Positions 1 to 64,000 of a stretch of 64,000 nucleotides of DNA are shown here, one piece after another. Numbering within the stretch: the stretch's first letter is position 1; the number at the start of each line of letters is the position of its first letter. Origin of the DNA: Candidatus Moraniibacteriota bacterium (lineage in GTDB: Bacteria > Patescibacteriota > Minisyncoccia > Moranbacterales > UBA2206); contig JBAQNP010000020.1 of NCBI GenBank assembly GCA_049303905.1, positions 5,584 through 69,583 on the forward strand. The letters run 5' to 3'. Position numbers and translations under genes: made by a program. The notes beneath the pieces are model-generated. The model made no database searches. It saw only the letters and a program-made list of their open reading frames with translations, and was not told where the DNA came from.

Positions 1-146
1 AAAAAAAGCCCCAAATAAAAGCGATGTGTATGTCCGGTTTTAATAAAGAAGCTGAAAGTGGTTTTGATGAATTTATTTCAAAGCCGTTTACTTTCAAAGA
101 ATTTAAAGCGAAGGTGGATAAATTATTTCCACCACTGTTGAAATAA
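1..146 (+). CDS. Partial CDS, 3' end only: C-terminus of a response-regulator receiver (REC) domain protein
   Basis: Open frame from position 3 to TAA at 144-146. Translation ...KPQIKAMCMSGFNKEAESGFDEFISKPFTFKEFKAKVDKLF resembles the C-terminal helix region of CheY-like receivers (DDYISKPF-type motif). Confidence 0.4.
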   Translation, partial: KKPQIKAMCMSGFNKEAESGFDEFISKPFTFKEFKAKVDKLFPPLLK

Positions 147-162
147 AAAAATCTTGAAAAAG

Positions 163-210
163 AGAGGCGTCTCGTTGCAGATTCATTGCGACGGGCGCCT
201 TTTTGTTTTT
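163..210 (+). terminator. Rho-independent terminator after the partial upstream gene
   Basis: GC-containing inverted repeat gaggcgtctcgttgc...gcgacgggcgcct followed by tttttgttttt. Confidence 0.6.
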
Positions 211-234
211 GGGGAAAGATAGTAGAATGGATAT

Positions 235-960
235 ATGGAATATAAATATAATGCGATTGTGCTAAATAAGATTGATACTGGCGAAACTGACCGAGTATAT
301 GTGGTGTATACCAAGGAAGCTGGGCGGATTTTGGCGCGAGCGATTGGGGTCAAAAAGCCCAATGCGAAATTGGCAGGCAATTTGGAATCAATAACGCAGT
401 GTGAGATTTTCTTGGCGAAAGGTAAAGGGCGAGGCAATGTGACGGGTGTGATCGGGGTGGAAAATTTCTTGGCAATCAAAGAAGACATTGATGCTCTGGA
501 AAAAGTTTTTGGGGCGTTGAAAATTTTCAATCGTTTGATGACGCAAGAGGAAAAAGACGAAAAAACTTTCCAACTACTGTTGGATTATTTATCCGCGATG
601 AACGAGGGGGCTGGAAAAACCGAGGGGGATTTTTTTAAATTCGATATTTATACTCTAGGATTTATTTTTAAGCTTTTGCAAAATTTAGGCTACAAGCAAG
701 AAGTCAAAAAATGCTCTGCTTGCGCAGGCAAATTGGTTTCAGGAGAAAATTATTTTAGCGCCCAGAGAGGCGGGATAATTTGTCCAAATTGTGCCAAGCT
801 TGAAATGAGAAAAATAAGAGTAATGGATGAGGCGGTAAAATTCATTCGAATTGTGCTGGATAATAAGATTGAAAATCTTGGCAAGATAAAGTTGGGAAAA
901 AAGAGTTTGAATAATTTGAAGATTGTCGCACAGGAGGCGGTGAGGTGGATAACGGGGTAG
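235..960 (+). CDS. recO: DNA repair protein RecO
   Basis: 241 aa. N-terminal OB-fold-like region and C-terminal C4 zinc motif CSACAGKL...CPNC typical of RecO. Confidence 0.8.
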   Translation: MEYKYNAIVLNKIDTGETDRVYVVYTKEAGRILARAIGVKKPNAKLAGNLESITQCEIFLAKGKGRGNVTGVIGVENFLAIKEDIDALEKVFGALKIFNRLMTQEEKDEKTFQLLLDYLSAMNEGAGKTEGDFFKFDIYTLGFIFKLLQNLGYKQEVKKCSACAGKLVSGENYFSAQRGGIICPNCAKLEMRKIRVMDEAVKFIRIVLDNKIENLGKIKLGKKSLNNLKIVAQEAVRWITG

Positions 961-966
961 CTCTTC

Positions 967-998
967 GCCACTTTCTTTTTGCCCAAAAAGAAAGTGGC
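967..998 (+). terminator. Perfect 14-bp stem hairpin directly after recO stop (gccactttcttttt / aaaaagaaagtggc)
   Basis: Inverted repeat seen directly. No clean T-run follows, so terminator function is uncertain. Confidence 0.4.
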
Positions 999-1255
999 AG
1001 AAAGAAAAAAGGCCACCCTAATAAAATAAAGAAATAAATTTTCGATTTTATCGCTAAATTTACTAACTCCCCTTAGGCACAGAATGAGTAAATTCTTAAC
1101 GCTCTAAAATCTCAATTTATAATTCTTTATTTTATGGGGTGGATTTAAAAGACAAAAAACAATATTGAAAAACTCAATGTTAGGGAAATGTTATCCTTAT
1201 TGTTAAAAATCAAAAAATCTAGTATTATAGTAGTATAAAAAACAAAGATAATCCT

Positions 1256-3154
1256 ATGTCATTACGAGATATTAAGAATAATTTATACAAGAAAGATGCG
1301 CCGGAGAATTTGTCGGAGCATGAGATTAGCAAATACGATCCAGCTGTTGCTAAAGACACCGGAGAGATGAATAAGGGTGAGAGCGATCTTTGGGCAAAAA
1401 AAACAGGACTGGATCAAACCGAAAAAAAAGCCATCAAAAAAGGCGTGATTGCTTTTGCAATTGTTATCGGGATAATTATCGCTTTGGCTATTTTTGCGAT
1501 AGTTCGACAAATTATTTTTCAATCGGGCAATGCCACTATTGAAATTTCTGGCCCTATGCAAGTAAACAGCGGGAAACTTTTGACTTATGAGATAAATTAT
1601 AAAAATGACAATCGACTCACGATAAAAAATGCAGTTTTGCGTATCAATTATCCGGAAAATTTCAAACCGGAAAACAATCCAAATTTCAAGTCTGATAACC
1701 TTACTTCAGGAAGTTTCAATATCGGAACGATCAAGGGTAAAACTCAGGGAAAAATTATTCTAAATGGAAAAGCTTATAGTCCTAAGGGCGCGCTAATTTA
1801 CCTTAAAGCTTCAATGTCGTATAATCCTTCGGGCTATTCCAGTCAATTTCAAACCAATGGACAGTTAGGTGTGAATATTAATTCTGCGCCAATTATTTTG
1901 GAAGTATTGGCTCCTCAAAACGCTTCAAATGGTGATGCAGTTGACTATCAGATAAACTATAAAAACGATGGAGCAGAGGTAATAGAAAATTTGTCAGTTA
2001 AGATAAAATATCCTGATGGGTTCACTTTTTCTTCCGCTAGCCCCAAGACTTCGACGGATAATAATATTTGGAATATTGGAAATATCCCCGCTGGGCATAG
2101 CGGAAAAATAGTTGTGAGTGGAAAACTGGAGGGAGAAAGGGAGAATGTCAAGATGGTTGAGGCAGAAATTGGCGTAATGGAACAAAATGAATTCGTGGCC
2201 TATAACAGTGAAAGCGCTGAAACTAAAATTATTTTTTCTCCATTGACAATTATACAGAGAGTTAACAAAAAAGATAATCTTGTTGTGAATGCGGGAGAGA
2301 CATTGGAATTTGAAGTTGCTTATAAAAACAATGGTAGTGTGGGACTACGCGATGTTATTATCACGGAAAAAATAGATAGCGCACTATTGGATTATTCATC
2401 ACTAAGATTGAAAAATGGAAGTTTTGATACTGACAACAAGACGATTACCTGGAAAGCTTCAGATATAAAAGAGTTAGCCAATTTGGGGGCTAATCAAAGT
2501 GGGATGTTAAATTTTACTATTAAAGTCTCAAATACTTTTCCAGTAGGAGAAGAAAAAGACAAAAATTTTATCATAAAAAGTGTGGCTAAAATTGACAGTC
2601 CAGATGTGCCAACGCCAATTTCTATGAACAAGATAATTTCAAGCAATGAGATTAATATGAAAGTTAACTCAAAAGTGGCGGTGAGTGTCAAGGGATATTA
2701 TGCCGATAAGAGTATTCCAAACTCTGGTCCAATCCCGCCAAAAGTCGGTCAAGAAACAACCTATACAATTCATTGGAAAGCATTGAATATTTCTAATGAT
2801 GTTTCTGGTGCTAAGGTTGTTGCGACTTTGCCAACTAATGCGCAAATGACTGGAAAATTTTTCCCAGAGGGCGCAAATTTGAATTATAATTCCAGAACCA
2901 ATGAAATGGTTTGGACAATTGGGAATATGAAATCTGGCACAGGACTACTTTTTGATTCGCCAGAAGTATCTTTCCAAGTGAAAATAAAACCATCGCCGGA
3001 TCAAGTCGGCAGAGAGGTGGGGCTTCTGGAAAAAACAAACATATTTGCCAAAGATCTTTTTACCGGAGAGGATATCAAAGGAGAATATGAGGCAAAAAAT
3101 ACCAACCTCACAGAAGATAGTTCAATCGTAGGCGGAAATCGGGTAGAGGGTTAG
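1256..3154 (+). CDS. Membrane-anchored surface protein with tandem DUF11/CARDB-like beta-sandwich repeats
   Basis: 632 aa with an N-terminal TM helix (IAFAIVIGIIIALAIFAIV). Repeated blocks (INYKNDN..L.I, INYKNDGAEVIENLSVKIKYPDGF, EFEVAYKNNGSVGLRDVII) match the conserved-repeat-domain pattern. Confidence 0.7.
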   Translation: MSLRDIKNNLYKKDAPENLSEHEISKYDPAVAKDTGEMNKGESDLWAKKTGLDQTEKKAIKKGVIAFAIVIGIIIALAIFAIVRQIIFQSGNATIEISGPMQVNSGKLLTYEINYKNDNRLTIKNAVLRINYPENFKPENNPNFKSDNLTSGSFNIGTIKGKTQGKIILNGKAYSPKGALIYLKASMSYNPSGYSSQFQTNGQLGVNINSAPIILEVLAPQNASNGDAVDYQINYKNDGAEVIENLSVKIKYPDGFTFSSASPKTSTDNNIWNIGNIPAGHSGKIVVSGKLEGERENVKMVEAEIGVMEQNEFVAYNSESAETKIIFSPLTIIQRVNKKDNLVVNAGETLEFEVAYKNNGSVGLRDVIITEKIDSALLDYSSLRLKNGSFDTDNKTITWKASDIKELANLGANQSGMLNFTIKVSNTFPVGEEKDKNFIIKSVAKIDSPDVPTPISMNKIISSNEINMKVNSKVAVSVKGYYADKSIPNSGPIPPKVGQETTYTIHWKALNISNDVSGAKVVATLPTNAQMTGKFFPEGANLNYNSRTNEMVWTIGNMKSGTGLLFDSPEVSFQVKIKPSPDQVGREVGLLEKTNIFAKDLFTGEDIKGEYEAKNTNLTEDSSIVGGNRVEG

Positions 3155-3180
3155 GATGATTTAGTTTCTTTATTTTTCTA

Positions 3181-3245
3181 AATTAACTCACGGTCTAATT
3201 TTCTGGCTAAAAATTTTCCTCAATCGACGGCTGGAGGAAGGGACT
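3181..3245 (+). repeat. Copy 1 of a recurrent hairpin motif (loop core CTCAATCGACGGCTGG) in the tgt 5' region
   Basis: Shares aattaactc...ttctggctaaaaattttcctcaatcgacggctgg with copies at 3297, 4596, 14690 and 60375. Confidence 0.5.
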
Positions 3246-3296
3246 GAAGATTGTTATTAAAAATTAAAAAATAACTCGAAAGCGTATTTTAATAAT

Positions 3297-3340
3297 CAGA
3301 AATTTTCCCTCAATCGACGGCGGATAAGGAAAATTTCTGA
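3297..3340 (+). repeat. Copy 2 of the hairpin motif: 11-bp stem agaaattttcc/ggaaaatttct with 19-nt loop ctcaatcgacggcggataa
   Basis: Perfect inverted repeat around the conserved loop. Itself enclosed by a 19-bp long-range inverted repeat (3246-3265 / 3373-3391). Confidence 0.55.
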
Positions 3341-3414
3341 ATAAAATACACTTTCTCAAACAGGATTTTTTAAATTTTAATAACAATCTTCTTGTAAGTA
3401 TAGATAGAAAAAGT

Positions 3415-4590
3415 ATGTTTGAGATAATTTCAAAAAATCCCGCCTCGACTCGCGGAGACGGTCACTCGTCGATGCGAGGCGGGAGCAATAGTCGAGTTGG
3501 AAAAATTAGACTTAAAAACGGAGAAGTTAACACTCCGTTTTTTATGCCTGATGCGACGCGTGGTTTTGTGCGATCAATTGACAATGAAATTTTAAATTCC
3601 ATAGGTCTCGAAGCGATTCTCATTAACACCTATCATTTGTTTTTAAATCCTGGAATGAAAATAATCAAAGAAGCGGGTGATGCTCATGGCTTTATGAATT
3701 GGTCGCGTCCACTGCTTTCTGATTCGGGTGGATATCAGGTTTTTTCGCTTATTCATAAAAATCCGCGTCTTGGGAAGATTACTGATAATGAGGTGATTTT
3801 TAAATCTCCCCATAGTGGAGAAAAACATATTTTAACACCAGAAATTGCCATTCAAATTCAGTTTGATTTGGGGGTGGACATGATGGTTTGTTTGGATGAT
3901 CCACCACCGAATGATTATTCAAAAGATAAAATTGAAAAAGCAGTTTTGCGGACTATTCGTTGGGCAAAGAGGTGTAAAGATGAATATGAAAAACAAATTC
4001 AAGAAAGAAAAATATCTGAAAAAAATCGACCGTTAATTTTTGGGGTTATTCAGGGCGGGGAATATTTAGATCTTAGAAAACATTGTACCGAGGAACTAGT
4101 GAAAATCGGGTTCGATGGTTATGGTTTTGGAGCGAGACATATCGATGTTGATGGAAATTTCATGGAAGAAGTGGTGCGAGAAACCGCTGGCTTTATCCCA
4201 GAAAATTCATTGCGTTTTGCTTTGGGAGTTGGTACACCGGAGGATATTGTGAAATGTTTTTCATATGGCTGGGATATGTTTGATTGTGTGATTCCTACTA
4301 GAGAAGGGCGACATGGGCGTTTGTTTTTGCGAAAAGGAAAGAGTCTCACTGAATATGAAACAATTAATATTAATAACGGAAAATATAAAAATGATTTTTC
4401 GCGAATTGACGAGAATTGTGATTGTATGTTATGTAAGAATCACACTCGAGCCTATTTGCACCATCTTTTTTCTTCCAAAGAAATGCTTGGGATGAGACTC
4501 TCTGCAATTCATAATTTGAAGTTTTATGTGGATTTACTGGCGTCACTCCGAAATGGCGTAAATTCAAAAAAAATTGAACTCAAACCTTAA
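3415..4590 (+). CDS. tgt: Queuine tRNA-ribosyltransferase
   Basis: 391 aa with the DSGGYQ motif and a C-terminal CDCMLC zinc site. The N-terminus carries a 15-aa insertion encoded by a GC-rich palindrome. Confidence 0.9.
   Translation: MFEIISKNPASTRGDGHSSMRGGSNSRVGKIRLKNGEVNTPFFMPDATRGFVRSIDNEILNSIGLEAILINTYHLFLNPGMKIIKEAGDAHGFMNWSRPLLSDSGGYQVFSLIHKNPRLGKITDNEVIFKSPHSGEKHILTPEIAIQIQFDLGVDMMVCLDDPPPNDYSKDKIEKAVLRTIRWAKRCKDEYEKQIQERKISEKNRPLIFGVIQGGEYLDLRKHCTEELVKIGFDGYGFGARHIDVDGNFMEEVVRETAGFIPENSLRFALGVGTPEDIVKCFSYGWDMFDCVIPTREGRHGRLFLRKGKSLTEYETININNGKYKNDFSRIDENCDCMLCKNHTRAYLHHLFSSKEMLGMRLSAIHNLKFYVDLLASLRNGVNSKKIELKP
3439..3483 (+). repeat. GC-rich palindromic element family 1, 45 nt, in-frame inside tgt (encodes PASTRGDGHSSMRGG)
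   Basis: cccgcctcgactcgcggagacggtcactcgtcgatgcgaggcggg has terminal inverted repeats cccgcctcg/cgaggcggg. It is the reverse-orientation match of the copies at 37026, 29539 and 62138. Confidence 0.75.
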
Positions 4591-4595
4591 ATTTT

Positions 4596-4650
4596 CTTGC
4601 CAAAATTTTTTTGACAAGCAACGGCGGAACAAAATAATTTTGGAGAAAAT
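4596..4650 (+). repeat. Copy 4 of the hairpin motif (ttgccaaaatttttttgacaagcaacggcggaacaaaataattttgg) between tgt and the U32 peptidase gene
   Basis: Conserved ACGGCGG core between inverted AAAATTTT arms. Also reads as TTGACA-17-ATAATT, a sigma70-like promoter. Confidence 0.5.
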
Positions 4651-4712
4651 TTAGGTTTTCAAACAGTAATTTTTCTCGAATTTACGCCATTTCTCCGTTT
4701 TATAAAAAAATA

Positions 4713-6080
4713 ATGAAAAATTCAATTAATAATAAAAAAATAGAATTACTGGCTCCAGCTGGCTTGCCTCGCCAAAGCAAAAAAAAGACAAAAGTCGAAT
4801 TGCTTGCGCCGGCGGGCAGTATTGAAAAAATGAAATATGCCTTTGCCTATGGCGCGGACGCGGTTTATTTTGGTGTGCCGGATTTTTCTCTTCGTGTAAG
4901 GATTAATAAATTTAGCGAAAAAGATATTTTGGAAGCTGTCTCCTATGCTCATAAGTTAGGCAAAAAAATATATGTGACACTTAATATTTATGCGCATAAT
5001 CAACATTTGGAAAAAGTAGAAAAACATTTGAAGTTTCTTAGGAATATAAAAATCGACGGAATTATCGCTAGTGATCCGGGGATAATAAATTTGGTCAAAA
5101 AATATTTGCCGAAAGTGGACATCCATCTTTCCACTCAAGCTAATGCGACCAATTTTGAGGCGGTGAAATTTTGGAAAAGTTTGGGAGTGAAAAGAATAAT
5201 TTTGGCGCGCGAAGTGACGCTCAAGGAAATTGAAGAAATCGGAAAAAAAGTGAAAGGTATTGAGCTGGAGTATTTTGTTCACGGGGCAATGTGTATGAGT
5301 TATTCCGGTAGGTGTATTCTTTCTAAATGGATAAATGACAAGAGTGCAAACCTTGGAGATTGTACTCAGCCTTGCAGGTGGAAATATCATGAAGCATGTA
5401 GCATGAAACATGAAACAAAAGAAATATCTTTGATAGACAATCAAAAAAGATTCGAGATGGATATTGAAGAGGATCAGCACGGGACATATTTTTTTAATAG
5501 TTACGATATGAATCTGATTTCTCACATGGAAGAATTGGTGAAGGCCGGAATAAGTTCAATGAAAATTGAAGGACGAGCCAAAAGCGTCTATTATGTTGCG
5601 GTAGTGACACGGGCATATAGAAAAGTTTTGGACGCAATTTTGAATAAAAAAAATAGCTCAAAGGAAATTAGGAAAATAATTTCAGAACAAAAGAAAGAGT
5701 TGGATAATTTGGTTCATCGCGGTTATTCCACAGGTTTTCTTTTAGGCAACGAGCCGGCGCATAATTTTGAAGGAAAAATACAAAAGGGAAATTGGGAATT
5801 TGTTGGAGAGGTCATGGGCGTAAATGCAGGGACAGGTTTAAAACCTGTCCGTACTAATATTATGAAAATTCATAATGCAGTTTTGAGGCAGGATAAAATC
5901 GAAGCTATTACGCCGGAGAAAAATATTACACTCAAAATTAAAAAGATATTTAACGATCAGAAAAAAGAAATTTCTGAGGCTCACGGTGGGCATGAAAAAT
6001 TATATTACTTTGAGTTTGATAAGGTTTTGCCGGAGGGGAGTTTGATTAGGAAAAAAATAATTCTACAAAATACAAATTAA
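4713..6080 (+). CDS. Peptidase U32 family protein (PrtC/RlhA-like)
   Basis: 455 aa with ELLAPAG...AVYFG and EYFVHGAMCMSYSGRC motifs typical of U32. The ELLAPAG motif is duplicated at the N-terminus, and the CDS holds an MKHET element at 5388-5421. Confidence 0.8.
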   Translation: MKNSINNKKIELLAPAGLPRQSKKKTKVELLAPAGSIEKMKYAFAYGADAVYFGVPDFSLRVRINKFSEKDILEAVSYAHKLGKKIYVTLNIYAHNQHLEKVEKHLKFLRNIKIDGIIASDPGIINLVKKYLPKVDIHLSTQANATNFEAVKFWKSLGVKRIILAREVTLKEIEEIGKKVKGIELEYFVHGAMCMSYSGRCILSKWINDKSANLGDCTQPCRWKYHEACSMKHETKEISLIDNQKRFEMDIEEDQHGTYFFNSYDMNLISHMEELVKAGISSMKIEGRAKSVYYVAVVTRAYRKVLDAILNKKNSSKEIRKIISEQKKELDNLVHRGYSTGFLLGNEPAHNFEGKIQKGNWEFVGEVMGVNAGTGLKPVRTNIMKIHNAVLRQDKIEAITPEKNITLKIKKIFNDQKKEISEAHGGHEKLYYFEFDKVLPEGSLIRKKIILQNTN

Positions 6081-6108
6081 TTACAAATTTACAAATATAC
6101 AAAACTCT

Positions 6109-6492
6109 ATGAATAATGATGGGGTAATTTATAAAGAATTGAGTTATAAAATAATGGGTGCTATATTTGAAGTATATAATGAGTTGGGGTATGGCTTTAA
6201 AGAAAGATATTATGAAGATGCTATTGCAAAGGAGTTTGATAGGATAAAGTTGGTTTATAAAAGACAATTACCATATAAATTAAAATATAAAAATGAAATA
6301 ATTGGTATTTATAGATTTGATTTTTTGGTTGACGATAAAATTATTATAGAATTAAAACAAGGCGATTTTTATTCAAAGCAAAATTTCACGCAAGCTTTGC
6401 AATATCTGAAGGCAACAAAATTAAAATTAGCAATTTTGATAAATATAACACAAAAAGGAGTAAAATTTAAAAGAATATTAAACATTAAATAG
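6109..6492 (+). CDS. GxxExxY family protein (PD-(D/E)xK nuclease superfamily)
   Basis: 127 aa. The start YKELSYKIMGAIFEVYNELGYGFKERYYEDA and FDFLVDDKIIIELK match the GxxExxY family pattern. Flanked by inverted tacaaat/atttgta word arrays. Confidence 0.75.
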   Translation: MNNDGVIYKELSYKIMGAIFEVYNELGYGFKERYYEDAIAKEFDRIKLVYKRQLPYKLKYKNEIIGIYRFDFLVDDKIIIELKQGDFYSKQNFTQALQYLKATKLKLAILINITQKGVKFKRILNIK

Positions 6493-6549
6493 AATTGCAA
6501 AAATTTGTACATTGGTAAATTTGTATAAATTTGTAATTTGTAGGAAAGT

Positions 6550-7947
6550 ATGGAAAAAGAACAATCGATGATGGAAAAAATAGTGTCGCTTGCCAAGCGC
6601 CGAGGTTTCGTTTACCCAAGCTCGGAAATTTATGGGGGTATGAGTGCGATTTATGATTATGGGCATTATGGAACACTTTTGAAAAATAATATTCGCGACG
6701 CTTGGTGGAAAGAGATGGTGCAAAAACGAATGGATGTTGTTGGGCTTGATAGCGCAATTTTCATGCATCCAAAAACCTGGGTGGCCTCAGGACACGTGAG
6801 TGGTTTTAATGATCCACAAGTCGATTGCAAAAAATGCAAATCTCGTTATCGAGCCGATCATTTACTAGAAGAATTCGGAATTATTATTGATGACAAAACT
6901 CCGATTGAGGAGATAAACAAGAATCTGGATAAATTGCGAGAAGAAAAGAAACTAAAATGTCCTAACTGTGGCTCGATTGAATTGACCGAAGCGAAAGTTT
7001 TTTCTTTGATGGCGAAATCTAATATAGGTTCGCCAACTGACGAACTTAGCGAGGAAAATGTGGTGTATCTTCGGCCGGAAACTTGCGGAGGAATTTATTT
7101 GGAATATAAAAATACGCTTGATTCTCTTCATCCGAAATTGCCGTTTGGCATTGCGCAAGTTGGCAAAGCTTTTAGAAACGAAATTGTGGCGCGTCAATTT
7201 GTTTTCCGCACGCGAGAATTTGAACAAATGGAAATGCAATATTTTTTGCGTCCCGAAATGATGAAGGAAAAATATGAAATGTGGAAAGGGGAACGTTGGA
7301 AATGGTATTTGGAATATGGAATTTCCGAGGAAAATATTCAATGGCACAAACATGAGAAACTAGCGCATTATGCTTCAGAAGCTTATGACATTGAATTTAA
7401 TTTCAAAAGCCTTGGTGGATTTCGTGAAGTGGAAGGAATTCATGCGCGGGGCGATTGGGATTTGTCTCAGCACTCCAAATTTTCTGGCGCTGATCTAACT
7501 TATTTTGATCAAGAAAAAAATGAAAGATTAATCCCACATATCATGGAAACTTCAGTTGGATTGGGTCGGTTATTTTTAATGTTTTTGGATAACGCGTACA
7601 CAGAAGAAGAAGTGAATGGAGAACTGCGAACAGTTTTGAAAATTGACAAGAGACTTGCTCCAATTAAGGTTGCAATTTTGCCCCTATCCAAAAAAGAAGA
7701 ATTGACCATGCCAGCCAAAGAAATTTGGGAAACACTCAAAGAAAATTTTATGGTTGAATATGACGAAACACAATCAATCGGCAAGCGCTATCGTCGACAA
7801 GATGAAATTGGTACGCCCTATTGTGTGACGGTAGATTTCGAAACATTAAATGATCAAGCTGTCACAGTTCGTGATCGTGATACGATGACGCAAGAAAGAA
7901 TTACTATCTCGGAACTTTCAAAGTATTTTGAGGAAAAGTTAAAATAG
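6550..7947 (+). CDS. glyQS: Glycine--tRNA ligase, alpha2 dimeric type
   Basis: 465 aa. N-terminal VSLAKRRGFVYPSSEIYGG and class II core motifs. The true start may be the internal MMEKIV. Confidence 0.9.
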   Translation: MEKEQSMMEKIVSLAKRRGFVYPSSEIYGGMSAIYDYGHYGTLLKNNIRDAWWKEMVQKRMDVVGLDSAIFMHPKTWVASGHVSGFNDPQVDCKKCKSRYRADHLLEEFGIIIDDKTPIEEINKNLDKLREEKKLKCPNCGSIELTEAKVFSLMAKSNIGSPTDELSEENVVYLRPETCGGIYLEYKNTLDSLHPKLPFGIAQVGKAFRNEIVARQFVFRTREFEQMEMQYFLRPEMMKEKYEMWKGERWKWYLEYGISEENIQWHKHEKLAHYASEAYDIEFNFKSLGGFREVEGIHARGDWDLSQHSKFSGADLTYFDQEKNERLIPHIMETSVGLGRLFLMFLDNAYTEEEVNGELRTVLKIDKRLAPIKVAILPLSKKEELTMPAKEIWETLKENFMVEYDETQSIGKRYRRQDEIGTPYCVTVDFETLNDQAVTVRDRDTMTQERITISELSKYFEEKLK

Positions 7948-7972
7948 TTGATAAGGCTAAAAAGTTCATAAA

Positions 7973-8002
7973 AAGCAAGGAATCAATCCTTGCTTTTTTC
8001 TT
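7973..8002 (+). terminator. Rho-independent terminator after glyQS
   Basis: Hairpin gcaagga-tcaat-tccttgc followed by ttttttc. Confidence 0.7.
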
Positions 8003-8239
8003 GCAAAATTTATCCCCCACCACTTTATTTAGTTTATTTAATCAAGCATTATATTTATTTTTAACACCCTCAAAGCAAAGCGAAAAGTGGTGAGGGAGTT
8101 ATCCACAACTACCAAGATTTTTTCTTGAATTTGTGATATAATAAAAACGTGAAAAGACAGTATGGGAAATCAAAAGCAAAATCTTAAAACAAAGATAATA
8201 TTTTATCTTAATTTTTAGTGTTGAAGTAAAAACAATAAA

Positions 8240-8863
8240 ATGAAAAATAAAAAAACTATACCAAAACAAAAATCACTTTCAATTATTCCGGACGAAAGAA
8301 TTGTAGGAAAAATATATCTGATTCGAGGAGAAAAGGTGATGTTTGATCGTGATTTAGCGGAGCTTTATGAAGTGGAAACAAAAGCATTGAACAGAGCGGT
8401 TAAAAGAAATATAAAAAGATTCCCAGCTGATTTTATGTTTCAGTTGGATAAAAATGAATCTGAAATATTTTCAAGGTACCATTCTGGCACCTTGAAAGAG
8501 GATGCTAACTTGAAGTCACAAATTGTGACTTCAAGAGATGACAAAAACTTGAGGTACCAAATTGGCACTTCAAGGTCACAAATTGTGACCTTGAAGAAAG
8601 GGCAGAATATAAAGTATCGCCCTTATGTTTTTACCGAACAAGGTGTAGCCATGCTGTCAGCTGTTTTGAAGAGTGAGAGAGCAATTGAAGTAAGCATCCA
8701 AATTGTTCGAGTTTTTATAAAAATGAAAAAATTATTGACTACTCATAAAGAACTGCGAGAAAAAATTGAGAAAATGGAAAAATCGAACAAAGAAAATTTC
8801 ACCCCGTTAGAAATTTTTAAAAATAAATATTATGAAATGGTGGTACATTTATGTTTTGCTTAG
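8240..8863 (+). CDS. ORF6N (KilA-N-like) domain protein
   Basis: 207 aa. N-terminus IRGEKVMFDRDLAELYEVETKALNRAVKRNIKRFPADFMFQL is the canonical ORF6N signature, and the C-terminal YVFTEQGVAMLSAVLKSERAIEVSIQIVRVF is conserved. Has an internal duplicated SQIVT segment. Confidence 0.75.
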   Translation: MKNKKTIPKQKSLSIIPDERIVGKIYLIRGEKVMFDRDLAELYEVETKALNRAVKRNIKRFPADFMFQLDKNESEIFSRYHSGTLKEDANLKSQIVTSRDDKNLRYQIGTSRSQIVTLKKGQNIKYRPYVFTEQGVAMLSAVLKSERAIEVSIQIVRVFIKMKKLLTTHKELREKIEKMEKSNKENFTPLEIFKNKYYEMVVHLCFA

Positions 8864-9098
8864 TCTAAAGGATAATAAATGGTATACTGGATATACTGGT
8901 AATCTAAAAAATAGAATTGCAAAACATAATTCTGGAGAAGTATTTTCTACAAAAAACAGGAAGCCATTTAAACTGATATATTCAGAAGCTTGTTTAAATA
9001 AATTAGACGCCCAAGCTCGAGAAAGATATTTAAAATCAGGAATGGGCAAAAGATATCTTAGGAATAGATTAAGATGTTATTTTGATAAAAATGATTAA
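8832..9098 (+). CDS. GIY-YIG nuclease domain protein, small stand-alone
   Basis: 88 aa. YIYVLLS...KWYTGYTGNLKNRIAKHN matches the GIY-YIG motif. Overlaps the 3' end of the ORF6N gene by 32 nt. Confidence 0.7.
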   Translation: MKWWYIYVLLSLKDNKWYTGYTGNLKNRIAKHNSGEVFSTKNRKPFKLIYSEACLNKLDAQARERYLKSGMGKRYLRNRLRCYFDKND

Positions 9099-9162
9099 AA
9101 TTTCTAACGGGGTCCAATCATATTTAAGGTTATTGCGAAATTTATGACAACTAACCCGAAGA

Positions 9163-12100
9163 ATGAAAAAGAAACTGAACGCATTGGGTTTAGAGATAAA
9201 GATTAAAATTAAAAATTACTCCAGAATGTTTCTAAAATCAAAAATAAAATTACTAATATTTTTCTTCTCAATAACTGTGTTATTGGTTTTGACGTCGAAT
9301 GATGCAAGTGCTTATACCTGTACTTGGACCGGAACAACTTCTACTGCTTGGGCGATAGCCACCAACTGGTCTGGGTGTAATTCAACTATTCCACAAACGA
9401 CGGATGATGTGGTGATTAATGTTGCTTCAGCCAATCAACCAATCCTTGATCTCATAGGAGGGAAAACAATAAATTCTCTTTCGATCGGATCGACACTAGC
9501 TTCAACCCTTACTCTTTCCAATGGTTTAGTAGATGTTAATGTTAATAAATTAACCATCACTAATAATCTAACTATTGGAGGTTCTGGCACAATTACCAGC
9601 ACCGCCAACACCACCGCCCAAACTCACAGTGTGAATATGTCGGTGGGAGGGAATGTGGGTATTGAGAGTGGGGGGAAGATTGATGTGACGGGGAAGGGGT
9701 TGAGTGGAGGAGCGGGGGGGGCTGTATATACTAGTGGTTCACCCGGTTACCTTATTAATGGTGGCGGTGGCAGCGGTGGCGGTTATGGCGGTTATGGTGG
9801 CAGTTGCGGTGGCGGTGGCGGTTATGGAGGGGCAGGAGGAGGTGGCACTGGCGGAGCAGGCGGAATAGTACATGATCAAGTTGATAATTCTCACCCAACT
9901 GTTCTTGGCTCTGGAGGTGGTGGTGGGTCAGGAGATGGAGCTGGTCATGCTGGGAGTGCAGGTGGCAAAGGGGGTGGATCAATAAAATTAAATGTGCTAG
10001 GAATACTAACTTTGAATTCCGGTAGTGGGATATACTCCAATGGAAGCAATGGAATCAACGGAGGAGCTAGTGGCGGAGGCGGAGGAGGCGCTGGCTCTGG
10101 TGGTTCAATTTGGATCCAAGCCGGAACAATTACTGGCACAGGAACGGTTCGGGCTAATGGAGGAACAGGAGGAACTGTCACTGCTTTTAGTATAACAGCA
10201 ATAGGTGGTGGTGGAGGAGCAGGTGGAAGAATTGCAATTTCAAGCACGAGAGGATTAACAATAACAGCTGCTGGTGGTCTCGGATACGATAGTCTATATG
10301 GCGGAACCGGCACAATATACTACAACGCTTCCGGAATATACACTTCCGAAGTTTTGGATTTTTCTGGAGCTAGAGATTTTACTACATCTGACATTACTAA
10401 ATCAGAACCTGGGACTTCTACAGTAGTAGTTTCACTTCACGGTGGTGACACCGATAATCCAAATGACTGGGCAGACAATTGGACAGTTATAAATGACAAC
10501 GACGACATCTCAGTTTTTGATAATTTCAGATATTTGCAATACAAAGTAGAATTTTCCTTTACTGGTTTGTCGACTGAAGATAAACCTAGTTTGCAAGATA
10601 TTTCAATAAACTATAACGCTTATCTTGACAAAACCCTCACCTCCTCAGTATACAATTCCAATTCCGACGCTAACTTAATCGGAGGAATATCTTGGGATGA
10701 AACTCTAAGCTCAAACACTAACATTAAATTCCAAATCCAAACTTCCGCCGACGGAGTCACTAATTGGTCAGGATGGTTTGGACCAGACGAAACTGACACT
10801 ACATATTTTGACGAAACTGATTCCCCTGACTTTTGCACAAAAACTGATTCAATTGTCACTTGCACAGTAGACGCTATCCCCTCAGCTTTCAAAGACGGAG
10901 CCAATGATCAATACTACCAATACAAAGCCTATCTAGATACTACCGATGGACTGGCTACTCCAACTCTAAATTCTGTCACCGTCACCTACGTAGTCAACGC
11001 CAACCCGGAAATTGAAGCCAGTCAAACTACCGCTGTCCCGGATGCCAATCAAAGAGTTAATGTTTCATATAACGTCCGAGACACCGACTCAGTTTCCGGC
11101 ACCATCACTCCAAGTTTTGAATATTCCCTAGATGGCGGATCTAGTTGGGTATCCATAACTTCCGGTTGTCTTGGTGCTACTGACTTAGCTGCTAAAACAG
11201 TCAATACCACCGAAGAAACTAAAAACAATTATATAACTTACACTGCCGTTTGGACTCCTGCTTGTGAAGCTGGTATCTCCACCACTACTTATGAAATCGA
11301 CGTTCAAATCCGAGTGAGAGCTGATGATGGTCAAGCCGCTAATCGCTATGGGTATGGAACAACAGAAAATTTCACCCTCGACACCAAAGCACCAATTCCC
11401 GACACCAAATCCATTATTATCTCCGCCAGAAAAACTACTGACAACCTCGCTCTCAATGCTGTCGATGATTCAACCAAACAAATGCGAGTAGGATTAGAAT
11501 CAGATCTATCTGACGGAACTTGGATAGACTACAACACTCTAGCTACAATTGATATTACCGACAACCCTGAAACTGCCTATGTTCAATTTCGAGATATCTT
11601 TGGCAACACTTCCGAAATTGAGAGTGTCACTGCTCCTGTTGCTCCTCAAAGCCTGATGATTCAAGACACTTCCAACACTCTTCTTGCCGAACCCGAATAC
11701 CGACTCTTCATAGCTTGGCAAGTACTCGACAATGACCAATACGGAGCATTATTTGATAAATATGTCATCTACCGCAGTGCCGACAATGGGGCTACCTATA
11801 CAGAAGTTCACACTATTTCCGACATCAGCACCAACTATTGGGCTGACAATACTGTAGTAGGAGAAGCCACTTACTATTATCGCGTCACTCACAAAAACGA
11901 CTACGGCATTGAAAGTTTTGGCAATGAATCCGCCTACAGCGACCCAGTCTATGGCAATGCCAACGGAGTTGAAGATGCCGGCGAAGGTGGAGGAGGAACA
12001 TCATCTGTTCCACCGGTTATTTCCAATGTTGCTATTCCCGAAGATTCCATCTATTCCACCCAAGCCACTATCACTTGGGACACTGACACTCTCTCTGACT

Positions 12101-14652
12101 CAACAGTCAAATACAGCGCTGATGCCGGAGTCTTTACTACCGGTAAAGTGATAACCACTTTACGAAACAACGGCACTCCCTACGGACCGCACACGGTTAC
12201 TCTTACCAATCTCAGTCCTAATACTACCTACTATTTCCAAGTTCAATCGGCTGATCAAAATGACAACGAAGCTACTAAACCCCAATCTGGTGATGATGAG
12301 TATCCAGACGGCTACAGTTTCACTACCGATCCTGGGCCACCAATTCATAGTGCTTGGACCACTCGAGTGACCAATCATAGCGCCACCATTGCTTGGAGCA
12401 CTGCCGGCACTCCTCCGGAAACATCCGTACCTTCTAATTCTGTGGTCACTTATTCCAAAAACTTTGACTTAGGCGAACCAACCACCATTGGAGGTTCTGA
12501 TGACTTAGTGACTTATCACGAAGTAACTATTAATGATCTTGATCAAGGAACTCTCTATTATTACCAAGTTCAATCCAGTGACGGCAACTATACTTCAATT
12601 GGAAAAAATGGTGACAGCTATTTCAGTTTCACCACCGACATTGACAACGTCGCCCCAACAATTACTTTCGATCCCGACACCGATATTACTAAAACTGACA
12701 CTACCGCCAGAGTTTCTTGGACAACCTCTAGTGAATCAGCTAGATCAACTCTGGAATATGGTACTGATACTGATTATGATTTAGGTACGCTCACCAATGC
12801 TAATTACAATACTAATCACATTTTTGATTTAGAAGATCTTACTCCAGAAACTACTTACTATATCCGACTTACCTCGACTGATATTAATGACAATGCGACT
12901 GTAGTAAGTGGAAATAGTTTTACTACTTTGGCGATAGCTGATGAGAGTGGGCCGACTATTTCAGACGTGGTAGTGAGTGATCTTAAGTATAATGAAGCGA
13001 CAGTTAGTTGGGAGACAGACACAGCCAGTGATTCTCGAGTGGAATATATTACAGCTACAGGCGGGGATTTTAGTGAGGCACCCTTTGCGGGAATAGCTAC
13101 ATCAAAAAACAACGCATCCGATCTTGGTCTTCACTCTGTAATTCTCTCTGGCCTCAACTCCATCACCACCTACTATTTCCAAGTTAAATCCACTGATCAA
13201 GATGGTAACACTTCTACATTAAAAGAAGGAACCAATGGCTACACCTTCACCACCACCTCCCCAACCACCGACTCTGACTCCAACGGCGAAGGAGATCAAC
13301 TCACCGACATCATGTCTCAAATCCAAGATATGATCGACAACTACTATTTCACCGAAGCCGAAATCCAAGACGCTCTCTCCGGACTCTATTCCATCTCCAT
13401 AACCAGTAGTGGCCCATCTGTAGATATCACTGACACCACCGCTACTTTCACCTGGACCACTAACCGACCAGCTATCGGCAAGATTTACTATTGGCAAGAC
13501 ACTGACAACGAGGACACGGCCGTAAGCCAAGCCGAAAACATCACTGCGGCTAGAACTGACCATGAAATCATAATTAAAAACCTCAACGCTAACACCAAGT
13601 ATAATTTCTACGCTTACTCCGAAGGACTCCTAGGTACCACCACCCAATCAGAAAACAAATCTTTCTCCACGGAAGACACCGCCAGTCTCTCTGGCATCTC
13701 CATTTCCAACCTTACTCTTAACTCCGCCGATATCTCTTGGACCACCACTGGCTCCATTGACTCTTCCCAACTTGAATACGGCGAATCAATTAAATATGGC
13801 AACGAAAACAAAGGTAAAACAGACGGCAATCTCCATACTGTCAATTTAACCAACCTCAAAGAAAACACCACTTACCACCTAAGAGTCACTGCTACCGACT
13901 CTGACGGTCAAACCCTCACCAGTGACGACTACTCCTTCACCACCACTTCTCTCCCCGTAATCTCCAACGTTACCATCAAAGATATCCAAATCGAATCCGC
14001 CACCATTAATTGGCAAACTAACGTCAAAACAGACTCCCGAGTAGAATTCAAAAAAGAAAACCAAGACCAAGGGACTACCACCGGTAAACTCGAAGCAGTG
14101 ACTGACCACTCCTTCACTCTTACCAACCTTTTCCCTGGAACTAGATATACTTTCAAAGTCTCTTCCAAAGACACCTTCAACAATGAATCTAGTAGTGAAG
14201 AACAATCTTTCACTACCAACGAAGATCTCAACGCTCCCCAAATCACCAACGTTAAATCTGACACCACCGTCTTTCCTGGTAAAGAAGCTCAAATCCAAAC
14301 CATCATTAGTTGGAATACTGACAAAGATTCTAATTCTATCCTGGCTTACCGCGAAGGAGTCGAAAAAGACCCTAACCTAATTGACCAACTTAAAAACCCT
14401 GACATAACTAAAATTGATAACTGGAAACTAATCAAAAAACAAGATCTCACCAAAAACCATCTCTTTGTCCTGACTGATCTAAAACCTGCCAGTGTCTATC
14501 AATTCAGAACTGCTTCATATGACAAACACAACAATGTCTCAGTCTCAGAAAACTATTCCTTACTCACCCCCACTAAACAACAATCCGTCCTAGATCTCAT
14601 CATCCAAAACTTTGAATCTACCTTTGGATGGGTGAAGAGGATTGGGAATTAA
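9163..14652 (+). CDS. Giant cell-surface protein (1829 aa) with N-terminal TM/signal, a glycine-rich (GGxGG)n module and about 10 tandem Fn3-like domains
   Basis: N-terminal hydrophobic segment. Residues about 190-330 are Gly repeats (GGGGSGGGYGGYGG...). Repeated units of about 90 aa follow the pattern ATITW.T...S.V.YG......LT.L.P.T.YYFQV.S.D..N. C3-rich codon usage is unlike neighbouring genes. Reverse-strand Pro-rich ORFs here are artefacts. Confidence 0.8.
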   Translation: MKKKLNALGLEIKIKIKNYSRMFLKSKIKLLIFFFSITVLLVLTSNDASAYTCTWTGTTSTAWAIATNWSGCNSTIPQTTDDVVINVASANQPILDLIGGKTINSLSIGSTLASTLTLSNGLVDVNVNKLTITNNLTIGGSGTITSTANTTAQTHSVNMSVGGNVGIESGGKIDVTGKGLSGGAGGAVYTSGSPGYLINGGGGSGGGYGGYGGSCGGGGGYGGAGGGGTGGAGGIVHDQVDNSHPTVLGSGGGGGSGDGAGHAGSAGGKGGGSIKLNVLGILTLNSGSGIYSNGSNGINGGASGGGGGGAGSGGSIWIQAGTITGTGTVRANGGTGGTVTAFSITAIGGGGGAGGRIAISSTRGLTITAAGGLGYDSLYGGTGTIYYNASGIYTSEVLDFSGARDFTTSDITKSEPGTSTVVVSLHGGDTDNPNDWADNWTVINDNDDISVFDNFRYLQYKVEFSFTGLSTEDKPSLQDISINYNAYLDKTLTSSVYNSNSDANLIGGISWDETLSSNTNIKFQIQTSADGVTNWSGWFGPDETDTTYFDETDSPDFCTKTDSIVTCTVDAIPSAFKDGANDQYYQYKAYLDTTDGLATPTLNSVTVTYVVNANPEIEASQTTAVPDANQRVNVSYNVRDTDSVSGTITPSFEYSLDGGSSWVSITSGCLGATDLAAKTVNTTEETKNNYITYTAVWTPACEAGISTTTYEIDVQIRVRADDGQAANRYGYGTTENFTLDTKAPIPDTKSIIISARKTTDNLALNAVDDSTKQMRVGLESDLSDGTWIDYNTLATIDITDNPETAYVQFRDIFGNTSEIESVTAPVAPQSLMIQDTSNTLLAEPEYRLFIAWQVLDNDQYGALFDKYVIYRSADNGATYTEVHTISDISTNYWADNTVVGEATYYYRVTHKNDYGIESFGNESAYSDPVYGNANGVEDAGEGGGGTSSVPPVISNVAIPEDSIYSTQATITWDTDTLSDSTVKYSADAGVFTTGKVITTLRNNGTPYGPHTVTLTNLSPNTTYYFQVQSADQNDNEATKPQSGDDEYPDGYSFTTDPGPPIHSAWTTRVTNHSATIAWSTAGTPPETSVPSNSVVTYSKNFDLGEPTTIGGSDDLVTYHEVTINDLDQGTLYYYQVQSSDGNYTSIGKNGDSYFSFTTDIDNVAPTITFDPDTDITKTDTTARVSWTTSSESARSTLEYGTDTDYDLGTLTNANYNTNHIFDLEDLTPETTYYIRLTSTDINDNATVVSGNSFTTLAIADESGPTISDVVVSDLKYNEATVSWETDTASDSRVEYITATGGDFSEAPFAGIATSKNNASDLGLHSVILSGLNSITTYYFQVKSTDQDGNTSTLKEGTNGYTFTTTSPTTDSDSNGEGDQLTDIMSQIQDMIDNYYFTEAEIQDALSGLYSISITSSGPSVDITDTTATFTWTTNRPAIGKIYYWQDTDNEDTAVSQAENITAARTDHEIIIKNLNANTKYNFYAYSEGLLGTTTQSENKSFSTEDTASLSGISISNLTLNSADISWTTTGSIDSSQLEYGESIKYGNENKGKTDGNLHTVNLTNLKENTTYHLRVTATDSDGQTLTSDDYSFTTTSLPVISNVTIKDIQIESATINWQTNVKTDSRVEFKKENQDQGTTTGKLEAVTDHSFTLTNLFPGTRYTFKVSSKDTFNNESSSEEQSFTTNEDLNAPQITNVKSDTTVFPGKEAQIQTIISWNTDKDSNSILAYREGVEKDPNLIDQLKNPDITKIDNWKLIKKQDLTKNHLFVLTDLKPASVYQFRTASYDKHNNVSVSENYSLLTPTKQQSVLDLIIQNFESTFGWVKRIGN

Positions 14653-14689
14653 GGAGAGAACTAAAAACAAAAAAATATTCTTGAAATTA

Positions 14690-14755
14690 ACTCGCCCTTG
14701 ATTTTTATAGCTAAAAATATCCCTCAATCAACGGCGGGAAAGGATATTTTAAGAT
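14690..14755 (+). repeat. Copy 3 of the hairpin motif (aattaactcgcccttgatttttatagctaaaaatatccctcaatcaacggcgggaaaggatatttt)
   Basis: 9-bp stem aaaatatcc/ggatatttt around the 19-nt loop ctcaatcaacggcgggaaa. The upstream arm aattaactc...gctaaaaat is shared with copy 1. Confidence 0.55.
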
Positions 14756-15027
14756 AAAAATCTAGGGCTCAAACAAGAATTTCGGCGAATATTTTTTGTT
14801 TTTAGTGGAGAGGAGGGAGAGAGGCGAGATATGAAGCATGAAAAAAGAGGGGTTCAATTTTATCGATAAAATTACAAAAAGGCTTATATAAAGCAAAATA
14901 GAATAACGGCTATTGCGTAAAAAACTGCCACATGGTAGGATATTTAGGTCGTTTTGAAAACTGGGTGGCAGGGAGGTTTAGCAAAAGCTTAGGCTAAAAA
15001 GGGGACATTCCAGACAAACTGAAAATA

Positions 15028-15711
15028 ATGAGCGGACAACTTCGGCTCGGGGGGATAAGGAGGATAAAAAAACATAATATTCTAGTACTAATAATTCTCG
15101 CGGTAGTCGTGAGGTTGTTTTTTTCTATCTTTTTAGGCGATAATGCTTTGGCAAAAAAGCCAGAAGACATTTCTAATAGTCAAAAATTCAGTTCAATTGA
15201 TCCATTAAAAAACATTAATCCTGAAAATCTTTTTGAAAAAAGTGATGTAAAAGCTAGCTATAATAAATCAACCCTTAAAAAAGATAAAGAATCTAATAAT
15301 AAACAAGAAGAGATCTATGATGAGCTAGTAAAAGGCTATCCTTTGGCTGTTATGACTTTGGAAATTTCTAAACAGGACAAATCAGTAGCAGCCTTTCTCA
15401 TCGCCATCGCCAAAAAAGAAAGTGATTGGGGGAAACATTCTCCAAAAAAGAATGGTGAAGATTGTTATAATTATTGGGGGTATCGTGGAGGTTATAATGC
15501 CACTGAATCAGGATATAGTTGTTTTGACAGTCCAAGTCAAGCTATTGCAGTCGTGGGAGGAAGAATTGAAAATTTAATTGATCAAGGAATTAATACGCCA
15601 GAGAGAATGATTGTTTGGAAATGCGGGCGGGATTGTTCTTGGGATAATCCAGTAGCCGTCAAAAAATGGGTGAGTGATGTGAGTGCCTATTATCATAAAT
15701 TGAATTCATAG
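15028..15711 (+). CDS. Secreted or membrane-anchored protein, possibly GH73-like N-acetylglucosaminidase domain
   Basis: 227 aa with an N-terminal TM. KESDWGKH...NYWGYRGG loosely resembles the ESGWG...NNLFGI motif of FlgJ/LytD glucosaminidases. Cys-rich C-terminus. The family call is weak. Confidence 0.45.
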   Translation: MSGQLRLGGIRRIKKHNILVLIILAVVVRLFFSIFLGDNALAKKPEDISNSQKFSSIDPLKNINPENLFEKSDVKASYNKSTLKKDKESNNKQEEIYDELVKGYPLAVMTLEISKQDKSVAAFLIAIAKKESDWGKHSPKKNGEDCYNYWGYRGGYNATESGYSCFDSPSQAIAVVGGRIENLIDQGINTPERMIVWKCGRDCSWDNPVAVKKWVSDVSAYYHKLNS

Positions 15712-15720
15712 TGGGTGAAA

Positions 15721-15861
15721 CTTATTCAATTAAATATGCCGAACGCGCTTCGGCGCGGAAGCATTCTAGTGATAAAAAGTCTCGACATGCTTGTAATAAA
15801 TAATCTATGTGAATAATTTTTAAGCGCCTCCGTAAGCTCTCGACATATTTAATTGAATAAG
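15721..15861 (+). repeat. MITE-like element A: 141 bp bounded by perfect 17-bp terminal inverted repeats CTTATTCAATTAAATAT/ATATTTAATTGAATAAG
   Basis: Interior carries the hairpin cgcgcttcggcgcg and the block ttaagcgcctccgtaagctctcgacat, shared with element B at 32655-32807. Confidence 0.7.
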
Positions 15862-15920
15862 TTCCAGATAAAAAATAAACCTCAGTGGTTTATTTTTTAA
15901 TTTTAGTGTAAAATAATAGT

Positions 15921-16862
15921 ATGAATTGGATAGGTATTGCTATTATTGCATATTTTCTTTTGGCACTGGAAATTGTTCTGGACAAATTTTTGCTTTCTTC
16001 CAAGCGCGTTTCTCATCCTGCTATCTATGCTTTCTATTCTGGAACGATGGGGATGTTTGTAATTCTTCTAATTCCTTTTGGTTTTCATTGGATAGGTTTA
16101 TCCAAAATTATCTTGAGTTTTATCGCAGGAATCGTTTTCATTTACGGGATGCTTTCCCTTTTTTGGGCAATTAAAAGAGGAGAGGCGAGTCGAGTACTCC
16201 CTATTGTGGGCGCGGTTGTGCCGATTGTATCCTTTTTTCTAGCTATAATTTTTCTGGGAGAAAATTTAGGTCTCAGAGGTATTCTTGGTATCAGTGCTTT
16301 GATTTTTGGTGGAATATTAATTTCTTTTAATTTAGCTAAGAATAGAGCAAGAATATTTTTTGAGGGTTTTCGTGCTTCAATTTTAGCTGGATTTCTTTTA
16401 GCTGTTTCAACAATTATTATCAAAGCACTTTATAATGAAGACAGTTTTATAAATGTTTTTGTCTGGACAAGAACAGGCGCATTTTTGGGAGTATTGAGTT
16501 TTTTCTTGATTCCTATTTGGCGAAAACCAATTTTAGAGTCGCTATTAAAATTTAAAAAATCTGAAAAAGAAGAAAAAAAATCTGGCGCTTCTTTTGTTCT
16601 AGCTAAAACACTCGGCGGAAGCGGATCATTTCTCAAAGAAAATGCAGTGTCAACATCCTTGGCAAGTGTGACCGTAGTGAATGCCTTGGTCTCAGTAGAG
16701 TATGTTTTTATTTTTATTTTGAGTATTATCTTCTCTGCCTGGATGCCAAAAATAATGCGAGAAGAAAAAGATTTTAAGATAATAGTTCAAAAAATTATAG
16801 CTATTGCTATTATTACTCTCGGATTAATTTTAGTTTCTTCACCCTATGGAGTACGGGCATAG
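15921..16862 (+). CDS. Integral membrane protein, DMT/EamA-like transporter fold
   Basis: 313 aa, about 10 predicted TM helices, two-half organisation. Confidence 0.6.
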   Translation: MNWIGIAIIAYFLLALEIVLDKFLLSSKRVSHPAIYAFYSGTMGMFVILLIPFGFHWIGLSKIILSFIAGIVFIYGMLSLFWAIKRGEASRVLPIVGAVVPIVSFFLAIIFLGENLGLRGILGISALIFGGILISFNLAKNRARIFFEGFRASILAGFLLAVSTIIIKALYNEDSFINVFVWTRTGAFLGVLSFFLIPIWRKPILESLLKFKKSEKEEKKSGASFVLAKTLGGSGSFLKENAVSTSLASVTVVNALVSVEYVFIFILSIIFSAWMPKIMREEKDFKIIVQKIIAIAIITLGLILVSSPYGVRA

Positions 16863-16917
16863 TGATAAATAAGAATTTAAATTAGATTTATTTTTTTAAC
16901 ATTAACTGTGGTTTATC

Positions 16918-17967
16918 GTGAAATTACTCCATGGGGTAAAGTCCTTAAATATGAAATATATAAAAAAATTTTTAAGAATTCTTGGTAAAACAGTCGTGAT
17001 TATTTTTGTTGTGATTCTAGGTTTTTTTGTTTATTTTAATATTCCTGTGAGCGATCAAAATGATCGGGCGAAATTGGGCGTAACTTTTTCTAGTCGTTAT
17101 GCGACAAATATTGGGTTGGATTGGAAAGAAGCCTATCTGGCAATGTTGGATGATCTGGAAGTGAGAAGTGTGCGGTTGCCGGTTTATTGGGATTTAGTGG
17201 AAAAAAAGGAAGGTAATTTTGATTTTTCTGAAGTGGACTGGCAACTGGAGGAAGCGCAAAAAAGAAATGTAGATGTTATTTTGACAATTGGACAAAAAGT
17301 TCCGCGTTGGCCAGAATGTGCTATTCCGGATTGGGCGATGACCAGTGATCAAAAAAGAAAAGACTCTCTTTTGAATTTTATTTCAGTGGTGATGGAGCGG
17401 TATAAAAATAATCCGGAGATAAAATATTGGCAAATTGAAAATGAACCATTTTTGCTTTTTGGCATTTGTCCGGCGCCGGATGCAGATTTGCTTGACAGCG
17501 AAATTTCACTGGCTCGAAAAATTGATGATAGTCGGAAAATAATTGTTTCAGATAGTGGAGAATTGAGTTTGTGGGTGCGAGCAGCCAGAAGAGCGGATGT
17601 TTTTGGCACGACGATGTATCGCAATGTTTATAAAGAAGGTTGGGGTTATTATTCCTATCCAATCGGACCACGCTTCTTTCGTTTCAAATACGGTCTTATT
17701 AGTCTTTTCGCGGAACAAAAAAATGCCATTGTGGCGGAACTGCAAGCTGAACCGTGGATTGCCGGTTGGACAGTGGATGCAACACTCGAAGAACAATTCA
17801 AATCAATGAATGAGGAAAAATTGAGAGGGAATGTGACTTATGCTCGGCAAGTTGGTTTTCCGGAAATTTATCTGTGGGGTGTGGAATGGTGGTATTGGCT
17901 GAAAGTAGAAAAAAATTATCCGGCAGTTTGGGATACCGCTAGAGAATTATTCAATGAAGTTAAATAA
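16918..17967 (+). CDS. Membrane-anchored glycoside hydrolase, TIM-barrel, GH5-like clan
   Basis: N-terminal TM. WQIENEP catalytic-acid motif and RLPVYW region. The ATG at 16951 (MKYIKK) is a more likely start than the GTG at 16918. Confidence 0.65.
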   Translation: MKLLHGVKSLNMKYIKKFLRILGKTVVIIFVVILGFFVYFNIPVSDQNDRAKLGVTFSSRYATNIGLDWKEAYLAMLDDLEVRSVRLPVYWDLVEKKEGNFDFSEVDWQLEEAQKRNVDVILTIGQKVPRWPECAIPDWAMTSDQKRKDSLLNFISVVMERYKNNPEIKYWQIENEPFLLFGICPAPDADLLDSEISLARKIDDSRKIIVSDSGELSLWVRAARRADVFGTTMYRNVYKEGWGYYSYPIGPRFFRFKYGLISLFAEQKNAIVAELQAEPWIAGWTVDATLEEQFKSMNEEKLRGNVTYARQVGFPEIYLWGVEWWYWLKVEKNYPAVWDTARELFNEVK

Positions 17968-17982
17968 ATTTGAGGATAATAA

Positions 17983-19140
17983 ATGATAAGACATCACATC
18001 GGTGTGCATCATATTAACACGCCACAAAAATTCATTCTAATTTTAGCAGTTATAACGCTGGGAGTTTTTGGTATTGTTTTTAGCATAAGAGCTTACCCGG
18101 AAGTTTTTAAAACTAGTGTGACCTTGGGAAATTCCAAAGAGATTCGTCCTGAGGAATCGATCGTGATTAATTTTTCTTTTCCAGTATTTACCGAAGATTA
18201 TAGTTCGAAAATTAGGATTAGTCCGAGTGTGGGGTATAAGGTCCAGTGGAAAGATTCCAATAAAAAATTGGAAATAATCCCACAAAAATTTTGGCAACCA
18301 GGGACACAATACGAAATAATTTTGCCAATAGGAGAGAATATAATGTTTTCTGATGTGGAAAAACAAACACTAAGTTTTTCCACCGAAAAATATCCGCAAG
18401 TTAGAAAAATAATTCCGGAAAATGGAACACAAAATGTGGCCATTGATATTGAGGATCCGATAATAGTAAATTTTTCCAAATCCACCGCAGATTTTTCTTT
18501 GAAATTTATGCTAAATCATGCGGGTGAAACTTTTTTTGAAACCAATTTCAATCGAGACGAATTTAAATTAATGCCCAAAGATGGCATGAAATACGGTGAA
18601 GAATATATTTTGGAAATTTATGCTAAATATAAAAATGCTAAAGATGAGGAGTATAAGAAAATTTTTGCAAGTTCTTTCGAGACAATTATGCCACCAAAAA
18701 TTGTTTGGGATAAGGATAAAAATATCAGATTAGAACAAGCTAAAAGATATACGACGGCTAAAATAAAAACCGGAAAATATATCGATATAAATTTGTCCGC
18801 TCAAGTTATGAGTATTTTTCAAGATGGAAAAATTCTAGATTCCTTTATGGTTTCCAGTGGGAAAAAAGGAATGGATACGCCCAAAATGGAAACAAAAATT
18901 TATAACAAATTTCCTCGACCATTTTCCAAAGCCTATGGACTGTTTATGCCCAATTGGATGGCATTGGTATCGGATGGAAAATACGGCATTCACGAGCTTC
19001 CTGAGTGGCCGGGAGGTTACAAGGAAGGGGCGAATCATCTTGGAATTCCGGTTTCTCACGGTTGCGTGAGACTTGGCGTGGGTTCAGCTAAGCGAGTTTA
19101 TGATTTTGCCGAAGTTGGTACGCCGGTGGTGATATATTAA
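17983..19140 (+). CDS. L,D-transpeptidase (YkuD catalytic domain) with N-terminal TM and Ig-like domains
   Basis: C-terminal GIHELPEWPGGYKEGANHLGIPVSHGCVRLGV contains the HGC(V)R catalytic motif. Confidence 0.8.
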   Translation: MIRHHIGVHHINTPQKFILILAVITLGVFGIVFSIRAYPEVFKTSVTLGNSKEIRPEESIVINFSFPVFTEDYSSKIRISPSVGYKVQWKDSNKKLEIIPQKFWQPGTQYEIILPIGENIMFSDVEKQTLSFSTEKYPQVRKIIPENGTQNVAIDIEDPIIVNFSKSTADFSLKFMLNHAGETFFETNFNRDEFKLMPKDGMKYGEEYILEIYAKYKNAKDEEYKKIFASSFETIMPPKIVWDKDKNIRLEQAKRYTTAKIKTGKYIDINLSAQVMSIFQDGKILDSFMVSSGKKGMDTPKMETKIYNKFPRPFSKAYGLFMPNWMALVSDGKYGIHELPEWPGGYKEGANHLGIPVSHGCVRLGVGSAKRVYDFAEVGTPVVIY

Positions 19141-19283
19141 GATTTAAGAAATCAGTAAAAAGGAAAAAAGAGATTGGTTTAAGAAAGTGGAAAATAGAAA
19201 AAGGTTATTAATATTAAACTCTACTTTCTGATTTCAAATTTCCTGAACTATTTTCTAATTTCCAATAATTATTCTCCAAAAAC

Positions 19284-20522
19284 TTGCGGTTTATAAATCA
19301 TATTCTTCATCTTTTTTCTATTATGTTTAAAAAATTTATAAAATATTATCTGCCAGCAATAATTTGGGCTGGCATTATTTTCTATCTTTCTTCTATCCCT
19401 GGGCTCAGGTATTCCAAAAGTGCAACCGAAGAGATAATTTTGCGCAAAGGCGCGCATTTTATGGAATTCTCTATTCTGGTTATTCTTTTGTGGAGAATCG
19501 TCTATTTGGCGCATAATATAAAAATAAAAAAAGCGTATTGGCTAGCATTACTTTTGGCGATAGTCTATAGCATTAGCGACGAATTCCATCAATCTTTAGT
19601 TTTAGGAAGAGCAGGGAAGATAATCGATGTTATTTTTGATAGTTTTAGTGTAATTTTTAGTGCAGAGATAATTTTAATTTCAAATCTGAAAAAGATAAAA
19701 ATAAAAAATATTTTAATTTTATTTTTATCTGCGCTGGCTTTGATTGGCCTTGGAACAAAAATGATTCATGATGGAAAAAGTGAAGATAAAAAATCGGTGA
19801 GTGTTATCTTGGAAAATGAGGCAAAAAAGGTGAAAGAAGATTTGGAAAATAGAATCGGTACCTCGAAAAAAGAAATTATTTTAAATAATGATAAAACAGA
19901 AGATGAGGCAGTAGTGAAGTCGGAAGAAATAGTGGAGGAAATTCCTGAAAAAATTCTCATGGAAGTTCCATTTACAACTCAAGCGCCTTTTGCTAAGTGG
20001 GACGAAATTCATGAGGAGGCTTGCGAGGAAGCCTCAATAATCATGCTTCGATATTATTTTTCCAAAGAAAAGTTGACGCCGGAAATTGCTGAAGCTGAAA
20101 TTCAAGCTTTGGTGAAATTTCAAAATAAAAATTCTGGGGATTATAAGGATACGACGGCAGAACAAACCGCGGATTTATTTTTAGATTTTTATGGGGAGCT
20201 TCCTGAGGGAAAAAAACTCAAGGTGGTTTATGATTTTGATAAAGCAGACTTAAGAAAATATTTAGCAAAAGGCAGTCCTATTATTATTCCAGCTGCTGGC
20301 AGAGAATTAGACAATCCAAATTTCACCGCTCCGGGGCCACTCTATCACAATTTAGTTTTAACTGGTTATGACGGCGACACAATTATCACTAACGATCCTG
20401 GAACGCGAAAAGGGGAAGGATATAGATATAATATTGACGTTTTGTATAGCGCCATTCATGATTTCCCTGGGACACTAGAAAAAATAAAACAAGGCAGAAG
20501 ATCGATGATTGTGGTGGAGTAA
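19284..20522 (+). CDS. VanZ-like membrane domain fused to a C39-like (papain-fold) peptidase domain
   Basis: N-terminal VanZ signatures (KGAHFMEFSIL, SDEFHQSLVLGR). C-terminal PFTTQAPFAKW...EACEEASIIMLRYYF and HNLVLTGYDGD resemble Peptidase_C39_2 Cys/His regions. Confidence 0.65.
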   Translation: MRFINHILHLFSIMFKKFIKYYLPAIIWAGIIFYLSSIPGLRYSKSATEEIILRKGAHFMEFSILVILLWRIVYLAHNIKIKKAYWLALLLAIVYSISDEFHQSLVLGRAGKIIDVIFDSFSVIFSAEIILISNLKKIKIKNILILFLSALALIGLGTKMIHDGKSEDKKSVSVILENEAKKVKEDLENRIGTSKKEIILNNDKTEDEAVVKSEEIVEEIPEKILMEVPFTTQAPFAKWDEIHEEACEEASIIMLRYYFSKEKLTPEIAEAEIQALVKFQNKNSGDYKDTTAEQTADLFLDFYGELPEGKKLKVVYDFDKADLRKYLAKGSPIIIPAAGRELDNPNFTAPGPLYHNLVLTGYDGDTIITNDPGTRKGEGYRYNIDVLYSAIHDFPGTLEKIKQGRRSMIVVE

Positions 20523-20578
20523 AATTTGTTATAAGGCATAAAACGTGATATTATAAAAATGTTAAAAAGTATAAAATT

Positions 20579-20983
20579 ATGCGTATAACGAAAGAACAAA
20601 AAGCGAATACGGCTAAAATTGCCAAAAAGCATAAACTAAAATTGGTCGTCATTTTTGGTTCTTTTGCCAGTGGAAAAAACAGAAAAGACAGTGATTTGGA
20701 TATGGGCGTGATTGGGGAAAAAGAAATTTCTTTTGAAAAGCAAATTGTCTTGACAAATGAATTATCTCAAATTTTCAAAAAGGATATCGATCTTTCAGTT
20801 TTAAATAGAGCTAATCCGCTATTACTTTTTGAGGCCAGTAGAAATGCTGTTTTAGTCTATGGCGAGAATAGTGAATTGGCCAAATTCAAGTTGTATGCTT
20901 TTCGAGTATACAATGACTATGCACCATATTTCAAAATTGAAAATGAATTGAATAAAAGATTAATAAAATCTTATGCCAGTTGA
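20579..20983 (+). CDS. Nucleotidyltransferase (MNT) antitoxin component of a HepT/MNT toxin-antitoxin pair
   Basis: 134 aa. GSFASGKNRKDSDLDMGV is the minimal nucleotidyltransferase GS...D.D motif. Confidence 0.8.
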   Translation: MRITKEQKANTAKIAKKHKLKLVVIFGSFASGKNRKDSDLDMGVIGEKEISFEKQIVLTNELSQIFKKDIDLSVLNRANPLLLFEASRNAVLVYGENSELAKFKLYAFRVYNDYAPYFKIENELNKRLIKSYAS

Positions 20984-21395
20984 TAAAAATATTATCATTA
21001 GAAAAATAACTTTGATAAACAAGGATTTAAAAAGTTTGGAAAAACTTAGTAAGCTTTCATTGAAAACTTATCTGAGCAAATCGGAATACGAAGCAATGGC
21101 GGAAAGATATCTGGAGAGAATAATTGGTCGGATGATTGATATTAATTATCATATTTTGTCAGAAAAAGAGAATAAAACTGCGGTAGATTTCTATAATTCC
21201 TTTATTGAAATGGGTAAGAAAAAATATTTGCCATCAAAGCTAGCACTTGTTATGGCTAATTCAGCAGGACTTAGGAATAGGTTAGCTCATGAATATGATG
21301 AAATTGATGAGAAAAAAGTTTTTGAAGCGATAGCTTCATGCTTGCGAGATGTTCCGAAATATTTAAAAAGTATTATGAAAGTTTTGAATTTGTAA
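20973..21395 (+). CDS. HepT-like (DUF86) toxin component
   Basis: 140 aa. The RNRLAHEYDEID sequence carries the R(x)4HxY motif. Overlaps the MNT gene by 11 nt, the usual toxin-antitoxin operon arrangement. Confidence 0.8.
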   Translation: MPVDKNIIIRKITLINKDLKSLEKLSKLSLKTYLSKSEYEAMAERYLERIIGRMIDINYHILSEKENKTAVDFYNSFIEMGKKKYLPSKLALVMANSAGLRNRLAHEYDEIDEKKVFEAIASCLRDVPKYLKSIMKVLNL

Positions 21396-21432
21396 GGAGA
21401 TAAAAAAATAAAAATAGATTGGAGGTGTTAAT

Positions 21433-21606
21433 ATGATGAAAAATTATAGTGATATTTTGGTGGGGCTTTCAGTTTTAGCAGTATTGATTTCTGGTTATGA
21501 TTCTCTTTACCAAACAAATGTTTTGAATTTGGCGGGAACACAATGGATGTTGATTGCTTTGGTTTTGGGCGTGTATGGAATTTACGCTAAAATGCGAATG
21601 AACTAA
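21433..21606 (+). CDS. Small hydrophobic protein (57 aa), not in the ORF track
   Basis: ATG 11 nt downstream of ggaggtg. MMKNYSDILVGLSVLAVLISGYDSLYQTNVLNLAGTQWMLIALVLGVYGIYAKMRMN has two predicted TM segments. Confidence 0.45.
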   Translation: MMKNYSDILVGLSVLAVLISGYDSLYQTNVLNLAGTQWMLIALVLGVYGIYAKMRMN

Positions 21607-21659
21607 CGCGATGCGAATTTTGCGAACTGACATGCGAATCTACGAATAAAATAAATACA

Positions 21660-22370
21660 ATGCATATGAAAAATAAGATTGCTGTTTTTGATATTGACGG
21701 AACAATCTTTAGAAAAAACTTAGCTTTTGAACTGATCAATGAATTAGCTTGGATGAAAGTTTTTAGGCGTGAAGTGCGCAATGAGTTGGTGCAACTTTAT
21801 ACAAAATGGCTAGATCATCATGGCACATATGAAGAATATAGAAAGGCTTTGGTCAAGCTTTATGTAGAAAACATTAAAGGTTGTACGCGAGAGCAGATAA
21901 TAGAAGCTAGCAAAATTGTGGTGCCTTTTTTCAAGGATCGTACCTATATTTTTGCCAATAATTTAATAACAGAACTAAAAAAGAAAGGTTATCATCTCAT
22001 TGCCGTTTCTGGTTCGCCAATTGAAATTGTGGAAGAATATAACAAACACTTGAAGTTTGACGCAGTTTTCGGCACGGTTTATGAGCTTGATGACAAGGGT
22101 CTCTATACAGGCAAAGAAGCTTTTGCGCCAACAGCGCATAAGGGTCATGTTGTTCGTCAATATGCAACTGAAAATAAACTTACCCTAGAAGATTCCTATG
22201 GCGTGGGCGATACAGAATCAGATGCGAAATTTTTGGAAATAGTGGATAACCCCATTGCATTTAATCCTAATTTGAATTTGAAAAATATCGCAGAGGAACA
22301 TGGTTGGCGAATCGTGGTTGAGAAAAAAGATGTGATTTATGATATTACCAGTTGCGCAAAAATAATTTAA
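21660..22370 (+). CDS. HAD-IB family hydrolase (SerB-like fold)
   Basis: 236 aa with AVFDIDGTI motif I, the GDTESD motif and a capping domain. Confidence 0.8.
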   Translation: MHMKNKIAVFDIDGTIFRKNLAFELINELAWMKVFRREVRNELVQLYTKWLDHHGTYEEYRKALVKLYVENIKGCTREQIIEASKIVVPFFKDRTYIFANNLITELKKKGYHLIAVSGSPIEIVEEYNKHLKFDAVFGTVYELDDKGLYTGKEAFAPTAHKGHVVRQYATENKLTLEDSYGVGDTESDAKFLEIVDNPIAFNPNLNLKNIAEEHGWRIVVEKKDVIYDITSCAKII

Positions 22371-22388
22371 TATCTTAATATAAAAAAT

Positions 22389-22580
22389 ATGGAAGCGTAT
22401 ATAATTATTGGAGCGATTGCATTTATCTTTTTCTTTGTCATTTATTTGCTTTTGGATTTTGCAATGATAAAAGGAGGCGCTAATGCTTTTTGGGATAAGT
22501 GGGTAAGAAAAACTCTTTGGATCTGGTTGCCATTTTATGCGCTTCAAAGACTGATTAAAGAGGTGATACTAAAGAAGTAG
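22389..22580 (+). CDS. Small membrane protein (63 aa)
   Basis: A single long hydrophobic helix. No family recognised. Confidence 0.4.
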   Translation: MEAYIIIGAIAFIFFFVIYLLLDFAMIKGGANAFWDKWVRKTLWIWLPFYALQRLIKEVILKK

Positions 22581-22639
22581 AAAGCTTGCCTGCCGATGAG
22601 GCATGGTAGAAATTAGAAAGCGATAAATAGTAAGCGAAT

Positions 22640-22670
22640 ATAAAAAAATCCTCTTACGAGGATTTTTTGC
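22640..22670. terminator. Bidirectional rho-independent terminator between convergent genes
   Basis: aaaaaaatcctcttacgaggattttttg: hairpin aatcctc/gaggatt with an A-run and a T-run on either side. Confidence 0.75.
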
Positions 22671-22702
22671 TTTCTACTTACTACATAATACTTTCTACTT
22701 TT

Positions 22703-23047
22703 TTATTTAGCGCTTTCGACGAATTTCTTGAATACTTCAGGATTTTCCATAGCCATTTGTGAGAGAACCTTTCGGTCCACTTCAATTTTTTTGTCAGTTA
22801 GAATTTTGATAAACGAGCTGTATTTTTGGCCAACTTCACGAAGAGCGATGTTGAGGCGGGTGATCCAAAGCGCTCGCATAGTTCTTTTTTTCACTCGACG
22901 GTCGCGATAAGCATAAGCGCCAGCCTTAATCACAGCTTGTTTAGCTGCAGCGTAGTGAGATTTTCTTTTCCAGCGATAACCCTTGGCGTCTTCTAATAGA
23001 TTCTTTCTCCTTTTTGAGGCGGAAACTCCGCGTTTTACTCGTGTCAT
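22703..23047 (-). CDS. rplT: 50S ribosomal protein L20
   Basis: 114 aa, MTRVKRGVSASKRRKNLL... Confidence 0.95.
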   Translation of the reverse strand: MTRVKRGVSASKRRKNLLEDAKGYRWKRKSHYAAAKQAVIKAGAYAYRDRRVKKRTMRALWITRLNIALREVGQKYSSFIKILTDKKIEVDRKVLSQMAMENPEVFKKFVESAK

Positions 23048-23058
23048 TTTTTTTGTGA

Positions 23059-23259
23059 TTAGTGATTATAAGGTAAACCTTTCAAAATATTATGTTCATC
23101 AGCTTTAAACAATCTTGTGTCACCCTTTTTCGCTCGACCAACTTTGCCATTTTCTTTGGAATTATAATGGTTTTGTCCAGTTTTTCGACGAGTGACTTTC
23201 TTGTTCTTGGTAATTTTGATTTTCTTAATCAAAGCTTTCTTGGTTTTTAGTTTAGGCAT
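23059..23259 (-). CDS. rpmI: 50S ribosomal protein L35
   Basis: 66 aa, MPKLKTKKALIKKIKITKNKKVTRRK... Confidence 0.9.
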   Translation of the reverse strand: MPKLKTKKALIKKIKITKNKKVTRRKTGQNHYNSKENGKVGRAKKGDTRLFKADEHNILKGLPYNH

Positions 23260-23260
23260 A

Positions 23261-23818
23261 TTATTGTGATGTTATTATTATATTAAATCCTCCAGGAAAT
23301 CTTTTTATTTCTTGTTCTATTTTATTAGGTACGGAAATGCTTTTTACAAATTCAATCAGATTTTGTCTAGCTAGATCACCATGGGCTTTTTCCCGACCCT
23401 TTAGAATTATTTCAATTTTTACTTTATTGCCTTTGGTGAGAAATTTTTCCGTTTGATCTTTCTTGAAATTCAAATCATGTTCATCAGTTCTAACGCTCAA
23501 GCGAATGCCTTTAGTTTCAAATTTTTTCTGTTTGGATTTATTCTGTCTTTCTTCTTTGGATTTTTGGTATTGAAATTTTCCAAAATCCATAATCTTGCAA
23601 ACAGGTGGTACGGCCTTGGGGGATATTTCAACCAAATCAAGCATTTTTTCTTTTGAAAGAATCAAAGCTTCCGGCACAGTCATTACTCCAAGCAACCCTC
23701 CATCCTCGTCAATGACGCGAATTTCTTTAGCCCAGATACCTTCATTTATTCTTGTTTTTGATGCCTTTTGTACAAAAGGCTTGCGATATATTCTTCTAAT
23801 GGTTTTTTTGTTAATAAT
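23261..23818 (-). CDS. infC: Translation initiation factor IF-3, probably with a non-AUG (AUU/AUA) start
   Basis: The ORF-track fragment starts at TTG 23695. The frame stays open upstream to a TAA at 23825-23827 and encodes ...TRINEGIWAKEIRVIDEDGG, homologous to the IF-3 N-domain (RINGEIRAQEVRL in E. coli). The only in-frame candidates are ATT/ATA codons at 23813-23824, consistent with the known infC AUU autoregulatory start. Confidence 0.8.
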   Translation of the reverse strand: MINKKTIRRIYRKPFVQKASKTRINEGIWAKEIRVIDEDGGLLGVMTVPEALILSKEKMLDLVEISPKAVPPVCKIMDFGKFQYQKSKEERQNKSKQKKFETKGIRLSVRTDEHDLNFKKDQTEKFLTKGNKVKIEIILKGREKAHGDLARQNLIEFVKSISVPNKIEQEIKRFPGGFNIIITSQ

Positions 23819-23906
23819 TATTATTTACGAAAATACGAATTTAGCGAAAGTACGAATAAAATTCAAAAAGGATTAGTAATTTCGTTCGATTCGTATTTTC
23901 GTAAAT

Positions 23907-24295
23907 TTGTGGAGATGATGGGAATTGAACCCATGTCCAAAGCTATTCATCTAAAATCCTCTACAAGCTTAGTTAGTTTGTTTAGGTTGGAAGTTATGAA
24001 CTAACAAAATATTCCAACCTTTTTTCTAGTTTAATTTTACTAAATTTGCCTAGAAAATGCAATTTTAGCTATCCTAATGTATAACACCGAGCTCTATCTA
24101 TTAGGAGTGGATAGTTCGATGGCCTCGGCAATTAAGCCAAAGCGTAGGCAAAGTTAGCTGAGAAAGCTTGCGCAATCGCAGTTTTTGCTTTTGAAAATAA
24201 GTTTGCACTTATTGATTTGGTAAAATTTTAACGAGTGATTACCATTCTCGGCTTGCATATTTTAAACGTACAACTTGTCGAAACCAAACATCCCC
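23907..24295 (-). ncRNA. ssrA: tmRNA (SsrA), one-piece
   Basis: The 5' end GGGGATGTTTGGTTTCGACAAG (reverse complement of 24274-24295) matches the tmRNA 5' consensus. The 3' end has T-arm atggg-ttcaatt-cccat and acceptor strand catctcc pairing with ggggatg, including a G3:U wobble. An internal frame reads GCA AAA ACT GCG ATT GCG CAA GCT TTC TCA GCT AAC TTT GCC TAC GCT TTG GCT TAA (tag ending ...ANFAYALA). Sits directly downstream of smpB. Confidence 0.8.
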
Positions 24296-24297
24296 AT

Positions 24298-24744
24298 TTA
24301 TAAATTTTTGAGGATTCGTCTCATTCCTCTCTCGTCTTCTCTTTTCTTGATTTTATCTCGTTTGTCGTATTCCTTTTTGCCTTTTCCGAGACCAAATTCC
24401 AGCTTGATGAGACGTCTTTTAGTATATAATTTAATTGGCACTAATGTCAAGCCTTGGGTGCGAGCTTTGCCAATTAAATGCTTTATTTCTGATTTCTTGA
24501 GCAGAAGCTTTCTTGGGCGAGTCGGATTATGATTGTCGAGCTTGCCAGCGTGAATATAGGGCGGAACATGGGCATTAGTTAAATACAATTCATTGCCATG
24601 GATTGTCACAAAAGACTCTTTGAGGCTCACATGCTTGGTTTTTATCGATTTTACCTCATGACCAAAAAGCTCAATCCCGGCTTCATAGTTTTCCAGAATC
24701 GCATAATCGAAATTCGCGCGCTTGTTTATAGCTAAAATACTCAT
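24298..24744 (-). CDS. smpB: SsrA-binding protein SmpB
   Basis: 148 aa, ...NKRANFDYAILENYEAGIEL.G.EVKS... is typical of SmpB. Confidence 0.9.
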   Translation of the reverse strand: MSILAINKRANFDYAILENYEAGIELFGHEVKSIKTKHVSLKESFVTIHGNELYLTNAHVPPYIHAGKLDNHNPTRPRKLLLKKSEIKHLIGKARTQGLTLVPIKLYTKRRLIKLEFGLGKGKKEYDKRDKIKKREDERGMRRILKNL

Positions 24745-24811
24745 GTGTATAGTCTAGCATTTCCTGTTTATTTTTGCTAGAATTAATGTACTAAGTCTTA
24801 AGTTAATATTT

Positions 24812-25423
24812 ATGGAACAAACAGGACAACAAATTTTTCAATTTCTTTCACATTATGGTTATGCTATAATGTTGCCTTTGATGATTATTGAAGGACCGGT
24901 AGTGACAATTATCTCGGCTATGTTGGCGAGCCTCGGAGCGTTCAATGTTTTTGTGGTTTTGATTTTGTCGATAATTGGCGATATGGGTGGGGATATAATT
25001 TTTTATGGGTTAGGTTATAAATATGGAATGGGGTTTGTGCGACGAGTGGGAAAATATATGGGCATCACAGAAAGTTTGGTTCTTCGGATGGAGAAATATT
25101 TTTTGAGTCATGGAGGAAAAACAATTTTTGCCGTCAAATCTACTACGGGACTTTGCTGGGCAACATTTACGGCAGCGGGAATTGTGAAAATGGATTTCAA
25201 GAAATTTGTGAAATATTCTTTTCTTGGCGGAATAATTTGGAGCGGATTTTTGGTGGCGATGGGATATTTTTATGGTTATCTTTGGCGGGAAATTCAAGTC
25301 TATATCAAATGGATCGGCTGGATTATTTTTACTCTAGCTATTGGTTCTTTTATTTTTATGAATATTTATAAGGGCTATCAAGCAAAAAAACTTTTAGAAA
25401 AAAACGGTAATAATGGAAAATAA
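24812..25423 (+). CDS. DedA/TVP38 (SNARE-associated) family membrane protein
   Basis: 203 aa, multiple TM helices, GYAIMLPLMIIEG..V and the GYKYG region. Confidence 0.7.
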   Translation: MEQTGQQIFQFLSHYGYAIMLPLMIIEGPVVTIISAMLASLGAFNVFVVLILSIIGDMGGDIIFYGLGYKYGMGFVRRVGKYMGITESLVLRMEKYFLSHGGKTIFAVKSTTGLCWATFTAAGIVKMDFKKFVKYSFLGGIIWSGFLVAMGYFYGYLWREIQVYIKWIGWIIFTLAIGSFIFMNIYKGYQAKKLLEKNGNNGK

Positions 25424-25495
25424 AAATAATATATTAAGGACCTTGTGTTTATAAATGGATTGATTTTGTGTGAAATATGTAGTAAGATATGATAT

Positions 25496-26317
25496 ATGGT
25501 AAATAAGATATATCATAAGGTTAAAAGCGTTCTATTTTCAGACCCTAAAGAATTATACAAAGAAGAGCATGGTTTATTAAAAGAACCTTTTTATTTTCCT
25601 GGCACTAATGGCAAGGCGGTTTTGCTTATCCATGGCTGGACATCTGTGCCATATGAGCTTCGACGACTTGGAAAATATCTCAACGAAAATGGCTATACTG
25701 TTTTTGGGCCGATGCTTCGTGGACACGGGACAACTTCAAAAGATTTGGAAAATGTTTACTGGGAAGATTGGATGTGCGATGCCAATAAGGCCTATGAAGA
25801 GTTGGCTAAAAATCACAAAGATATTTATGTGTCAGGAACTTCCATCGGAGCTAATCTCACAGTGATGTTGGCAAAAAATAAGCCAAAAATTTCAGGGATT
25901 ATCCTTATGGCGATGCCGTATAAAGTTAGGCTTGAGAAATTGGGAGAAATTATTTTGAAATTTTTTAATATTTTTATAAAATATGGACGGAAATTTTATC
26001 CACCTTTCTTTGGAAGTCCGCGTCTAATTACTAGAAGAATTTCCTATCGAACATATCCGATTAAGAGCGTCTTGGAAGTCGCTAAGCTTATAAAAATTTC
26101 TCGGCAGGAAATTCCCAAAATTACACAGCCTTGTTTCGTGATGCAATCAAGCAGTGATAGTGTTGTTTCGGGAAATAGTTTAGAAAAAATTTATGAAAAA
26201 ATAAGTTCTAAAGTCAAAGAAAAAAAATATATTCACAAAGCTTACCATACTTTTATTTCTGACATTAGAAACGAGCATATTTTTCAAGATATCCTTGATT
26301 TTATAAACAATAACTAG
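25496..26317 (+). CDS. Alpha/beta hydrolase (esterase/lysophospholipase-like)
   Basis: VLLIHGW...GHG and the nucleophile elbow GTSIGA. Confidence 0.7.
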   Translation: MVNKIYHKVKSVLFSDPKELYKEEHGLLKEPFYFPGTNGKAVLLIHGWTSVPYELRRLGKYLNENGYTVFGPMLRGHGTTSKDLENVYWEDWMCDANKAYEELAKNHKDIYVSGTSIGANLTVMLAKNKPKISGIILMAMPYKVRLEKLGEIILKFFNIFIKYGRKFYPPFFGSPRLITRRISYRTYPIKSVLEVAKLIKISRQEIPKITQPCFVMQSSSDSVVSGNSLEKIYEKISSKVKEKKYIHKAYHTFISDIRNEHIFQDILDFINNN

Positions 26318-26371
26318 CGATGCCAATCTACGAATGCATGCGAATGCCACGAATAATTTCGCATCATTCGC

Positions 26372-27724
26372 ATGAAATTCGCATTGTTCGTATCGCTTAT
26401 GCGTATTGCAATTTTTACTAATAACTATTTACCTAATCCCTATGGCGTGACGCGGTCGATTGAAACATTTCGACGCGAGATGGAAAAACAGGGGAATGAG
26501 GTCTTTATTTTTGCTCCGTACTGGAAAAATTATAAGGATGTCAATAAAAATGTTTTTCGTTTTCCTTCATTTGATATTGAAATTAAATTTCGCTTTCCTT
26601 TGGCGATTCCATATTCCTGGAAAATTGATAAGATAATAAAGAATCTTGATCTGGATGTGATTCATGCTCAGCATCCCAATCTTCTTGGAAGCGTGGCAAT
26701 GAAATGGGCGAAGAGGAAAAAGATTCCCTTGATTTTTACTTGGCACACTCTTTATGATCAATATACTAATTTTGTGCCGTTTGTCCCAGCAAAAATTTCG
26801 GCCGGATATATTATCAAAAAAGCGGTTAAATTTGCTAACTTGGCGGACGCCGTAATTGTGCCGACAGATTCAATCATTCCAATTATTCGAAAATGGGGGG
26901 TGAAAAATTGTCATCCTGAATTTACCTTGCCTACCGGCAGGCAGGTTTCAGGATCTAAAAAAGAGATGCTGAAACAAGTTCAGCATGACAGAATATATGC
27001 TATCCCGACAGGAGTTCTTGAGGAAGAATTTGAAAATCCTGATAGAAATAAAATAAGAAAAAAATATAATATAAAAGATGATGAAACTGTTCTGTTTATG
27101 GTTTCCCGATTAACTGCGGAAAAAAATGTTGAATTTATTTTTCGATCAATTAAGAATATTCTAGCGGACAGTCCGCTAGAGGGCGGACTGTCCGCGCTTA
27201 ATGTTAAATTTCTAGTTGTAGGAGATGGGTATCTCAGGAATAATTTAGAAGAATATTGCCGACGGGAAAATATTTCAGAAAAAATAATTTTTTGCGGAGA
27301 AGTAGAAAGGCAAGAAATTAAAAATTATTTTGCTTCTGCGGATATTTTTGTCTATGGCTCAAAATCAGAAACGCAAGGAATGATAATCACCGAGGCGATG
27401 TATATGGGGCTCCCAATCGTGGCAGTTTCGGCGACCGGGATAAATAGTTTAGTTTTGAATAATGGCAATGGATTTTTAGTAGAAGAAAATTCACCCTGTG
27501 GAATACCGCTACGCGGTAGCGACAAAGTCGCTATTCCACAGGGCGAGAAAGAATTTGAAAAAGCAGTTTTTAAATTGATTAACGACAAAGATTTACGAAA
27601 AAAATTTGGCGAAACTTCCGCGCGTATCGCTAGAATTAATTTCACCTCTTCGATTTGCGCCGAGAAAATTTTGAAAGTTTATAATAACCTTATTGAAAGT
27701 AAAAAAAGACATTATTCTAGATGA
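26372..27724 (+). CDS. Glycosyltransferase family 4 (GT-B, group 1)
   Basis: The C-terminal domain has GSKSETQGMIITEAMYMGLPIVA (the EX7E region). The true start is probably MRIAIF at 26399, because the first 9 codons lie inside a gcgaat-repeat array. The CDS holds three different palindromic insertions (26909-26990, 27160-27196, 27493-27545). Confidence 0.8.
   Translation: MKFALFVSLMRIAIFTNNYLPNPYGVTRSIETFRREMEKQGNEVFIFAPYWKNYKDVNKNVFRFPSFDIEIKFRFPLAIPYSWKIDKIIKNLDLDVIHAQHPNLLGSVAMKWAKRKKIPLIFTWHTLYDQYTNFVPFVPAKISAGYIIKKAVKFANLADAVIVPTDSIIPIIRKWGVKNCHPEFTLPTGRQVSGSKKEMLKQVQHDRIYAIPTGVLEEEFENPDRNKIRKKYNIKDDETVLFMVSRLTAEKNVEFIFRSIKNILADSPLEGGLSALNVKFLVVGDGYLRNNLEEYCRRENISEKIIFCGEVERQEIKNYFASADIFVYGSKSETQGMIITEAMYMGLPIVAVSATGINSLVLNNGNGFLVEENSPCGIPLRGSDKVAIPQGEKEFEKAVFKLINDKDLRKKFGETSARIARINFTSSICAEKILKVYNNLIESKKRHYSR
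26909..26990 (+). repeat. Double-hairpin element family 2 copy, in-frame inside the GT4 gene (encodes CHPEFTLPTGRQVSGSKKEMLKQVQHD)
   Basis: tgtcatcctgaattt...ttcaggatc...gagatgctgaaacaagttcagcatgaca. The same element is intergenic at 31308, 40896 and 53703. This copy also carries an inner ccggcaggcagg palindrome. Confidence 0.7.
27160..27196 (+). repeat. GC-rich perfect 13-bp hairpin (gcggacagtccgc-tagagg-gcggactgtccgc) in-frame in the GT4 gene
   Basis: Seen directly. Encodes LADSPLEGGLSAL. Confidence 0.6.
27493..27545 (+). repeat. Composite palindrome ccctgtggaata...tattccacaggg (family 5) in-frame in the GT4 gene
   Basis: 12-bp terminal inverted repeats enclose two inner palindromes (gctacgcggtagc, agcgacaaagtcgct). 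The same terminal repeat bounds a 94-nt region upstream of glmS. Confidence 0.6.
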
Positions 27725-29976
27725 ATTTTTTCTGAAAACTTTTTAAGGGAATCAGCTATTAGCGGATGCTCTTTTAACTTGGGATCGTTTTCTAATAAAT
27801 ATGCGGCTTCGGCACGGGCGAATTTAATGAGTTTTGTATTGCCTAAATTTTCCATAGCAATATCAGGCAAGCCTGATTGAATGGTGCCAAAGAATTGTCC
27901 TGGACCACGTAATTTCAAATCATGCTCAGAAATTTCAAAACCATCATTGGTTTTTTCCATTATTCTTAAACGCGTAGGGACTAAGCCCCCAATTGGGGAC
28001 TTAGTCCCTGAATTGGCAAACAAAAAACAATAAGATTGCTCTTTTCCTCGTCCAACTCGTCCGCGAAACTGATGCAATTGGGTGAGACCAAATCTCTCGG
28101 CGTTTTCAATGACTATTACAGTTGCATTGGGAATATCGATGCCAACTTCTACTACAGATGTAGAAACTAAAATATCAAAATTTTTATTTTTAAAATCTTC
28201 CATCACTTCTTCTTTTTCTTTAGCTTTCATTTTCCCATGAAGAAGCCCAAGCTTAAATTCAGAAAATATAACTTGGGATAATCTCTCGTGTTCCTCTTTG
28301 ACGGCTTTGACATCGATCATACTTTCAGAAAGTGATTCCTCGACTAATGGCAAAATAACAAAAGCTTGTCGACCTTTTTTTATTTCACTGCGAATGAAAT
28401 CATAGACTTTTTCTCGATCATTCGGGGTAATTATTTTAGTAATAATATTTTTTCTATTTTTAGGCATTTCATCTAAAATTGACAAATCTAAACTGCCAAA
28501 ATAGGCGATGGCCAGCGTTCGTGGAATTGGCGTAGCGGTCATAGTTAAAAGATGGGGGATAACTTTTTTATTCCCATCATCGATATTCATAGTTTCACTT
28601 TGGAGTGTTGCGCGTTGATTGACGCCAAAACGATGCTGTTCATCGATAATCACCAGTGCTAGATTTTTAAATCGAACATCTTTTTGAATTAGCGCGTGAG
28701 TGCCGATAACTAACTGCACTTCATCTGTTTGGATAGATGATAGCAACTCAGAGCGAGTTGTGTTTTTTATAGTTCGAGTATAATTTTTAATTTTCAATTT
28801 GCAATTTTCAATCAATTTTAAATTTTCAATTTTCAAATCTTGATTTACTTTTGGTTCTGAAATTAATTTATATGAGCTAGTTAACAAAGCTATTTTTATA
28901 TTGTAATTTTTAAAAATATCACAAAAACTTTCAAAATGTTGGCGAGCCAAGACTTCTGTTGGCGCCATAAGAGCCGTTTGATATCCGGCGGAAATTGTTT
29001 GTAGTGCGGAAATGGCGGAAACAATTGTTTTTCCAGAACCAACATCACCATTAAGCAGTCGATTCATGGGGCATGGTCTTTCTAAATCTTTCAAAATTTC
29101 GAAAGTTGCCTTTCTTTGAACGTCAGTGAGCTTGAAGGGTAATTCGAGCGTGAATTTCTTAATTAATTTTTCATCAAATTTTATTTTGTTAGAATCTTTT
29201 TCTTTCCAGTTTTTTCTAATTTCCAAAGTTCTGATTTGCACTAGAAACATTTCTTGAAAGGCCATTCTTTTTTGGGCGCGAATAAGCTTTTCCATATCAT
29301 CAGGGAAATGAATTTGCGAGAGGGTAGTATAGATATCGGATAGATTATATTTTTTTCGAATTTCAATAGACAAAATATCAGGTATATTTTTAGCTAAAGG
29401 CAAGAGGGTTTTTATCTGCCAGCGAATCCATTTGGAAGTTATGCCGGAAGTTTCACTGTAGATTGGGACGAGTCTTCCAGTGTTAGTGGCATCGCGAGTG
29501 GATTTTTCAAAGGCAGGATTACTCATAGAAAAATATTTCCCGCCTCGCGCCTGCCTCGCCGAGTCAAGGCGGGTCGACGAGCAGTTGTCTCCGCGAGTCG
29601 AGGCGGGCCCACTCATTCCAAGTTTTCCAGAAAATCTTGCGGTGGAGCCAATGGGAAAATTTTCTAATATATAAGGCTGATTAAACCATACAGCCTTGAG
29701 AAGATTTCCATTTTGATCCTCGAGGACGATTTCCGTGATGGTCATTTTTCGACGAAAGAGTCGATTGTTTTTGGCTTTGATAATTTTGCCTTCGACTGTA
29801 ATAGCTTGCCCAACGAAATCATTTGAAAGCGAAACGGTTTTGGAAAAATCATCATAACGAAAAGGAAGATATAATAAAAGATCTTTGATTGTAAGAAGTC
29901 CGAGTTTTTCCAAAACACGGATATATTTAGGTGTAATGCGGGGGACAGATTTTAGTGAAGTGTTTATGTCTAGCAT
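27712..29976 (-). CDS. recG: ATP-dependent DNA helicase RecG
   Basis: 754 aa with the wedge domain and helicase motifs (DVGSGKT, DEQHRFGV). Contains in-frame insertions: a nested family 1 GC palindrome (29539-29608) and an AT-rich attttcaa repeat block (28783-28838). Confidence 0.9.
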   Translation of the reverse strand: MLDINTSLKSVPRITPKYIRVLEKLGLLTIKDLLLYLPFRYDDFSKTVSLSNDFVGQAITVEGKIIKAKNNRLFRRKMTITEIVLEDQNGNLLKAVWFNQPYILENFPIGSTARFSGKLGMSGPASTRGDNCSSTRLDSARQARGGKYFSMSNPAFEKSTRDATNTGRLVPIYSETSGITSKWIRWQIKTLLPLAKNIPDILSIEIRKKYNLSDIYTTLSQIHFPDDMEKLIRAQKRMAFQEMFLVQIRTLEIRKNWKEKDSNKIKFDEKLIKKFTLELPFKLTDVQRKATFEILKDLERPCPMNRLLNGDVGSGKTIVSAISALQTISAGYQTALMAPTEVLARQHFESFCDIFKNYNIKIALLTSSYKLISEPKVNQDLKIENLKLIENCKLKIKNYTRTIKNTTRSELLSSIQTDEVQLVIGTHALIQKDVRFKNLALVIIDEQHRFGVNQRATLQSETMNIDDGNKKVIPHLLTMTATPIPRTLAIAYFGSLDLSILDEMPKNRKNIITKIITPNDREKVYDFIRSEIKKGRQAFVILPLVEESLSESMIDVKAVKEEHERLSQVIFSEFKLGLLHGKMKAKEKEEVMEDFKNKNFDILVSTSVVEVGIDIPNATVIVIENAERFGLTQLHQFRGRVGRGKEQSYCFLFANSGTKSPIGGLVPTRLRIMEKTNDGFEISEHDLKLRGPGQFFGTIQSGLPDIAMENLGNTKLIKFARAEAAYLLENDPKLKEHPLIADSLKKFSEKIHLE
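29539..29608 (+). repeat. Family 1 GC-rich palindromic element, nested/duplicated copy, in-frame in recG
   Basis: cccgcctcgcg + cctgcctcgccgagtcaaggcggg + tcgacgagcagttgtctccgcgagtcgaggcggg. On the - strand it encodes PASTRGDNCSSTRLDSARQARGG. Confidence 0.75.
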
Positions 29977-30063
29977 AAACTAAGTATAAGATAAAAAGGG
30001 AAAAGGAGAAAGTTTGAATAGAATAGTTGTAAAAAAACATTATTTATAGTAGTGTAAATCTAT

Positions 30064-30136
30064 GTCCTTATAGCTCAGTGGATAGAGCGTCTGGTTGCGG
30101 TCCAGAAGGTCGCAGGTTCGATTCCTGCTAAGGACA
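30064..30136 (+). tRNA. tRNA-Arg, anticodon read as GCG
   Basis: 73-nt cloverleaf: acceptor gtcctta/taaggac, D-arm gctc-agtggata-gagc, anticodon stem tctgg/ccaga with loop ttGCGgt, T-arm gcagg-ttcgatt-cctgc. CCA is not encoded. Confidence 0.8.
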
Positions 30137-30309
30137 CATTTATTATATAAAAATACGTAATTAATCACGTATTCTTTTTTATTAAAAACGCGAAACAGCG
30201 ATCAGGATAATCGCCGATAAAATCAAAAGTATAATTGTGAAAGCATATCTTTTCATAAAACATAATACAATCAGAACCGGCTTTTGTTTCTTGAAAAATA
30301 CTAGGGGGC

Positions 30310-31299
30310 GTGATAGACTCGAATTATAAGCAATCTAAATTAAAAATTATGAAAATTCAAGAAATATTTAATGAAGCGGTTAAAATAGGAATTGAAAATG
30401 ATTTTCGTAACCAAGAGGAGATCCAAAACTATTTAAAAAGACAAAAAGAGCTATATGAAAAAATGCCCAAAGAGGAAAAGGACTATTTTGACAAGGAAAA
30501 ACTGACCAATCCCTATTCTGATACCAGAATTCATAATGATAATGGAGTAAAAAATATCAAAAAAGCAATAGTCGGAATTGACCTTTCAATGGGCGGATTG
30601 CTTTTGGCCAAAGAATTGGGCGTGGATTTGGTTATCAATCATCATCCAATCGGGCTGGCTTTGACAGGCCTAGATGATGTGATGAATTATCAAATTGATT
30701 TTTTGGAAAAATTCGGCATTCCAGTTAACATCGCGGAAAAATTATTGCACAAAAGAATTTCTGAAGTAGCGCGTGGGATAAATCCGGCTAATCATTATGT
30801 GACGGTGGACGCAGCCAGGCTTTTGAAAATAAATTTGATGAATATACATACTCCGGGGGATAATTGTGGGGCGATGTACCTGACAAAACTTATTGAAAAA
30901 AATAACCCGCGTTATGTGAGTGATATTTTGGAAATTCTTATGAAAATTCCAGAATACCAAGAAGCCAAAAGACAAGGCGCAGGGCCAATGCTTTTTGCTG
31001 GTACGCCTAATAATCGGGCGGGAAAAGTTGTAGTTTCTGAATTTACCGGCGGGACAGAAGGCTCCAAAGAAATATATCAAGCCATGGCTAATGTTGGCAT
31101 TGGAACAATAATTGCCATGCATCTGAGCGAAGATCACAAGAAAGAAGCCGAAAAAGCTAATATCAATGTGGTAGTGGCTGGGCATATCTCCAGTGATTCA
31201 TTGGGAATGAATATTATTTTGGATAAATTAGAAAAGAAAGGACTTGAGATAATTCCATTTAGTGGACTAATCAGAATAAAACGCAATAAGAAAAAATGA
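30310..31299 (+). CDS. Nif3 (YqfO/YbgI) family metal-binding protein
   Basis: INHHPIG near the N-terminus and VAGHISSDSLGMN near the C-terminus, the conserved His clusters of Nif3. Confidence 0.65.
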   Translation: MIDSNYKQSKLKIMKIQEIFNEAVKIGIENDFRNQEEIQNYLKRQKELYEKMPKEEKDYFDKEKLTNPYSDTRIHNDNGVKNIKKAIVGIDLSMGGLLLAKELGVDLVINHHPIGLALTGLDDVMNYQIDFLEKFGIPVNIAEKLLHKRISEVARGINPANHYVTVDAARLLKINLMNIHTPGDNCGAMYLTKLIEKNNPRYVSDILEILMKIPEYQEAKRQGAGPMLFAGTPNNRAGKVVVSEFTGGTEGSKEIYQAMANVGIGTIIAMHLSEDHKKEAEKANINVVVAGHISSDSLGMNIILDKLEKKGLEIIPFSGLIRIKRNKKK

Positions 31300-31307
31300 C
31301 ACGCAAG

Positions 31308-31371
31308 TGTCATCCTGAATTTATTTCAGGATCTAAACAATAGAGATGCTGAAAGCAAGTTCAGCATGACA
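31308..31371 (+). repeat. Double-hairpin element family 2 copy (intergenic, between the nif3-like and M16 genes)
   Basis: tgtcatcctgaatttatttcaggatc...gagatgctgaaagcaagttcagcatgaca. Confidence 0.7.
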
Positions 31372-31376
31372 ATATT

Positions 31377-32651
31377 ATGAAACATAAAAAAACTACTCTC
31401 AAAAATGGTCTCAAGATAATCACGGCCCCAATGCGGGAAACTCAAACAGTGACAGTAATGGTGATGATTGGTGTGGGGTCGCGCTACGAAAGTGAAAAAG
31501 AAGCGGGACTTTCGCATTTTATCGAACATATGTTTTTTAAGGGTACCAAAAAAAGACCAACGACTCTTATGATTTCAGAAGAGTTGGAATCAATCGGTGG
31601 AGAATTCAACGCTTTTACTGCCAAAGACAAAACAATGTATTATGTCAAAGTTGATGCTAAGCACATTGAAACGGCAATGGATGTGTTGAGTGATATGTAT
31701 CTAAATTCCAAATTAGAAACGGTGGAAATTGAAAAAGAAAAAGGCACAATTGTTCAGGAGCTCAATATGTATGAGGATTTGCCGATGAGAAAAGTAGAAG
31801 AAGTTTTTGAAGAGATGCTTTATCCAAAAAACAGCTTAGGGCGAGAAATTGTAGGTAGTAAAAAAACAATCAATTCATTCAAGCGTCAAGATTTTGTTGG
31901 ATTTATGAAAAAGTTCTATGTGGCTAATGATACGGCTGTATCAGTAGCCGGAAATTTTAATGAAAAGAAAATAGTTGAAAGGATTGGAAAATATTTTTCC
32001 AAAATGCCAAAAGGAAAGAAGATAAAAATTTCTAGCGTTAAGGAGGAACAAAAAAAACCAGAAGTGAAAATTAAATTTAAAAAAACCGACCAGACGCATT
32101 TGGTTTTGGGAGTGCGAGCTTACAAAAGAAATCACAAGGATCGATATGCTTTGGCGTTAATGTCAATTATTCTTGGCGGTGGAATGTCTAGTCGACTTTT
32201 CATTGAAGTACGAGAAAAAAGAGGTTTGACCTATTATGTGCGAACAGGCATTGAAACTTATGAAGATGCGGGTTATGTTTCAACTAGCGCTGGAGTGGAA
32301 CACAAAAATTTAGAAGAAGCTGTTCGAGTTATTCTTACTGAATATAAAAAAATCGCCGAGGAGAAGGTGAGCGAAAAAGAATTGCAAAAAGCCAAGGATT
32401 TTGTCAAAGGCCGAGCGGTTATGGGCATGGAATCATCGGACGAAGTGGCAATGTTTTTTGTTGATCAAGAAGTTTCTAATGGAAAGATTTCCACCCTGGA
32501 AGAGAAATTCAAGCTTATTGATAAAGTCAGTATAGATGATATACTAAGAGTAGCAAAAGATGTTTTTCGCCAAAATAGGCTTAATTTAGCAGTTATTGGA
32601 CCGCACAAAAATAGTGAAAAGTTGAAAAAGGAATTAGAGAAATTGGTCTGA
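31377..32651 (+). CDS. Peptidase M16 family (pitrilysin-like) zinc protease
   Basis: HFIEH inverted zincin motif (HxxEH) and the downstream E. Confidence 0.8.
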   Translation: MKHKKTTLKNGLKIITAPMRETQTVTVMVMIGVGSRYESEKEAGLSHFIEHMFFKGTKKRPTTLMISEELESIGGEFNAFTAKDKTMYYVKVDAKHIETAMDVLSDMYLNSKLETVEIEKEKGTIVQELNMYEDLPMRKVEEVFEEMLYPKNSLGREIVGSKKTINSFKRQDFVGFMKKFYVANDTAVSVAGNFNEKKIVERIGKYFSKMPKGKKIKISSVKEEQKKPEVKIKFKKTDQTHLVLGVRAYKRNHKDRYALALMSIILGGGMSSRLFIEVREKRGLTYYVRTGIETYEDAGYVSTSAGVEHKNLEEAVRVILTEYKKIAEEKVSEKELQKAKDFVKGRAVMGMESSDEVAMFFVDQEVSNGKISTLEEKFKLIDKVSIDDILRVAKDVFRQNRLNLAVIGPHKNSEKLKKELEKLV

Positions 32652-32654
32652 GAT

Positions 32655-32807
32655 GAGGACTTGCATATTTAAAAATACTGAACGCGCTACGGCGCGAAAA
32701 ATATTTTTAAAAATAAAGTCCCGACATATTCGTAAAGATTAAATTAATGCTAGAATTTCTTAAGCGCCTCCGTAAGCTCTCAATATTTTTAAATATACAA
32801 GTCCTAA
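32655..32807 (+). repeat. MITE-like element B, about 153 bp, terminal inverted repeats AGGACTTGcATATTTAAAAATA / TATTTTTAAATATACAAGTCCT
   Basis: Interior matches element A (gaacgcgctacggcgcg..., aaagtcccgacat, ttaagcgcctccgtaagctctcaat). Confidence 0.7.
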
Positions 32808-32827
32808 AAGAAAGGAAATAAAATTTC

Positions 32828-33835
32828 ATGGAAACACAATCAAAAAAAGTAGAAATTTCAACTAGTATTGTGCTCAAAACTATAGTGATTCTTTTGGGTC
32901 TGTGGTTTTTGTTTTTGGTGCGGGATATTATAATCTTGGTTTTTATCGCGGTTATTATCGCAGCCTCAATTGATCCGGGGGTGGATCTTCTTCAAAGAAA
33001 AAAAATTCCGCGTTCGGCTGGAGCAATGCTCATTTATGTGCTTTTGTTTTCCGTTCTAGCACTTATCGTGTCTTTTATGGTGCCGTCTATCGTCAGTCAA
33101 TTTAATGATTTTTCTCATAATTCTTCACAATATTTTGGAGACTTTGGAAGTATCATTAATTCTTCACAAAATTCTGGTATCAATAGAATCATCCAAGGTC
33201 TGGCTAATAATATTGAAAGTAGTTTTACTAACATTTCAACAAATATTTTTTCCAAAACCCTCGGAGTATTTTCTGGTTTGCTTTCGGTAGTGGTAGTTTT
33301 TTCAATGGCTTTCTATATGGTGATGGAAGAAAGCGGGATCAAAAAATTTATCGTTTCGATTATGCCGGAAAAAAACAAAACTTACGCCGCTAGTCTCACT
33401 GATAGAATTGAAGGTAAGATTGGAAAGTGGATGCTCGGGCAACTTTTTTTGATGCTCGTAATTTTTGTTTTGGATTTTATCGGGCTATATTTAGTTGGCG
33501 TGCCCTATCCTTTGCTTTTGGCGCTTTTTGCTGGAATTTTAGAAGTGGTGCCATATGTCGGACCGATAATCTCTGCCGTTCCGGGGATAATTTTGGGATT
33601 TTTGGTTTCTCCAACTGTGGGAATGATGGCTTTTGTGGTCTATCTTATTGCACAACAATTCGAGAGTCATGTGGTTATTCCGCTTACGATGAAAAAAGCA
33701 GTCGGACTCAATCCTGTGGTGACAATTGTCGCAATTCTAATCGGTTTCAAATTGGCGGGAGTGCTCGGCGCCATTATCTCTGTGCCGGCGGCTACAGCAG
33801 TCAGCTTGGTAGTTTCTGATTTAATGGAAAAATAG
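32828..33835 (+). CDS. AI-2E family transporter (PerM/UPF0118)
   Basis: 335 aa, 7-8 TM helices and the conserved PY.GPII region. Confidence 0.7.
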   Translation: METQSKKVEISTSIVLKTIVILLGLWFLFLVRDIIILVFIAVIIAASIDPGVDLLQRKKIPRSAGAMLIYVLLFSVLALIVSFMVPSIVSQFNDFSHNSSQYFGDFGSIINSSQNSGINRIIQGLANNIESSFTNISTNIFSKTLGVFSGLLSVVVVFSMAFYMVMEESGIKKFIVSIMPEKNKTYAASLTDRIEGKIGKWMLGQLFLMLVIFVLDFIGLYLVGVPYPLLLALFAGILEVVPYVGPIISAVPGIILGFLVSPTVGMMAFVVYLIAQQFESHVVIPLTMKKAVGLNPVVTIVAILIGFKLAGVLGAIISVPAATAVSLVVSDLMEK

Positions 33836-33855
33836 ATTATAAATAAATTTAATTT

Positions 33856-34569
33856 ATGGATAAAAATGCTCTGTATATAGTGGCAACTCCAATTGGGAAT
33901 TTAGCGGATATGACTTTTCGCGCTGTTGAGGTTTTGAAAAAAGTTGATTTGATTGTGTGTGAGGATACGCGAAACTCCAGAAAACTTCTAGATCACTACG
34001 AAATCAAAACTCCAACAATGTCATTCTATCAGAATATCAGGAAAGGTGGCGCGACCAAGCCAGTGCCAAAGTTAGATTTGATAATTCATGAGTTGAAAAA
34101 TGGGAAAAATGTGGCGCTCATAACTGACGCTGGAACCCCCGGAATTTCTGATCCAGGCAATCAACTGGTGGCAAGTGCTGTGGAAAATGATATTGTAATT
34201 GTGCCAATTCCAGGAGCGTCTACTATTTCTGCTATGATAAGTGTAGCCGGAATTGATTTGACGCAATTTGTTTTTTTAGGTTTTCCGCCCCACAAAAAAG
34301 GCCGAGAAACTTTTTTCAAAAAAGTTGTGGCTTTTGAGATGCCAGTTATTTATTTTGAATCTCCTCATCGCGTGATTAAGAATTTAAAGCTTTTAACAAG
34401 CTTATCAGGAGCTTGCCTGTCGATGAGGCAGGAAAAGAAAATTATTCTCGGCAGAGAACTCACAAAAATATTTGAAGAAATTGTGCGAGGAAGTTCGCAA
34501 GAAGTTTTGGAATATTTTCAAAACAATCAGGATAAGGTTAGAGGGGAATTTGTTGTAATAGTGCATTAA
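33856..34569 (+). CDS. rsmI: 16S rRNA (cytidine1402-2'-O)-methyltransferase RsmI
   Basis: LYIVATPIGNLADMTFRAVEVLKKVDLIVCEDTR is the RsmI N-terminus (tetrapyrrole methylase fold). Confidence 0.85.
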   Translation: MDKNALYIVATPIGNLADMTFRAVEVLKKVDLIVCEDTRNSRKLLDHYEIKTPTMSFYQNIRKGGATKPVPKLDLIIHELKNGKNVALITDAGTPGISDPGNQLVASAVENDIVIVPIPGASTISAMISVAGIDLTQFVFLGFPPHKKGRETFFKKVVAFEMPVIYFESPHRVIKNLKLLTSLSGACLSMRQEKKIILGRELTKIFEEIVRGSSQEVLEYFQNNQDKVRGEFVVIVH

Positions 34570-34601
34570 GAATCTTAAGTTACTTAAGTATCTTAGAAAA
34601 T

Positions 34602-35168
34602 ATGCAACCGTATAAAAAACTTTTTACATATTGGTTTTCAGTTGTTATTTATGATCATACTGTGGAATTTTGCAATCGGTGGATAAAAAGCTATAAATTA
34701 AAAGAGCAAATGAATGGTGCAGCTAGGAGCGGAAAACAAAACATCGTCGAAGGATCTGATGATATGGGAACCTCACTTAAAATTGCTATAAAACTTTCTG
34801 GCACATCTAAAGGTTCCTTAGAGGAATTAACTGGCGATTTAGAGGATTTTTTAAGGCAAAATAATCTTCGAAAATGGGATAAAAATAATCCAGGGACGCA
34901 AAAATTTCGCCAAGAAAGTTCAAAGTTGATAAAATATTTAGCAGAAACAAGAAATGAGGAAATTTTGAAAACGGTCAAATTACCGAAAGATCAGGAGAGA
35001 GCTACTAATTGGCTTTTGACTCTCTGTCATCAAGCAACATATCTTTTGAGTCGACAGATAAAAGCTCTTGAAGAAAAACATATGAAAGAAGGTGGCTTTA
35101 CGGAGAAATTATATAGCAAGAGAATAGAATATCGTGAAAAGCAAAGAAATAATTATTTAGAAGCTTAA
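34602..35168 (+). CDS. Four-helix-bundle protein (23S rRNA IVS / Avd-like family) with C-terminal extension
   Basis: ...AARSGKQNIVEGS...KGSLEELTGDLEDF matches the TIGR02436 pattern (S.P.NIAEG...GSL.EL.T). Confidence 0.55.
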   Translation: MQPYKKLFTYWFSVVIYDHTVEFCNRWIKSYKLKEQMNGAARSGKQNIVEGSDDMGTSLKIAIKLSGTSKGSLEELTGDLEDFLRQNNLRKWDKNNPGTQKFRQESSKLIKYLAETRNEEILKTVKLPKDQERATNWLLTLCHQATYLLSRQIKALEEKHMKEGGFTEKLYSKRIEYREKQRNNYLEA

Positions 35169-35184
35169 AATACTTAAGAAACCT

Positions 35185-36603
35185 ATGAAACAGAATAAAT
35201 TTTATATTACAACTCCTATATATTACGCTAATGCATCGCCTCACATTGGGCATGCTTATACCACAATTGCGGCGGATGTTTTGGCTCGATGGCATAGATT
35301 ACAGGGCGATGAAACTTTTCTCCTGACTGGAATGGATGAGCATGGAGCAAAAATTCAAAAAAAAGCGGCAGAAGTTAAAAAAGATCCTCAAAAATTTGTG
35401 GATGAAATTTCCGTGGAATTTGAAGATATCTGGAAAAAATTAAATGTTCAATACAATGGTTTTATCAGAACTACTAGTGAAAAACACAAAAAAGCCGTGC
35501 AAAAAGTTTTGCAAACGCTATATGATAAAGGTGCAATTTATAAAGGTGAATATGAAGGATTGTATTGCGTTGGCTGCGAGCAATTTCTAAATGAAAGCGA
35601 TTTGGTGGATGGAAAATGCCCTGATCACAATACAGTTCCGGAAAAAATGAAAGAAGAATGCTACCTTTTGAAAATGACCGAAATGCAAGAAAAGCTTATT
35701 GAAAAAATAAAAAAAGATGAGATGAAAATTTCTCCGGAAAGATATAAGAATGAAATTTTGTCTTTCTTGGAGAATCAAGAATTAAAAGATATTTCAATTT
35801 CTAGAAAAAATGTTTCTTGGGGAATATCATTGCCATTTGATGATCAGCATACAACCTATGTTTGGGTGGATGCTTTCTTAAATTATCTTACCGGTCTTGG
35901 CTGGGATGGAGATGAAAAAAATATTCCGAAGGAGTGGCCAGTCGACATAAATTTAATTGGCAAAGATATTTTGCGAGTGCATGCCACAATTTGGCCAGCA
36001 ATCTTACTTCATCTCGGCATAGAATTGCCAAAAATGATTTTTACTCATGGACATATTCTTTCGGGTGGAAAGAAAATGAGCAAAACTTTGGGTAATGTAA
36101 TTTCTCCTCAAGAAATGATAGAAAAATTTGGCACAGACGGAACGCGATATTTGCTTTTAAGCGCTGGAACTTTTGGTGAAGATGTTGATATGACGATGGA
36201 AAGAATGGTTGAAAAATATAATGCGGATTTAGCGAATGGATTGGGAAATTTAGTTTCAAGAGTTTTGAAACTTAGTGAAAAATCTGAAATTTCTTACAAT
36301 AAATTTGAATATAAGATTGATCCTGATATAGCCCACAGAATAAACAAAATGGGATTAGGAGTGGAATTAAATAAAATTATAAAAATGGTTTCAGATGCTA
36401 ATAAATATATGGGAGACACAAAACCATGGGAATTAGTAAAGGATAATCAAGAATCTTTTAATGAAGTAATGAAAAAACTTTTTATTGATTTATTTTCTAT
36501 AGCTTTTCAGTTGGAGTATTTTATGCCAGAAACTTCAGAAAAAATTAAAAAAGCAATAGATTCAAAAAAACTAGAAGAAGTTTTATTTCAAAGGATAAAA
36601 TAA
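35185..36603 (+). CDS. metG: Methionine--tRNA ligase, short form
   Basis: HIGH-type motif (ASPHIGHAYT), KMSKT motif (KMSKTLGNV) and Zn-knuckle cysteines. Confidence 0.9.
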   Translation: MKQNKFYITTPIYYANASPHIGHAYTTIAADVLARWHRLQGDETFLLTGMDEHGAKIQKKAAEVKKDPQKFVDEISVEFEDIWKKLNVQYNGFIRTTSEKHKKAVQKVLQTLYDKGAIYKGEYEGLYCVGCEQFLNESDLVDGKCPDHNTVPEKMKEECYLLKMTEMQEKLIEKIKKDEMKISPERYKNEILSFLENQELKDISISRKNVSWGISLPFDDQHTTYVWVDAFLNYLTGLGWDGDEKNIPKEWPVDINLIGKDILRVHATIWPAILLHLGIELPKMIFTHGHILSGGKKMSKTLGNVISPQEMIEKFGTDGTRYLLLSAGTFGEDVDMTMERMVEKYNADLANGLGNLVSRVLKLSEKSEISYNKFEYKIDPDIAHRINKMGLGVELNKIIKMVSDANKYMGDTKPWELVKDNQESFNEVMKKLFIDLFSIAFQLEYFMPETSEKIKKAIDSKKLEEVLFQRIK

Positions 36604-36620
36604 ATTTCATATAATCTATA

Positions 36621-36674
36621 GCATGTAGCATAAAACATATTTTGTTTCATGCTTCATGTTTCATGCTTCATGTT
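36621..36674 (+). repeat. MKHET-type AT-rich element (catgaaacatg word array), palindromic arrangement in the tatD 5' leader
   Basis: gcatgtagcataaaacat...tttcatgcttcatgtttcatgcttcatg shares gcatgtagcat and catgaaacatg words with the in-CDS copies at 5388, 54003, 54747 and 59741. Confidence 0.6.
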
Positions 36675-37539
36675 GATCGATACCCATGCTCATCTAAATT
36701 TCTCTGCATATAAAAATGATGCGGAAGAAGTAATTGGAAAAACTCTCGCGGAGGGTGTTTTTGTGATTAATGTGGGGTCGCAATATTCGACTAGTGTGCG
36801 GGCGGTGAAGTATGCCAAGAAGTATAATGGGCTATATGCGGCAATTGGAATTCATCCGCTTCATCTTCAGGCGCAAAAATTTTCCTATCATGACCCAGAT
36901 GAAATTGAAGAGGTGGAAATTGAAACAGCTGGAGAAATTTTTGAAAAAGAAAAATATTTGGAATTGGCTAAGAATTCAAAGGTGGTGGCGATTGGAGAAG
37001 TTGGTTTAGATTATCATCATTTCGACCCGCCTCGCGTCGACGAAGCGTCTCCACGAGTCGAGGCGGGTGCCGAGGATAACATTGAAAAATTAAAAGAAAA
37101 GCAGAAAGAAATATTTTTAGAATTTATCAAACTGGCGAATGCTGTGGAAAAACCGATCATGATTCATTGTTGGGACGCCTATGACGATCTATATGAAATG
37201 CTGGAAAAAAATCCAGTAGAGAAAAGAGGTGTGATTCATAGTTTTGTAGGAAGCTATAAAACTGCTAAGAAATTTATCGAGCTTGGCTATTTAATTGGAC
37301 TTAACGGTATAGTGACTTATGGGATAAGTTATGATAAGCTTATTCGCGAAGTTGATTTACGAAATATCATTTTAGAAACGGACTGCCCCTATCTTACTCC
37401 TGTGCCAAAAAAAGGTGAGAGGAATGAGCCGATGTATGTGAAATATGTTGCAATGAAGATAGCGGAAGTTAAGGGAATTCCATTAGAAGAAGTGGAGAAA
37501 ATAACAACAGAAAATGCTAAAAAATTATTTGGAATATAA
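36649..37539 (+). CDS. tatD: TatD family metal-dependent hydrolase
   Basis: IDTHAHL at the N-terminus (likely start ATG 36670), GEVGLDYH motif. Carries a 14-aa in-frame insertion, PPRVDEASPRVEAG, from a GC palindrome. Confidence 0.85.
   Translation: MLHVSCFMLIDTHAHLNFSAYKNDAEEVIGKTLAEGVFVINVGSQYSTSVRAVKYAKKYNGLYAAIGIHPLHLQAQKFSYHDPDEIEEVEIETAGEIFEKEKYLELAKNSKVVAIGEVGLDYHHFDPPRVDEASPRVEAGAEDNIEKLKEKQKEIFLEFIKLANAVEKPIMIHCWDAYDDLYEMLEKNPVEKRGVIHSFVGSYKTAKKFIELGYLIGLNGIVTYGISYDKLIREVDLRNIILETDCPYLTPVPKKGERNEPMYVKYVAMKIAEVKGIPLEEVEKITTENAKKLFGI
37026..37067 (+). repeat. Family 1 GC-rich palindromic element (42 nt) in-frame in tatD
   Basis: cccgcctcgcgtcgacgaagcgtctccacgagtcgaggcggg, 14 codons exactly. 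Confidence 0.75.
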
Positions 37540-37558
37540 AAATATGGAGGAATACCCT

Positions 37559-38251
37559 ATGCGAATAAATAAATATCTGGCGCTAAAAAACATTTGCTCT
37601 CGGCGAGAAGCGGATGGGCTGATTGAGGCCGGAAAAATCAAGATAAACAACAAGCGAGCAGTTTTGGGCGACAAAGTTCAGGAAAATGATGTGGTTAAAG
37701 TAGCGCAAAATTGTCAAAAAAAACTTTTCTACTATGCCTATAACAAGCCGATGGGGATAATCACACATAGTCCCCAAGGCGAGAAGGAAAAAAGTATTAT
37801 GGATATAGTGAAAATCCCTCAAAAAGTTTATCCGATTGGAAGACTCGACAAAGATTCTTGGGGACTCATAATTCTCACAAATGATGGTCGGATAACTGAC
37901 AAAGTTTTGAATCCGGAAAAGAAGCATGAAAAAGAATATGCTGTGAGAGTTAACAAAATTATGAAAGACAGCTTTATTGATAAAATGGCGCGCGGAGTAA
38001 GATTGGATGATGGGTATAAAACCAAGGAATGCAAAGTGCAAAAAATCAATGAAGGGATGTTTTCTATCATCCTTACGGAAGGAAAAAAGCGACAAATTAG
38101 GCGGATGTGTTCCGCTTTGGGATATAATGTGGTTGATCTAAAAAGAGTGAGAATTATGAGTATTAAAATTAAAGGCCTAAAACCGGGTGAATTTCGGGAA
38201 ATTAAGGGTGATGAACTCAAGAATTTCCTACTGGAATTGGGGTTAAGTTAA
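37559..38251 (+). CDS. Pseudouridine synthase, RsuA/RluB family
   Basis: The S4 domain starts at MRINKYLA. The motif YAYNKPMGIITH and the catalytic Asp (GRLDKDSWGLII) are present. The ORF track's upstream start at 37514 would overlap tatD. Confidence 0.8.
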   Translation: MRINKYLALKNICSRREADGLIEAGKIKINNKRAVLGDKVQENDVVKVAQNCQKKLFYYAYNKPMGIITHSPQGEKEKSIMDIVKIPQKVYPIGRLDKDSWGLIILTNDGRITDKVLNPEKKHEKEYAVRVNKIMKDSFIDKMARGVRLDDGYKTKECKVQKINEGMFSIILTEGKKRQIRRMCSALGYNVVDLKRVRIMSIKIKGLKPGEFREIKGDELKNFLLELGLS

Positions 38252-38301
38252 TCAAAATTTCCAACTCTTGACTTTTTTTCAAAAACACATAAGAATATAT
38301 A

Positions 38302-38616
38302 GTGGCTCCTAAAAAGAAAGTTTTTTATTTAAATATGGAAAAAGAAAAAAACAATTCGAAGGCGCCTTGGTGGCAGCCGGGTTTATTGCTTTTTTATCGG
38401 CTTTCTGGTTGGATTGCGGGACCGATAATTCTGGCAATTTTTGTCGGCAGATGGCTAGATAAGAAATATCAAACTGAACCTTGGCTTTTTCTTCTCTCTG
38501 TTGGCATTGCCTTTATCATTTCAACAATAGGCATAACTAAAGATGCAATGCGTGAACTAAAAAGAATAGAAAACGAAGATAAAAAAGAAGCGCAGGATAA
38601 AATAGCAAAAAAATAG
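38302..38616 (+). CDS. Small membrane protein directly upstream of atpB (AtpI/AtpZ-like)
   Basis: 104 aa with two TM helices. The position is conserved in F-ATPase operons. Confidence 0.5.
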   Translation: MAPKKKVFYLNMEKEKNNSKAPWWQPGLLLFYRLSGWIAGPIILAIFVGRWLDKKYQTEPWLFLLSVGIAFIISTIGITKDAMRELKRIENEDKKEAQDKIAKK

Positions 38617-38619
38617 CAT

Positions 38620-39471
38620 ATGGCAGAACACGAAATACAAACGAATAGTCATGAGTCTAATCAGGAATTTTCCCACGAAGCAACTTTGTTTGCTGAGCCG
38701 ATTTTTCATTTCGGTAGTTTTACTGTCACCAACTCTTTGATTATGAGTTGGATAACAGTTCTAATTCTGGTCGCTTTTTTTGTTATGACTGGAAAGAAAA
38801 TTAAAAAAATTCCAAAAGGTTTGCAGAATGTTTTTGAAATTTTACTCGAGAAGGCTTTGGAATTGGGCGACAGTATCACGGGAGAAAGAAAAAGAACAGA
38901 AAAGTTCCTGCCAATCTCAATGGCTCTTTTTTTGTTTATACTGGTGAATAATTGGCTCGGGCTTTTGCCGGGTGTGGGAACAATCGGATTTAATGAAGTT
39001 GACGGCGCGCATAGAGTTTTTGTGCCGATTCTTCGTGGTGGAACAGCTGACATCAACACCACCTTGGCACTGGCACTTTTTGCAGTAGTGGCTTCACATG
39101 TTATGGGAGTACTTGCGATTGGTGTTTGGAGTCATTTGAATAAATTTATAAATATAGAAGCATTTTTGGAAATTCCGAGTAAGATAAAAAAAGATGTAAC
39201 CATTGTCTTAGTCAATCCAATCAAAGCCTTTGTGGGAATAGTGGAAGTGATTGGAGAAATTGCCAAGGTAGCCTCGCTCACCTTCCGGCTTTTTGGGAAT
39301 ATTTTTGCTGGGGAAGTGCTGTTGGCTTCGATGATGGCGCTGTTTGCCTATTTTCTGCCACTACCATTTATGTTTTTGGAAATGATTGTAGGGATAATTC
39401 AGGCGCTCATATTTGCAATACTCACCATGGTTTTTATGACAATAGCTACCGAAAAACATGCTGAGCATTAA
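38620..39471 (+). CDS. atpB: ATP synthase F0 subunit a
   Basis: LTFRLFGNIFAGEVLL (the essential Arg region). Confidence 0.9.
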   Translation: MAEHEIQTNSHESNQEFSHEATLFAEPIFHFGSFTVTNSLIMSWITVLILVAFFVMTGKKIKKIPKGLQNVFEILLEKALELGDSITGERKRTEKFLPISMALFLFILVNNWLGLLPGVGTIGFNEVDGAHRVFVPILRGGTADINTTLALALFAVVASHVMGVLAIGVWSHLNKFINIEAFLEIPSKIKKDVTIVLVNPIKAFVGIVEVIGEIAKVASLTFRLFGNIFAGEVLLASMMALFAYFLPLPFMFLEMIVGIIQALIFAILTMVFMTIATEKHAEH

Positions 39472-39549
39472 TTTATAGTTAATTAATTTTTTAAATTTTA
39501 TTTTTCAAGCGACTTTAAAAACATAAAAACAAGTCGACTTCAAAAGTAG

Positions 39550-39774
<225 letters not shown>

Positions 39775-39932
39775 TTTCAGATGCTCCATCTAACGAGGTG
39801 GGGCAAAATGAGATTGTTAAAAATTCCAAGATACAAGAAACAAGAAACAAACAAATCACAATTTTAAAAATTCAATAATCAAACAGTGTTAATTTGTAAG
39901 TTGATTATTGAAAATTATTTGTATCTTGTAGC

Positions 39933-40445
39933 TTGTTTCTTGATTATTATAATTTTATGGATGAACTAATAAAAACATTTCACATTGAAGTTAACTTACT
40001 CTTAGCGCAGATGGTCAATTTTGTCATCGTGCTTTTGGTGCTGTATAAATTTGCCTACAAACCGATTTTGAAAACATTAAATGACAGGACGAAAAAAATT
40101 GAAAAAGGTTTGAAAGATAGTGCTGATGCTTCACAAAAATTGGAGGAAATAACTGAAAAAGAAAAAGAAGTTTTACTAAACGCCAAAAAAGAAGCCCAAG
40201 AAATTATCAAAAAATCTGAAAATGAAGCTAGGAAAAATGCTGAAAACATCACGACCGAAATGAAAGAAAAAAATGCCAAAATGCTTGAAGACGCCAAGGC
40301 AATGATTGAAGAAGAGAAAAAGAAAATGCTTTCTGAGATAAAATCAGAAGTGGCTGATCTTGTGGTGATGGCGACGGAAAAAGTGATTGCGGAGAAATTA
40401 GATTTAAATAAGGACAAAGAAATAATTGAAAAAGCGATAAAATAA
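39933..40445 (+). CDS. atpF: ATP synthase F0 subunit b
   Basis: N-terminal TM followed by a long charged coiled-coil. Confidence 0.8.
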   Translation: MFLDYYNFMDELIKTFHIEVNLLLAQMVNFVIVLLVLYKFAYKPILKTLNDRTKKIEKGLKDSADASQKLEEITEKEKEVLLNAKKEAQEIIKKSENEARKNAENITTEMKEKNAKMLEDAKAMIEEEKKKMLSEIKSEVADLVVMATEKVIAEKLDLNKDKEIIEKAIK

Positions 40446-40847
40446 ATGAAAATCACAGCCACGCAATACGCGAAAAGTTTATATGAAGTGACACGGGAAA
40501 AATCTCAAAACGAGATTGGTGTTGTGATAGAAAATTTTGTGAAAATTTTGACGAAAAATAGGCAAACTAAATTGGTTGTGAAAATTATCAAGAAATTTGA
40601 AGAGTTATATAACAGAGAAAGTGGTATTGCGGAAGTGGAAATAATAACAAGATACAAGATACAAGATACAAGATACAAACAAATTGAGGAATTTATTAAG
40701 AAGAAATACGGGGCGAAAGAAGTTGTGATTGAAAATAAAATTGACGAAAGCATCAAGGGTGGAATAATTTTGAAAATCGGCGATGAAATTTTGGACGCGA
40801 GCGTGGAGAGACAGTTAGTAGAGTTGAAGAAAAGTCTGAACCACTGA
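40446..40847 (+). CDS. atpH: ATP synthase F1 subunit delta (OSCP)
   Basis: Position and size fit. Start overlaps the atpF stop. Contains an (AAGATAC)x4 tandem heptamer encoding TRYKIQDTRYK. Confidence 0.7.
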   Translation: MKITATQYAKSLYEVTREKSQNEIGVVIENFVKILTKNRQTKLVVKIIKKFEELYNRESGIAEVEIITRYKIQDTRYKQIEEFIKKKYGAKEVVIENKIDESIKGGIILKIGDEILDASVERQLVELKKSLNH

Positions 40848-40895
40848 TTATCACGTGAGCTCACATGATTTCACTGAATTAAAAATAGAAAAAAT

Positions 40896-40964
40896 TGTCA
40901 TCCTGAACTTGTTTCAGGATCTCCGAAACTAAGTACGAGATTCCGAAACAAGTTCGGAATGACA
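40896..40964 (+). repeat. Double-hairpin element family 2 copy (variant) downstream of atpH
   Basis: tgtcatcctgaacttgtttcaggatc...gattccgaaacaagttcggaatgaca. Hairpin B arms have changed (ccgaa instead of gctgaa) but the inverted repeat is preserved. Confidence 0.65.
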
Positions 40965-41063
40965 TAATAGAGATAGAAGTTCTTTGGAAAATTAAAAATA
41001 AAAAAGCCACGTCATCCTAATAATACAGGAATCAGTGGCTTTCGGCTGGCGAGGCGACGATAA

Positions 41064-41279
41064 TTAAGGGGCTGTCTTGATGGCTTGGGCAAGTTCCTCG
41101 TATGTTTTGTACATACTTGGCACCATATTAACCAAGGTCATTGCCCAGCCACCATCAGATATGCAGTTCTCAAGAGAGTGTCCATTGGTTTTCACGAAAT
41201 TTATTTTCTCTTTGGGCGTGCAACCCGCTTCTTTCATTGCCTTTTCGTATGCTTGCAATTTTTCTGCTAAACTGTCCAT
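41064..41279 (-). CDS. Small protein (71 aa) encoded antisense within the atpH-atpA spacer
   Basis: Strong SD aaggaggtg 7 nt upstream of the ATG (MDSLAEKLQAYEKAMKEAGCTPKE...). Its own rho-independent terminator lies downstream (hairpin gccacgtcatcct...aggaatcagtggc + T-run at 41000-41050 on -). No family recognised. Confidence 0.55.
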   Translation of the reverse strand: MDSLAEKLQAYEKAMKEAGCTPKEKINFVKTNGHSLENCISDGGWAMTLVNMVPSMYKTYEELAQAIKTAP

Positions 41280-41475
41280 ATTCTTCACCTCCTTTATAAA
41301 AAAGTTTTAAGGTTATTGAGATGATTACATTGAATCAAATCGTATAAATATAGTATGAAATTAATAAAAAGTCAAATTTTTACTAACATACGAATCTTTC
41401 TAAAATACTAATTCGTACTTTCGCTAGATTCGTACTTTCGTAAATTATAATCTAACTAAAATTTATAAAAACATT

Positions 41476-43014
41476 ATGAGCAAAGACTACATCATCGAAC
41501 AACTAAAAAAGCAAATTGAAAATTTTGAGACTAAAACTCAGACTGAAAAAGTCGGAACCGTATTGGAAGTTGGGGACGGCGTGGCGAAAGTTTCCAGCCT
41601 CTCTGACGTGATGGCTTCGGAGATGTTGGAATTCTTGCCTCGCCAAAGTGAAGCGAAGGCGGGTTCTAATGGAATTTATGGCGTGGCGCTCAACTTGGAA
41701 GAAGGCCAAATCGGAGCCATGATTTTGGGTGAATTTTCTGGTATCAAAGAAGGTGATCAAGTCAAATCAACGGGAAAAATTTTGTCGATTCCAGTGGGGG
41801 AGAATATGATTGGCCGAGTAATCAATCCGCTTGGACAAGCGATTGATGGCAAAGGCGAAATCGTCTCCGAAAAATTCTATCCAATTGAAAAAATTGCTCC
41901 GGGAGTTATCACTCGTCAATCCGTCAATCAACCGGTGCAAACAGGAATTAAAGCGATTGATGCAATGATCCCAGTGGGGCGAGGTCAAAGAGAGCTTATC
42001 ATTGGCGACCGCCAAACTGGAAAAACTGCCATTGCGATTGATGCCATCATCAATCAGAAAGGTCAAAACATGAAATGCATCTATGTCGCCATTGGACAAA
42101 AAGAATCCAAGATTGCTCGAATTGTAGCAGAACTTGAAAAGAAAGGGGCGATGGAATATACCACGATTGTTTTGGCGGGTGCATCTGATCCAGCTGCTTT
42201 TTCTTTTATCGCTCCCTATTCTGGTTGCGCGCTGGGAGAATATTTTATGGATAAAGGTGAAGATGTTTTGGTGATTTACGATGATCTTTCCAAACACGCT
42301 TGGGCTTATCGCCAAATTTCTTTAATTCTCAAGCGTCCACCAGGGCGTGAAGCTTATCCGGGAGATGTTTTCTATTTGCATTCTCGACTTTTGGAGAGAA
42401 GTGCAAAACTTAACAAGGATTTCGGTAGTGGATCAATCACAGCCTTGCCGATCATTGAAACGCAAGCAGGTGATGTGTCAGCTTACATTCCAACTAATGT
42501 TATCTCAATTACTGACGGACAAATTTATTTGGAATCGGATCTTTTCTACAAAGGAATTCGTCCAGCCTTGAACGTGGGACTTTCTGTGTCTCGCGTGGGA
42601 TCAGCAGCGCAAACTAAGGCGATGAAAAAAGTGGCCGGAAAACTTCGTTTGGACTTGGCTCAATTTCGAGAATTGGAAGCTTTTGCACAATTTGGATCTG
42701 ATTTGGATGAAAACACTCGTCGTCAAATCGAACGGGGACGAAGAACAGTGGAAATTTTAAAACAAGATCAATACGCACCGATGCTAATGGAAAACCAAGT
42801 CGCGATTCTTTATGCTCTCACTAATGGATTCATAGATGATGTAGCAGTAGAAAAAATTCGAACATGGGAAACTGATTTTCAAAAATATCTAAATTCTAGC
42901 GCGAAAGAAGTGTTGACTCTGATTGCCGAAAAGAAAGAATTGACGGAAGACGTGATTGAAAAATTAGAAAAAGCGATCAAAGATTTTAAGGATATATATC
43001 AAAACGGGGTATAA
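41476..43014 (+). CDS. atpA: ATP synthase F1 subunit alpha
   Basis: GDRQTGKT Walker A, 512 aa. Confidence 0.95.
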
Positions 43015-43108
43015 TCTTTACTAATTACGAATCAAGTACGAACATAACTAATAAAAAAATTCGTAATTCGTATATTAGTAAATAATTAGTAATTCGTAAA
43101 GAAAAGCT

Positions 43109-44068
43109 ATGGCTTCAGGTAAAGAAATTAAAAGACGAATAAAATCCATTCAGAACACCGGAAAAATTACTCGGGCAATGGAAATGGTGAGTGCGGCTAA
43201 AATGCGCCGAGCTATTTCAAGTGTGCTCGCAATCAGACCATATGCTCATAGCGCTTGGAGTGTGCTTACGAATTTAGCGCGTTCATTTAGGGAGAAGCAA
43301 GACGGTTTATTAGCTGTGCGTGAAGTGAGGAGTGTTTTGGCAATCGCAATCACATCGAACCGCGGACTTTGCGGATCATTCAATTCTCAATTGACAAAAA
43401 AAATCAGAGAGGAATTGGCGAGTCCGAAAAATTTGAAAATAAATCGAATCGGTAACAAAAAAATAGAATCAAAAATCACTGATGAAGAATTGAAAATCGA
43501 TTTTATTACTGTCGGTAGAAAAGGTGAGAATGTTGTGAAGAGAACCGGCAAGGAAATCATCGCCTCATTTAATGATTTGACCTATTTGCCAAAATTTGAA
43601 GCCGTGCGAGCAGTAGGAAAGGTCGTAATTGATGATTATTTGGGCAAAAAATATGACAAGGTAGTTATTTTCTATACTGATTATGTTTCCGCTATCAAGC
43701 AAGAAACAAAAGTGCGCCAAATTTTGCCACTTTCAAAGATTGATTTGGAAAAACAATTAGCTGAAATGGATGTTTTGGCGGAAGAATACGGACTTAAAAA
43801 GCCAAAATCTGAATATAAAGTTGAGCCGAGTCCGGAGGAAGTTTTGGATCATATTATCCCGCGTCTCATTGAAATGCAGATCTATCATGCAATTTTGGAA
43901 TCGAATGCTTCCAAAGAATCCGCCCGAATGGTTGCTATGAGAAATGCCACCGATGCTGCCAAAGAAATGGCCGATGATTTCACTCTGGCCTATAATCAAA
44001 TTAGACAGATGAAAATTACTCAAGAGATAGCGGAGATTAGTGCGGGGATGGCGGCATTAGAACAATGA
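43109..44068 (+). CDS. atpG: ATP synthase F1 subunit gamma
   Basis: IKRRIKSIQNTGKITRAMEMVSAAKMRRA N-terminus and C-terminal helix. Confidence 0.9.
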   Translation: MASGKEIKRRIKSIQNTGKITRAMEMVSAAKMRRAISSVLAIRPYAHSAWSVLTNLARSFREKQDGLLAVREVRSVLAIAITSNRGLCGSFNSQLTKKIREELASPKNLKINRIGNKKIESKITDEELKIDFITVGRKGENVVKRTGKEIIASFNDLTYLPKFEAVRAVGKVVIDDYLGKKYDKVVIFYTDYVSAIKQETKVRQILPLSKIDLEKQLAEMDVLAEEYGLKKPKSEYKVEPSPEEVLDHIIPRLIEMQIYHAILESNASKESARMVAMRNATDAAKEMADDFTLAYNQIRQMKITQEIAEISAGMAALEQ

Positions 44069-44244
44069 CCAATAACCAAGATACAATAACCAAAAAAATT
44101 CCAATACTCAAAATCCAAATTGGTAATTGTATCTTGTGTCCTTGGTGATTGCGAAGACTGTTCTTTGGAAAATTTAAAATAAAAAAGCCATCAAATCTAG
44201 AAGTAGATGATGACTTTAAGTTTAAATTACCGCCTTTTGGTGAT

Positions 44245-44397
44245 TTAGTGGGATGAGTTATTAATGACTGCGCCCGCAATATAACTTACAGCTATGATAA
44301 TAGGCGCTGCTATACCCACAACATAGTAGCCTATCCAGCCAACAACGCAGGATAGAATAACGAAGACTAGTCGTTCCCCAGGTCTCAATGTTTGCAT
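44245..44397 (-). CDS. Small hydrophobic protein (50 aa) antisense within the atpG-atpD spacer
   Basis: SD ggaggta 6 nt upstream of ATG. MQTLRPGERLVFVILSCVVGWIGYYVVGIAAPIIIAVSYIAGAVINNSSH, checked codon by codon. Not in the ORF track. Preferred over the overlapping low-complexity 44037-44279 ORF. Confidence 0.5.
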   Translation of the reverse strand: MQTLRPGERLVFVILSCVVGWIGYYVVGIAAPIIIAVSYIAGAVINNSSH

Positions 44398-44640
44398 ATG
44401 TACCTCCTTTTAAGGTTAAAAAATACGTTGATTTTCACTAACCTAATATTATACTCCAAATCAACTAAAAAGTCAACCCTTAAATCCTAATCAGTGAATA
44501 ATTGGCTAAAATAAAGCAAAGAATAACTTTTTTACGAATTACGAATTTTATACGAATATACTAATAATATTTTTTTAAAGATTAGTATATTAGTAAAGAG
44601 ATTAGTAATTAGTAAAGACATAACTTAAAATTAATTCTAA

Positions 44641-46080
<1,440 letters not shown>

Positions 46081-46093
46081 TTTTTTAACTTCA

Positions 46094-46135
46094 GAATTTC
46101 TAATTTCTAATTTCTAATTTCTAATTTCTAATTTC
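46094..46135 (+). repeat. Tandem heptamer (AATTTCT)x6 ending 3 nt before the atpC start codon
   Basis: gaatttctaatttctaatttctaatttctaatttctaatttctaaATGG. No Shine-Dalgarno sequence in this spacer. Confidence 0.8.
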
Positions 46136-46138
46136 TAA

Positions 46139-46579
46139 ATGGAGAATTTACAAATAAAATTTAAGATAGTCACTCCCGAAAAAACTGTCTTCGAAGATAT
46201 CGTCGATCAGGCGACTTTGCCGACCACGGATGGGGAAATAACAATCCTGCCAAATCATCGTAGTTATATTTCCAGTTTGAAAGCTGGAGAATTGATGCTT
46301 CGAAAAGGTGAGGAAGAAATTTTGCTTTCTATTTCTGGTGGATTTATTGAATTTCATGAAAATGAATTGATTATTTTGGCAGATACAGCGGAACGAGCCG
46401 AGGAAATTGATCTAGCTCGCGCCGAAGAAGGCCGAAAGAAGGCTGAGGAGCTGAAAACTCAAAGAGTTTCGATGGATGAAAATGAATATGCTCGCGTAGC
46501 GGCTGCCATTCAAAAAGAATCCGCCCGAATTCGCGTAGCGAGAAAGCATTATACAAAAAGAGGAATGAAGATTGATTAG
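46139..46579 (+). CDS. atpC: ATP synthase F1 subunit epsilon
   Basis: Beta-sandwich N-domain (KIVTPEKTVFEDIVDQATLPTTDGEITILPNH) and helical C-terminus. Confidence 0.85.
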   Translation: MENLQIKFKIVTPEKTVFEDIVDQATLPTTDGEITILPNHRSYISSLKAGELMLRKGEEEILLSISGGFIEFHENELIILADTAERAEEIDLARAEEGRKKAEELKTQRVSMDENEYARVAAAIQKESARIRVARKHYTKRGMKID

Positions 46580-46612
46580 ATTTATTTTTACTAATTATTA
46601 ATTTATTTTTTT

Positions 46613-47044
46613 ATGGAATTTATGGAAACAAAAATACAAACAACCACCGTTGGGGAAGGAGAAAAAGAAAAAATGATTATTGAAAAAGCTCACGAAATTT
46701 TTGCCAACTGGAATGAATCTTTACAAACTAAAGATCCGCAAAAAGTTGCGGCACTTTATTCCAAAGATTGCACATTTTTGCCAACAGTTTCACCTGAATT
46801 TAAAAGGGGTCAGGATGGAGCGGAAGAATACTTTCATCATTTTCTTGAAAAAGATCCCAATGGGACAATTGTAGAAGATGCAGTTCAAGTTATCCCCGCA
46901 GGATCAATTCTTCATTCTGGACGATATGATTTTGAAGTTGGCCCAGAAAATGAAAGACAAATCGTAGAGGCCAGATTTTCTTTCGTATATAAACCAGATG
47001 GTGAAATTATGCATCATCATTCATCAAAAAAACCAGTAGCCTAA
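46613..47044 (+). CDS. NTF2-like (SnoaL/DUF4440, SgcJ/EcaC-type) protein
   Basis: 143 aa, LYSKDCTFLPT...G...RFSFVYKP.DG...HHHSS pattern. Confidence 0.55.
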   Translation: MEFMETKIQTTTVGEGEKEKMIIEKAHEIFANWNESLQTKDPQKVAALYSKDCTFLPTVSPEFKRGQDGAEEYFHHFLEKDPNGTIVEDAVQVIPAGSILHSGRYDFEVGPENERQIVEARFSFVYKPDGEIMHHHSSKKPVA

Positions 47045-47071
47045 GGGTCGCTGGATTACACTTTCTAAGAC

Positions 47072-47116
47072 GGCGTTTTTCGGGTATCATTCCGGAAAAC
47101 GCTGTTTTTGTTTTTC
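47072..47116 (+). terminator. Rho-independent terminator
   Basis: ggcgtttttcggg-tatcatt-ccggaaaacgctg followed by tttttgtttttc. Confidence 0.7.
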
Positions 47117-47169
47117 TTGAAATAAATGAAAAAATAGGATAGAATAGGAAAGTATTAAAACTTTACTTT

Positions 47170-49608
47170 ATGGAAAAATACGAACCTAAAGAAATCGAGC
47201 CTAAATGGCAAAAAAAGTGGGCAGAAAACCCGGATAATTTTAGCGCTAAAAATGACTCTGACAAGGAAAAAGCCTTTATATTAGACATGTTTCCCTATCC
47301 GTCAGGGGCGGGGCTACACGTGGGGCATGTGGAAAGCTATACGGCGACGGACATATATTCTCGCTATCTTCGAATGAATGGGAAAAATGTGCTTCATCCG
47401 CAGGGTTTTGACGCTTTTGGTCTTCCAGCGGAAAATTATGCGATAAAGACGGGAATTCATCCAAAAGAAACAATTTCCAACGCGGTAGAAGTTTTCAAGC
47501 GTCAAATTGATTCACTTGGTTTTTCTTATGATTGGTCGCGCGAAGTTAATTCATCAGTACCTGAATATTATAAATGGACACAGTGGTTGTTTCTTTTGTT
47601 TTATAAAAATGGTTTGGCGTACAAGAAAAAAGCCAAGGTGAATTGGTGTCCAAAATGTCAAACGGTTCTGGCAAATGAGCAGGCGGAAAATGGCAAATGC
47701 GAAAGATGCGAATCGGAAGTTATTCAAAAAGATCTCGAGCAATGGTTTTTCAAAATTACTGATTTCATTGAAGACAAAGGAAAAACTTCTGGGCTATTAA
47801 ACGGCTTAGAAAAAATTGATTGGCCAAATTCAACAAAGCTTTTGCAAAAAAATTGGATTGGAAAATCAGAGGGCGCAGAAGTTTATTTTAAATTTGAGAA
47901 TAGCGATGAAGTGGTTTCTGTTTATACTACTCGAGTGGACACTATTTTTTCTTGTACTTATATAATTCTAGCTCCTGAGCTTGAGCTAGTTGAAAAAATA
48001 ACAACAAAAGAACAAAAAGAGGAAGTTGATGCATATATTAAACAAGCTAATTCCAAAACTGATTTAGAGCGAACTGGAACACAAAAAAATAAAACTGGAG
48101 TTTTCACGGGAGCCTTTGTTATTAATCCAGCTACAAATGAAAAAATTCCTGTTTGGATTTCTGATTTTGTTTTGGCTGGATATGGAACTGGTTCTGTTTT
48201 TGCTGATGCTCATGATGAAAGAGATTTCGAAATGGCAAAAAAATATAATATTCCACTTAAAGTTTCTATTAAGCCAGCGGACGAAAGTTTATGGGAAAAA
48301 GTAAAAAATCTTGAAGAGTGTTATCCGGATGATGGCGTCCTAGTAAATTCCGAGCAATTTGATGGCTTGACTTCATCTGAAGCAAGAGCCGAAATTACAA
48401 AATGGCTAGAAGAAAATAATTCAGGTAAAAGAGCGATAAAATATAAACTTCGAGATTGGCTAGTTAGCCGACAAAGATATTGGGGCGCGCCTATTCCAAT
48501 TATATATTGTGAAAAATGCGGTGAGGTGCCAGTGCCAGAAATTGATTTGCCAGTTGAATTGCCGGATGATGTGGATTTCAAACCGACCGGGGAATCTCCT
48601 CTAAAATATTCCAAAAAATTTCAAGAAGTGAAATGTCCAAAATGTGGAGGGGAAGCAAGAAGAGAATCGGACACGATGGACACTTTTGTTTGCTCTAGCT
48701 GGTACTATTTACGCTACGCTGACCCAAAAAATGAAAAAGAATTTGCTTCCAAAGAAAAACTGGAAAAATGGCTTCCGGTGGATCTTTATGTCGGCGGAGC
48801 GGAGCACAGTGTGCTTCATCTTCTTTACGCCCGATTTTTCACGAAAGTTTTGCATAATTTGGGGTACCTAAATTTCGATGAACCATTTTTGAAACTGCGT
48901 CACCAAGGAACAATTCTGGCGGAAGACGGAACGAAAATGTCAAAATCAAAAGGCAATGTGGTCAATCCGGATGATGTTGTGAAAGAATTTGGCGCGGATG
49001 CTCTTCGATTTTTTGAAATGTTTATGGGGCCTTTGGAAGATATGAAGCCGTGGCAGACAAAAGGTATTGTGGGAGTGAGGAGATTTTTGGAAAAAATATG
49101 GAAAATTCAGTATAAAGTATCAAGTATAAAGTATCAGGTATCAAATAAAAAGCTAGAATCCCTGATGCATAAAACAATTAAAAAGGTTAGTGGGGATATT
49201 GAAGAAATGAAATTTAATACTGCAATAAGTCAATTAATGATTTTGGCTAATGTTTTTGATAAAGAAGATGAAATAAACTTAATACATTATACTTTATACT
49301 TACTACTGCTTAGTCCTTTCGCACCGCATCTAGCTGAAGAACTCTGGGAAAAATTAGGGCACAATGAGTCGATATTTTTGCAAAAATGGCCTGTGTATGA
49401 TCCGGAAATGATTAAGGACGAAGAAATAGAACTTATTATTCAAATCAATGGAAAAGTGCGCGATAAGATAACTGTGAATGCAGATATTTCAGAAGACGAA
49501 GCAAAAATGATTGTGCTTGAAAGAGAAAAAGTTAAGATTCATATCGCAGAAAAAGAGATAAAAAAAATTATATTTGTTAAGGGGAGATTAATAAACATAG
49601 TAGTTTGA
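47170..49608 (+). CDS. leuS: Leucine--tRNA ligase
   Basis: HVGHVESYTATD (HIGH motif), KMSKSKGN motif, 812 aa. Contains an in-frame heptamer repeat block (agtataa/agtatca) at about 49100-49140. Confidence 0.95.
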   Translation: MEKYEPKEIEPKWQKKWAENPDNFSAKNDSDKEKAFILDMFPYPSGAGLHVGHVESYTATDIYSRYLRMNGKNVLHPQGFDAFGLPAENYAIKTGIHPKETISNAVEVFKRQIDSLGFSYDWSREVNSSVPEYYKWTQWLFLLFYKNGLAYKKKAKVNWCPKCQTVLANEQAENGKCERCESEVIQKDLEQWFFKITDFIEDKGKTSGLLNGLEKIDWPNSTKLLQKNWIGKSEGAEVYFKFENSDEVVSVYTTRVDTIFSCTYIILAPELELVEKITTKEQKEEVDAYIKQANSKTDLERTGTQKNKTGVFTGAFVINPATNEKIPVWISDFVLAGYGTGSVFADAHDERDFEMAKKYNIPLKVSIKPADESLWEKVKNLEECYPDDGVLVNSEQFDGLTSSEARAEITKWLEENNSGKRAIKYKLRDWLVSRQRYWGAPIPIIYCEKCGEVPVPEIDLPVELPDDVDFKPTGESPLKYSKKFQEVKCPKCGGEARRESDTMDTFVCSSWYYLRYADPKNEKEFASKEKLEKWLPVDLYVGGAEHSVLHLLYARFFTKVLHNLGYLNFDEPFLKLRHQGTILAEDGTKMSKSKGNVVNPDDVVKEFGADALRFFEMFMGPLEDMKPWQTKGIVGVRRFLEKIWKIQYKVSSIKYQVSNKKLESLMHKTIKKVSGDIEEMKFNTAISQLMILANVFDKEDEINLIHYTLYLLLLSPFAPHLAEELWEKLGHNESIFLQKWPVYDPEMIKDEEIELIIQINGKVRDKITVNADISEDEAKMIVLEREKVKIHIAEKEIKKIIFVKGRLINIVV

Positions 49609-49719
49609 ATCATTTTAACATCCTAGCATTTTAACATATTAGCATCGCTAAAGTAGCATTATTTGATAAAATGCTAAAATGTTAATATGTTAATATGTTA
49701 ATATGTTAAATGAACTTTT

Positions 49720-50400
49720 ATGCAAGCAGTCATACTCGCGGCGGGTCGGGGGAAGAGAATGGGAAATTTGACAACGGCAACAACCAAGCCAATGCTTAAA
49801 ATCAAAGGCAAACCGATCTTGGAACATAAAATAAATGCTTTGCCAAAAAAAATCAAAGAGATTATTTTTATCGTGGGTTATCGAAGCGAGGATATAATTC
49901 GTCACTTCAAAAGATATTACAATGGTCGAAAAATTATTTATGTTTTTCAAACTAATCTAAATGGTACTGGTGGCGCGATTCATTTGGCGAAAAGTATTTT
50001 GCGGGATAAATTCTTAGTAATGATGGGCGATGATTTATACACTAAAAAAGATTTGAACAATCTCCTGAAACATGATTTGGCAATTTTGGGTTTTGAAGTT
50101 GACAATCCGAGTGCTTTTGGAGTGATTAAGGTTAATAAAAATAAACATATGATAGACGTGGTTGAAAAACCTAAGAATATGAAAAAAGCCTTAGCTAACA
50201 CTGGAGTATATGTTTTGAATCGTAATTTTTTTGATTATGAATTAGTTTCTGTGGGTAATGGAGAATTTGGACTGCCACAAACTATGGCTAAAATGGCGAA
50301 GGATCATAAAATAAAAGTGGAAAAAGCGACATATTGGCATGCGATTGGTAATCCTGAAAACCTAAAAGAAGCCGAAAAAGTTTTGAATAAATTTATTTAA
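49720..50400 (+). CDS. Sugar-phosphate nucleotidyltransferase (NTP_transferase fold)
   Basis: AVILAAGRGKRMG and GTGGAI motifs. Confidence 0.75.
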   Translation: MQAVILAAGRGKRMGNLTTATTKPMLKIKGKPILEHKINALPKKIKEIIFIVGYRSEDIIRHFKRYYNGRKIIYVFQTNLNGTGGAIHLAKSILRDKFLVMMGDDLYTKKDLNNLLKHDLAILGFEVDNPSAFGVIKVNKNKHMIDVVEKPKNMKKALANTGVYVLNRNFFDYELVSVGNGEFGLPQTMAKMAKDHKIKVEKATYWHAIGNPENLKEAEKVLNKFI

Positions 50401-50404
50401 TTTT

Positions 50405-51745
50405 ATGAAATTATTTGGTACTGATGGAATTCGAGCTTTGGTAAATGAAGAAATGATGAGTCCGGAAATGGGAGTTAAAATGGGAATAGCTCTGGTTTCA
50501 TATTGTCAAAAAAGAAATGCGCCATTGAAAATTGTCATTGGGCGAGACACACGAGAGTCGGGCGTGATGTTGGAAGAAGCGATTGTTTGTGGAATAATTT
50601 CTATGGGTGGGACGGCGGTTTTGGCTGGAATAATTCCAACTCCTGGTGTGGCATATTTAGTCGGCGAACAAAAAGCTGGGGCGGGGATAGTAATTTCTGC
50701 TTCACATAATTCTTTTGAATATAATGGACTAAAGCCTTTCAATGCTGACGGCACAAAACTTAATGATGAACAAGAATTGGAGTTGCAAAAATATATCCTA
50801 GAAGGAGTGACAAAAAAAACAGGAAAGGATTTTGTTTTGGGGCAAAAAACAGTTTTGCCTGATGCTAAAGAAAAATATACTAATTTTCTCCTAAACAAAG
50901 TTTCTAATTTAGAATTGGTAAGCTTAAAAATAGTTTTGGATTGCGCTAATGGAGCGACTTTTGAAACGGCTCCGATGGTATTTGAAAAAAAAGCCAGTGA
51001 AGTGGAAATTTTTTTTGCCAGTCCAAATGGGAAAAATATTAACAGTGATTGCGGTTCTCAGCACGTTGAAGCGCTCAAGAAAAAAGTTTTGGAAAAAAAA
51101 GCTGATCTTGGATTGGCTTTCGATGGTGATGGAGACAGACTAATTGTAGTTGACGAAAAAGGTAATGTGCTAAATGGCGATCAGATAATTTATATTATCG
51201 CTAAGATGATGCATGAAAAAGGAGAATTGAAAAATGAGGCCGTTGTTACGACAGTTATGAGTAATATTGGGTTTATTAGTAGTTTGAAAAAAATTGGAAT
51301 CAAACATTTTGTGGTTGGCGTGGGCGATCGGCAAGTGTCTCAGGAGATGAAAAAAAGAGAGATTGTTCTTGGCGGGGAAGAATCTGGCCATATTATTATG
51401 TCTAATTTTCAACCAACAGGCGACGGAATGGCTTCGGGATTGATGTTGATTTCGGCTATTAATTATTTCAAGAAAAATTTGTCAGAATTAGTTCGTGAGA
51501 TAACACTGTTTCCAAAAATTTTGGTCAATGTTTCGGTGAAAAAAAAGCCAGAATTAGAAACCATTCCAGAAATTATGGAGATTATAAAAAAAATTGAAAA
51601 TATCTTAGGAGAGAACGGACGCGTGCTTGTGAGATATTCTGGTACGGAAAGTTTGTGTCGAGTTATGATTGAAGGCAGAGACAAAGAAGAAATTAAAAAT
51701 TATGCCGATCAAATAGTGGAAATTATAAATAATTATTTGGGCTGA
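50405..51745 (+). CDS. glmM: Phosphoglucosamine mutase
   Basis: MKLFGTDGIRALVNEEM and the SASHNSFEYNGLK active-site Ser loop. Confidence 0.9.
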   Translation: MKLFGTDGIRALVNEEMMSPEMGVKMGIALVSYCQKRNAPLKIVIGRDTRESGVMLEEAIVCGIISMGGTAVLAGIIPTPGVAYLVGEQKAGAGIVISASHNSFEYNGLKPFNADGTKLNDEQELELQKYILEGVTKKTGKDFVLGQKTVLPDAKEKYTNFLLNKVSNLELVSLKIVLDCANGATFETAPMVFEKKASEVEIFFASPNGKNINSDCGSQHVEALKKKVLEKKADLGLAFDGDGDRLIVVDEKGNVLNGDQIIYIIAKMMHEKGELKNEAVVTTVMSNIGFISSLKKIGIKHFVVGVGDRQVSQEMKKREIVLGGEESGHIIMSNFQPTGDGMASGLMLISAINYFKKNLSELVREITLFPKILVNVSVKKKPELETIPEIMEIIKKIENILGENGRVLVRYSGTESLCRVMIEGRDKEEIKNYADQIVEIINNYLG

Positions 51746-51856
51746 AAATTCACCCCAGTGGAATACGGACTTATAAAATAATCAAAATTAAATTAAATTT
51801 ATTTTTTAATATCGCTTCGGGTTTAATATATTATTATTCCACGGGGTAAAAATATT

Positions 51857-53695
51857 ATGTGTGGAATAATTGCTTATATTGGAAAACAAAAAGCGGTGCC
51901 AATTCTTCTGGAAGGACTAAAGCAACTTGAATATCGAGGCTATGATAGCGCTGGAATTTCTGTTATTCAAAATGAGAAAATAACTACCATAAAAGCGGTA
52001 GGAAAAGTGGTGGAATTGCAAAATAAAATTGGTAGCCTAGAATTTATTGGAAATATTGGTATTGCTCATACGCGGTGGGCAACACATGGGAAGCCAAGCG
52101 ATGTGAATTCTCATCCGCATGGAGATTGTCAGGGAAATATTTTTTTGGTGCATAATGGGATAATTGAAAATTATCAAGAACTTAAAAAATTGCTTCAAAA
52201 GAAAAAACATAAATTTGTTTCAGAAACCGACTCGGAAGTTTTGGCGCATCTCATTGAAGAATTTAATAAGAAGTTTGATTTTAAAAAATCTGTTTTGGAA
52301 GCTTTGAAACTTATTCGTGGAACTTATGGTTTAGCGATAATTTCTGCGCGAGAGCCGGACAAAATAATTATCGCTAGAAATGGTTCACCCTTGATACTTG
52401 GAATTGGCAAAGATGAATTTATTGTAGCATCCGACGCCAGCGCCATTGTGCGCCACACTGACAAAGTGATTTATTTGGATGATGGAGAAATGGCCGAGAT
52501 TAGTGCGGATGATTTTGAAATTAGCAATATTAAAAACAAGGTCGTGAGCAAGGAAATTTCTAAATTAAATTGGACATTAGAGGAGTCAAAAAAAGGTGGA
52601 TTCTCGCACTTTATGCTCAAAGAAATTTTCGAACAACCAGAGGTGATTGCAAACGGTCTGCGTGGCAGAGTAGAGCATTTCTTGTCGGAAGATAATTTTC
52701 CGATTCTTGGTGGACTTCGTCCGATAGAAAAAAGACTTCGGCGTATCAAAAAAATTATCATCGTCGCTTGTGGTACTTCATATTATTCCGGATTAGTCGG
52801 AGAATATATGCTCGAAGAATATGCCGGAATTCCAACGGAAGTGGAATATGCCTCTGAGTTTCGCTATCGGAAACCAATTTTAGATTCTTCAACAGCTGTT
52901 GTGGCAATTTCTCAATCAGGTGAAACAGCCGATACATTGGCGGCCATTCGTGAAGCTAAAAACAAAGGAGCGCTGACACTGGGAATTGTGAATGTGGTTG
53001 GTTCAACCATTGCACGCGAAACAGATGCAGGAACTCACACACTATCTGGTCCGGAAATTGGGGTAGCTTCAACCAAGGCTTTCACTACGCAACTTGTAGT
53101 TTTGGCGCTGTGGACAATGATGCTTGGGCGACAAAGAGACATGTCAAATGTGATGAATAAACGAATTGCAATGGAGCTAAAAAATATGCCAAAAATCATT
53201 GAAGGAATTTTAAAAAAATCTAAGGAGATAAAAAAGATTGCTAAAAAATATTCGAGCGCTAAAGATTTTTTGTATCTAGGTAGAAAATATAATTTTCCGA
53301 TTGCACTTGAAGGAGCGCTAAAGATAAAAGAAATTTCCTATGTGCACGCTGAAGGCTATGCGACAGGAGAAATGAAACACGGTCCAATTGCACTAATTGA
53401 CGAAAACTTCCCTTCAATTTTCATTTGCCCGAAAGACAGTGTCTATGAAAAAAATATTTCTGGCATGCAAGAAATCAAAGCGCGTGGTGGAAAAATAATT
53501 GCCATTGCTACGATGGGCGACAAAGAAATTGCGCGCATTGCCGACGACGTAATTTATATTCCAAAAACTTTGGAAATGCTTACGCCCTTTATTTCAGTTA
53601 TTCCTTTGCAACTCTTTGCCTATTATTTTGGCGTGGCCAAAGGTTATGATGTGGACAAGCCAAGGAATTTAGCTAAGAGTGTGACGGTAGAATAA
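51857..53695 (+). CDS. glmS: Glutamine--fructose-6-phosphate aminotransferase
   Basis: MCGIIAYIG Ntn start and two SIS domains. Confidence 0.95.
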   Translation: MCGIIAYIGKQKAVPILLEGLKQLEYRGYDSAGISVIQNEKITTIKAVGKVVELQNKIGSLEFIGNIGIAHTRWATHGKPSDVNSHPHGDCQGNIFLVHNGIIENYQELKKLLQKKKHKFVSETDSEVLAHLIEEFNKKFDFKKSVLEALKLIRGTYGLAIISAREPDKIIIARNGSPLILGIGKDEFIVASDASAIVRHTDKVIYLDDGEMAEISADDFEISNIKNKVVSKEISKLNWTLEESKKGGFSHFMLKEIFEQPEVIANGLRGRVEHFLSEDNFPILGGLRPIEKRLRRIKKIIIVACGTSYYSGLVGEYMLEEYAGIPTEVEYASEFRYRKPILDSSTAVVAISQSGETADTLAAIREAKNKGALTLGIVNVVGSTIARETDAGTHTLSGPEIGVASTKAFTTQLVVLALWTMMLGRQRDMSNVMNKRIAMELKNMPKIIEGILKKSKEIKKIAKKYSSAKDFLYLGRKYNFPIALEGALKIKEISYVHAEGYATGEMKHGPIALIDENFPSIFICPKDSVYEKNISGMQEIKARGGKIIAIATMGDKEIARIADDVIYIPKTLEMLTPFISVIPLQLFAYYFGVAKGYDVDKPRNLAKSVTVE

Positions 53696-53702
53696 ATATT
53701 CT

Positions 53703-53775
53703 TGTCATCCTGAATTTATTTCAGGATCTTCTAAGGGCGCTTAATTGAGATGCTGAAAACAAGTTCAGTATGACA
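53703..53775 (+). repeat. Double-hairpin element family 2 copy, immediately downstream of glmS
   Basis: tgtcatcctgaatttatttcaggatc...gagatgctgaaaacaagttcagtatgaca. Confidence 0.7.
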
Positions 53776-53789
53776 GACCTTTTAATTTT

Positions 53790-54170
53790 ATGGATATTAG
53801 CTCAATCAAAAACACCCGAGAATTTTTTTGGACGAATCATTCTAAAATGAAACTTCTTCAGTATGGCTTGAGTCCGAGTTCTGTCAAAAGTGTGATCAGG
53901 CGACCTGATCGAACTGAAACTGGCATCGCGCCCAAAACTACGGCGGTGATGAAAAGAAAAGATTCGAAGAAAACTAAAAAAGAGGTTTGGGTGATGATAC
54001 AGAAACATAAAGCATATAACATGAAACATGAAACAAATAAAAAAGAAAAAATGCTTCATGGAGTTAGTTCAAAAACAAAAATAATTTCTGCGTGGATTTA
54101 TCCGGGGGTGAGTCCGAAAGGGAAGGATATTTATGTGCCGGAGGATGTGTGGGGTGCTTTGAATGAATAG
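53790..54170 (+). CDS. Hypothetical protein carrying an MKHET element insertion
   Basis: 126-aa ORF with no recognised family. The internal segment KAYNMKHETNKKEK is encoded by the AT-rich repeat at 54003-54060. Confidence 0.4.
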   Translation: MDISSIKNTREFFWTNHSKMKLLQYGLSPSSVKSVIRRPDRTETGIAPKTTAVMKRKDSKKTKKEVWVMIQKHKAYNMKHETNKKEKMLHGVSSKTKIISAWIYPGVSPKGKDIYVPEDVWGALNE

Positions 54171-54332
54171 AAAAGTTGTTTGGCTTTTTTCCTTACGAAT
54201 TACGAATTTATTACAAATATACGAATGTACGAATAATTAAAAGAATGGGAATGGGTTATTATTTTAAGGTCAAAACTTTATCGATAAAATTGAAATAGGC
54301 TTTATTTAAGGCAAAAAATATATAGAATAATT

Positions 54333-55430
54333 ATGAATATTGAGAAAATCGAACAAATATTAAAAGATCAAAAACAGCCGAAATTTCGCTTGGGGCAGAT
54401 TAAAAAAGCCGTCTATCAAGACGGGATTTCGAGTTTTTCTGAAATTTCGACGATTCCGAAAGAGTTGAGAAGTGTTTTGGAAAAAGAAAGAATACTTTCT
54501 TTTGAAGTGGAAAAAGTTTTAGTTTCAAAGGATGGAAATTCAGCCAAGGCGCTTTTGAAACTAGATGATGGAAACAAAATTGAAACAGTTTTGATTTCTC
54601 CGAAAGCGGATATCTGGTCAGTCTGCATTTCTTGTCAGGTTGGCTGTCCGATGAATTGCGCTTTTTGCGCGACGGGGCAGACGGGATTTAAAAGAAATCT
54701 AACAGCAGAAGAAATAACGGATCAGGTTTTGTTTTGGAAACAATACCTCATGAAGCATGAAACATATAACATGAAACAAAAAACAAATTCAAAATTAAAA
54801 TTATCCAATGTTGTCTATATGGGGATGGGGGAACCATTTTTGAATTGGGGGGAAGTTTTGGAAAGCTTGAAAATTTTGTCAGATCCTAAAGGTATGGCTT
54901 TTGGTTCGCGTTCAATTTCGATTTCGACCGTGGGAATTCCTGGTGGAATAGAAAAATTAACCGAAGATTTCCCACAAGTGAATTTGGCAGTGTCACTTCA
55001 TTTTTCCCAAGATAAAAACAGAAATGAATTTATGCCGGCGAACAAAAATCTAAATTTAGAAAAACTGAAAGTTGAGTTGGAAAAATATTTCGAAAAATCT
55101 AGTCGAAAAATTTTTTTGGAATATATTATGTTTTCCGGGCTCAATGACAGCGAGAAAGATGCAAAAAATCTATTAGAATATATTAAATCTTTCAAAAAAC
55201 CGCAACTCTTGCATGTGAATTTGATTCGATACAACTCTTCGAGCAATAATCAAGAAACAAGAGCCAAGAAACAAAAAATAACAAAAGCAGATAAATTCGT
55301 TTCTTCTAGTGCAGAGCAAGCAGTGAAATTTAGAAATTATCTTCTAGAGAACAAAATTAACTGCACAATCAGAAGAAGTCTTGGTACGGACATCGAAGGA
55401 GCTTGTGGACAGTTGGCAGGAAAAAAATAA
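54333..55430 (+). CDS. rlmN: 23S rRNA (adenine2503-C2)-methyltransferase RlmN (radical SAM)
   Basis: CISCQVGCPMNCAFC cluster and the C-terminal GTDIEGACGQL. Contains an MKHET insertion at 54747-54786. Confidence 0.9.
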   Translation: MNIEKIEQILKDQKQPKFRLGQIKKAVYQDGISSFSEISTIPKELRSVLEKERILSFEVEKVLVSKDGNSAKALLKLDDGNKIETVLISPKADIWSVCISCQVGCPMNCAFCATGQTGFKRNLTAEEITDQVLFWKQYLMKHETYNMKQKTNSKLKLSNVVYMGMGEPFLNWGEVLESLKILSDPKGMAFGSRSISISTVGIPGGIEKLTEDFPQVNLAVSLHFSQDKNRNEFMPANKNLNLEKLKVELEKYFEKSSRKIFLEYIMFSGLNDSEKDAKNLLEYIKSFKKPQLLHVNLIRYNSSSNNQETRAKKQKITKADKFVSSSAEQAVKFRNYLLENKINCTIRRSLGTDIEGACGQLAGKK

Positions 55431-55555
55431 TTTTTCATACTACCGTATTCTAGTATACGGTAGTGTTCTTGAGACTCTAAGGGTTTATAAATTCTTGACC
55501 CTTAGGGTCTGAAAAATTGGATTGCCTAATTCCCTTTTTTGACGTAGAATAAAGA

Positions 55556-57424
55556 TTGCAAAATATGGAAGAAAAAAAGGCTAAAAAAATATTAGATGAT
55601 ATTAACTTTCCGGCGGATTTGAAAAAAATTCCAGCTGAGAAATTACCGGAACTTTGCGACGAAGTCCGCAGTTTTTTGATTGAGAGCGTTTCAAAGTCTG
55701 GTGGACATTTTGGTTCAAATCTTGGGGTGGTGGAGCTCACAGTGGCTTTGCATTATATTTTCGATACCCCGAGAGATATTTTAATTTGGGATGTGGGTCA
55801 TCAAGCTTATCCTCATAAAATTTTAACTGGACGAAAAGATAGGTTGCATACGATCAGAAAAAAGGGAGGACTAGCACCTTTTCCAAAAAAAACTGAAAGT
55901 GAATACGATGCTTGTAGCGTTGGGCATACTAGCACCTCAATATCTTCAGCAGTTGGTATGGCAATTGCTAATCGAAACAAGAAAAATGCTCCGCAAATTG
56001 TGGCGGTGATTGGCGATGGGGCACTGGCGGGAGGAATGGCATTTGAAGCTTTGAATCACGCAGGAGATGTTGGCGCTGATATGTTAGTAGTTTTGAATGA
56101 TAATAAGATGTCGATTTCGCCTAATGTGGGAGGCTTGGAAAAATATCTCACAAAAATAATTTCCTCTTCTTCTTTTGTGAGGGTGCGCGAAAAAGGGCGG
56201 AAATTTTTTAGTCGGGTGCCCATTTTGGAAAAATTTTTGCGTCGAGCAGAAAAACAAGCTAAGGGAATGTTGGTGCCTTCCACGCTTTTTGAACAATTAG
56301 GTTTTGAATATTATGGTCCAATTGATGGGCATGATGTGAAAAATTTGGTGGAGGTTTTATCTAATCTAAAAAAGATTAAAGGTCCAAAATTTTTGCATGT
56401 AGTGACGACAAAAGGCAAGGGATATACGCACGCGGAAAAGGATGAATTTTCTTTGCATGCAGTGGCGCCTTTTGATTTGGAGACTGGCAAAAAAAATGGT
56501 GCTAGTGCCAAAAAAATAACTTTCTCGGATGTTTTTTCTGATTGGATTTGTGAGAAAGCCAGAAAAGATGAAAAGCTTCAGGCGATCACGCCGGCAATGT
56601 GCGAAGGTTCCGGTCTTTCGCAATTTCGCAAAATTTTTCCCAAGCGTTTTCATGATGTGGGAATTGCCGAACAACACGCTGTCACTTTTTCTGCGGGGCT
56701 TTCTGCTCAGGGCGCCAAACCAGTAGTTTCAATTTATTCTTCGTTTTTACAAAGAGCCTATGATCAAATCATTCATGACGTGGCTTTGGAAAATCTGGAT
56801 GTGCTTTTTGCCATTGACAGAGCGGGCGTTGTCGGACCAGATGGCGCCACACACAATGGAAGTTTCGATCTTTCCTTTCTTCGCGCGGTTCCAAATTTGG
56901 TCCTTATGACGCCATCCTGCGAAAATGAATGTTTTGCCATGCTCAGTGCCGGATACAAACATAAGGGGCCAGCCGTGGTGCGTTATCCAAGAGGGGGTGG
57001 AAGCGGAAAATATAATCAAGAAAAATATAATGCTCTTGAAATTGGCAAAGCAAAAATTGTTCGCGCTGGAAAAGACATTGCAATTTTGTCTTTTGGAATA
57101 CTCTTAGAAAATTGCAAAAAAACTGCAGAAGTTTTGGATGCGACTTTGGTGGATATGCGATTTGTGAAGCCACTAGATGAAGAAACGCTGAAAAATTTAT
57201 CCGAGACGCATAAATATTTTGTCACTATTGAAGACAATGTAATTGCCGGCGGAGCAGGTAGTGCGGTCAATGAATTTATCTTAAAAGAAAATTTGCAAGT
57301 TTCAGTTAGAAATTTAGGACTGCCCGACAAATTCCTAGAACACGGAACCCGCGAAGAGCTTCTCAAAGAAATTGGGCTCGACGAAGAGGGGATTTTAGAA
57401 GCGGTTAGAATTTTTATTTTATAA
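55556..57424 (+). CDS. dxs: 1-deoxy-D-xylulose-5-phosphate synthase
   Basis: GHFGSNLGVVELTVALHYIF and DVGHQAYPHKILTGR signatures, 622 aa. Confidence 0.85.
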   Translation: MQNMEEKKAKKILDDINFPADLKKIPAEKLPELCDEVRSFLIESVSKSGGHFGSNLGVVELTVALHYIFDTPRDILIWDVGHQAYPHKILTGRKDRLHTIRKKGGLAPFPKKTESEYDACSVGHTSTSISSAVGMAIANRNKKNAPQIVAVIGDGALAGGMAFEALNHAGDVGADMLVVLNDNKMSISPNVGGLEKYLTKIISSSSFVRVREKGRKFFSRVPILEKFLRRAEKQAKGMLVPSTLFEQLGFEYYGPIDGHDVKNLVEVLSNLKKIKGPKFLHVVTTKGKGYTHAEKDEFSLHAVAPFDLETGKKNGASAKKITFSDVFSDWICEKARKDEKLQAITPAMCEGSGLSQFRKIFPKRFHDVGIAEQHAVTFSAGLSAQGAKPVVSIYSSFLQRAYDQIIHDVALENLDVLFAIDRAGVVGPDGATHNGSFDLSFLRAVPNLVLMTPSCENECFAMLSAGYKHKGPAVVRYPRGGGSGKYNQEKYNALEIGKAKIVRAGKDIAILSFGILLENCKKTAEVLDATLVDMRFVKPLDEETLKNLSETHKYFVTIEDNVIAGGAGSAVNEFILKENLQVSVRNLGLPDKFLEHGTREELLKEIGLDEEGILEAVRIFIL

Positions 57425-57809
57425 ACCCAAAATGTTTTAGGGCTGGTAAGATATTTGGTGCAAGGTCTTGGGGAAGATTTTCAATATCTAAATAATCCCA
57501 TTTTCGAATGTCCTCTCCTGGTGTTATTTCTCCAATTCTCTTGGCTAAAAAGTGAACTAGAATGACATCAAGATTTCCTTCCAGAGTTTCTTTTTTTGTA
57601 TGGAGCAAGAATGGTTTTTCATCCAAAATTTCAATATCAATTCCCATTTCTTCTTTAACTTCGCGTCTGGCATTTTCAATTAAATCAGTTTCAAAATTTT
57701 CTACTTTTCCCCCGCAAAATTTCCAGAAAGTCGTGTCGCCGTGTTGATTGAGAAGTACTTTATTATTTTCCACGATTACTGGACCGGAAGCGATAATTAT
57801 TTTTTGCAT
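57414..57809 (-). CDS. NUDIX hydrolase
   Basis: Nudix box GGKVENFETDLIENARREVKEEMGI. Confidence 0.75.
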   Translation of the reverse strand: MQKIIIASGPVIVENNKVLLNQHGDTTFWKFCGGKVENFETDLIENARREVKEEMGIDIEILDEKPFLLHTKKETLEGNLDVILVHFLAKRIGEITPGEDIRKWDYLDIENLPQDLAPNILPALKHFGFIK

Positions 57810-57823
57810 ATTGTTTTTGTTAA

Positions 57824-58453
57824 TTATTTTTTAAAATATAATTCTCTAATAGATTCTTCAATTGCCTCTCTGATTATTTTTTCTAATTTTAAATAATTAT
57901 GATCATCCGCGAGTTGCAAGGCCTTGATATAATTATTTCTTCCAGAAATTGTTTCGACTTTCAACTCAACTGGTGGTAAATTTAGATTAAGCAAAATGAC
58001 ATTGTTTAGCAATCTGCCGAGTCTGCCATTGTAATCTTGAAATGGATGAATCCAAGAAAATCTATGATGTGCCCAAGCGATCAAAAAAATCAGTTCATCG
58101 AAAAATTTATTGTCATCAATTTTTGGTAGATGTTTTATCCTTATTTGCAGGTCTTGAGTAAATTCAAGCATGAGTTGCGGTACTAAATAAAATTTCGGCG
58201 GAATATGTTTTGAAACCTTGACCTCAATGTTCCGATATCGGCCACCCATTTTTGGGAAAATCCAACCGAAGCCAATTTTGTGAATTTGTTTTATAAATTC
58301 CGGTGTGAGGGGCAAATTGCCTTTCTCGTTTTTTTGCAAAACAAAATCCCACGCCTTTTTTATCCCTTCAATTTCTAAAGGAATTAATTTAGAGCGCGGG
58401 ATGATGCCGAAGGCTGTTTCTTTGTAACTAGTTTCGCCTCTGCGTTTTTTCAT
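57824..58453 (-). CDS. Fic/Doc family protein
   Basis: Fic motif HPFQDYNGRLGRLL (HPFx[DE]GNGR). Confidence 0.85.
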   Translation of the reverse strand: MKKRRGETSYKETAFGIIPRSKLIPLEIEGIKKAWDFVLQKNEKGNLPLTPEFIKQIHKIGFGWIFPKMGGRYRNIEVKVSKHIPPKFYLVPQLMLEFTQDLQIRIKHLPKIDDNKFFDELIFLIAWAHHRFSWIHPFQDYNGRLGRLLNNVILLNLNLPPVELKVETISGRNNYIKALQLADDHNYLKLEKIIREAIEESIRELYFKK

Positions 58454-58463
58454 TATATTTAAG

Positions 58464-58640
58464 TTAGGCTTTTTGCAGAACTTTTTTTACCATTTTTTGC
58501 GTTACTTCTGGATTCTCGCTTTTAGTTGTTCGATAAACCATTTTATTTATAAACATACCAAAATAATCCTGACGCATCTTGCTTTTCGCCGGTGATTTTT
58601 GAAAACTTTTTAAAATTTGAATCATTTGTTGTTTTGACAT
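58464..58640 (-). CDS. Small basic protein (58 aa) 10 nt upstream of the Fic gene on the same strand; candidate FicA-like partner
   Basis: ORF MSKQQMIQILKSFQKSPAKSKMRQDYFGMFINKMVYRTTKSENPEV.... Contains TTKSEN, which fits the (S/T)xxxE(G/N) inhibitory-helix motif. Not in the ORF track. Confidence 0.35.
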   Translation of the reverse strand: MSKQQMIQILKSFQKSPAKSKMRQDYFGMFINKMVYRTTKSENPEVTQKMVKKVLQKA

Positions 58641-58686
58641 ATTCTAAGATTAGCATAATTAGCTTGTTTTGTCCACTTTCGGGAGG

Positions 58687-60369
58687 TCATAAATTTTTCA
58701 CCATATAGCTATCTTTCAACTTATATCCTAATTTTCGATAATATCCACGCACGCCGACGCCTGAAATTACTACAATTTTATCAAGACGGAATTCTTTTTT
58801 GGCTATTTTTTCAGCCTCTAGGATTAGTTTTTTTCCAAGGCCGATGTGTTGAGGAGAGAGCGTATCTTTTTGATTGATCTGATTCATTTTGCCATAAGTA
58901 TGTACTTCCCTTATTATGGCAGAATTTTTCAGAACATTCGGGACTATACTTTTTTCGTTATTTATTCTTAGGCGTAAAAGCGCAAAAAGTTTAGACCTCA
59001 CCCCAGCCCTCTCCTTATTAAGGAGAGGGAGCGTTGAATACTCCAGGAATATTTCTTGGCCATCGCTAGCAGGATAATCAATACGATTTAGAATTATTTT
59101 TTCTTTGAGATTATAATCCGAACGAACTTCGCGACAACGAATGCAAGGACAGGTGGATTTTTTGGCAATTAGTTGGCGAAGATTAGAAATCTTTGGTCCG
59201 GCGATGATGGAACTTTCTGGCACATCGCGCACTAGGCGAGAGATGCGAACATAAGGTGGAATGATTTCATTTTTGACACGCAGGATAAATTTTTCAAAAC
59301 TTTTGTCGGTGAGGGCTTTATATTTTCCAGCTTTCCATATTTTATACAGTGGACTTTGACGGATAACGACAGTCGGATAAATCTTGAGCATATCTGGTTG
59401 GAAAGAGGAACTACTAAAAAGTTCTTGAAACATTTGAAAATCTTTTTTGATGCTAGAGCCAAGTAGCCCTGGCATAATATGATAGTTAATTTTGAAACCA
59501 AAATCTTTGAGCAGTTTTGTAGCTGTGACAGTTTTTTGAACGTTGTGTCCGCGTTTATTTTTTTCTAATACATCATTAAAAATACTTTGCACGCCAAGTT
59601 CAACTCGAGTGCATCCAAGATTTCTAAAATTAATTAGTTCCTCTACATTGATATAATCCGGTCGCGTTTCTAGTGTTAGCCCAACTATTCTATGCTTAGC
59701 CGTCTCATTCTTCCTTTGCTCTGTTTTTAAATTTTTTTCGGTTTTGTTATATGTTTCATGTTTCATGTTGCATGACTTAGGGTAGTCATTGCAAGCCCGA
59801 AAACAGTCTAAGATAAATTTATTCTGGTAGGCTTTTGGCAAATAGGAAAAGGTTCCGCCCATTACGATTAATTCAATCTTGTCAGTTTTGTGACCATTAA
59901 GTTCGAGAGCGTGAATTCTTCTTTGTACTTGAAGATAGGGATCAAACTTTGCGGAAATGGCGCGCATCACAGCTGGTTCATTTGAAAGATAGCTTTTAGG
60001 CATTTCTTTTTCGGTGGGGCAATAGATGCATTTTCCTGGACAAGGATAACTTTTAGTAAGCACTGCCACCACGGCTACACCAGAATCAGTGCGAATTTTT
60101 TTGCTAAAAAGACAATTTTCTAAATCCGGATTACGTTTGATTTTTTTCTCGAGAATCATTTTTTCATAAAGTTCGCGAATATCAGCATTGGTTGGAAGGG
60201 GTAATCCCAGCTCCTTGCAAATCTCTTTTTTCCGTTTCAAAAAAAGCGCAGGACTGGAAATCTTGGTTTGGGTTGCTAGTTTTATGAAATTGTCATAGGA
60301 TTTAAGCATGGGGGTGGGGTGGGTGAATTTAATTTTTGTAATTTGGAAAAAATAAACTTGAACGCGCAT
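58687..60369 (-). CDS. Elp3-like radical SAM + GNAT protein (tRNA wobble-uridine modification family)
   Basis: CPGKCIYCPTEKEM radical-SAM cluster region and a C-terminal GNAT domain. The likely true start is the internal MLKSYDNF at 60309. Contains an MKHET insertion (59741-59777). Confidence 0.8.
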   Translation of the reverse strand: MRVQVYFFQITKIKFTHPTPMLKSYDNFIKLATQTKISSPALFLKRKKEICKELGLPLPTNADIRELYEKMILEKKIKRNPDLENCLFSKKIRTDSGVAVVAVLTKSYPCPGKCIYCPTEKEMPKSYLSNEPAVMRAISAKFDPYLQVQRRIHALELNGHKTDKIELIVMGGTFSYLPKAYQNKFILDCFRACNDYPKSCNMKHETYNKTEKNLKTEQRKNETAKHRIVGLTLETRPDYINVEELINFRNLGCTRVELGVQSIFNDVLEKNKRGHNVQKTVTATKLLKDFGFKINYHIMPGLLGSSIKKDFQMFQELFSSSSFQPDMLKIYPTVVIRQSPLYKIWKAGKYKALTDKSFEKFILRVKNEIIPPYVRISRLVRDVPESSIIAGPKISNLRQLIAKKSTCPCIRCREVRSDYNLKEKIILNRIDYPASDGQEIFLEYSTLPLLNKERAGVRSKLFALLRLRINNEKSIVPNVLKNSAIIREVHTYGKMNQINQKDTLSPQHIGLGKKLILEAEKIAKKEFRLDKIVVISGVGVRGYYRKLGYKLKDSYMVKNL

Positions 60370-60374
60370 TTTTT

Positions 60375-60415
60375 TGCTAAAATTTTTCTAAGTCAACGGC
60401 TGGTACGAAAAATTT
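60375..60415 (+). repeat. Copy 5 of the hairpin motif (gctaaaatttttctaagtcaacggctggtacgaaaaattttag) in the divergent promoter region
   Basis: 11-bp stem ctaaaattttt/aaaaattttag around a loop containing TCAACGGCTGG. Confidence 0.55.
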
Positions 60416-60521
60416 TAGAAAAAATCCGCATTCTTCGAACAACAATTTTTTCCAAATTACAAAAATTAAATTAACAATAGAGAGGGAGAGGAGAAAATTT
60501 TAATCATTCAATTTATTTATT

Positions 60522-61187
60522 ATGGAAATGGAAGATAAAATTTTAAAAGATATTGAGAATGGCTATAATATGATGGCGGATAAATTTTCCGGTACTCGGA
60601 AGCATTTTTGGCCGGGTTTTGATTTTATTTTAGAAAATATTAAAAATGGGGATAAAATTTTGGATTTTGGCTGTGGCAACGGACGTTTTTTGGAAATGAT
60701 TAAAGATAGTAATCTTGAATATTTTGGCGTGGATGTTTCACAAAAACTGATTGATATCGCCAAGGAGAAATATGCAAAAAATGGGGTCAGTTTTCAAAAA
60801 ATATCCAGTTCGGACAGTCTACCATTTCCTGACAATTTTTTCAACAGTGTCGTGTCTATTTCAGTTTTTCATCATTTTCCTTCTGGGCACGCGCAAAAGA
60901 TGGCCAAAGAAATTTATCGCGTGACGGCGCCGGGAGGAATAATCATAATCAGCGTTTGGAATTTATGGCAAAATAAATATTGGAAATATTGGATAAGTCT
61001 AAAAGCCATTTGGAAAAAAGATATTATTATCCCTTTTAGAAACAATCAAGGCGAAATTTTCAATCGCTTTCATCATATGTTTAGAAAAAAAGAACTGGAA
61101 AAGCTTTTTGGGCAAGTCGGTTTCCAAATTGAAAAATCTCTTGTGCTTAACAAGAAGAACATTATTATAATAGGTAAGAAAATATAA
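60522..61187 (+). CDS. Class I SAM-dependent methyltransferase
   Basis: The ILDFGCGNGRF motif I. Confidence 0.8.
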   Translation: MEMEDKILKDIENGYNMMADKFSGTRKHFWPGFDFILENIKNGDKILDFGCGNGRFLEMIKDSNLEYFGVDVSQKLIDIAKEKYAKNGVSFQKISSSDSLPFPDNFFNSVVSISVFHHFPSGHAQKMAKEIYRVTAPGGIIIISVWNLWQNKYWKYWISLKAIWKKDIIIPFRNNQGEIFNRFHHMFRKKELEKLFGQVGFQIEKSLVLNKKNIIIIGKKI

Positions 61188-61193
61188 CTTTTG

Positions 61194-61277
61194 TGCCTCG
61201 AGAGAGACTCGAACTCTCAAGGGATTGCTCCCACGCGATTTTGAGTCGCGCGCGTATACCAATTCCGCCATCGAGGC
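61194..61277 (-). tRNA. tRNA-Leu (anticodon CAA), type II with long variable arm
   Basis: Reverse complement gives acceptor gcctcga/tcgaggc, anticodon stem cgcga/tcgcg with loop ctCAAaa, variable hairpin ggga-gcaa-tccc, T-arm gagag-ttcgagt-ctctc. Confidence 0.85.
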
Positions 61278-61333
61278 TTATTTATATTATTTTGTATTTG
61301 TCTACCTTTTATAGTATAATAGACCTATAGATT

Positions 61334-62125
61334 ATGGCAAAGATTATTTCATTAGTCAACCAAAAAGGCGGAGTGGGTAAAACCACCTCAGCCATCAACC
61401 TTGCGACCTATTTGGCGGAGCTGGGTAAGTTTGTTTTGCTTGTGGATCTTGACCCGCAAGGCAATGCTTCTTCGGGGTTAGGATTGAATGTCAGAGAAAT
61501 TGAAAAAAGTCTCTATCATTCAATGATACTTGGAGAGCATCCGTCGAAAATAATTATGCGTACTGAAACTTTCGGCCATGATTTGATTCCTGCTTCACAA
61601 GATTTGGCCGGAGCGGGAATTGAGTTGGTTCATTTGGATAATAGAGAATTTCGACTGTATAATGTTCTGCGAGAAATTAGAACTAATTATGACTACATTA
61701 TAATTGATTCTCCACCTAGTCTTGGACTTCTCACAATTAATGGTCTAGTAGCGAGCGACGAAATAATTATTCCTGTGCAAACTGAATATTTTGCTCTCGA
61801 GGGACTTAGTCAACTTTTAAACACAATTAATCTAATCAGAGAAAATCTTCAACCGCAACTCAAAATCATGGGAGCGCTTCTCACTATGTATGACAAGAGA
61901 AATCGTTTAGCGCGCCAAGTAGTCAAAGAAGTGCAAGATCATTTTCCGGGACATGTTTTTGATAGTGTTATTCCTCGTTCAATTCGTTTAGCAGAAGCAC
62001 CAGGATTCGGAAAATCAATTCTTAGTTTTGATTCGCTTTCCAAAGGTGCGCGGGCTTACAAGAATTTAGCCAGAGAAATTATTGAATTGGATAAAAATAA
62101 TAATAAAAAAGATTTTTCAGTTTAA
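61334..62125 (+). CDS. parA: ParA/Soj chromosome partitioning ATPase
   Basis: KGGVGKTT deviant Walker A. Confidence 0.9.
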   Translation: MAKIISLVNQKGGVGKTTSAINLATYLAELGKFVLLVDLDPQGNASSGLGLNVREIEKSLYHSMILGEHPSKIIMRTETFGHDLIPASQDLAGAGIELVHLDNREFRLYNVLREIRTNYDYIIIDSPPSLGLLTINGLVASDEIIIPVQTEYFALEGLSQLLNTINLIRENLQPQLKIMGALLTMYDKRNRLARQVVKEVQDHFPGHVFDSVIPRSIRLAEAPGFGKSILSFDSLSKGARAYKNLAREIIELDKNNNKKDFSV

Positions 62126-62137
62126 GCTTTACGAATT

Positions 62138-62178
62138 ACCCGCCTCGCGTCGACGAGCGTCTCCGCGAGTTGAGGCGG
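62138..62178 (+). repeat. Family 1 GC-rich palindromic element, intergenic copy between parA and parB
   Basis: cccgcctcgcgtcgacgagcgtctccgcgagttgaggcggg. Confidence 0.75.
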
Positions 62179-62236
62179 GCGAATTTATACGAATTTACAA
62201 ATAATTTGGTAATTAAAATATTTTAAAATAAAAATT

Positions 62237-63139
62237 ATGGTTCAGAATTATGGCTTAGGTCGAGGATTGTCATCACTCATTCCTCAAAAATCAAAAAAAA
62301 TCGATAAGCCAGCGGAAGATTTCAATTATTTTGGCGCTTCTGGCAAACCAATTTCAAATGTTTCGCAGGAGAAAAATGAAATCTCCGAAATTGAAATTTC
62401 AAAAATTGTGCCCAATCCCTACCAACCGCGAACGGTTTTTGATGAAATAAAACTTCAAGAATTAGCTGATTCAATAAAAGAGCATGGAATCATCCAACCG
62501 ATTGTGGTGAGTAAATCTGGTGGACAATACCAAATTATCGCTGGAGAAAGACGATTTCAAGCGGCTAAAATTGCCGGGCTTAATGTTGTGCCGGTAATTT
62601 TTCGAGAAACAAATGATCAACAAAAATTGGAATTAGCAATTATCGAAAATATTCAACGTCAAGATCTAAATTCAATTGAAGAAGCAAAGTCATACTTGAA
62701 ACTTACCAATGAATTTAGTCTCACTCAAGAAGAGGTTGCCAAAAAATTAGGAAAAAATCGAAGTTCAGTAGCCAATAAAGTTCGACTTTTGAATTTGCCA
62801 ATTGAAATTCAAAAAGCTCTAATAGAGGGAAAAATTACGGAAGGGCATTGTAAGTTGCTCTTGGCTATTCCTAATCCAGAAAAACAAAGAGCTTTTTATG
62901 AGCTCATAATTAAAAATGGTTTGACTGTGCGTCAAACGGAAGACAAGACCAAAGAAGTGACCGTTCACTCTCACAAAAGGAATATTATTGTTGATCCGGA
63001 AACCAAGAGTCTGGAAGATGAGCTCATTGGAATTCTTGGCACTAAGGTAAAAATCAAAAAATCCGGTGGCGGTGGGCAGATTGTGATTGAATATTATTCC
63101 AAAGAAGAATTGAATAATATTTTAGGGAAGATAAAATAA
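62237..63139 (+). CDS. parB: ParB/Spo0J partitioning protein
   Basis: The IIAGERRFQAAKIAGL ParB box and an HTH. Confidence 0.9.
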   Translation: MVQNYGLGRGLSSLIPQKSKKIDKPAEDFNYFGASGKPISNVSQEKNEISEIEISKIVPNPYQPRTVFDEIKLQELADSIKEHGIIQPIVVSKSGGQYQIIAGERRFQAAKIAGLNVVPVIFRETNDQQKLELAIIENIQRQDLNSIEEAKSYLKLTNEFSLTQEEVAKKLGKNRSSVANKVRLLNLPIEIQKALIEGKITEGHCKLLLAIPNPEKQRAFYELIIKNGLTVRQTEDKTKEVTVHSHKRNIIVDPETKSLEDELIGILGTKVKIKKSGGGGQIVIEYYSKEELNNILGKIK

Positions 63140-63143
63140 TTTG

Positions 63144-63332
63144 ATGTTTGAAAAAATTATTCAAGTAGGTGTTGAATTTTATGAAAAAGTTATTGGTGTA
63201 TATTGGCCGGCTTATTTTTCGTGGCTGACAAAAAAATTAAGTGGAGTAGAACCATTTTTTGTGCTTTCCGTTTCAATTTTTTTGATTTTCGCTCTAGTAA
63301 TTTATGCTTGGTTTCGCAATCGCGACGCTTGA
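63144..63332 (+). CDS. Small membrane protein
   Basis: About 62 aa, one TM helix. The ATG at 63144 is preferred over the TTG at 63141. Confidence 0.4.
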   Translation: MFEKIIQVGVEFYEKVIGVYWPAYFSWLTKKLSGVEPFFVLSVSIFLIFALVIYAWFRNRDA

Positions 63333-63433
63333 ATTTTTAATTACATATTTAATTACGTAATTAAATGATAATTATAAAATCCGCTTTGGGGCGGATTTTT
63401 TTGAAAATTGAAAATTAGAAATTGAAAATTTTT

Positions 63434-63955
63434 CTAAATCATCCCTTCTTTCTTCATGAACTTCTTAATATGTGATTTAGCGGCGGAGGTTTTGACGAAG
63501 GTGAGCCAACCTCGGCTGGGATTTTTGTGATCTTTAGTGGTAATTATTTCTATAACCTCGCCATTTCTAACTTTATAATCCAAAGGAACCATTTTACCAT
63601 TGACTTTGGCGCTTATGGCGCGATCGCCAATTTCACTGTGAACTCGATAGGCAAAATCAATAGGAGTGGATTCTTCAGGTAGATCAATCACATCGCCTTT
63701 TGGCGTGAAGGCAAAAATATGATTTTTAAAAAAATCAATTTTAAGACTTTCTATAAATTCTTTATCATCCTTGCCAAGCTCATTTTGCCATTCGCGTAGT
63801 TGCTTTACCCAAGCAATTTCTTTTTCCGGAATTTTTGCTTTTTCACGAAAAAAGAAATTTCTAAATCCTTTTTTCTTTTCCGAATATATCCAATGGGCGG
63901 CAATTCCAAATTCAGCTTCGTCGTGCATTTTTTTGGTACGAATTTGAATTTCCAA
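63434..63955 (-). CDS. RelA/SpoT family protein, partial (C-terminal synthetase end and TGS domain). The N-terminus probably lies beyond the window edge.
   Basis: EIQIRTKKMHDEAEFGIAAHWIYSEKK is the RelA/SpoT signature. A TGS-like region follows (DVIDLPEESTPIDFAYRVHSEIG). Confidence 0.75.
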   Translation of the reverse strand: MEIQIRTKKMHDEAEFGIAAHWIYSEKKKGFRNFFFREKAKIPEKEIAWVKQLREWQNELGKDDKEFIESLKIDFFKNHIFAFTPKGDVIDLPEESTPIDFAYRVHSEIGDRAISAKVNGKMVPLDYKVRNGEVIEIITTKDHKNPSRGWLTFVKTSAAKSHIKKFMKKEGMI

Positions 63956-64000
63956 AAAATTTCTCTCTGGTCCAAAAATTGTAGTATGAATGGATTGGTA

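Follow-up and report, generated by a model that had tools for sequence, protein, structure and literature searches.

Two antisense small genes in the atp operon of a Candidatus Moraniibacteriota bacterium: probable exchangeable payloads between conserved flanks

Results

Two predicted antisense units at the atpH-atpA and atpG-atpD junctions

The 64-kb stretch of DNA analysed here, referred to throughout as the window, carries an atp operon that runs on the + strand from an atpZ/I-like gene to atpC (Table 1). It belongs to a Candidatus Moraniibacteriota MAG (Parcubacteria, Candidate Phyla Radiation), and the 71-aa ORF described below is identical to the NCBI hypothetical protein WA055_03000. 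The initial annotation had described two antisense small genes lying in two abnormally long spacers of this operon, and closer analysis bears this out: the atpH-atpA (H-A) and atpG-atpD (G-D) spacers each contain one complete predicted minus-strand transcription unit, built around an ORF of 71 aa (ORF71) in the first and of 50 aa (ORF50) in the second. The other atp spacers of the window had been put at 0-90 nt; they are indeed short, but their range is 0-158 nt, the longest being the atpE-atpF spacer (158 nt, with a TTG start).

The two units share a layout. Starting from the upstream atp gene, each spacer presents a long hairpin, a tail motif, a terminator, the ORF, its Shine-Dalgarno site, a promoter and an AU-rich hairpin of short words, after which the next atp gene begins. 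The two slots, as we call these positions, are 3 kb apart and hold one payload each. The near-consensus Shine-Dalgarno sites of the initial annotation are present, a few nucleotides away from where it had placed them, and the terminator that it had assigned to the first ORF has a counterpart in the second unit. The family-2 element, the inverted repeat of CAAGATACAA words and the TACGAAT arrays are likewise all present. The family-2 element has further copies in the window, at 26903, 31302 and 53697, and others lie in atp spacers of two related loci, L004 and L015.

Table 1. Coordinates of the atp genes and of the features of the two antisense units in the window.
Feature	Position	Strand	Remarks
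atpZ/I-like gene	38302	+	start of the atp operon
atpB	38620	+	
atpE	39562	+	
atpF	39933	+	
atpH	40446-40847	+	
H-A spacer	40848-41475		628 nt; 30 nt in L001
Family-2 palindromic element	40896-40964	+	long hairpin directly 3' of atpH; dG -34.1, z -8.2
T1 terminator-tail motif, copy 1	40979-41009	-	TGGCTTTTTTATTTTWAATTTTCCAAAGAAC on the minus strand
Predicted intrinsic terminator hairpin, ORF71 unit	41002-41043	-	followed by UUUUUUAUUUU; U-tract 40991-41001
ORF71	41064-41279	-	71 aa from ATG at 41279; NCBI hypothetical protein
Shine-Dalgarno site of ORF71	41286-41294	-	AAGGAGGTG (reverse complement); 6 nt before the ATG
Predicted sigma-70-type promoter, ORF71 unit	41375-41347	-	TTGACT-17-TATATT
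AU-rich hairpin	41379-41444	+	TACGAAT/ATTCGTA words, just 5' of atpA; z -4.65
atpA	41476-43014	+	
atpG	43109-44068	+	
G-D spacer	44069-44649		581 nt; 60 nt in L001
Hairpin (inverted repeat)	44069-44145	+	CAAGATACAA words, directly 3' of atpG; dG -22.1, z -4.85
T1 tail motif, copy 2	44160-44190	-	left boundary of the exchangeable payload
Predicted intrinsic terminator hairpin, ORF50 unit	44184-44217	-	z -2.95; followed by UUUUUUAUUUU; U-tract 44173-44183
ORF50	44245-44397	-	50 aa; ATG at 44397; hydrophobic, membrane-type
Shine-Dalgarno site of ORF50	44402-44409	-	AAGGAGGT (reverse complement); 4 nt before the ATG
P1 promoter-leader block	44413-44515	-	right boundary of the payload
Predicted promoter within P1	44476-44448	-	TTGACT-17-TATAAT, then leader GTTAGTGAAAATCAACGTATTTTTTAAC
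AU-rich hairpin	44529-44618	+	TACGAAT/TACTAAT and ATTAGTA words, 5' of atpD; z -3.27
atpD	44650-46080	+	
atpC	46139	+	

Predicted expression signals of the two units

The two predicted promoters are similar in their -35 elements and spacers. In a scan of 9 kb the promoter of the ORF50 unit was the best match (11 of 12 positions) and that of the ORF71 unit matched at 10 of 12, tied with two other sites, within a total count of matches that showed no excess over chance. The translation signals are more distinctive. Across all 64 kb of the window, the + strand has only two copies of the motif CCTCCTT, and these are the two Shine-Dalgarno sites. None of the roughly 55 large genes of the window has a convincing Shine-Dalgarno site, and perfect sites precede three small ORFs, namely ORF71, ORF50 and a 56-aa membrane ORF at 21433. 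According to a published survey, about half of the 16S rRNAs of Parcubacteria have no anti-Shine-Dalgarno motif (PMC9297842); the 16S gene of this genome lies outside the window. The GC skew reverses across each of the two ORFs, which is what coding on the minus strand would produce.

At the other end of each unit, a 31-nt motif that we call T1 (the 3' arm of the terminator, the U-tract and AATTTTCCAAAGAAC) is found in the window only at the two places given in Table 1, where none would be expected by chance. The leaders are unstructured and leave the Shine-Dalgarno sites exposed, with structure scores relative to shuffled controls of z +1.4, -0.2, +0.1 and +0.7. An Rfam search of the window and nine related loci gave no match in the spacers.

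We considered how far the antisense transcripts might extend into the neighboring genes. By prediction, the two units terminate at 40991 and 44173, which leaves 144 nt to the stop codon of atpH and 105 nt to that of atpG. The promoters point away from atpA and atpD, whose starts are some 100 and 175 nt distant. Because each unit has its own terminator ahead of atp coding sequence and AU-rich hairpins toward both neighbors, the antisense transcripts should not overlap atp coding regions. An excludon-type overlap was rejected on the position of the predicted terminators. On the + strand, the terminator hairpins of the cassettes are followed by no good U-tract, and hairpins occur in every atp spacer. 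A + strand sequence, TTGATT-16-TATACT, overlaps the promoter-leader block P1 and has its -10 region in common with the minus-strand promoter, which makes a bidirectional promoter possible; across the six aligned copies of the block, this + strand -10 has become TGTACT, with loss of the key A, in two, and the minus-strand -10 is intact in all six.

The small proteins

ORF71 encodes a soluble protein for which AlphaFold2 (AF2) predicts a five-helix bundle (pLDDT 84); a search with this model returned no significant structural neighbor or fold match. A HMMER search of 1.84 billion representative proteins yielded two true homologues, P0005 (73 aa) and P0004 (92 aa), which have the motif GGW..L..MVP..Y....EL..AI in common with ORF71. 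The first of these aligns to ORF71 in BLASTP with 40% identity (E 3e-15), and its gene is a solitary one that follows mutS and has a TTGACA/TATAAT promoter and an AGGAGG site of its own. Three further candidates (P0002, P0003 and P0006) were rejected as long repeat proteins whose HMMER matches were inflated by the repeats. A profile search added zero members to the family, and a word-indexed search of 5.8 billion proteins returned the sequence of ORF71 alone. As judged from these matches, ORF71 is a member of a real but very rare orphan protein family.

ORF50 is strongly hydrophobic (GRAVY 1.14) and has TM-like segments. It had no homologue in any search and was not found in the word-indexed search of the 5.8 billion proteins, so that its coding status rests on its context. 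Neither ORF matched Pfam, which places both outside PF01541, PF13366 and PF05635, and when the two were taken together with 12 payload ORFs of relatives no significant Pfam, PHROGs or PADLOC family was obtained. Searches by tblastn with ORF71 and ORF50 found no match in phage genomes or in 80 related atp loci, and in some of the relatives unrelated ORFs stand in their place; conservation of the small ORFs in related genomes, which the initial annotation had named as a check, is thus not seen. The 31-mer of T1 and the pattern of P1 are both absent from viral contigs.

Presence and absence of the cassettes in relatives

The 80 atp loci were taken from GTDB species representatives. The nearest of them, L001 (AtpA 94% identical), is collinear with the window from 34.4 to 46.6 kb at 82-86% nucleotide identity, and neither cassette is present in its short spacers (Table 1). 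Both are also absent from L002, where the H-A spacer is 30 nt and the G-D spacer 32 nt. Short spacers at these junctions, for which the initial annotation had proposed to look in relatives, are thus found in L001 and L002; in others the same junctions are long. The H-A spacer measures 860-1070 nt in L003, L004 and L005, and the G-D spacer exceeds 300 nt in 10 of the approximately 21 closest loci (L001-L023, mostly Patescibacteria), compared with 2 of about 40 more distant loci that are mostly non-Patescibacteria.

The long spacers hold two kinds of content. In L004, L005 and L023 they include sense-strand genes of the GIY-YIG, PDDEXK_3 and 23S_rRNA_IVP families, and in L003, L004, L005, L007 and L008 they include small ORFs in antisense orientation that have G-rich ribosome-binding sites as well as terminators. 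In the slots examined, the ORF always begins 4-9 nt past a Shine-Dalgarno-like motif and stops just before a terminator. Flank modules like those of the window are present in L003, L004, L005, L086 and the pair L083/L085 (two loci of the same species). Altogether some six to eight lineages were seen, nearly all of them reached via atp genes. The cassettes are patchily distributed, being present in the window, L003-L005 and L086 but missing in L001 and L002, a pattern that calls for repeated loss or repeated transfer.

Conserved flanks and replaced payloads

When the spacers of the window were compared with the relatives' loci by BLAST, the flanks were found in common and the ORFs were not. The clearest case is L085, whose AtpA (over the available part) and AtpD are about 96% and 91% identical to those of the window. 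The two sequences align through atpG up to a sharp break at 44190; from 44415 onward they are homologous again, over the remainder of the spacer and over atpD. Identity is 83% in the tail, 23% in the payload and 89% in the promoter-leader segment, with the flanking atp genes at about 83%. These break points indicate that the exchanged unit consists of the Shine-Dalgarno site, the ORF and the terminator stem. In place of ORF50, L085 has a 105-aa protein with an N-terminal transmembrane segment, and at the position matching the AU-rich hairpin 5' of atpD it has a hairpin made from different words.

The right-hand flank, P1, can be followed further. Its core pattern, TTGACW-N17-TAYAAT-N5-GTTAGTRAAAATCAACGWATTT, which covers the G-D promoter and the first ~25 nt of the leader, occurs also in the H-A spacers of L004 and L005, where it would drive other, unrelated ORFs: a soluble one of 80 aa in L004 and a membrane one of 97 aa in L005. 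These two loci are 94% and 77% identical to each other in their flanks at H-A, and the ORF segment between them is unalignable. Aligned over six slots from five lineages, the ~100-nt block is invariant in its -35, its -10 and 25 nt of leader. A scan of 241 million metagenome records with a 29-nt P1 pattern gave four hits, all four antisense in atp operons at H-A or G-D (L083/L085 at G-D, L084, which is the same as L005, at H-A, and L086 at G-D); the scan needed the exact pattern, and diverged copies outside atp operons would therefore have been missed. A second, slightly diverged P1 copy lies at H-A in L086, which thus has the module at both junctions.

On the left-hand side, the T1 tail is found at both junctions of the window and in three cassettes of two relatives, at H-A and G-D in L003 (with an 89-aa ORF and a 22-aa hydrophobic ORF, respectively) and at G-D in L083/L085. 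A second type of tail, T2, is common to the H-A slots of L004 and L005 and to both slots of L086. The ends thus combine as P1 with T1 in the window and L085 and as P1 with T2 in L004, L005 and L086. Comparison of the payloads with one another revealed no homologous pair. In what is a small sample, five of seven payloads at G-D are hydrophobic and four of five at H-A are soluble.

Recombination at one of the junctions can be seen directly in L083. Its atpA, atpG and atpD genes are about 83% identical to those of the window at the nucleotide level, while its AtpB and AtpE are 30% and 49% identical to those of the window and 61% and 77% identical to those of L011, the closest match and a different Patescibacteria lineage. 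Homology to the window starts again 34 nt upstream of atpA. With a foreign F0 segment that ends this close to atpA, the H-A junction is a demonstrated recombination breakpoint.

Discussion

Probable payload exchange within conserved slots

We consider it probable that the two ORFs are exchangeable accessory genes carried in conserved antisense expression slots, and not conserved regulators of F1 stoichiometry. ORF71 and ORF50 would be the present payloads of two copies of a slot that lies directly 5' of atpA and atpD in a Candidatus Moraniibacteriota clade. Read on the minus strand, each slot would comprise a sigma-70-type promoter, a conserved unstructured AU-rich leader, the payload, and a conserved U-tract and tail, the payload itself being a strong Shine-Dalgarno site, a small ORF that is presumably translated, and a terminator stem. 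The AU-rich hairpins that border the slot on both sides would leave the unit insulated from its neighbors. We suggest that the flanks either pass down by inheritance or are copied from one of the two junctions (H-A and G-D) to the other. The payload, by contrast with the flanks, is replaced by unrelated small ORFs, about half of which would encode membrane peptides. The likeliest route for such replacement would be homologous recombination via the conserved flanks and the very conserved neighboring genes atpA and atpD, with a site-specific or transposon-like mechanism as a less likely alternative. The insulated layout, the absence of the cassettes from L001 and L002 and the turnover of the payloads together argue against a conserved role in F1 stoichiometry and in favor of exchangeable accessory genes.

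Alternative explanations

Could the conserved ends instead be those of a non-autonomous mobile element, with P1 and either T1 or T2 as its termini, variable cargo between them, and site-specific insertion beside hairpins at atp junctions? The same end types do recur across junctions and genomes in varying combinations, and the corresponding junctions of relatives attract known selfish genes. Against this, signs of such an element (terminal inverted repeats, a target-site duplication, a recombinase) were not seen, searches of viral contigs and phage genomes gave zero hits, and the homology between the window and L085 is unbroken from P1 into the spacer and atpD, as in orthologous DNA. We therefore regard insertion of such an element as unlikely.

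A cis-acting device is a second alternative, and one close to the initial annotation, which had proposed that antisense transcription tunes F1 subunit stoichiometry. Convergent or antisense transcription at H-A and G-D would adjust the messages for atpA/atpG and atpD/atpC relative to the upstream genes, and the ORFs would be secondary. P1 is better conserved than the neighboring coding DNA and, like the terminator tail, has so far been found only in atp operons, at two junctions; furthermore, the lack of a good U-tract after the cassette hairpins on the + strand could allow atp read-through to collide with antisense transcription. However, L001 and L002 manage without the cassettes, the predicted antisense transcripts end before reaching atpH or atpG coding sequence, and every slot contains an ORF with a ribosome-binding site, which a device acting purely at the RNA level would not need. 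A regulatory function of this sort seems to us rather improbable, and the stoichiometry proposal in particular finds no support, since the payloads are not conserved but replaced and each transcript should end before atp coding sequence.

The hydrophobic payloads raise the question of type I toxin-antitoxin systems such as hok/sok, tisB/istR and aapA/isoA, which resemble the units in having a short hydrophobic peptide with a strong ribosome-binding site opposite another transcript. The peptides would then be membrane toxins whose mRNA is neutralised by complementary atp read-through. In favor of such an arrangement, ORF50 and several of the relatives' payloads are short (22-98 aa) and very hydrophobic with strong ribosome-binding sites, and all are antisense to a highly transcribed operon. 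By the usual description of type I toxin peptides (hydrophobic and shorter than about 60 aa), however, ORF50 fits and ORF71 does not, and about half of the payloads, ORF71 among them, are soluble. The known toxin families are unmatched, and no promoter dedicated to an antitoxin sRNA was identified: the 9-kb promoter scan showed no + strand promoter-terminator unit over either ORF, so that an antisense RNA could come only from atp read-through. The leaders also differ from typical type I toxin mRNAs in lacking structure and leaving the Shine-Dalgarno site accessible, and a structured toxin leader was rejected because they are no more folded than shuffled controls. A toxin-like function for these units is thus very unlikely in our estimation.

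Finally, that the ORFs are incidental and the variable DNA junk, the conserved element being a (possibly bidirectional) promoter of atpA and atpD for split transcription units, is suggested by the overlapping + strand promoter and by the hairpins in every atp spacer, which point to segmented transcripts, but is highly improbable given the degraded + strand -10 in two of six copies beside an intact minus-strand -10 in all six, the Shine-Dalgarno-like motif and terminator that frame the ORF in each slot, the real homologues of ORF71 and the flip in GC skew over both ORFs.

Relation to known systems

With these alternatives weighed, we return to exchangeable accessory genes in conserved slots and ask how such an arrangement compares with systems already described. 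Phage morons are similar in that a small orphan ORF comes with a promoter, a ribosome-binding site and a terminator of its own, lies between two genes of an operon and is missing in the nearest relative. The host locus here differs, being the chromosomal atp operon and no prophage, and searches of viral contigs and phage genomes turned up no phage relatives. We know of no description of morons in which the flanking regulatory DNA is conserved and the ORF changes.

Integron cassettes and other gene-capture platforms also provide a conserved expression platform for interchangeable small ORFs. Integron cassettes are promoterless ORFs with a common attC, whereas the slots carry their own promoters; integrons form arrays, whereas each slot holds a single payload, and its exchange is more likely to proceed by homologous recombination. 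An integron reading was rejected: no integrase gene was noted, in an analysis that covered some of the window's large ORFs, no attC-type site is common to the payload boundaries, and the adjoining hairpins, the family-2 element at one junction and the CAAGATACAA-word hairpin at the other, are unrelated.

Hotspots flanked by core genes, and the selfish genes of Patescibacteria, offer a further comparison. Like the slots, they present variable content between conserved genes, and in relatives the same atp junctions hold them. Unlike the selfish genes concerned (GIY-YIG, PD-(D/E)XK 'PDDEXK_3' and 23S rRNA-intervening-sequence proteins), the ORFs of the window belong to none of these families, are antisense, and have conserved promoter and terminator flanks. 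The linkage of small, often membrane proteins to atp genes is familiar from AtpI and AtpZ, and also from AtpTheta of cyanobacteria and the zeta subunit of Alphaproteobacteria, but these are conserved families encoded in sense or at separate loci. The ORFs described here are mutually unrelated, and close relatives lack them. In the literature searched, antisense cassettes within atp operons of Patescibacteria are not described.

Implications

The long atp spacers of these genomes are not empty, a point that matters for their annotation, and the atp 'operon' is probably divided into several transcription units. The contrast between housekeeping genes that are free of Shine-Dalgarno sites and payloads whose sites are perfect bears on how translation is initiated in these organisms. 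Candidate Phyla Radiation bacteria have tiny genomes with few recognisable mobile elements, and their exchange of strain-specific functions is poorly understood. As a tentative and broader proposal, a Patescibacteria clade may keep integrase-free gene-capture slots in its atp operon, beside atpA and atpD, the most conserved genes of the genome, where small strain-specific proteins, many of them membrane peptides, would be swapped by homologous recombination and their expression physically coupled to transcription of an energy-conserving operon, with perfect Shine-Dalgarno sites setting a separate translation regime. If this is true, the slots would be a ready source of uncharacterised small proteins, including membrane proteins, and would provide a compact route for the exchange of strain-specific functions, nested in an essential and conserved operon.

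Hairpins and palindromic repeats in the atp spacers

The word arrays of the atp operon (TACGAAT, ATTAGTA and CAAGATACAA) form the two arms of AU-rich hairpins, and such hairpins are found in each of the longer atp spacers of the window (see table). At the equivalent position in the related locus L085, a stronger hairpin is made of other words (TACAAAAGT), so that the structure is kept while its sequence turns over. The atpA-atpG spacer (43015-43108) is also expanded, to 94 nt in the window versus 15 nt in the closest genome, L001; the added sequence is TACGAAT/ATTAGTA word hairpin throughout, with no ORF in it. Across the window TACGAA shows a strong preference for intergenic DNA, with 27 of its 41 copies in the non-coding 12%, and it clusters upstream of the genes at 21660, 26372, 41476, 43109, 44650, 54333 and 62237 and beside tmRNA.

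Dispersed copies of a palindromic repeat element, family 2 (GTCATCCTGAAC...GTTCGGAATGAC; ~75 nt; dG -34), occupy short spacers between genes read in the same direction, and the element has colonised the atp junctions of relatives too. Its stem variants (CCTGAA/TTCAGG, TCCGAA/TTCGGA and GCTGAA/TTCAGC) retain pairing. The copy at 26903 falls within a long ORF, 26372-27724.

Features of the window and of related atp loci or metagenomic contigs (L numbers)
Feature	Sequence	Positions	Remarks
AU-rich word-array hairpins	window	39826-39929, 41379-41444, 43017-43082, 44069-44145, 44529-44618	atp spacers
Family-2 copies	window	26903-26995, 31302-31376, 40890-40966, 53697-53777	
Family-2 copies	L004	4540-4634, 5069-5201, 5779-5818, 9088-9185	
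Family-2 copies	L015	7557-7632, 8618-8684	
Selfish gene inserts	L004	8796-9092, 10878-11306	sense strand
Selfish gene inserts	L005	4090-4440, 11388-11816	sense strand
Selfish gene insert	L023	2639-3031	sense strand
Conserved ~55-nt hairpin block	L004	5700-5760	
Conserved ~55-nt hairpin block	L005	5650-5710	
Conserved ~55-nt hairpin block	L086	1225-1290, 4850-4910	
Third small ORF, GGAGGTG	window	21433-21606 (+)	56 aa, two hydrophobic segments
P0005	L081	440-730	73-aa ORF71 homologue

Inserts and mosaicism in the atp operons of relatives

Known selfish small genes of the GIY-YIG (PF01541), PDDEXK_3 (PF13366) and 23S rRNA-intervening-sequence protein (PF05635) families are inserted in sense orientation in relatives' atp operons. 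Immediately upstream of the antisense promoter, four slots share a conserved hairpin block of about 55 nt (TCGAAATTCTTGCTCTGTTTATGGCTCAAGA.GCCAC.GA.AGAGGAGGA), which gave no Rfam match and contains no consistent ORF across the four. The operon of L083, from the same species as L085, is mosaic (reverse strand 1371-3900 against window 38302-40847), with its breakpoint at the atpH-atpA junction. Its F1 genes share ~83% nucleotide identity with the window; its AtpB and AtpE share only 30% and 49%, and are closest to a different Patescibacteria lineage (L011, L017). An additional atpZ-like gene lies between its atpF and atpH.

Small genes with Shine-Dalgarno sites

The Shine-Dalgarno motif is absent upstream of the ~55 large genes of the window. 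A third small ORF, on the sense strand between 21395 and 21660, has a perfect site, as in both atp cassettes. The Shine-Dalgarno sites of this genome seem to be reserved for small ORFs. P0005 stands alone 3' of mutS on an unrelated metagenomic contig, with a predicted consensus TTGACA-17-TATAAT promoter, AGGAGG site and terminator of its own, which argues that the rare ORF71 family travels as an autonomous unit.

Follow-up and report, generated by a model that had tools for sequence, protein, structure and literature searches.

The 64,000-nt stretch of DNA analysed here (the window) has a G+C content of 36.6%, and its proteins match Candidatus Moranbacteria of the CPR/Patescibacteria lineage. 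The spacer between glmM and glmS in this DNA is filled by an AT-rich sequence bounded by an inverted repeat, CCCCAGTGGAATA at 51753-51765 and TATTCCACGGGG at 51835-51846, at precisely the coordinates given by the first-pass annotation. The related pair that had been reported inside a GT4 glycosyltransferase gene also exists (CCCTGTGGAATA at 27494-27505 and TATTCCACAGGG at 27532-27543), although its limits had been put at 27493-27545, off by 1-2 nt. The repeat had been described as 12 bp long; a 12-bp repeat is present, but the sequence common to both sites is longer, as GAAAATTCACCC precedes the left arms at glmS and at GT4 alike.

Three copies of one element in the window

We scanned the window for the whole architecture, that is, a foot, an 8-nt arm, a complementary arm within 40-140 nt and a second foot. 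In its relaxed form the scan returned three elements, compared with 0.02 expected in shuffled sequence. Two are those above (copies A and B); the third, copy C, was missed on the first reading, which had proposed looking for further copies. The features are as follows.

27491..27544, + strand: copy A, 54 nt, in-frame in the GT4 glycosyltransferase gene, where it encodes SPCGIPLRGSDKVAIPQG; flanks AAT^ and ^GAGAAA
27506..27533, + strand: interior of A, predicted by folding to form two mini-hairpins, CCGC-TAC-GCGG and TAGCGAC-AAA-GTCGCTA
51750..51847, + strand: copy B, 98 nt, fills the glmM-glmS spacer; ends match the family consensus
Flanks of B, + strand: left ...GAAAAT^, right ^AAAAATATT-ATG(glmS), from the sequence
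51752..51765, + strand: left arm of B, ACCCCAGTGGAATA, with one extra base relative to the consensus ACCCNGTGGAATA, from the sequence and the architecture scan
51766..51834, + strand: interior of B, AT-rich, 69 nt, homologous to the interior of C by alignment
51835..51847, + strand: right arm of B, TATTCCACGGGGT, from the sequence and the architecture scan
51861..51870, + strand: glmS codons 2-5, GTGGAATAAT, a copy of the arm core with which the right arm of B can pair instead of with the left arm, from the sequence and folding
16839..16937, + strand: copy C, 99 nt, between an EamA-like gene and the next gene; arms ACCCTATGGAGTA and TACTCCATGGGGT

The repeat had been thought to enclose two different interiors. 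Those of A and B do differ, but the interior of B is homologous to that of C throughout its length. Indeed, B and C align end to end, interiors included, and their arms show two differences, both of which are compensated in the partner arm (GTGGAATA/TATTCCAC versus ATGGAGTA/TACTCCAT). Copy A is the short variant: its interior is G+C-rich and 26 nt long, and the two mini-hairpins sit atop the arm stem (fold z = -6.95). Copy C has a fold z of -4.0, and the gene upstream takes its last codons and its stop from the left arm of C. Copy B folds no better than shuffles (z = -0.24), because its interior is nearly pure A+T.

Filled and empty sites

All three sites were compared with those of relatives. 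The GT4 protein of the window is 450 aa long, versus 381-420 aa in its 120 best homologues. The 18 residues SPCGIPLRGSDKVAIPQG occur in the window protein and in one orthologue (P0001), and in the alignment they are missing from 15 of 16 orthologues. In the DNA of five orthologous GT4 loci (L200-L204) we found the empty site, ...AAT|GAG..., relative to which the window carries an exact 54-nt insert. No flank is repeated at this insertion and at most a single T is duplicated, the junctions being drawn from a between-species comparison. On the contig that encodes P0001 (L001), copy A is identical at 52 of 54 nt, compared with 78% for the rest of the gene and 61% for its third codon positions. 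Function, recent independent insertion and gene conversion are all possible reasons for such conservation relative to the host gene.

The loci retrieved through the GT4 orthologues are syntenic with the window, and two of them, from Moranbacteria UBA2206 (L200 and L201), carry copy C at the same junction with ~91% identity, similar to that of the flanks. Copy C is missing from the syntenic L202, L203 and L204, where the two genes lie 6-21 nt apart with no element between them. Copy B occupies the same site in one other genome (L207, 9893-9994), whose GlmS is 94% identical, and is missing from L205, L206 and L208-L210, relatives with GlmS 90-95% identical. In L205 and L206 (GlmS 95%) an Nramp gene lies between glmM and glmS and leaves a 33-nt spacer without the element, and in the relatives at 90-91% GlmS identity the upstream gene overlaps glmS, again with no element. 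Among 80 metagenomic glmS loci (GlmS at most 73% identical), none has the element upstream of glmS. Removal of B from the window sequence leaves AAAT plus AAAAATATT, a 13-nt glmM-glmS operon spacer.

The presence patterns of A, B and C differ among the same relatives, which indicates separate events. Since copies are filled or missing at orthologous sites of close relatives, the element is or was mobile. The initial suggestion of a small mobile cassette with conserved ends is thus borne out by filled and empty sites for all three copies, and also by the same ends at 118 or more loci in many phyla, which we describe below.

The same ends in many phyla

We searched one genome per species (GTDB) with the pattern CACCC-N(1-2)-GTGGAATA-N(20-50)-TATTCCAC. 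At least 118 loci matched, compared with ~17 expected by chance (an arithmetic estimate). Any base followed by GGG was left unspecified 3' of the right arm in the pattern, and was nevertheless present in 105 of the 128 matches listed. Its conservation outside the pattern indicates that most of the listed matches are real; those without GGG (for example, L015, L022, L037 and L048) look like chance.

All listed hosts are metagenome-assembled genomes (MAGs), and some of their taxonomic labels may be wrong. The CPR hosts among the matches listed are Moranbacteria, Paceibacteria, Woesebacteria, Saccharibacteria, Vogelbacteria and Gracilibacteria. The other listed hosts are Bacteroidota families, Ignavibacteria/Melioribacter, Cloacimonadota, WOR-3, Stahlbacteria, Binatia, Deltaproteobacteria/Desulfobacteraceae, Desulfobacterota, Bdellovibrionales, Thermotogae, Neomarinimicrobiota, Verrucomicrobiae, Bipolaricaulota and others, so that in the matches listed the same ends occur in uncultivated bacteria of at least a dozen phyla. 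One contig labelled 'Methanosarcinales' has a Melioribacter-type interior and is probably mis-binned.

Individual genomes hold many copies: among the matches listed, Bacteroidetes FK3.bin67 has at least 16 loci, a Melioribacter MAG at least 9 and a Cloacimonadota MAG at least 6. Interiors are near-identical within one genome, and copies frequently lie at contig ends. Adjacent or abutting copies are clustered in Binatia and Deltaproteobacteria. None of 2.9 million viral contigs contained a match. Rfam returned no relevant family for the window, for two sites at E<=10 or for 18 copy-bearing loci. A literature search with the arm sequences and keywords found no description of such an element family; its coverage was incomplete and a prior description is possible.

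Anatomy, target and orientation of the element

The element proper runs from T(C/T)ACCC to GGG(T/C), with the T(C/T) at its 5' end unpaired. The left arm reads ACCC-N-GTGGAATA and the right arm ends in GGG(T/C); the inner eight bases may vary provided that the partner arm matches, and the interior is free in both sequence and length (~20-70 nt). Accordingly, the arms fall into subfamilies (GTGTAATA, GTGAAATA, GTTAGATA, GTTAAATA, GTGCAGTA and ATGGAGTA), each with its exact complement opposite. The variable position that separates ACCC from the inner arm shows, in the matches listed, C-G in 31 cases, T-A in 27, C.A in 10 and T.G in 8. Pairing is thus kept without preference for either strand, which speaks against selection acting on a single RNA strand. 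The interiors are mostly unstructured (median z = -0.3). Two tight internal hairpins were seen only in CPR copies, where their sequences differ. A three-way junction was considered as a universal structure and rejected, as most interiors are unstructured and the two hairpins are confined to CPR.

The element is asymmetric at its ends, with TTCACCC on one side and GGGTAAA, GGGCAAG or GGGCAGG on the other; the combination TTTA/TTTA never occurred among the matches listed. The pairs of filled and empty sites explain this asymmetry, since the preceding T and the following RAA belong to the target, as in AAT^GAG in GT4 and TAT^AAA in DegT-like genes. In a flank profile of 117 distinct listed sites, T was found at -1 in 104, a purine at +1 in 101, and A at +2 and +3 in 91 and 92, respectively, with no preference beyond those positions. 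Insertion therefore takes place between a T and a purine-rich RAA, with a target duplication of at most 1 nt (T).

Copies lie in-frame within LepA (in two Moranbacteria), UvrB, IleRS, DegT-like aminotransferases and GT4; copies persist within essential genes, as extra loops, when their length is divisible by three. A WOR-3 MAG (two tandem copies) and a Cloacimonadota MAG (one copy) carry the insertion at one and the same codon junction, ...SEY^K/E..., of DegT-like genes that share only 42% identity. The site is empty, TAY|AAA, in homologues at two other loci, and the TAT|AAA site was likewise filled without duplication. Insertion at the same junction indicates target specificity; exchange of a gene segment is also possible.

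Inside open reading frames 16 copies are in the sense orientation, with the TCACCC end 5' on the sense strand, and 2 are antisense (by crude ORF calls). Copies in spacers lie between co-directional genes in 24 cases, convergent genes in 9 and divergent genes in 5, and the 24 between co-directional genes comprise 16 sense and 8 antisense. The total of 32 sense versus 10 antisense gives a binomial p of ~0.001, to be read with the caution that the ORF calls are crude and that the copies, being related and in part from the same genomes, are not independent.

Search for the mobilizing enzyme

Out to 8 kb from 119 loci we found neither an autonomous partner nor a recurrent transposase, and no pair of arms 150-4500 nt apart enclosed a transposase gene. 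The flanking genes include toxin-antitoxin, GxxExxY (PD-(D/E)XK) and GIY-YIG genes and an ISL3-type transposase, none of them recurrent or enclosed by arms. Copies often have toxin-antitoxin, GxxExxY and GIY-YIG genes as neighbours, which is typical of 'junk' spacers. At two loci a copy interrupts or abuts a gene of the toxin-antitoxin, GxxExxY or GIY-YIG type, in no consistent arrangement.

All ORFs of the 119 loci were also compared by phmmer with approximate sequences of IS200 TnpA, IS608 TnpA and E. coli RayT. With these approximate queries, matches were obtained at 2 of the 119 loci, one weak and RayT-like (L041) and one to TnpA, ~1 kb from a copy (L082). No Y1/HUH-like ORF adjoining a copy was detected by this search at any of the 119 loci.

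Is the glmS leader a regulator?

The position of copy B directly upstream of glmS had raised the idea that its repeat forms a stem that sequesters the glmS translation initiation region. What B shares with the glmS ribozyme (RF00234) and with GlmY/GlmZ is its location at the 5' region of glmS. The expectation that a glmS ribozyme is absent held, as cmscan of the window at the gathering threshold gave no RF00234 match. With the threshold relaxed to E<=10, cmscan of 51650-51950 against Rfam gave merely two chance-level miRNA matches. Thus, unlike the ribozyme, the leader has no RF00234 or other Rfam match even at E = 10, nor is it conserved among relatives. The '94-nt leader' proved not to be a unit of its own, but simply the interior of the element, without which the 13-nt spacer remains.

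Base-pairing with the start of glmS is nevertheless predicted. The right-arm segment AUUAUUCCAC (51833-51842) has two complementary partners, the left arm and the sequence of glmS codons 2-5, GUGGAAUAAU (51861-51870); taken as isolated helices, the arm-to-arm pairing is worth -14.5 kcal/mol and the arm-to-start-region pairing -9.7 kcal/mol. The start-region hairpin has a probability of ~0.83 in a 141-nt ensemble, and it is also present in the minimum free energy (MFE) and centroid structures of a 161-nt segment. The initiation region has a predicted paired probability of 0.62 when the element is present, versus 0.33 after its removal in silico. In L207, the only other genome found with B, codon 2 of glmS is TGC rather than TGT and the prediction changes to arm-to-arm pairing, so that a single synonymous TGT-to-TGC change flips the predicted structure between the window and L207. 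Codons 2-4 of glmS (ATG TGT GGA ATA, encoding MCGI) carry the octamer GTGGAATA. The MCGI N-terminus of GlmS is universal, and the octamer is present in glmS because this N-terminus is encoded in an AT-rich genome.

Two further signals within B were considered. The GGGG of the right arm could have been a Shine-Dalgarno sequence undergoing sequestration, but Shine-Dalgarno sites are missing from most genes of the window, so it is no credible one and the proposal was rejected. A promoter-like TTAATA-17-TATTAT is found in B at 51806-51834; it was likewise dismissed, because such sites are just as numerous as chance predicts and C does not conform to the consensus at the equivalent position.

The strongest form of the regulatory proposal is that B is a dedicated cis-regulatory leader, in which the right arm pairs with either the left arm or codons 2-5 in response to a signal, a switch that would replace the glmS ribozyme or control of the GlmY/GlmZ type. 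The dual complementarity of the right arm, the presence of the arm-to-start-region hairpin in both the MFE and centroid structures and the predicted rise in pairing of the initiation region with the element are what such a switch would show. However, neither the relatives with 90-95% identical GlmS nor the 80 further metagenomic loci carry the element upstream of glmS, its predicted pairing is flipped by the synonymous change in L207, and the expected stable stem was not found, as folds of the glmS site (z = -0.24, -1.5 and -0.65) do not rise above shuffles. Moreover, the same element occurs in unrelated contexts, including the inside of ORFs, and the octamer in glmS is forced by MCGI in an AT-rich genome. 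We therefore consider a dedicated switch very unlikely; nothing shows one, and there is no sign of a conserved glmS switch. According to the folding predictions, an incidental effect on glmS translation in this genome is possible. Being polymorphic, with a leader fold that is no better than shuffles and that flips, copy B is a selfish repeat rather than a conserved regulator.

Relation to known small repeats

In kind, the element belongs with small palindromic repeats such as REPs, RPEs and MITEs. It shares with REP/BIME/REPIN sequences a short palindromic form whose hairpin leaves a few conserved bases unpaired at one end, a high copy number per genome, occasional clustered or intragenic copies and lack of target duplication. 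REP tags are GTAG or CGTC, unpaired and at one end of the palindrome, and REPs, which are known from several phyla, lie mainly downstream of ORFs in co-directional or convergent spacers (PMC3733652). The spacers that hold our element are also mainly co-directional or convergent (24 and 9, versus 5 divergent). Unlike REPs and REPINs, however, the element has a foot (T)T(C/T)ACCC with no GTAG/CGTC tag, and no RAYT gene was found beside its copies at the 119 loci. Its units are 54-100 nt long with a free interior, as opposed to 20-40 nt for REPs, and its 13-16 nt ends are common to at least a dozen phyla, whereas REP families are usually species- or genus-specific.

Rickettsia palindromic elements (RPEs) are ~100-150 bp long and restricted to Rickettsia, each family having a conserved encoded peptide. 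In contrast, the in-ORF copies described here are 54-66 nt, two to three times shorter, they reside in non-Rickettsia hosts of many phyla, and their conserved residues are encoded by the arms only (SPCGI...IPQG, HPVEY...FHRV and LPxGI...IPxG). RPEs are found in-frame in unrelated, often essential genes and are tolerated as peptide loops (PMC10969869); similarly, our element is palindromic and sits in-frame in the GT4, LepA, UvrB, IleRS and DegT-like genes.

A classical MITE is a derivative of a DDE insertion sequence, with which it shares its terminal inverted repeats, and generates a target-site duplication (TA for Correia). Like bacterial MITEs in general, the element is non-coding and intergenic, has terminal inverted repeats and frequently lies just upstream of genes, and its dimensions are those of a classical MITE (arms of 13-16 nt, elements of 54-99 nt, three copies in the window and at least 118 loci elsewhere). 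Unlike a classical MITE, insertion A is clean, with at most 1 nt duplicated, and no parent insertion sequence was found in the flanks of the 119 loci. Correia (CREE/NEMIS), ERIC and RUP repeats can affect expression via promoters or RNase III-sensitive hairpins (PMC10969869), and an influence of hairpin ends on adjacent genes is reminiscent of Correia.

The absence of target duplication, a short-motif target, orientation bias and hairpin dependence are also features of IS200/IS605 elements and their miniature derivatives (PATEs). IS200/IS605 elements have no terminal inverted repeats, but separate subterminal hairpins at the left and right ends; in contrast, the ends described here form a near-perfect inverted repeat, and the two internal hairpins are found just in CPR copies. 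Integron attC sites have the boxes R'' RYYYAAC and R' GTTRRRY and form arrays between promoterless cassettes. We rejected an attC identity, as the ends miss this consensus and the copies are solitary, in housekeeping operons and inside ORFs. What sets the element apart from REPs, RPEs and MITEs is the lack of a GTAG/CGTC tag, of a target duplication and of a parent insertion sequence in the flanks of the 119 loci, a size well below that of RPEs and, above all, the occurrence of the same ends across at least a dozen phyla.

Nature of the element

The evidence points strongly to the repeat at the glmS leader being the ends of copy B, a small non-coding palindromic insertion element of which A and C are further copies, with B a lineage-specific passenger. 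In this explanation the copies would be moved in trans by an enzyme that recognizes the conserved foot and the hairpin, presumably by a single-strand, hairpin-dependent mechanism of the REP/RAYT or IS200/IS605 type. The conserved unpaired foot, arms that need only to pair and a short fixed target resemble REP/RAYT and IS200/IS605 biology, and the lack of duplication together with the orientation bias fits such a single-strand mechanism. A cut-and-paste DDE transposase leaves a target duplication; clean insertion without one makes such an enzyme, and hence a classical MITE, unlikely. At glmS, B would have entered an operon spacer formerly of 13 nt, and any effect on glmS translation would be a by-product of an arm core that happens to equal glmS codons 2-4.

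Two other accounts of the shared ends were weighed against an insertion element. The likeness of the 12-nt ends might be a chance resemblance between two unrelated palindromes in an AT-rich genome, and the octamer GTGGAATA alone is in fact over-represented in the window, with 15 matches versus 1.8 expected. Most of the extra matches lie within genes, one of them at glmS codons 2-4; codon usage largely accounts for the excess, so the octamer by itself is weak evidence. It is the full architecture, at three copies versus the 0.02 expected, and the flank consensus outside the scan pattern, conserved at more than 100 loci, that have already refuted this account. In a second account the family would primarily serve a function as a structured site in RNA or DNA, such as an mRNA-stabilizing hairpin of the REP type or one processed by RNase III, and would be kept by selection at each site. 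The compensatory changes that keep the arms complementary, the strong structure of A (z = -6.95) and its better conservation than the host gene, and the sense bias with co-directional or convergent spacers, as for REPs (PMC3733652), would all suit such a role. However, close relatives differ in whether the sites are filled, C and its flanks have diverged between two species at about equal rates (by our own count), and the interior of most copies is unstructured. In addition, G.U intermediates are as frequent as C.A intermediates, so neither strand is preferred, and copies lie within the coding regions of LepA, UvrB, IleRS, GT4 and DegT-like genes, where a processing site would be harmful. Selection at each site thus appears unlikely, although a function of this kind is compatible with mobility and does not exclude it.

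Beyond an insertion element at these loci, we tentatively consider a broader possibility, which at present seems less probable than not: that the family represents an undescribed pan-bacterial class of miniature insertions, with a fixed foot T(C/T)ACCC...GGGT, covarying arms and T/RAA insertion without duplication that can fall at the same codon junction across phyla, moved by an enzyme not yet linked to such repeats. That enzyme is possibly a widely conserved host enzyme or one acting on single-strand DNA.

As an explanation of the glmS leader the finding is ordinary: the 94-nt 'leader' is the interior of an inserted repeat, and should not be annotated as riboswitch-like. As a family, its broad spread deserves attention. 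The same 13-16 nt ends in many phyla point to very widespread mobilization machinery that has not yet been tied to a repeat family, and the strict ends and clean insertion make the element tractable for enzyme discovery. For genomes of uncultivated bacteria there are practical consequences. The element breaks assemblies, with many copies at contig ends, and its in-frame inserts in core enzymes (GT4, LepA, UvrB, IleRS and DegT-like) lengthen the proteins and can mislead both the homology-based annotation and the structure prediction of MAG proteins. If the pan-bacterial class is real, the tolerance of in-frame copies would be a general source of protein loop insertions in CPR and other uncultivated bacteria.

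Copies of the element in other genomes

In-frame copies of the palindromic element occupy an identical codon junction in DegT-like aminotransferase genes from a WOR-3 MAG (locus L078, 2995-3125) and a Cloacimonadota MAG (locus L097, 1499-1561). The two genes are 42% identical to each other, and in the DegT-like homologues at loci L018 and L023 the site is empty, without the element. In a subfamily from the Bacteroidetes MAG FK3.bin67, Melioribacter and related MAGs (loci L004-L118), tandem 9-nt units of the ACRCRGATN type flank the core element on both sides, giving a repeated unit of about 110 nt. A copy whose interior is typical of this Melioribacter/Bacteroidetes subfamily lies on a 2.8-kb contig labelled Methanosarcinales archaeon (L021), which is probably a mis-binned bacterial contig and not an archaeal occurrence of the element.

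Element copies also interrupt or abut small nuclease genes of the GIY-YIG and GxxExxY (PD-(D/E)XK) types (L101 3523-3800, L108 2430-2710, L079, and L030 3540-3900). In L101, an 82-aa GIY-YIG ORF is flanked by left-arm-like and right-arm-like sequences. We, however, found no consistent arrangement of nuclease genes relative to element copies in these four loci.

Other palindromes and repeats in the window

The window carries further hairpins and short repeat families, as follows.

3246-3391, 4550-4693 and 60323-60475: class 1 hairpins, three intergenic copies of ~145-153 nt
15716-15866 and 32656-32805: class 2 hairpins, two long intergenic copies
23823-23906 and 41379-41444: palindromes of the TACGAAAGTACGAA type, next to the tmRNA gene and upstream of the ATP synthase genes
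49611-49710: TTAACAT/TAGCAT repeats, found also upstream of glmS in a relative (L122)
49108-49308: GTATAAAGTATCAAG repeats, within ORF 47170-49608
8459-8606: CTTGAAGTCACAAATTGTGACTTCAAG palindromes, within ORF 8240-8863
26909-26992: insertion CHPEF..SGSKKEMLKQVQHDR in the GT4 glycosyltransferase gene, member of the TGTCATCCTGAA...TTCAGSATGACA palindrome family
27170-27199: insertion SPLEGGLSAL in the GT4 gene, present also in homologous proteins P0003 and P0019

The outer arms of the class 1 hairpins (26-31 nt) pair near-perfectly, while their sequence is wholly different from copy to copy; all three have AACTYRAA, CRACGGCKG (at the apex) and TTCTCAAACAG in common as unpaired motifs. Class 1 has the appearance of a family of structured repeats whose stems covary, and an Rfam search at the gathering threshold returned no match to it. 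The two class 2 hairpins have GAACGCGCTwCGGCGCG, AAAGTCyCGACAT and TTAAGCGCCTCCGTAAGCTCTC in common, flanked by variable outer arms of 26-27 nt. Another intergenic hairpin, of 133 nt (1013-1145; fold z = -4.4), has a foot, CCACCC...GGGTGG, that resembles that of the element, but its arms and interior are unrelated.

A recognisable Shine-Dalgarno motif is lacking ahead of almost every gene in the window, where the DNA is instead rich in A+T. For the window GlmS (51857-53695), an exact-sequence look-up gave no record, but among the proteins retrieved by homology search, P0121 (612 aa) is 100% identical to it. P0121 is encoded on a 142-kb contig of a Moraniibacteriota MAG at NCBI, which is probably the genome that the window comes from.

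In-frame insertions in the GT4 gene

Besides element copy A, the GT4 gene contains two further in-frame insertions, 26909-26992 and 27170-27199, which are missing from most orthologues. The palindrome family to which the former belongs has another window copy at 40896-40964, and a second small palindrome, ACCTTGCCTACCGGCAGGCAGGT, is nested within this insertion. The additional insertions indicate that in-frame insertion in this lineage involves several unrelated palindrome families.
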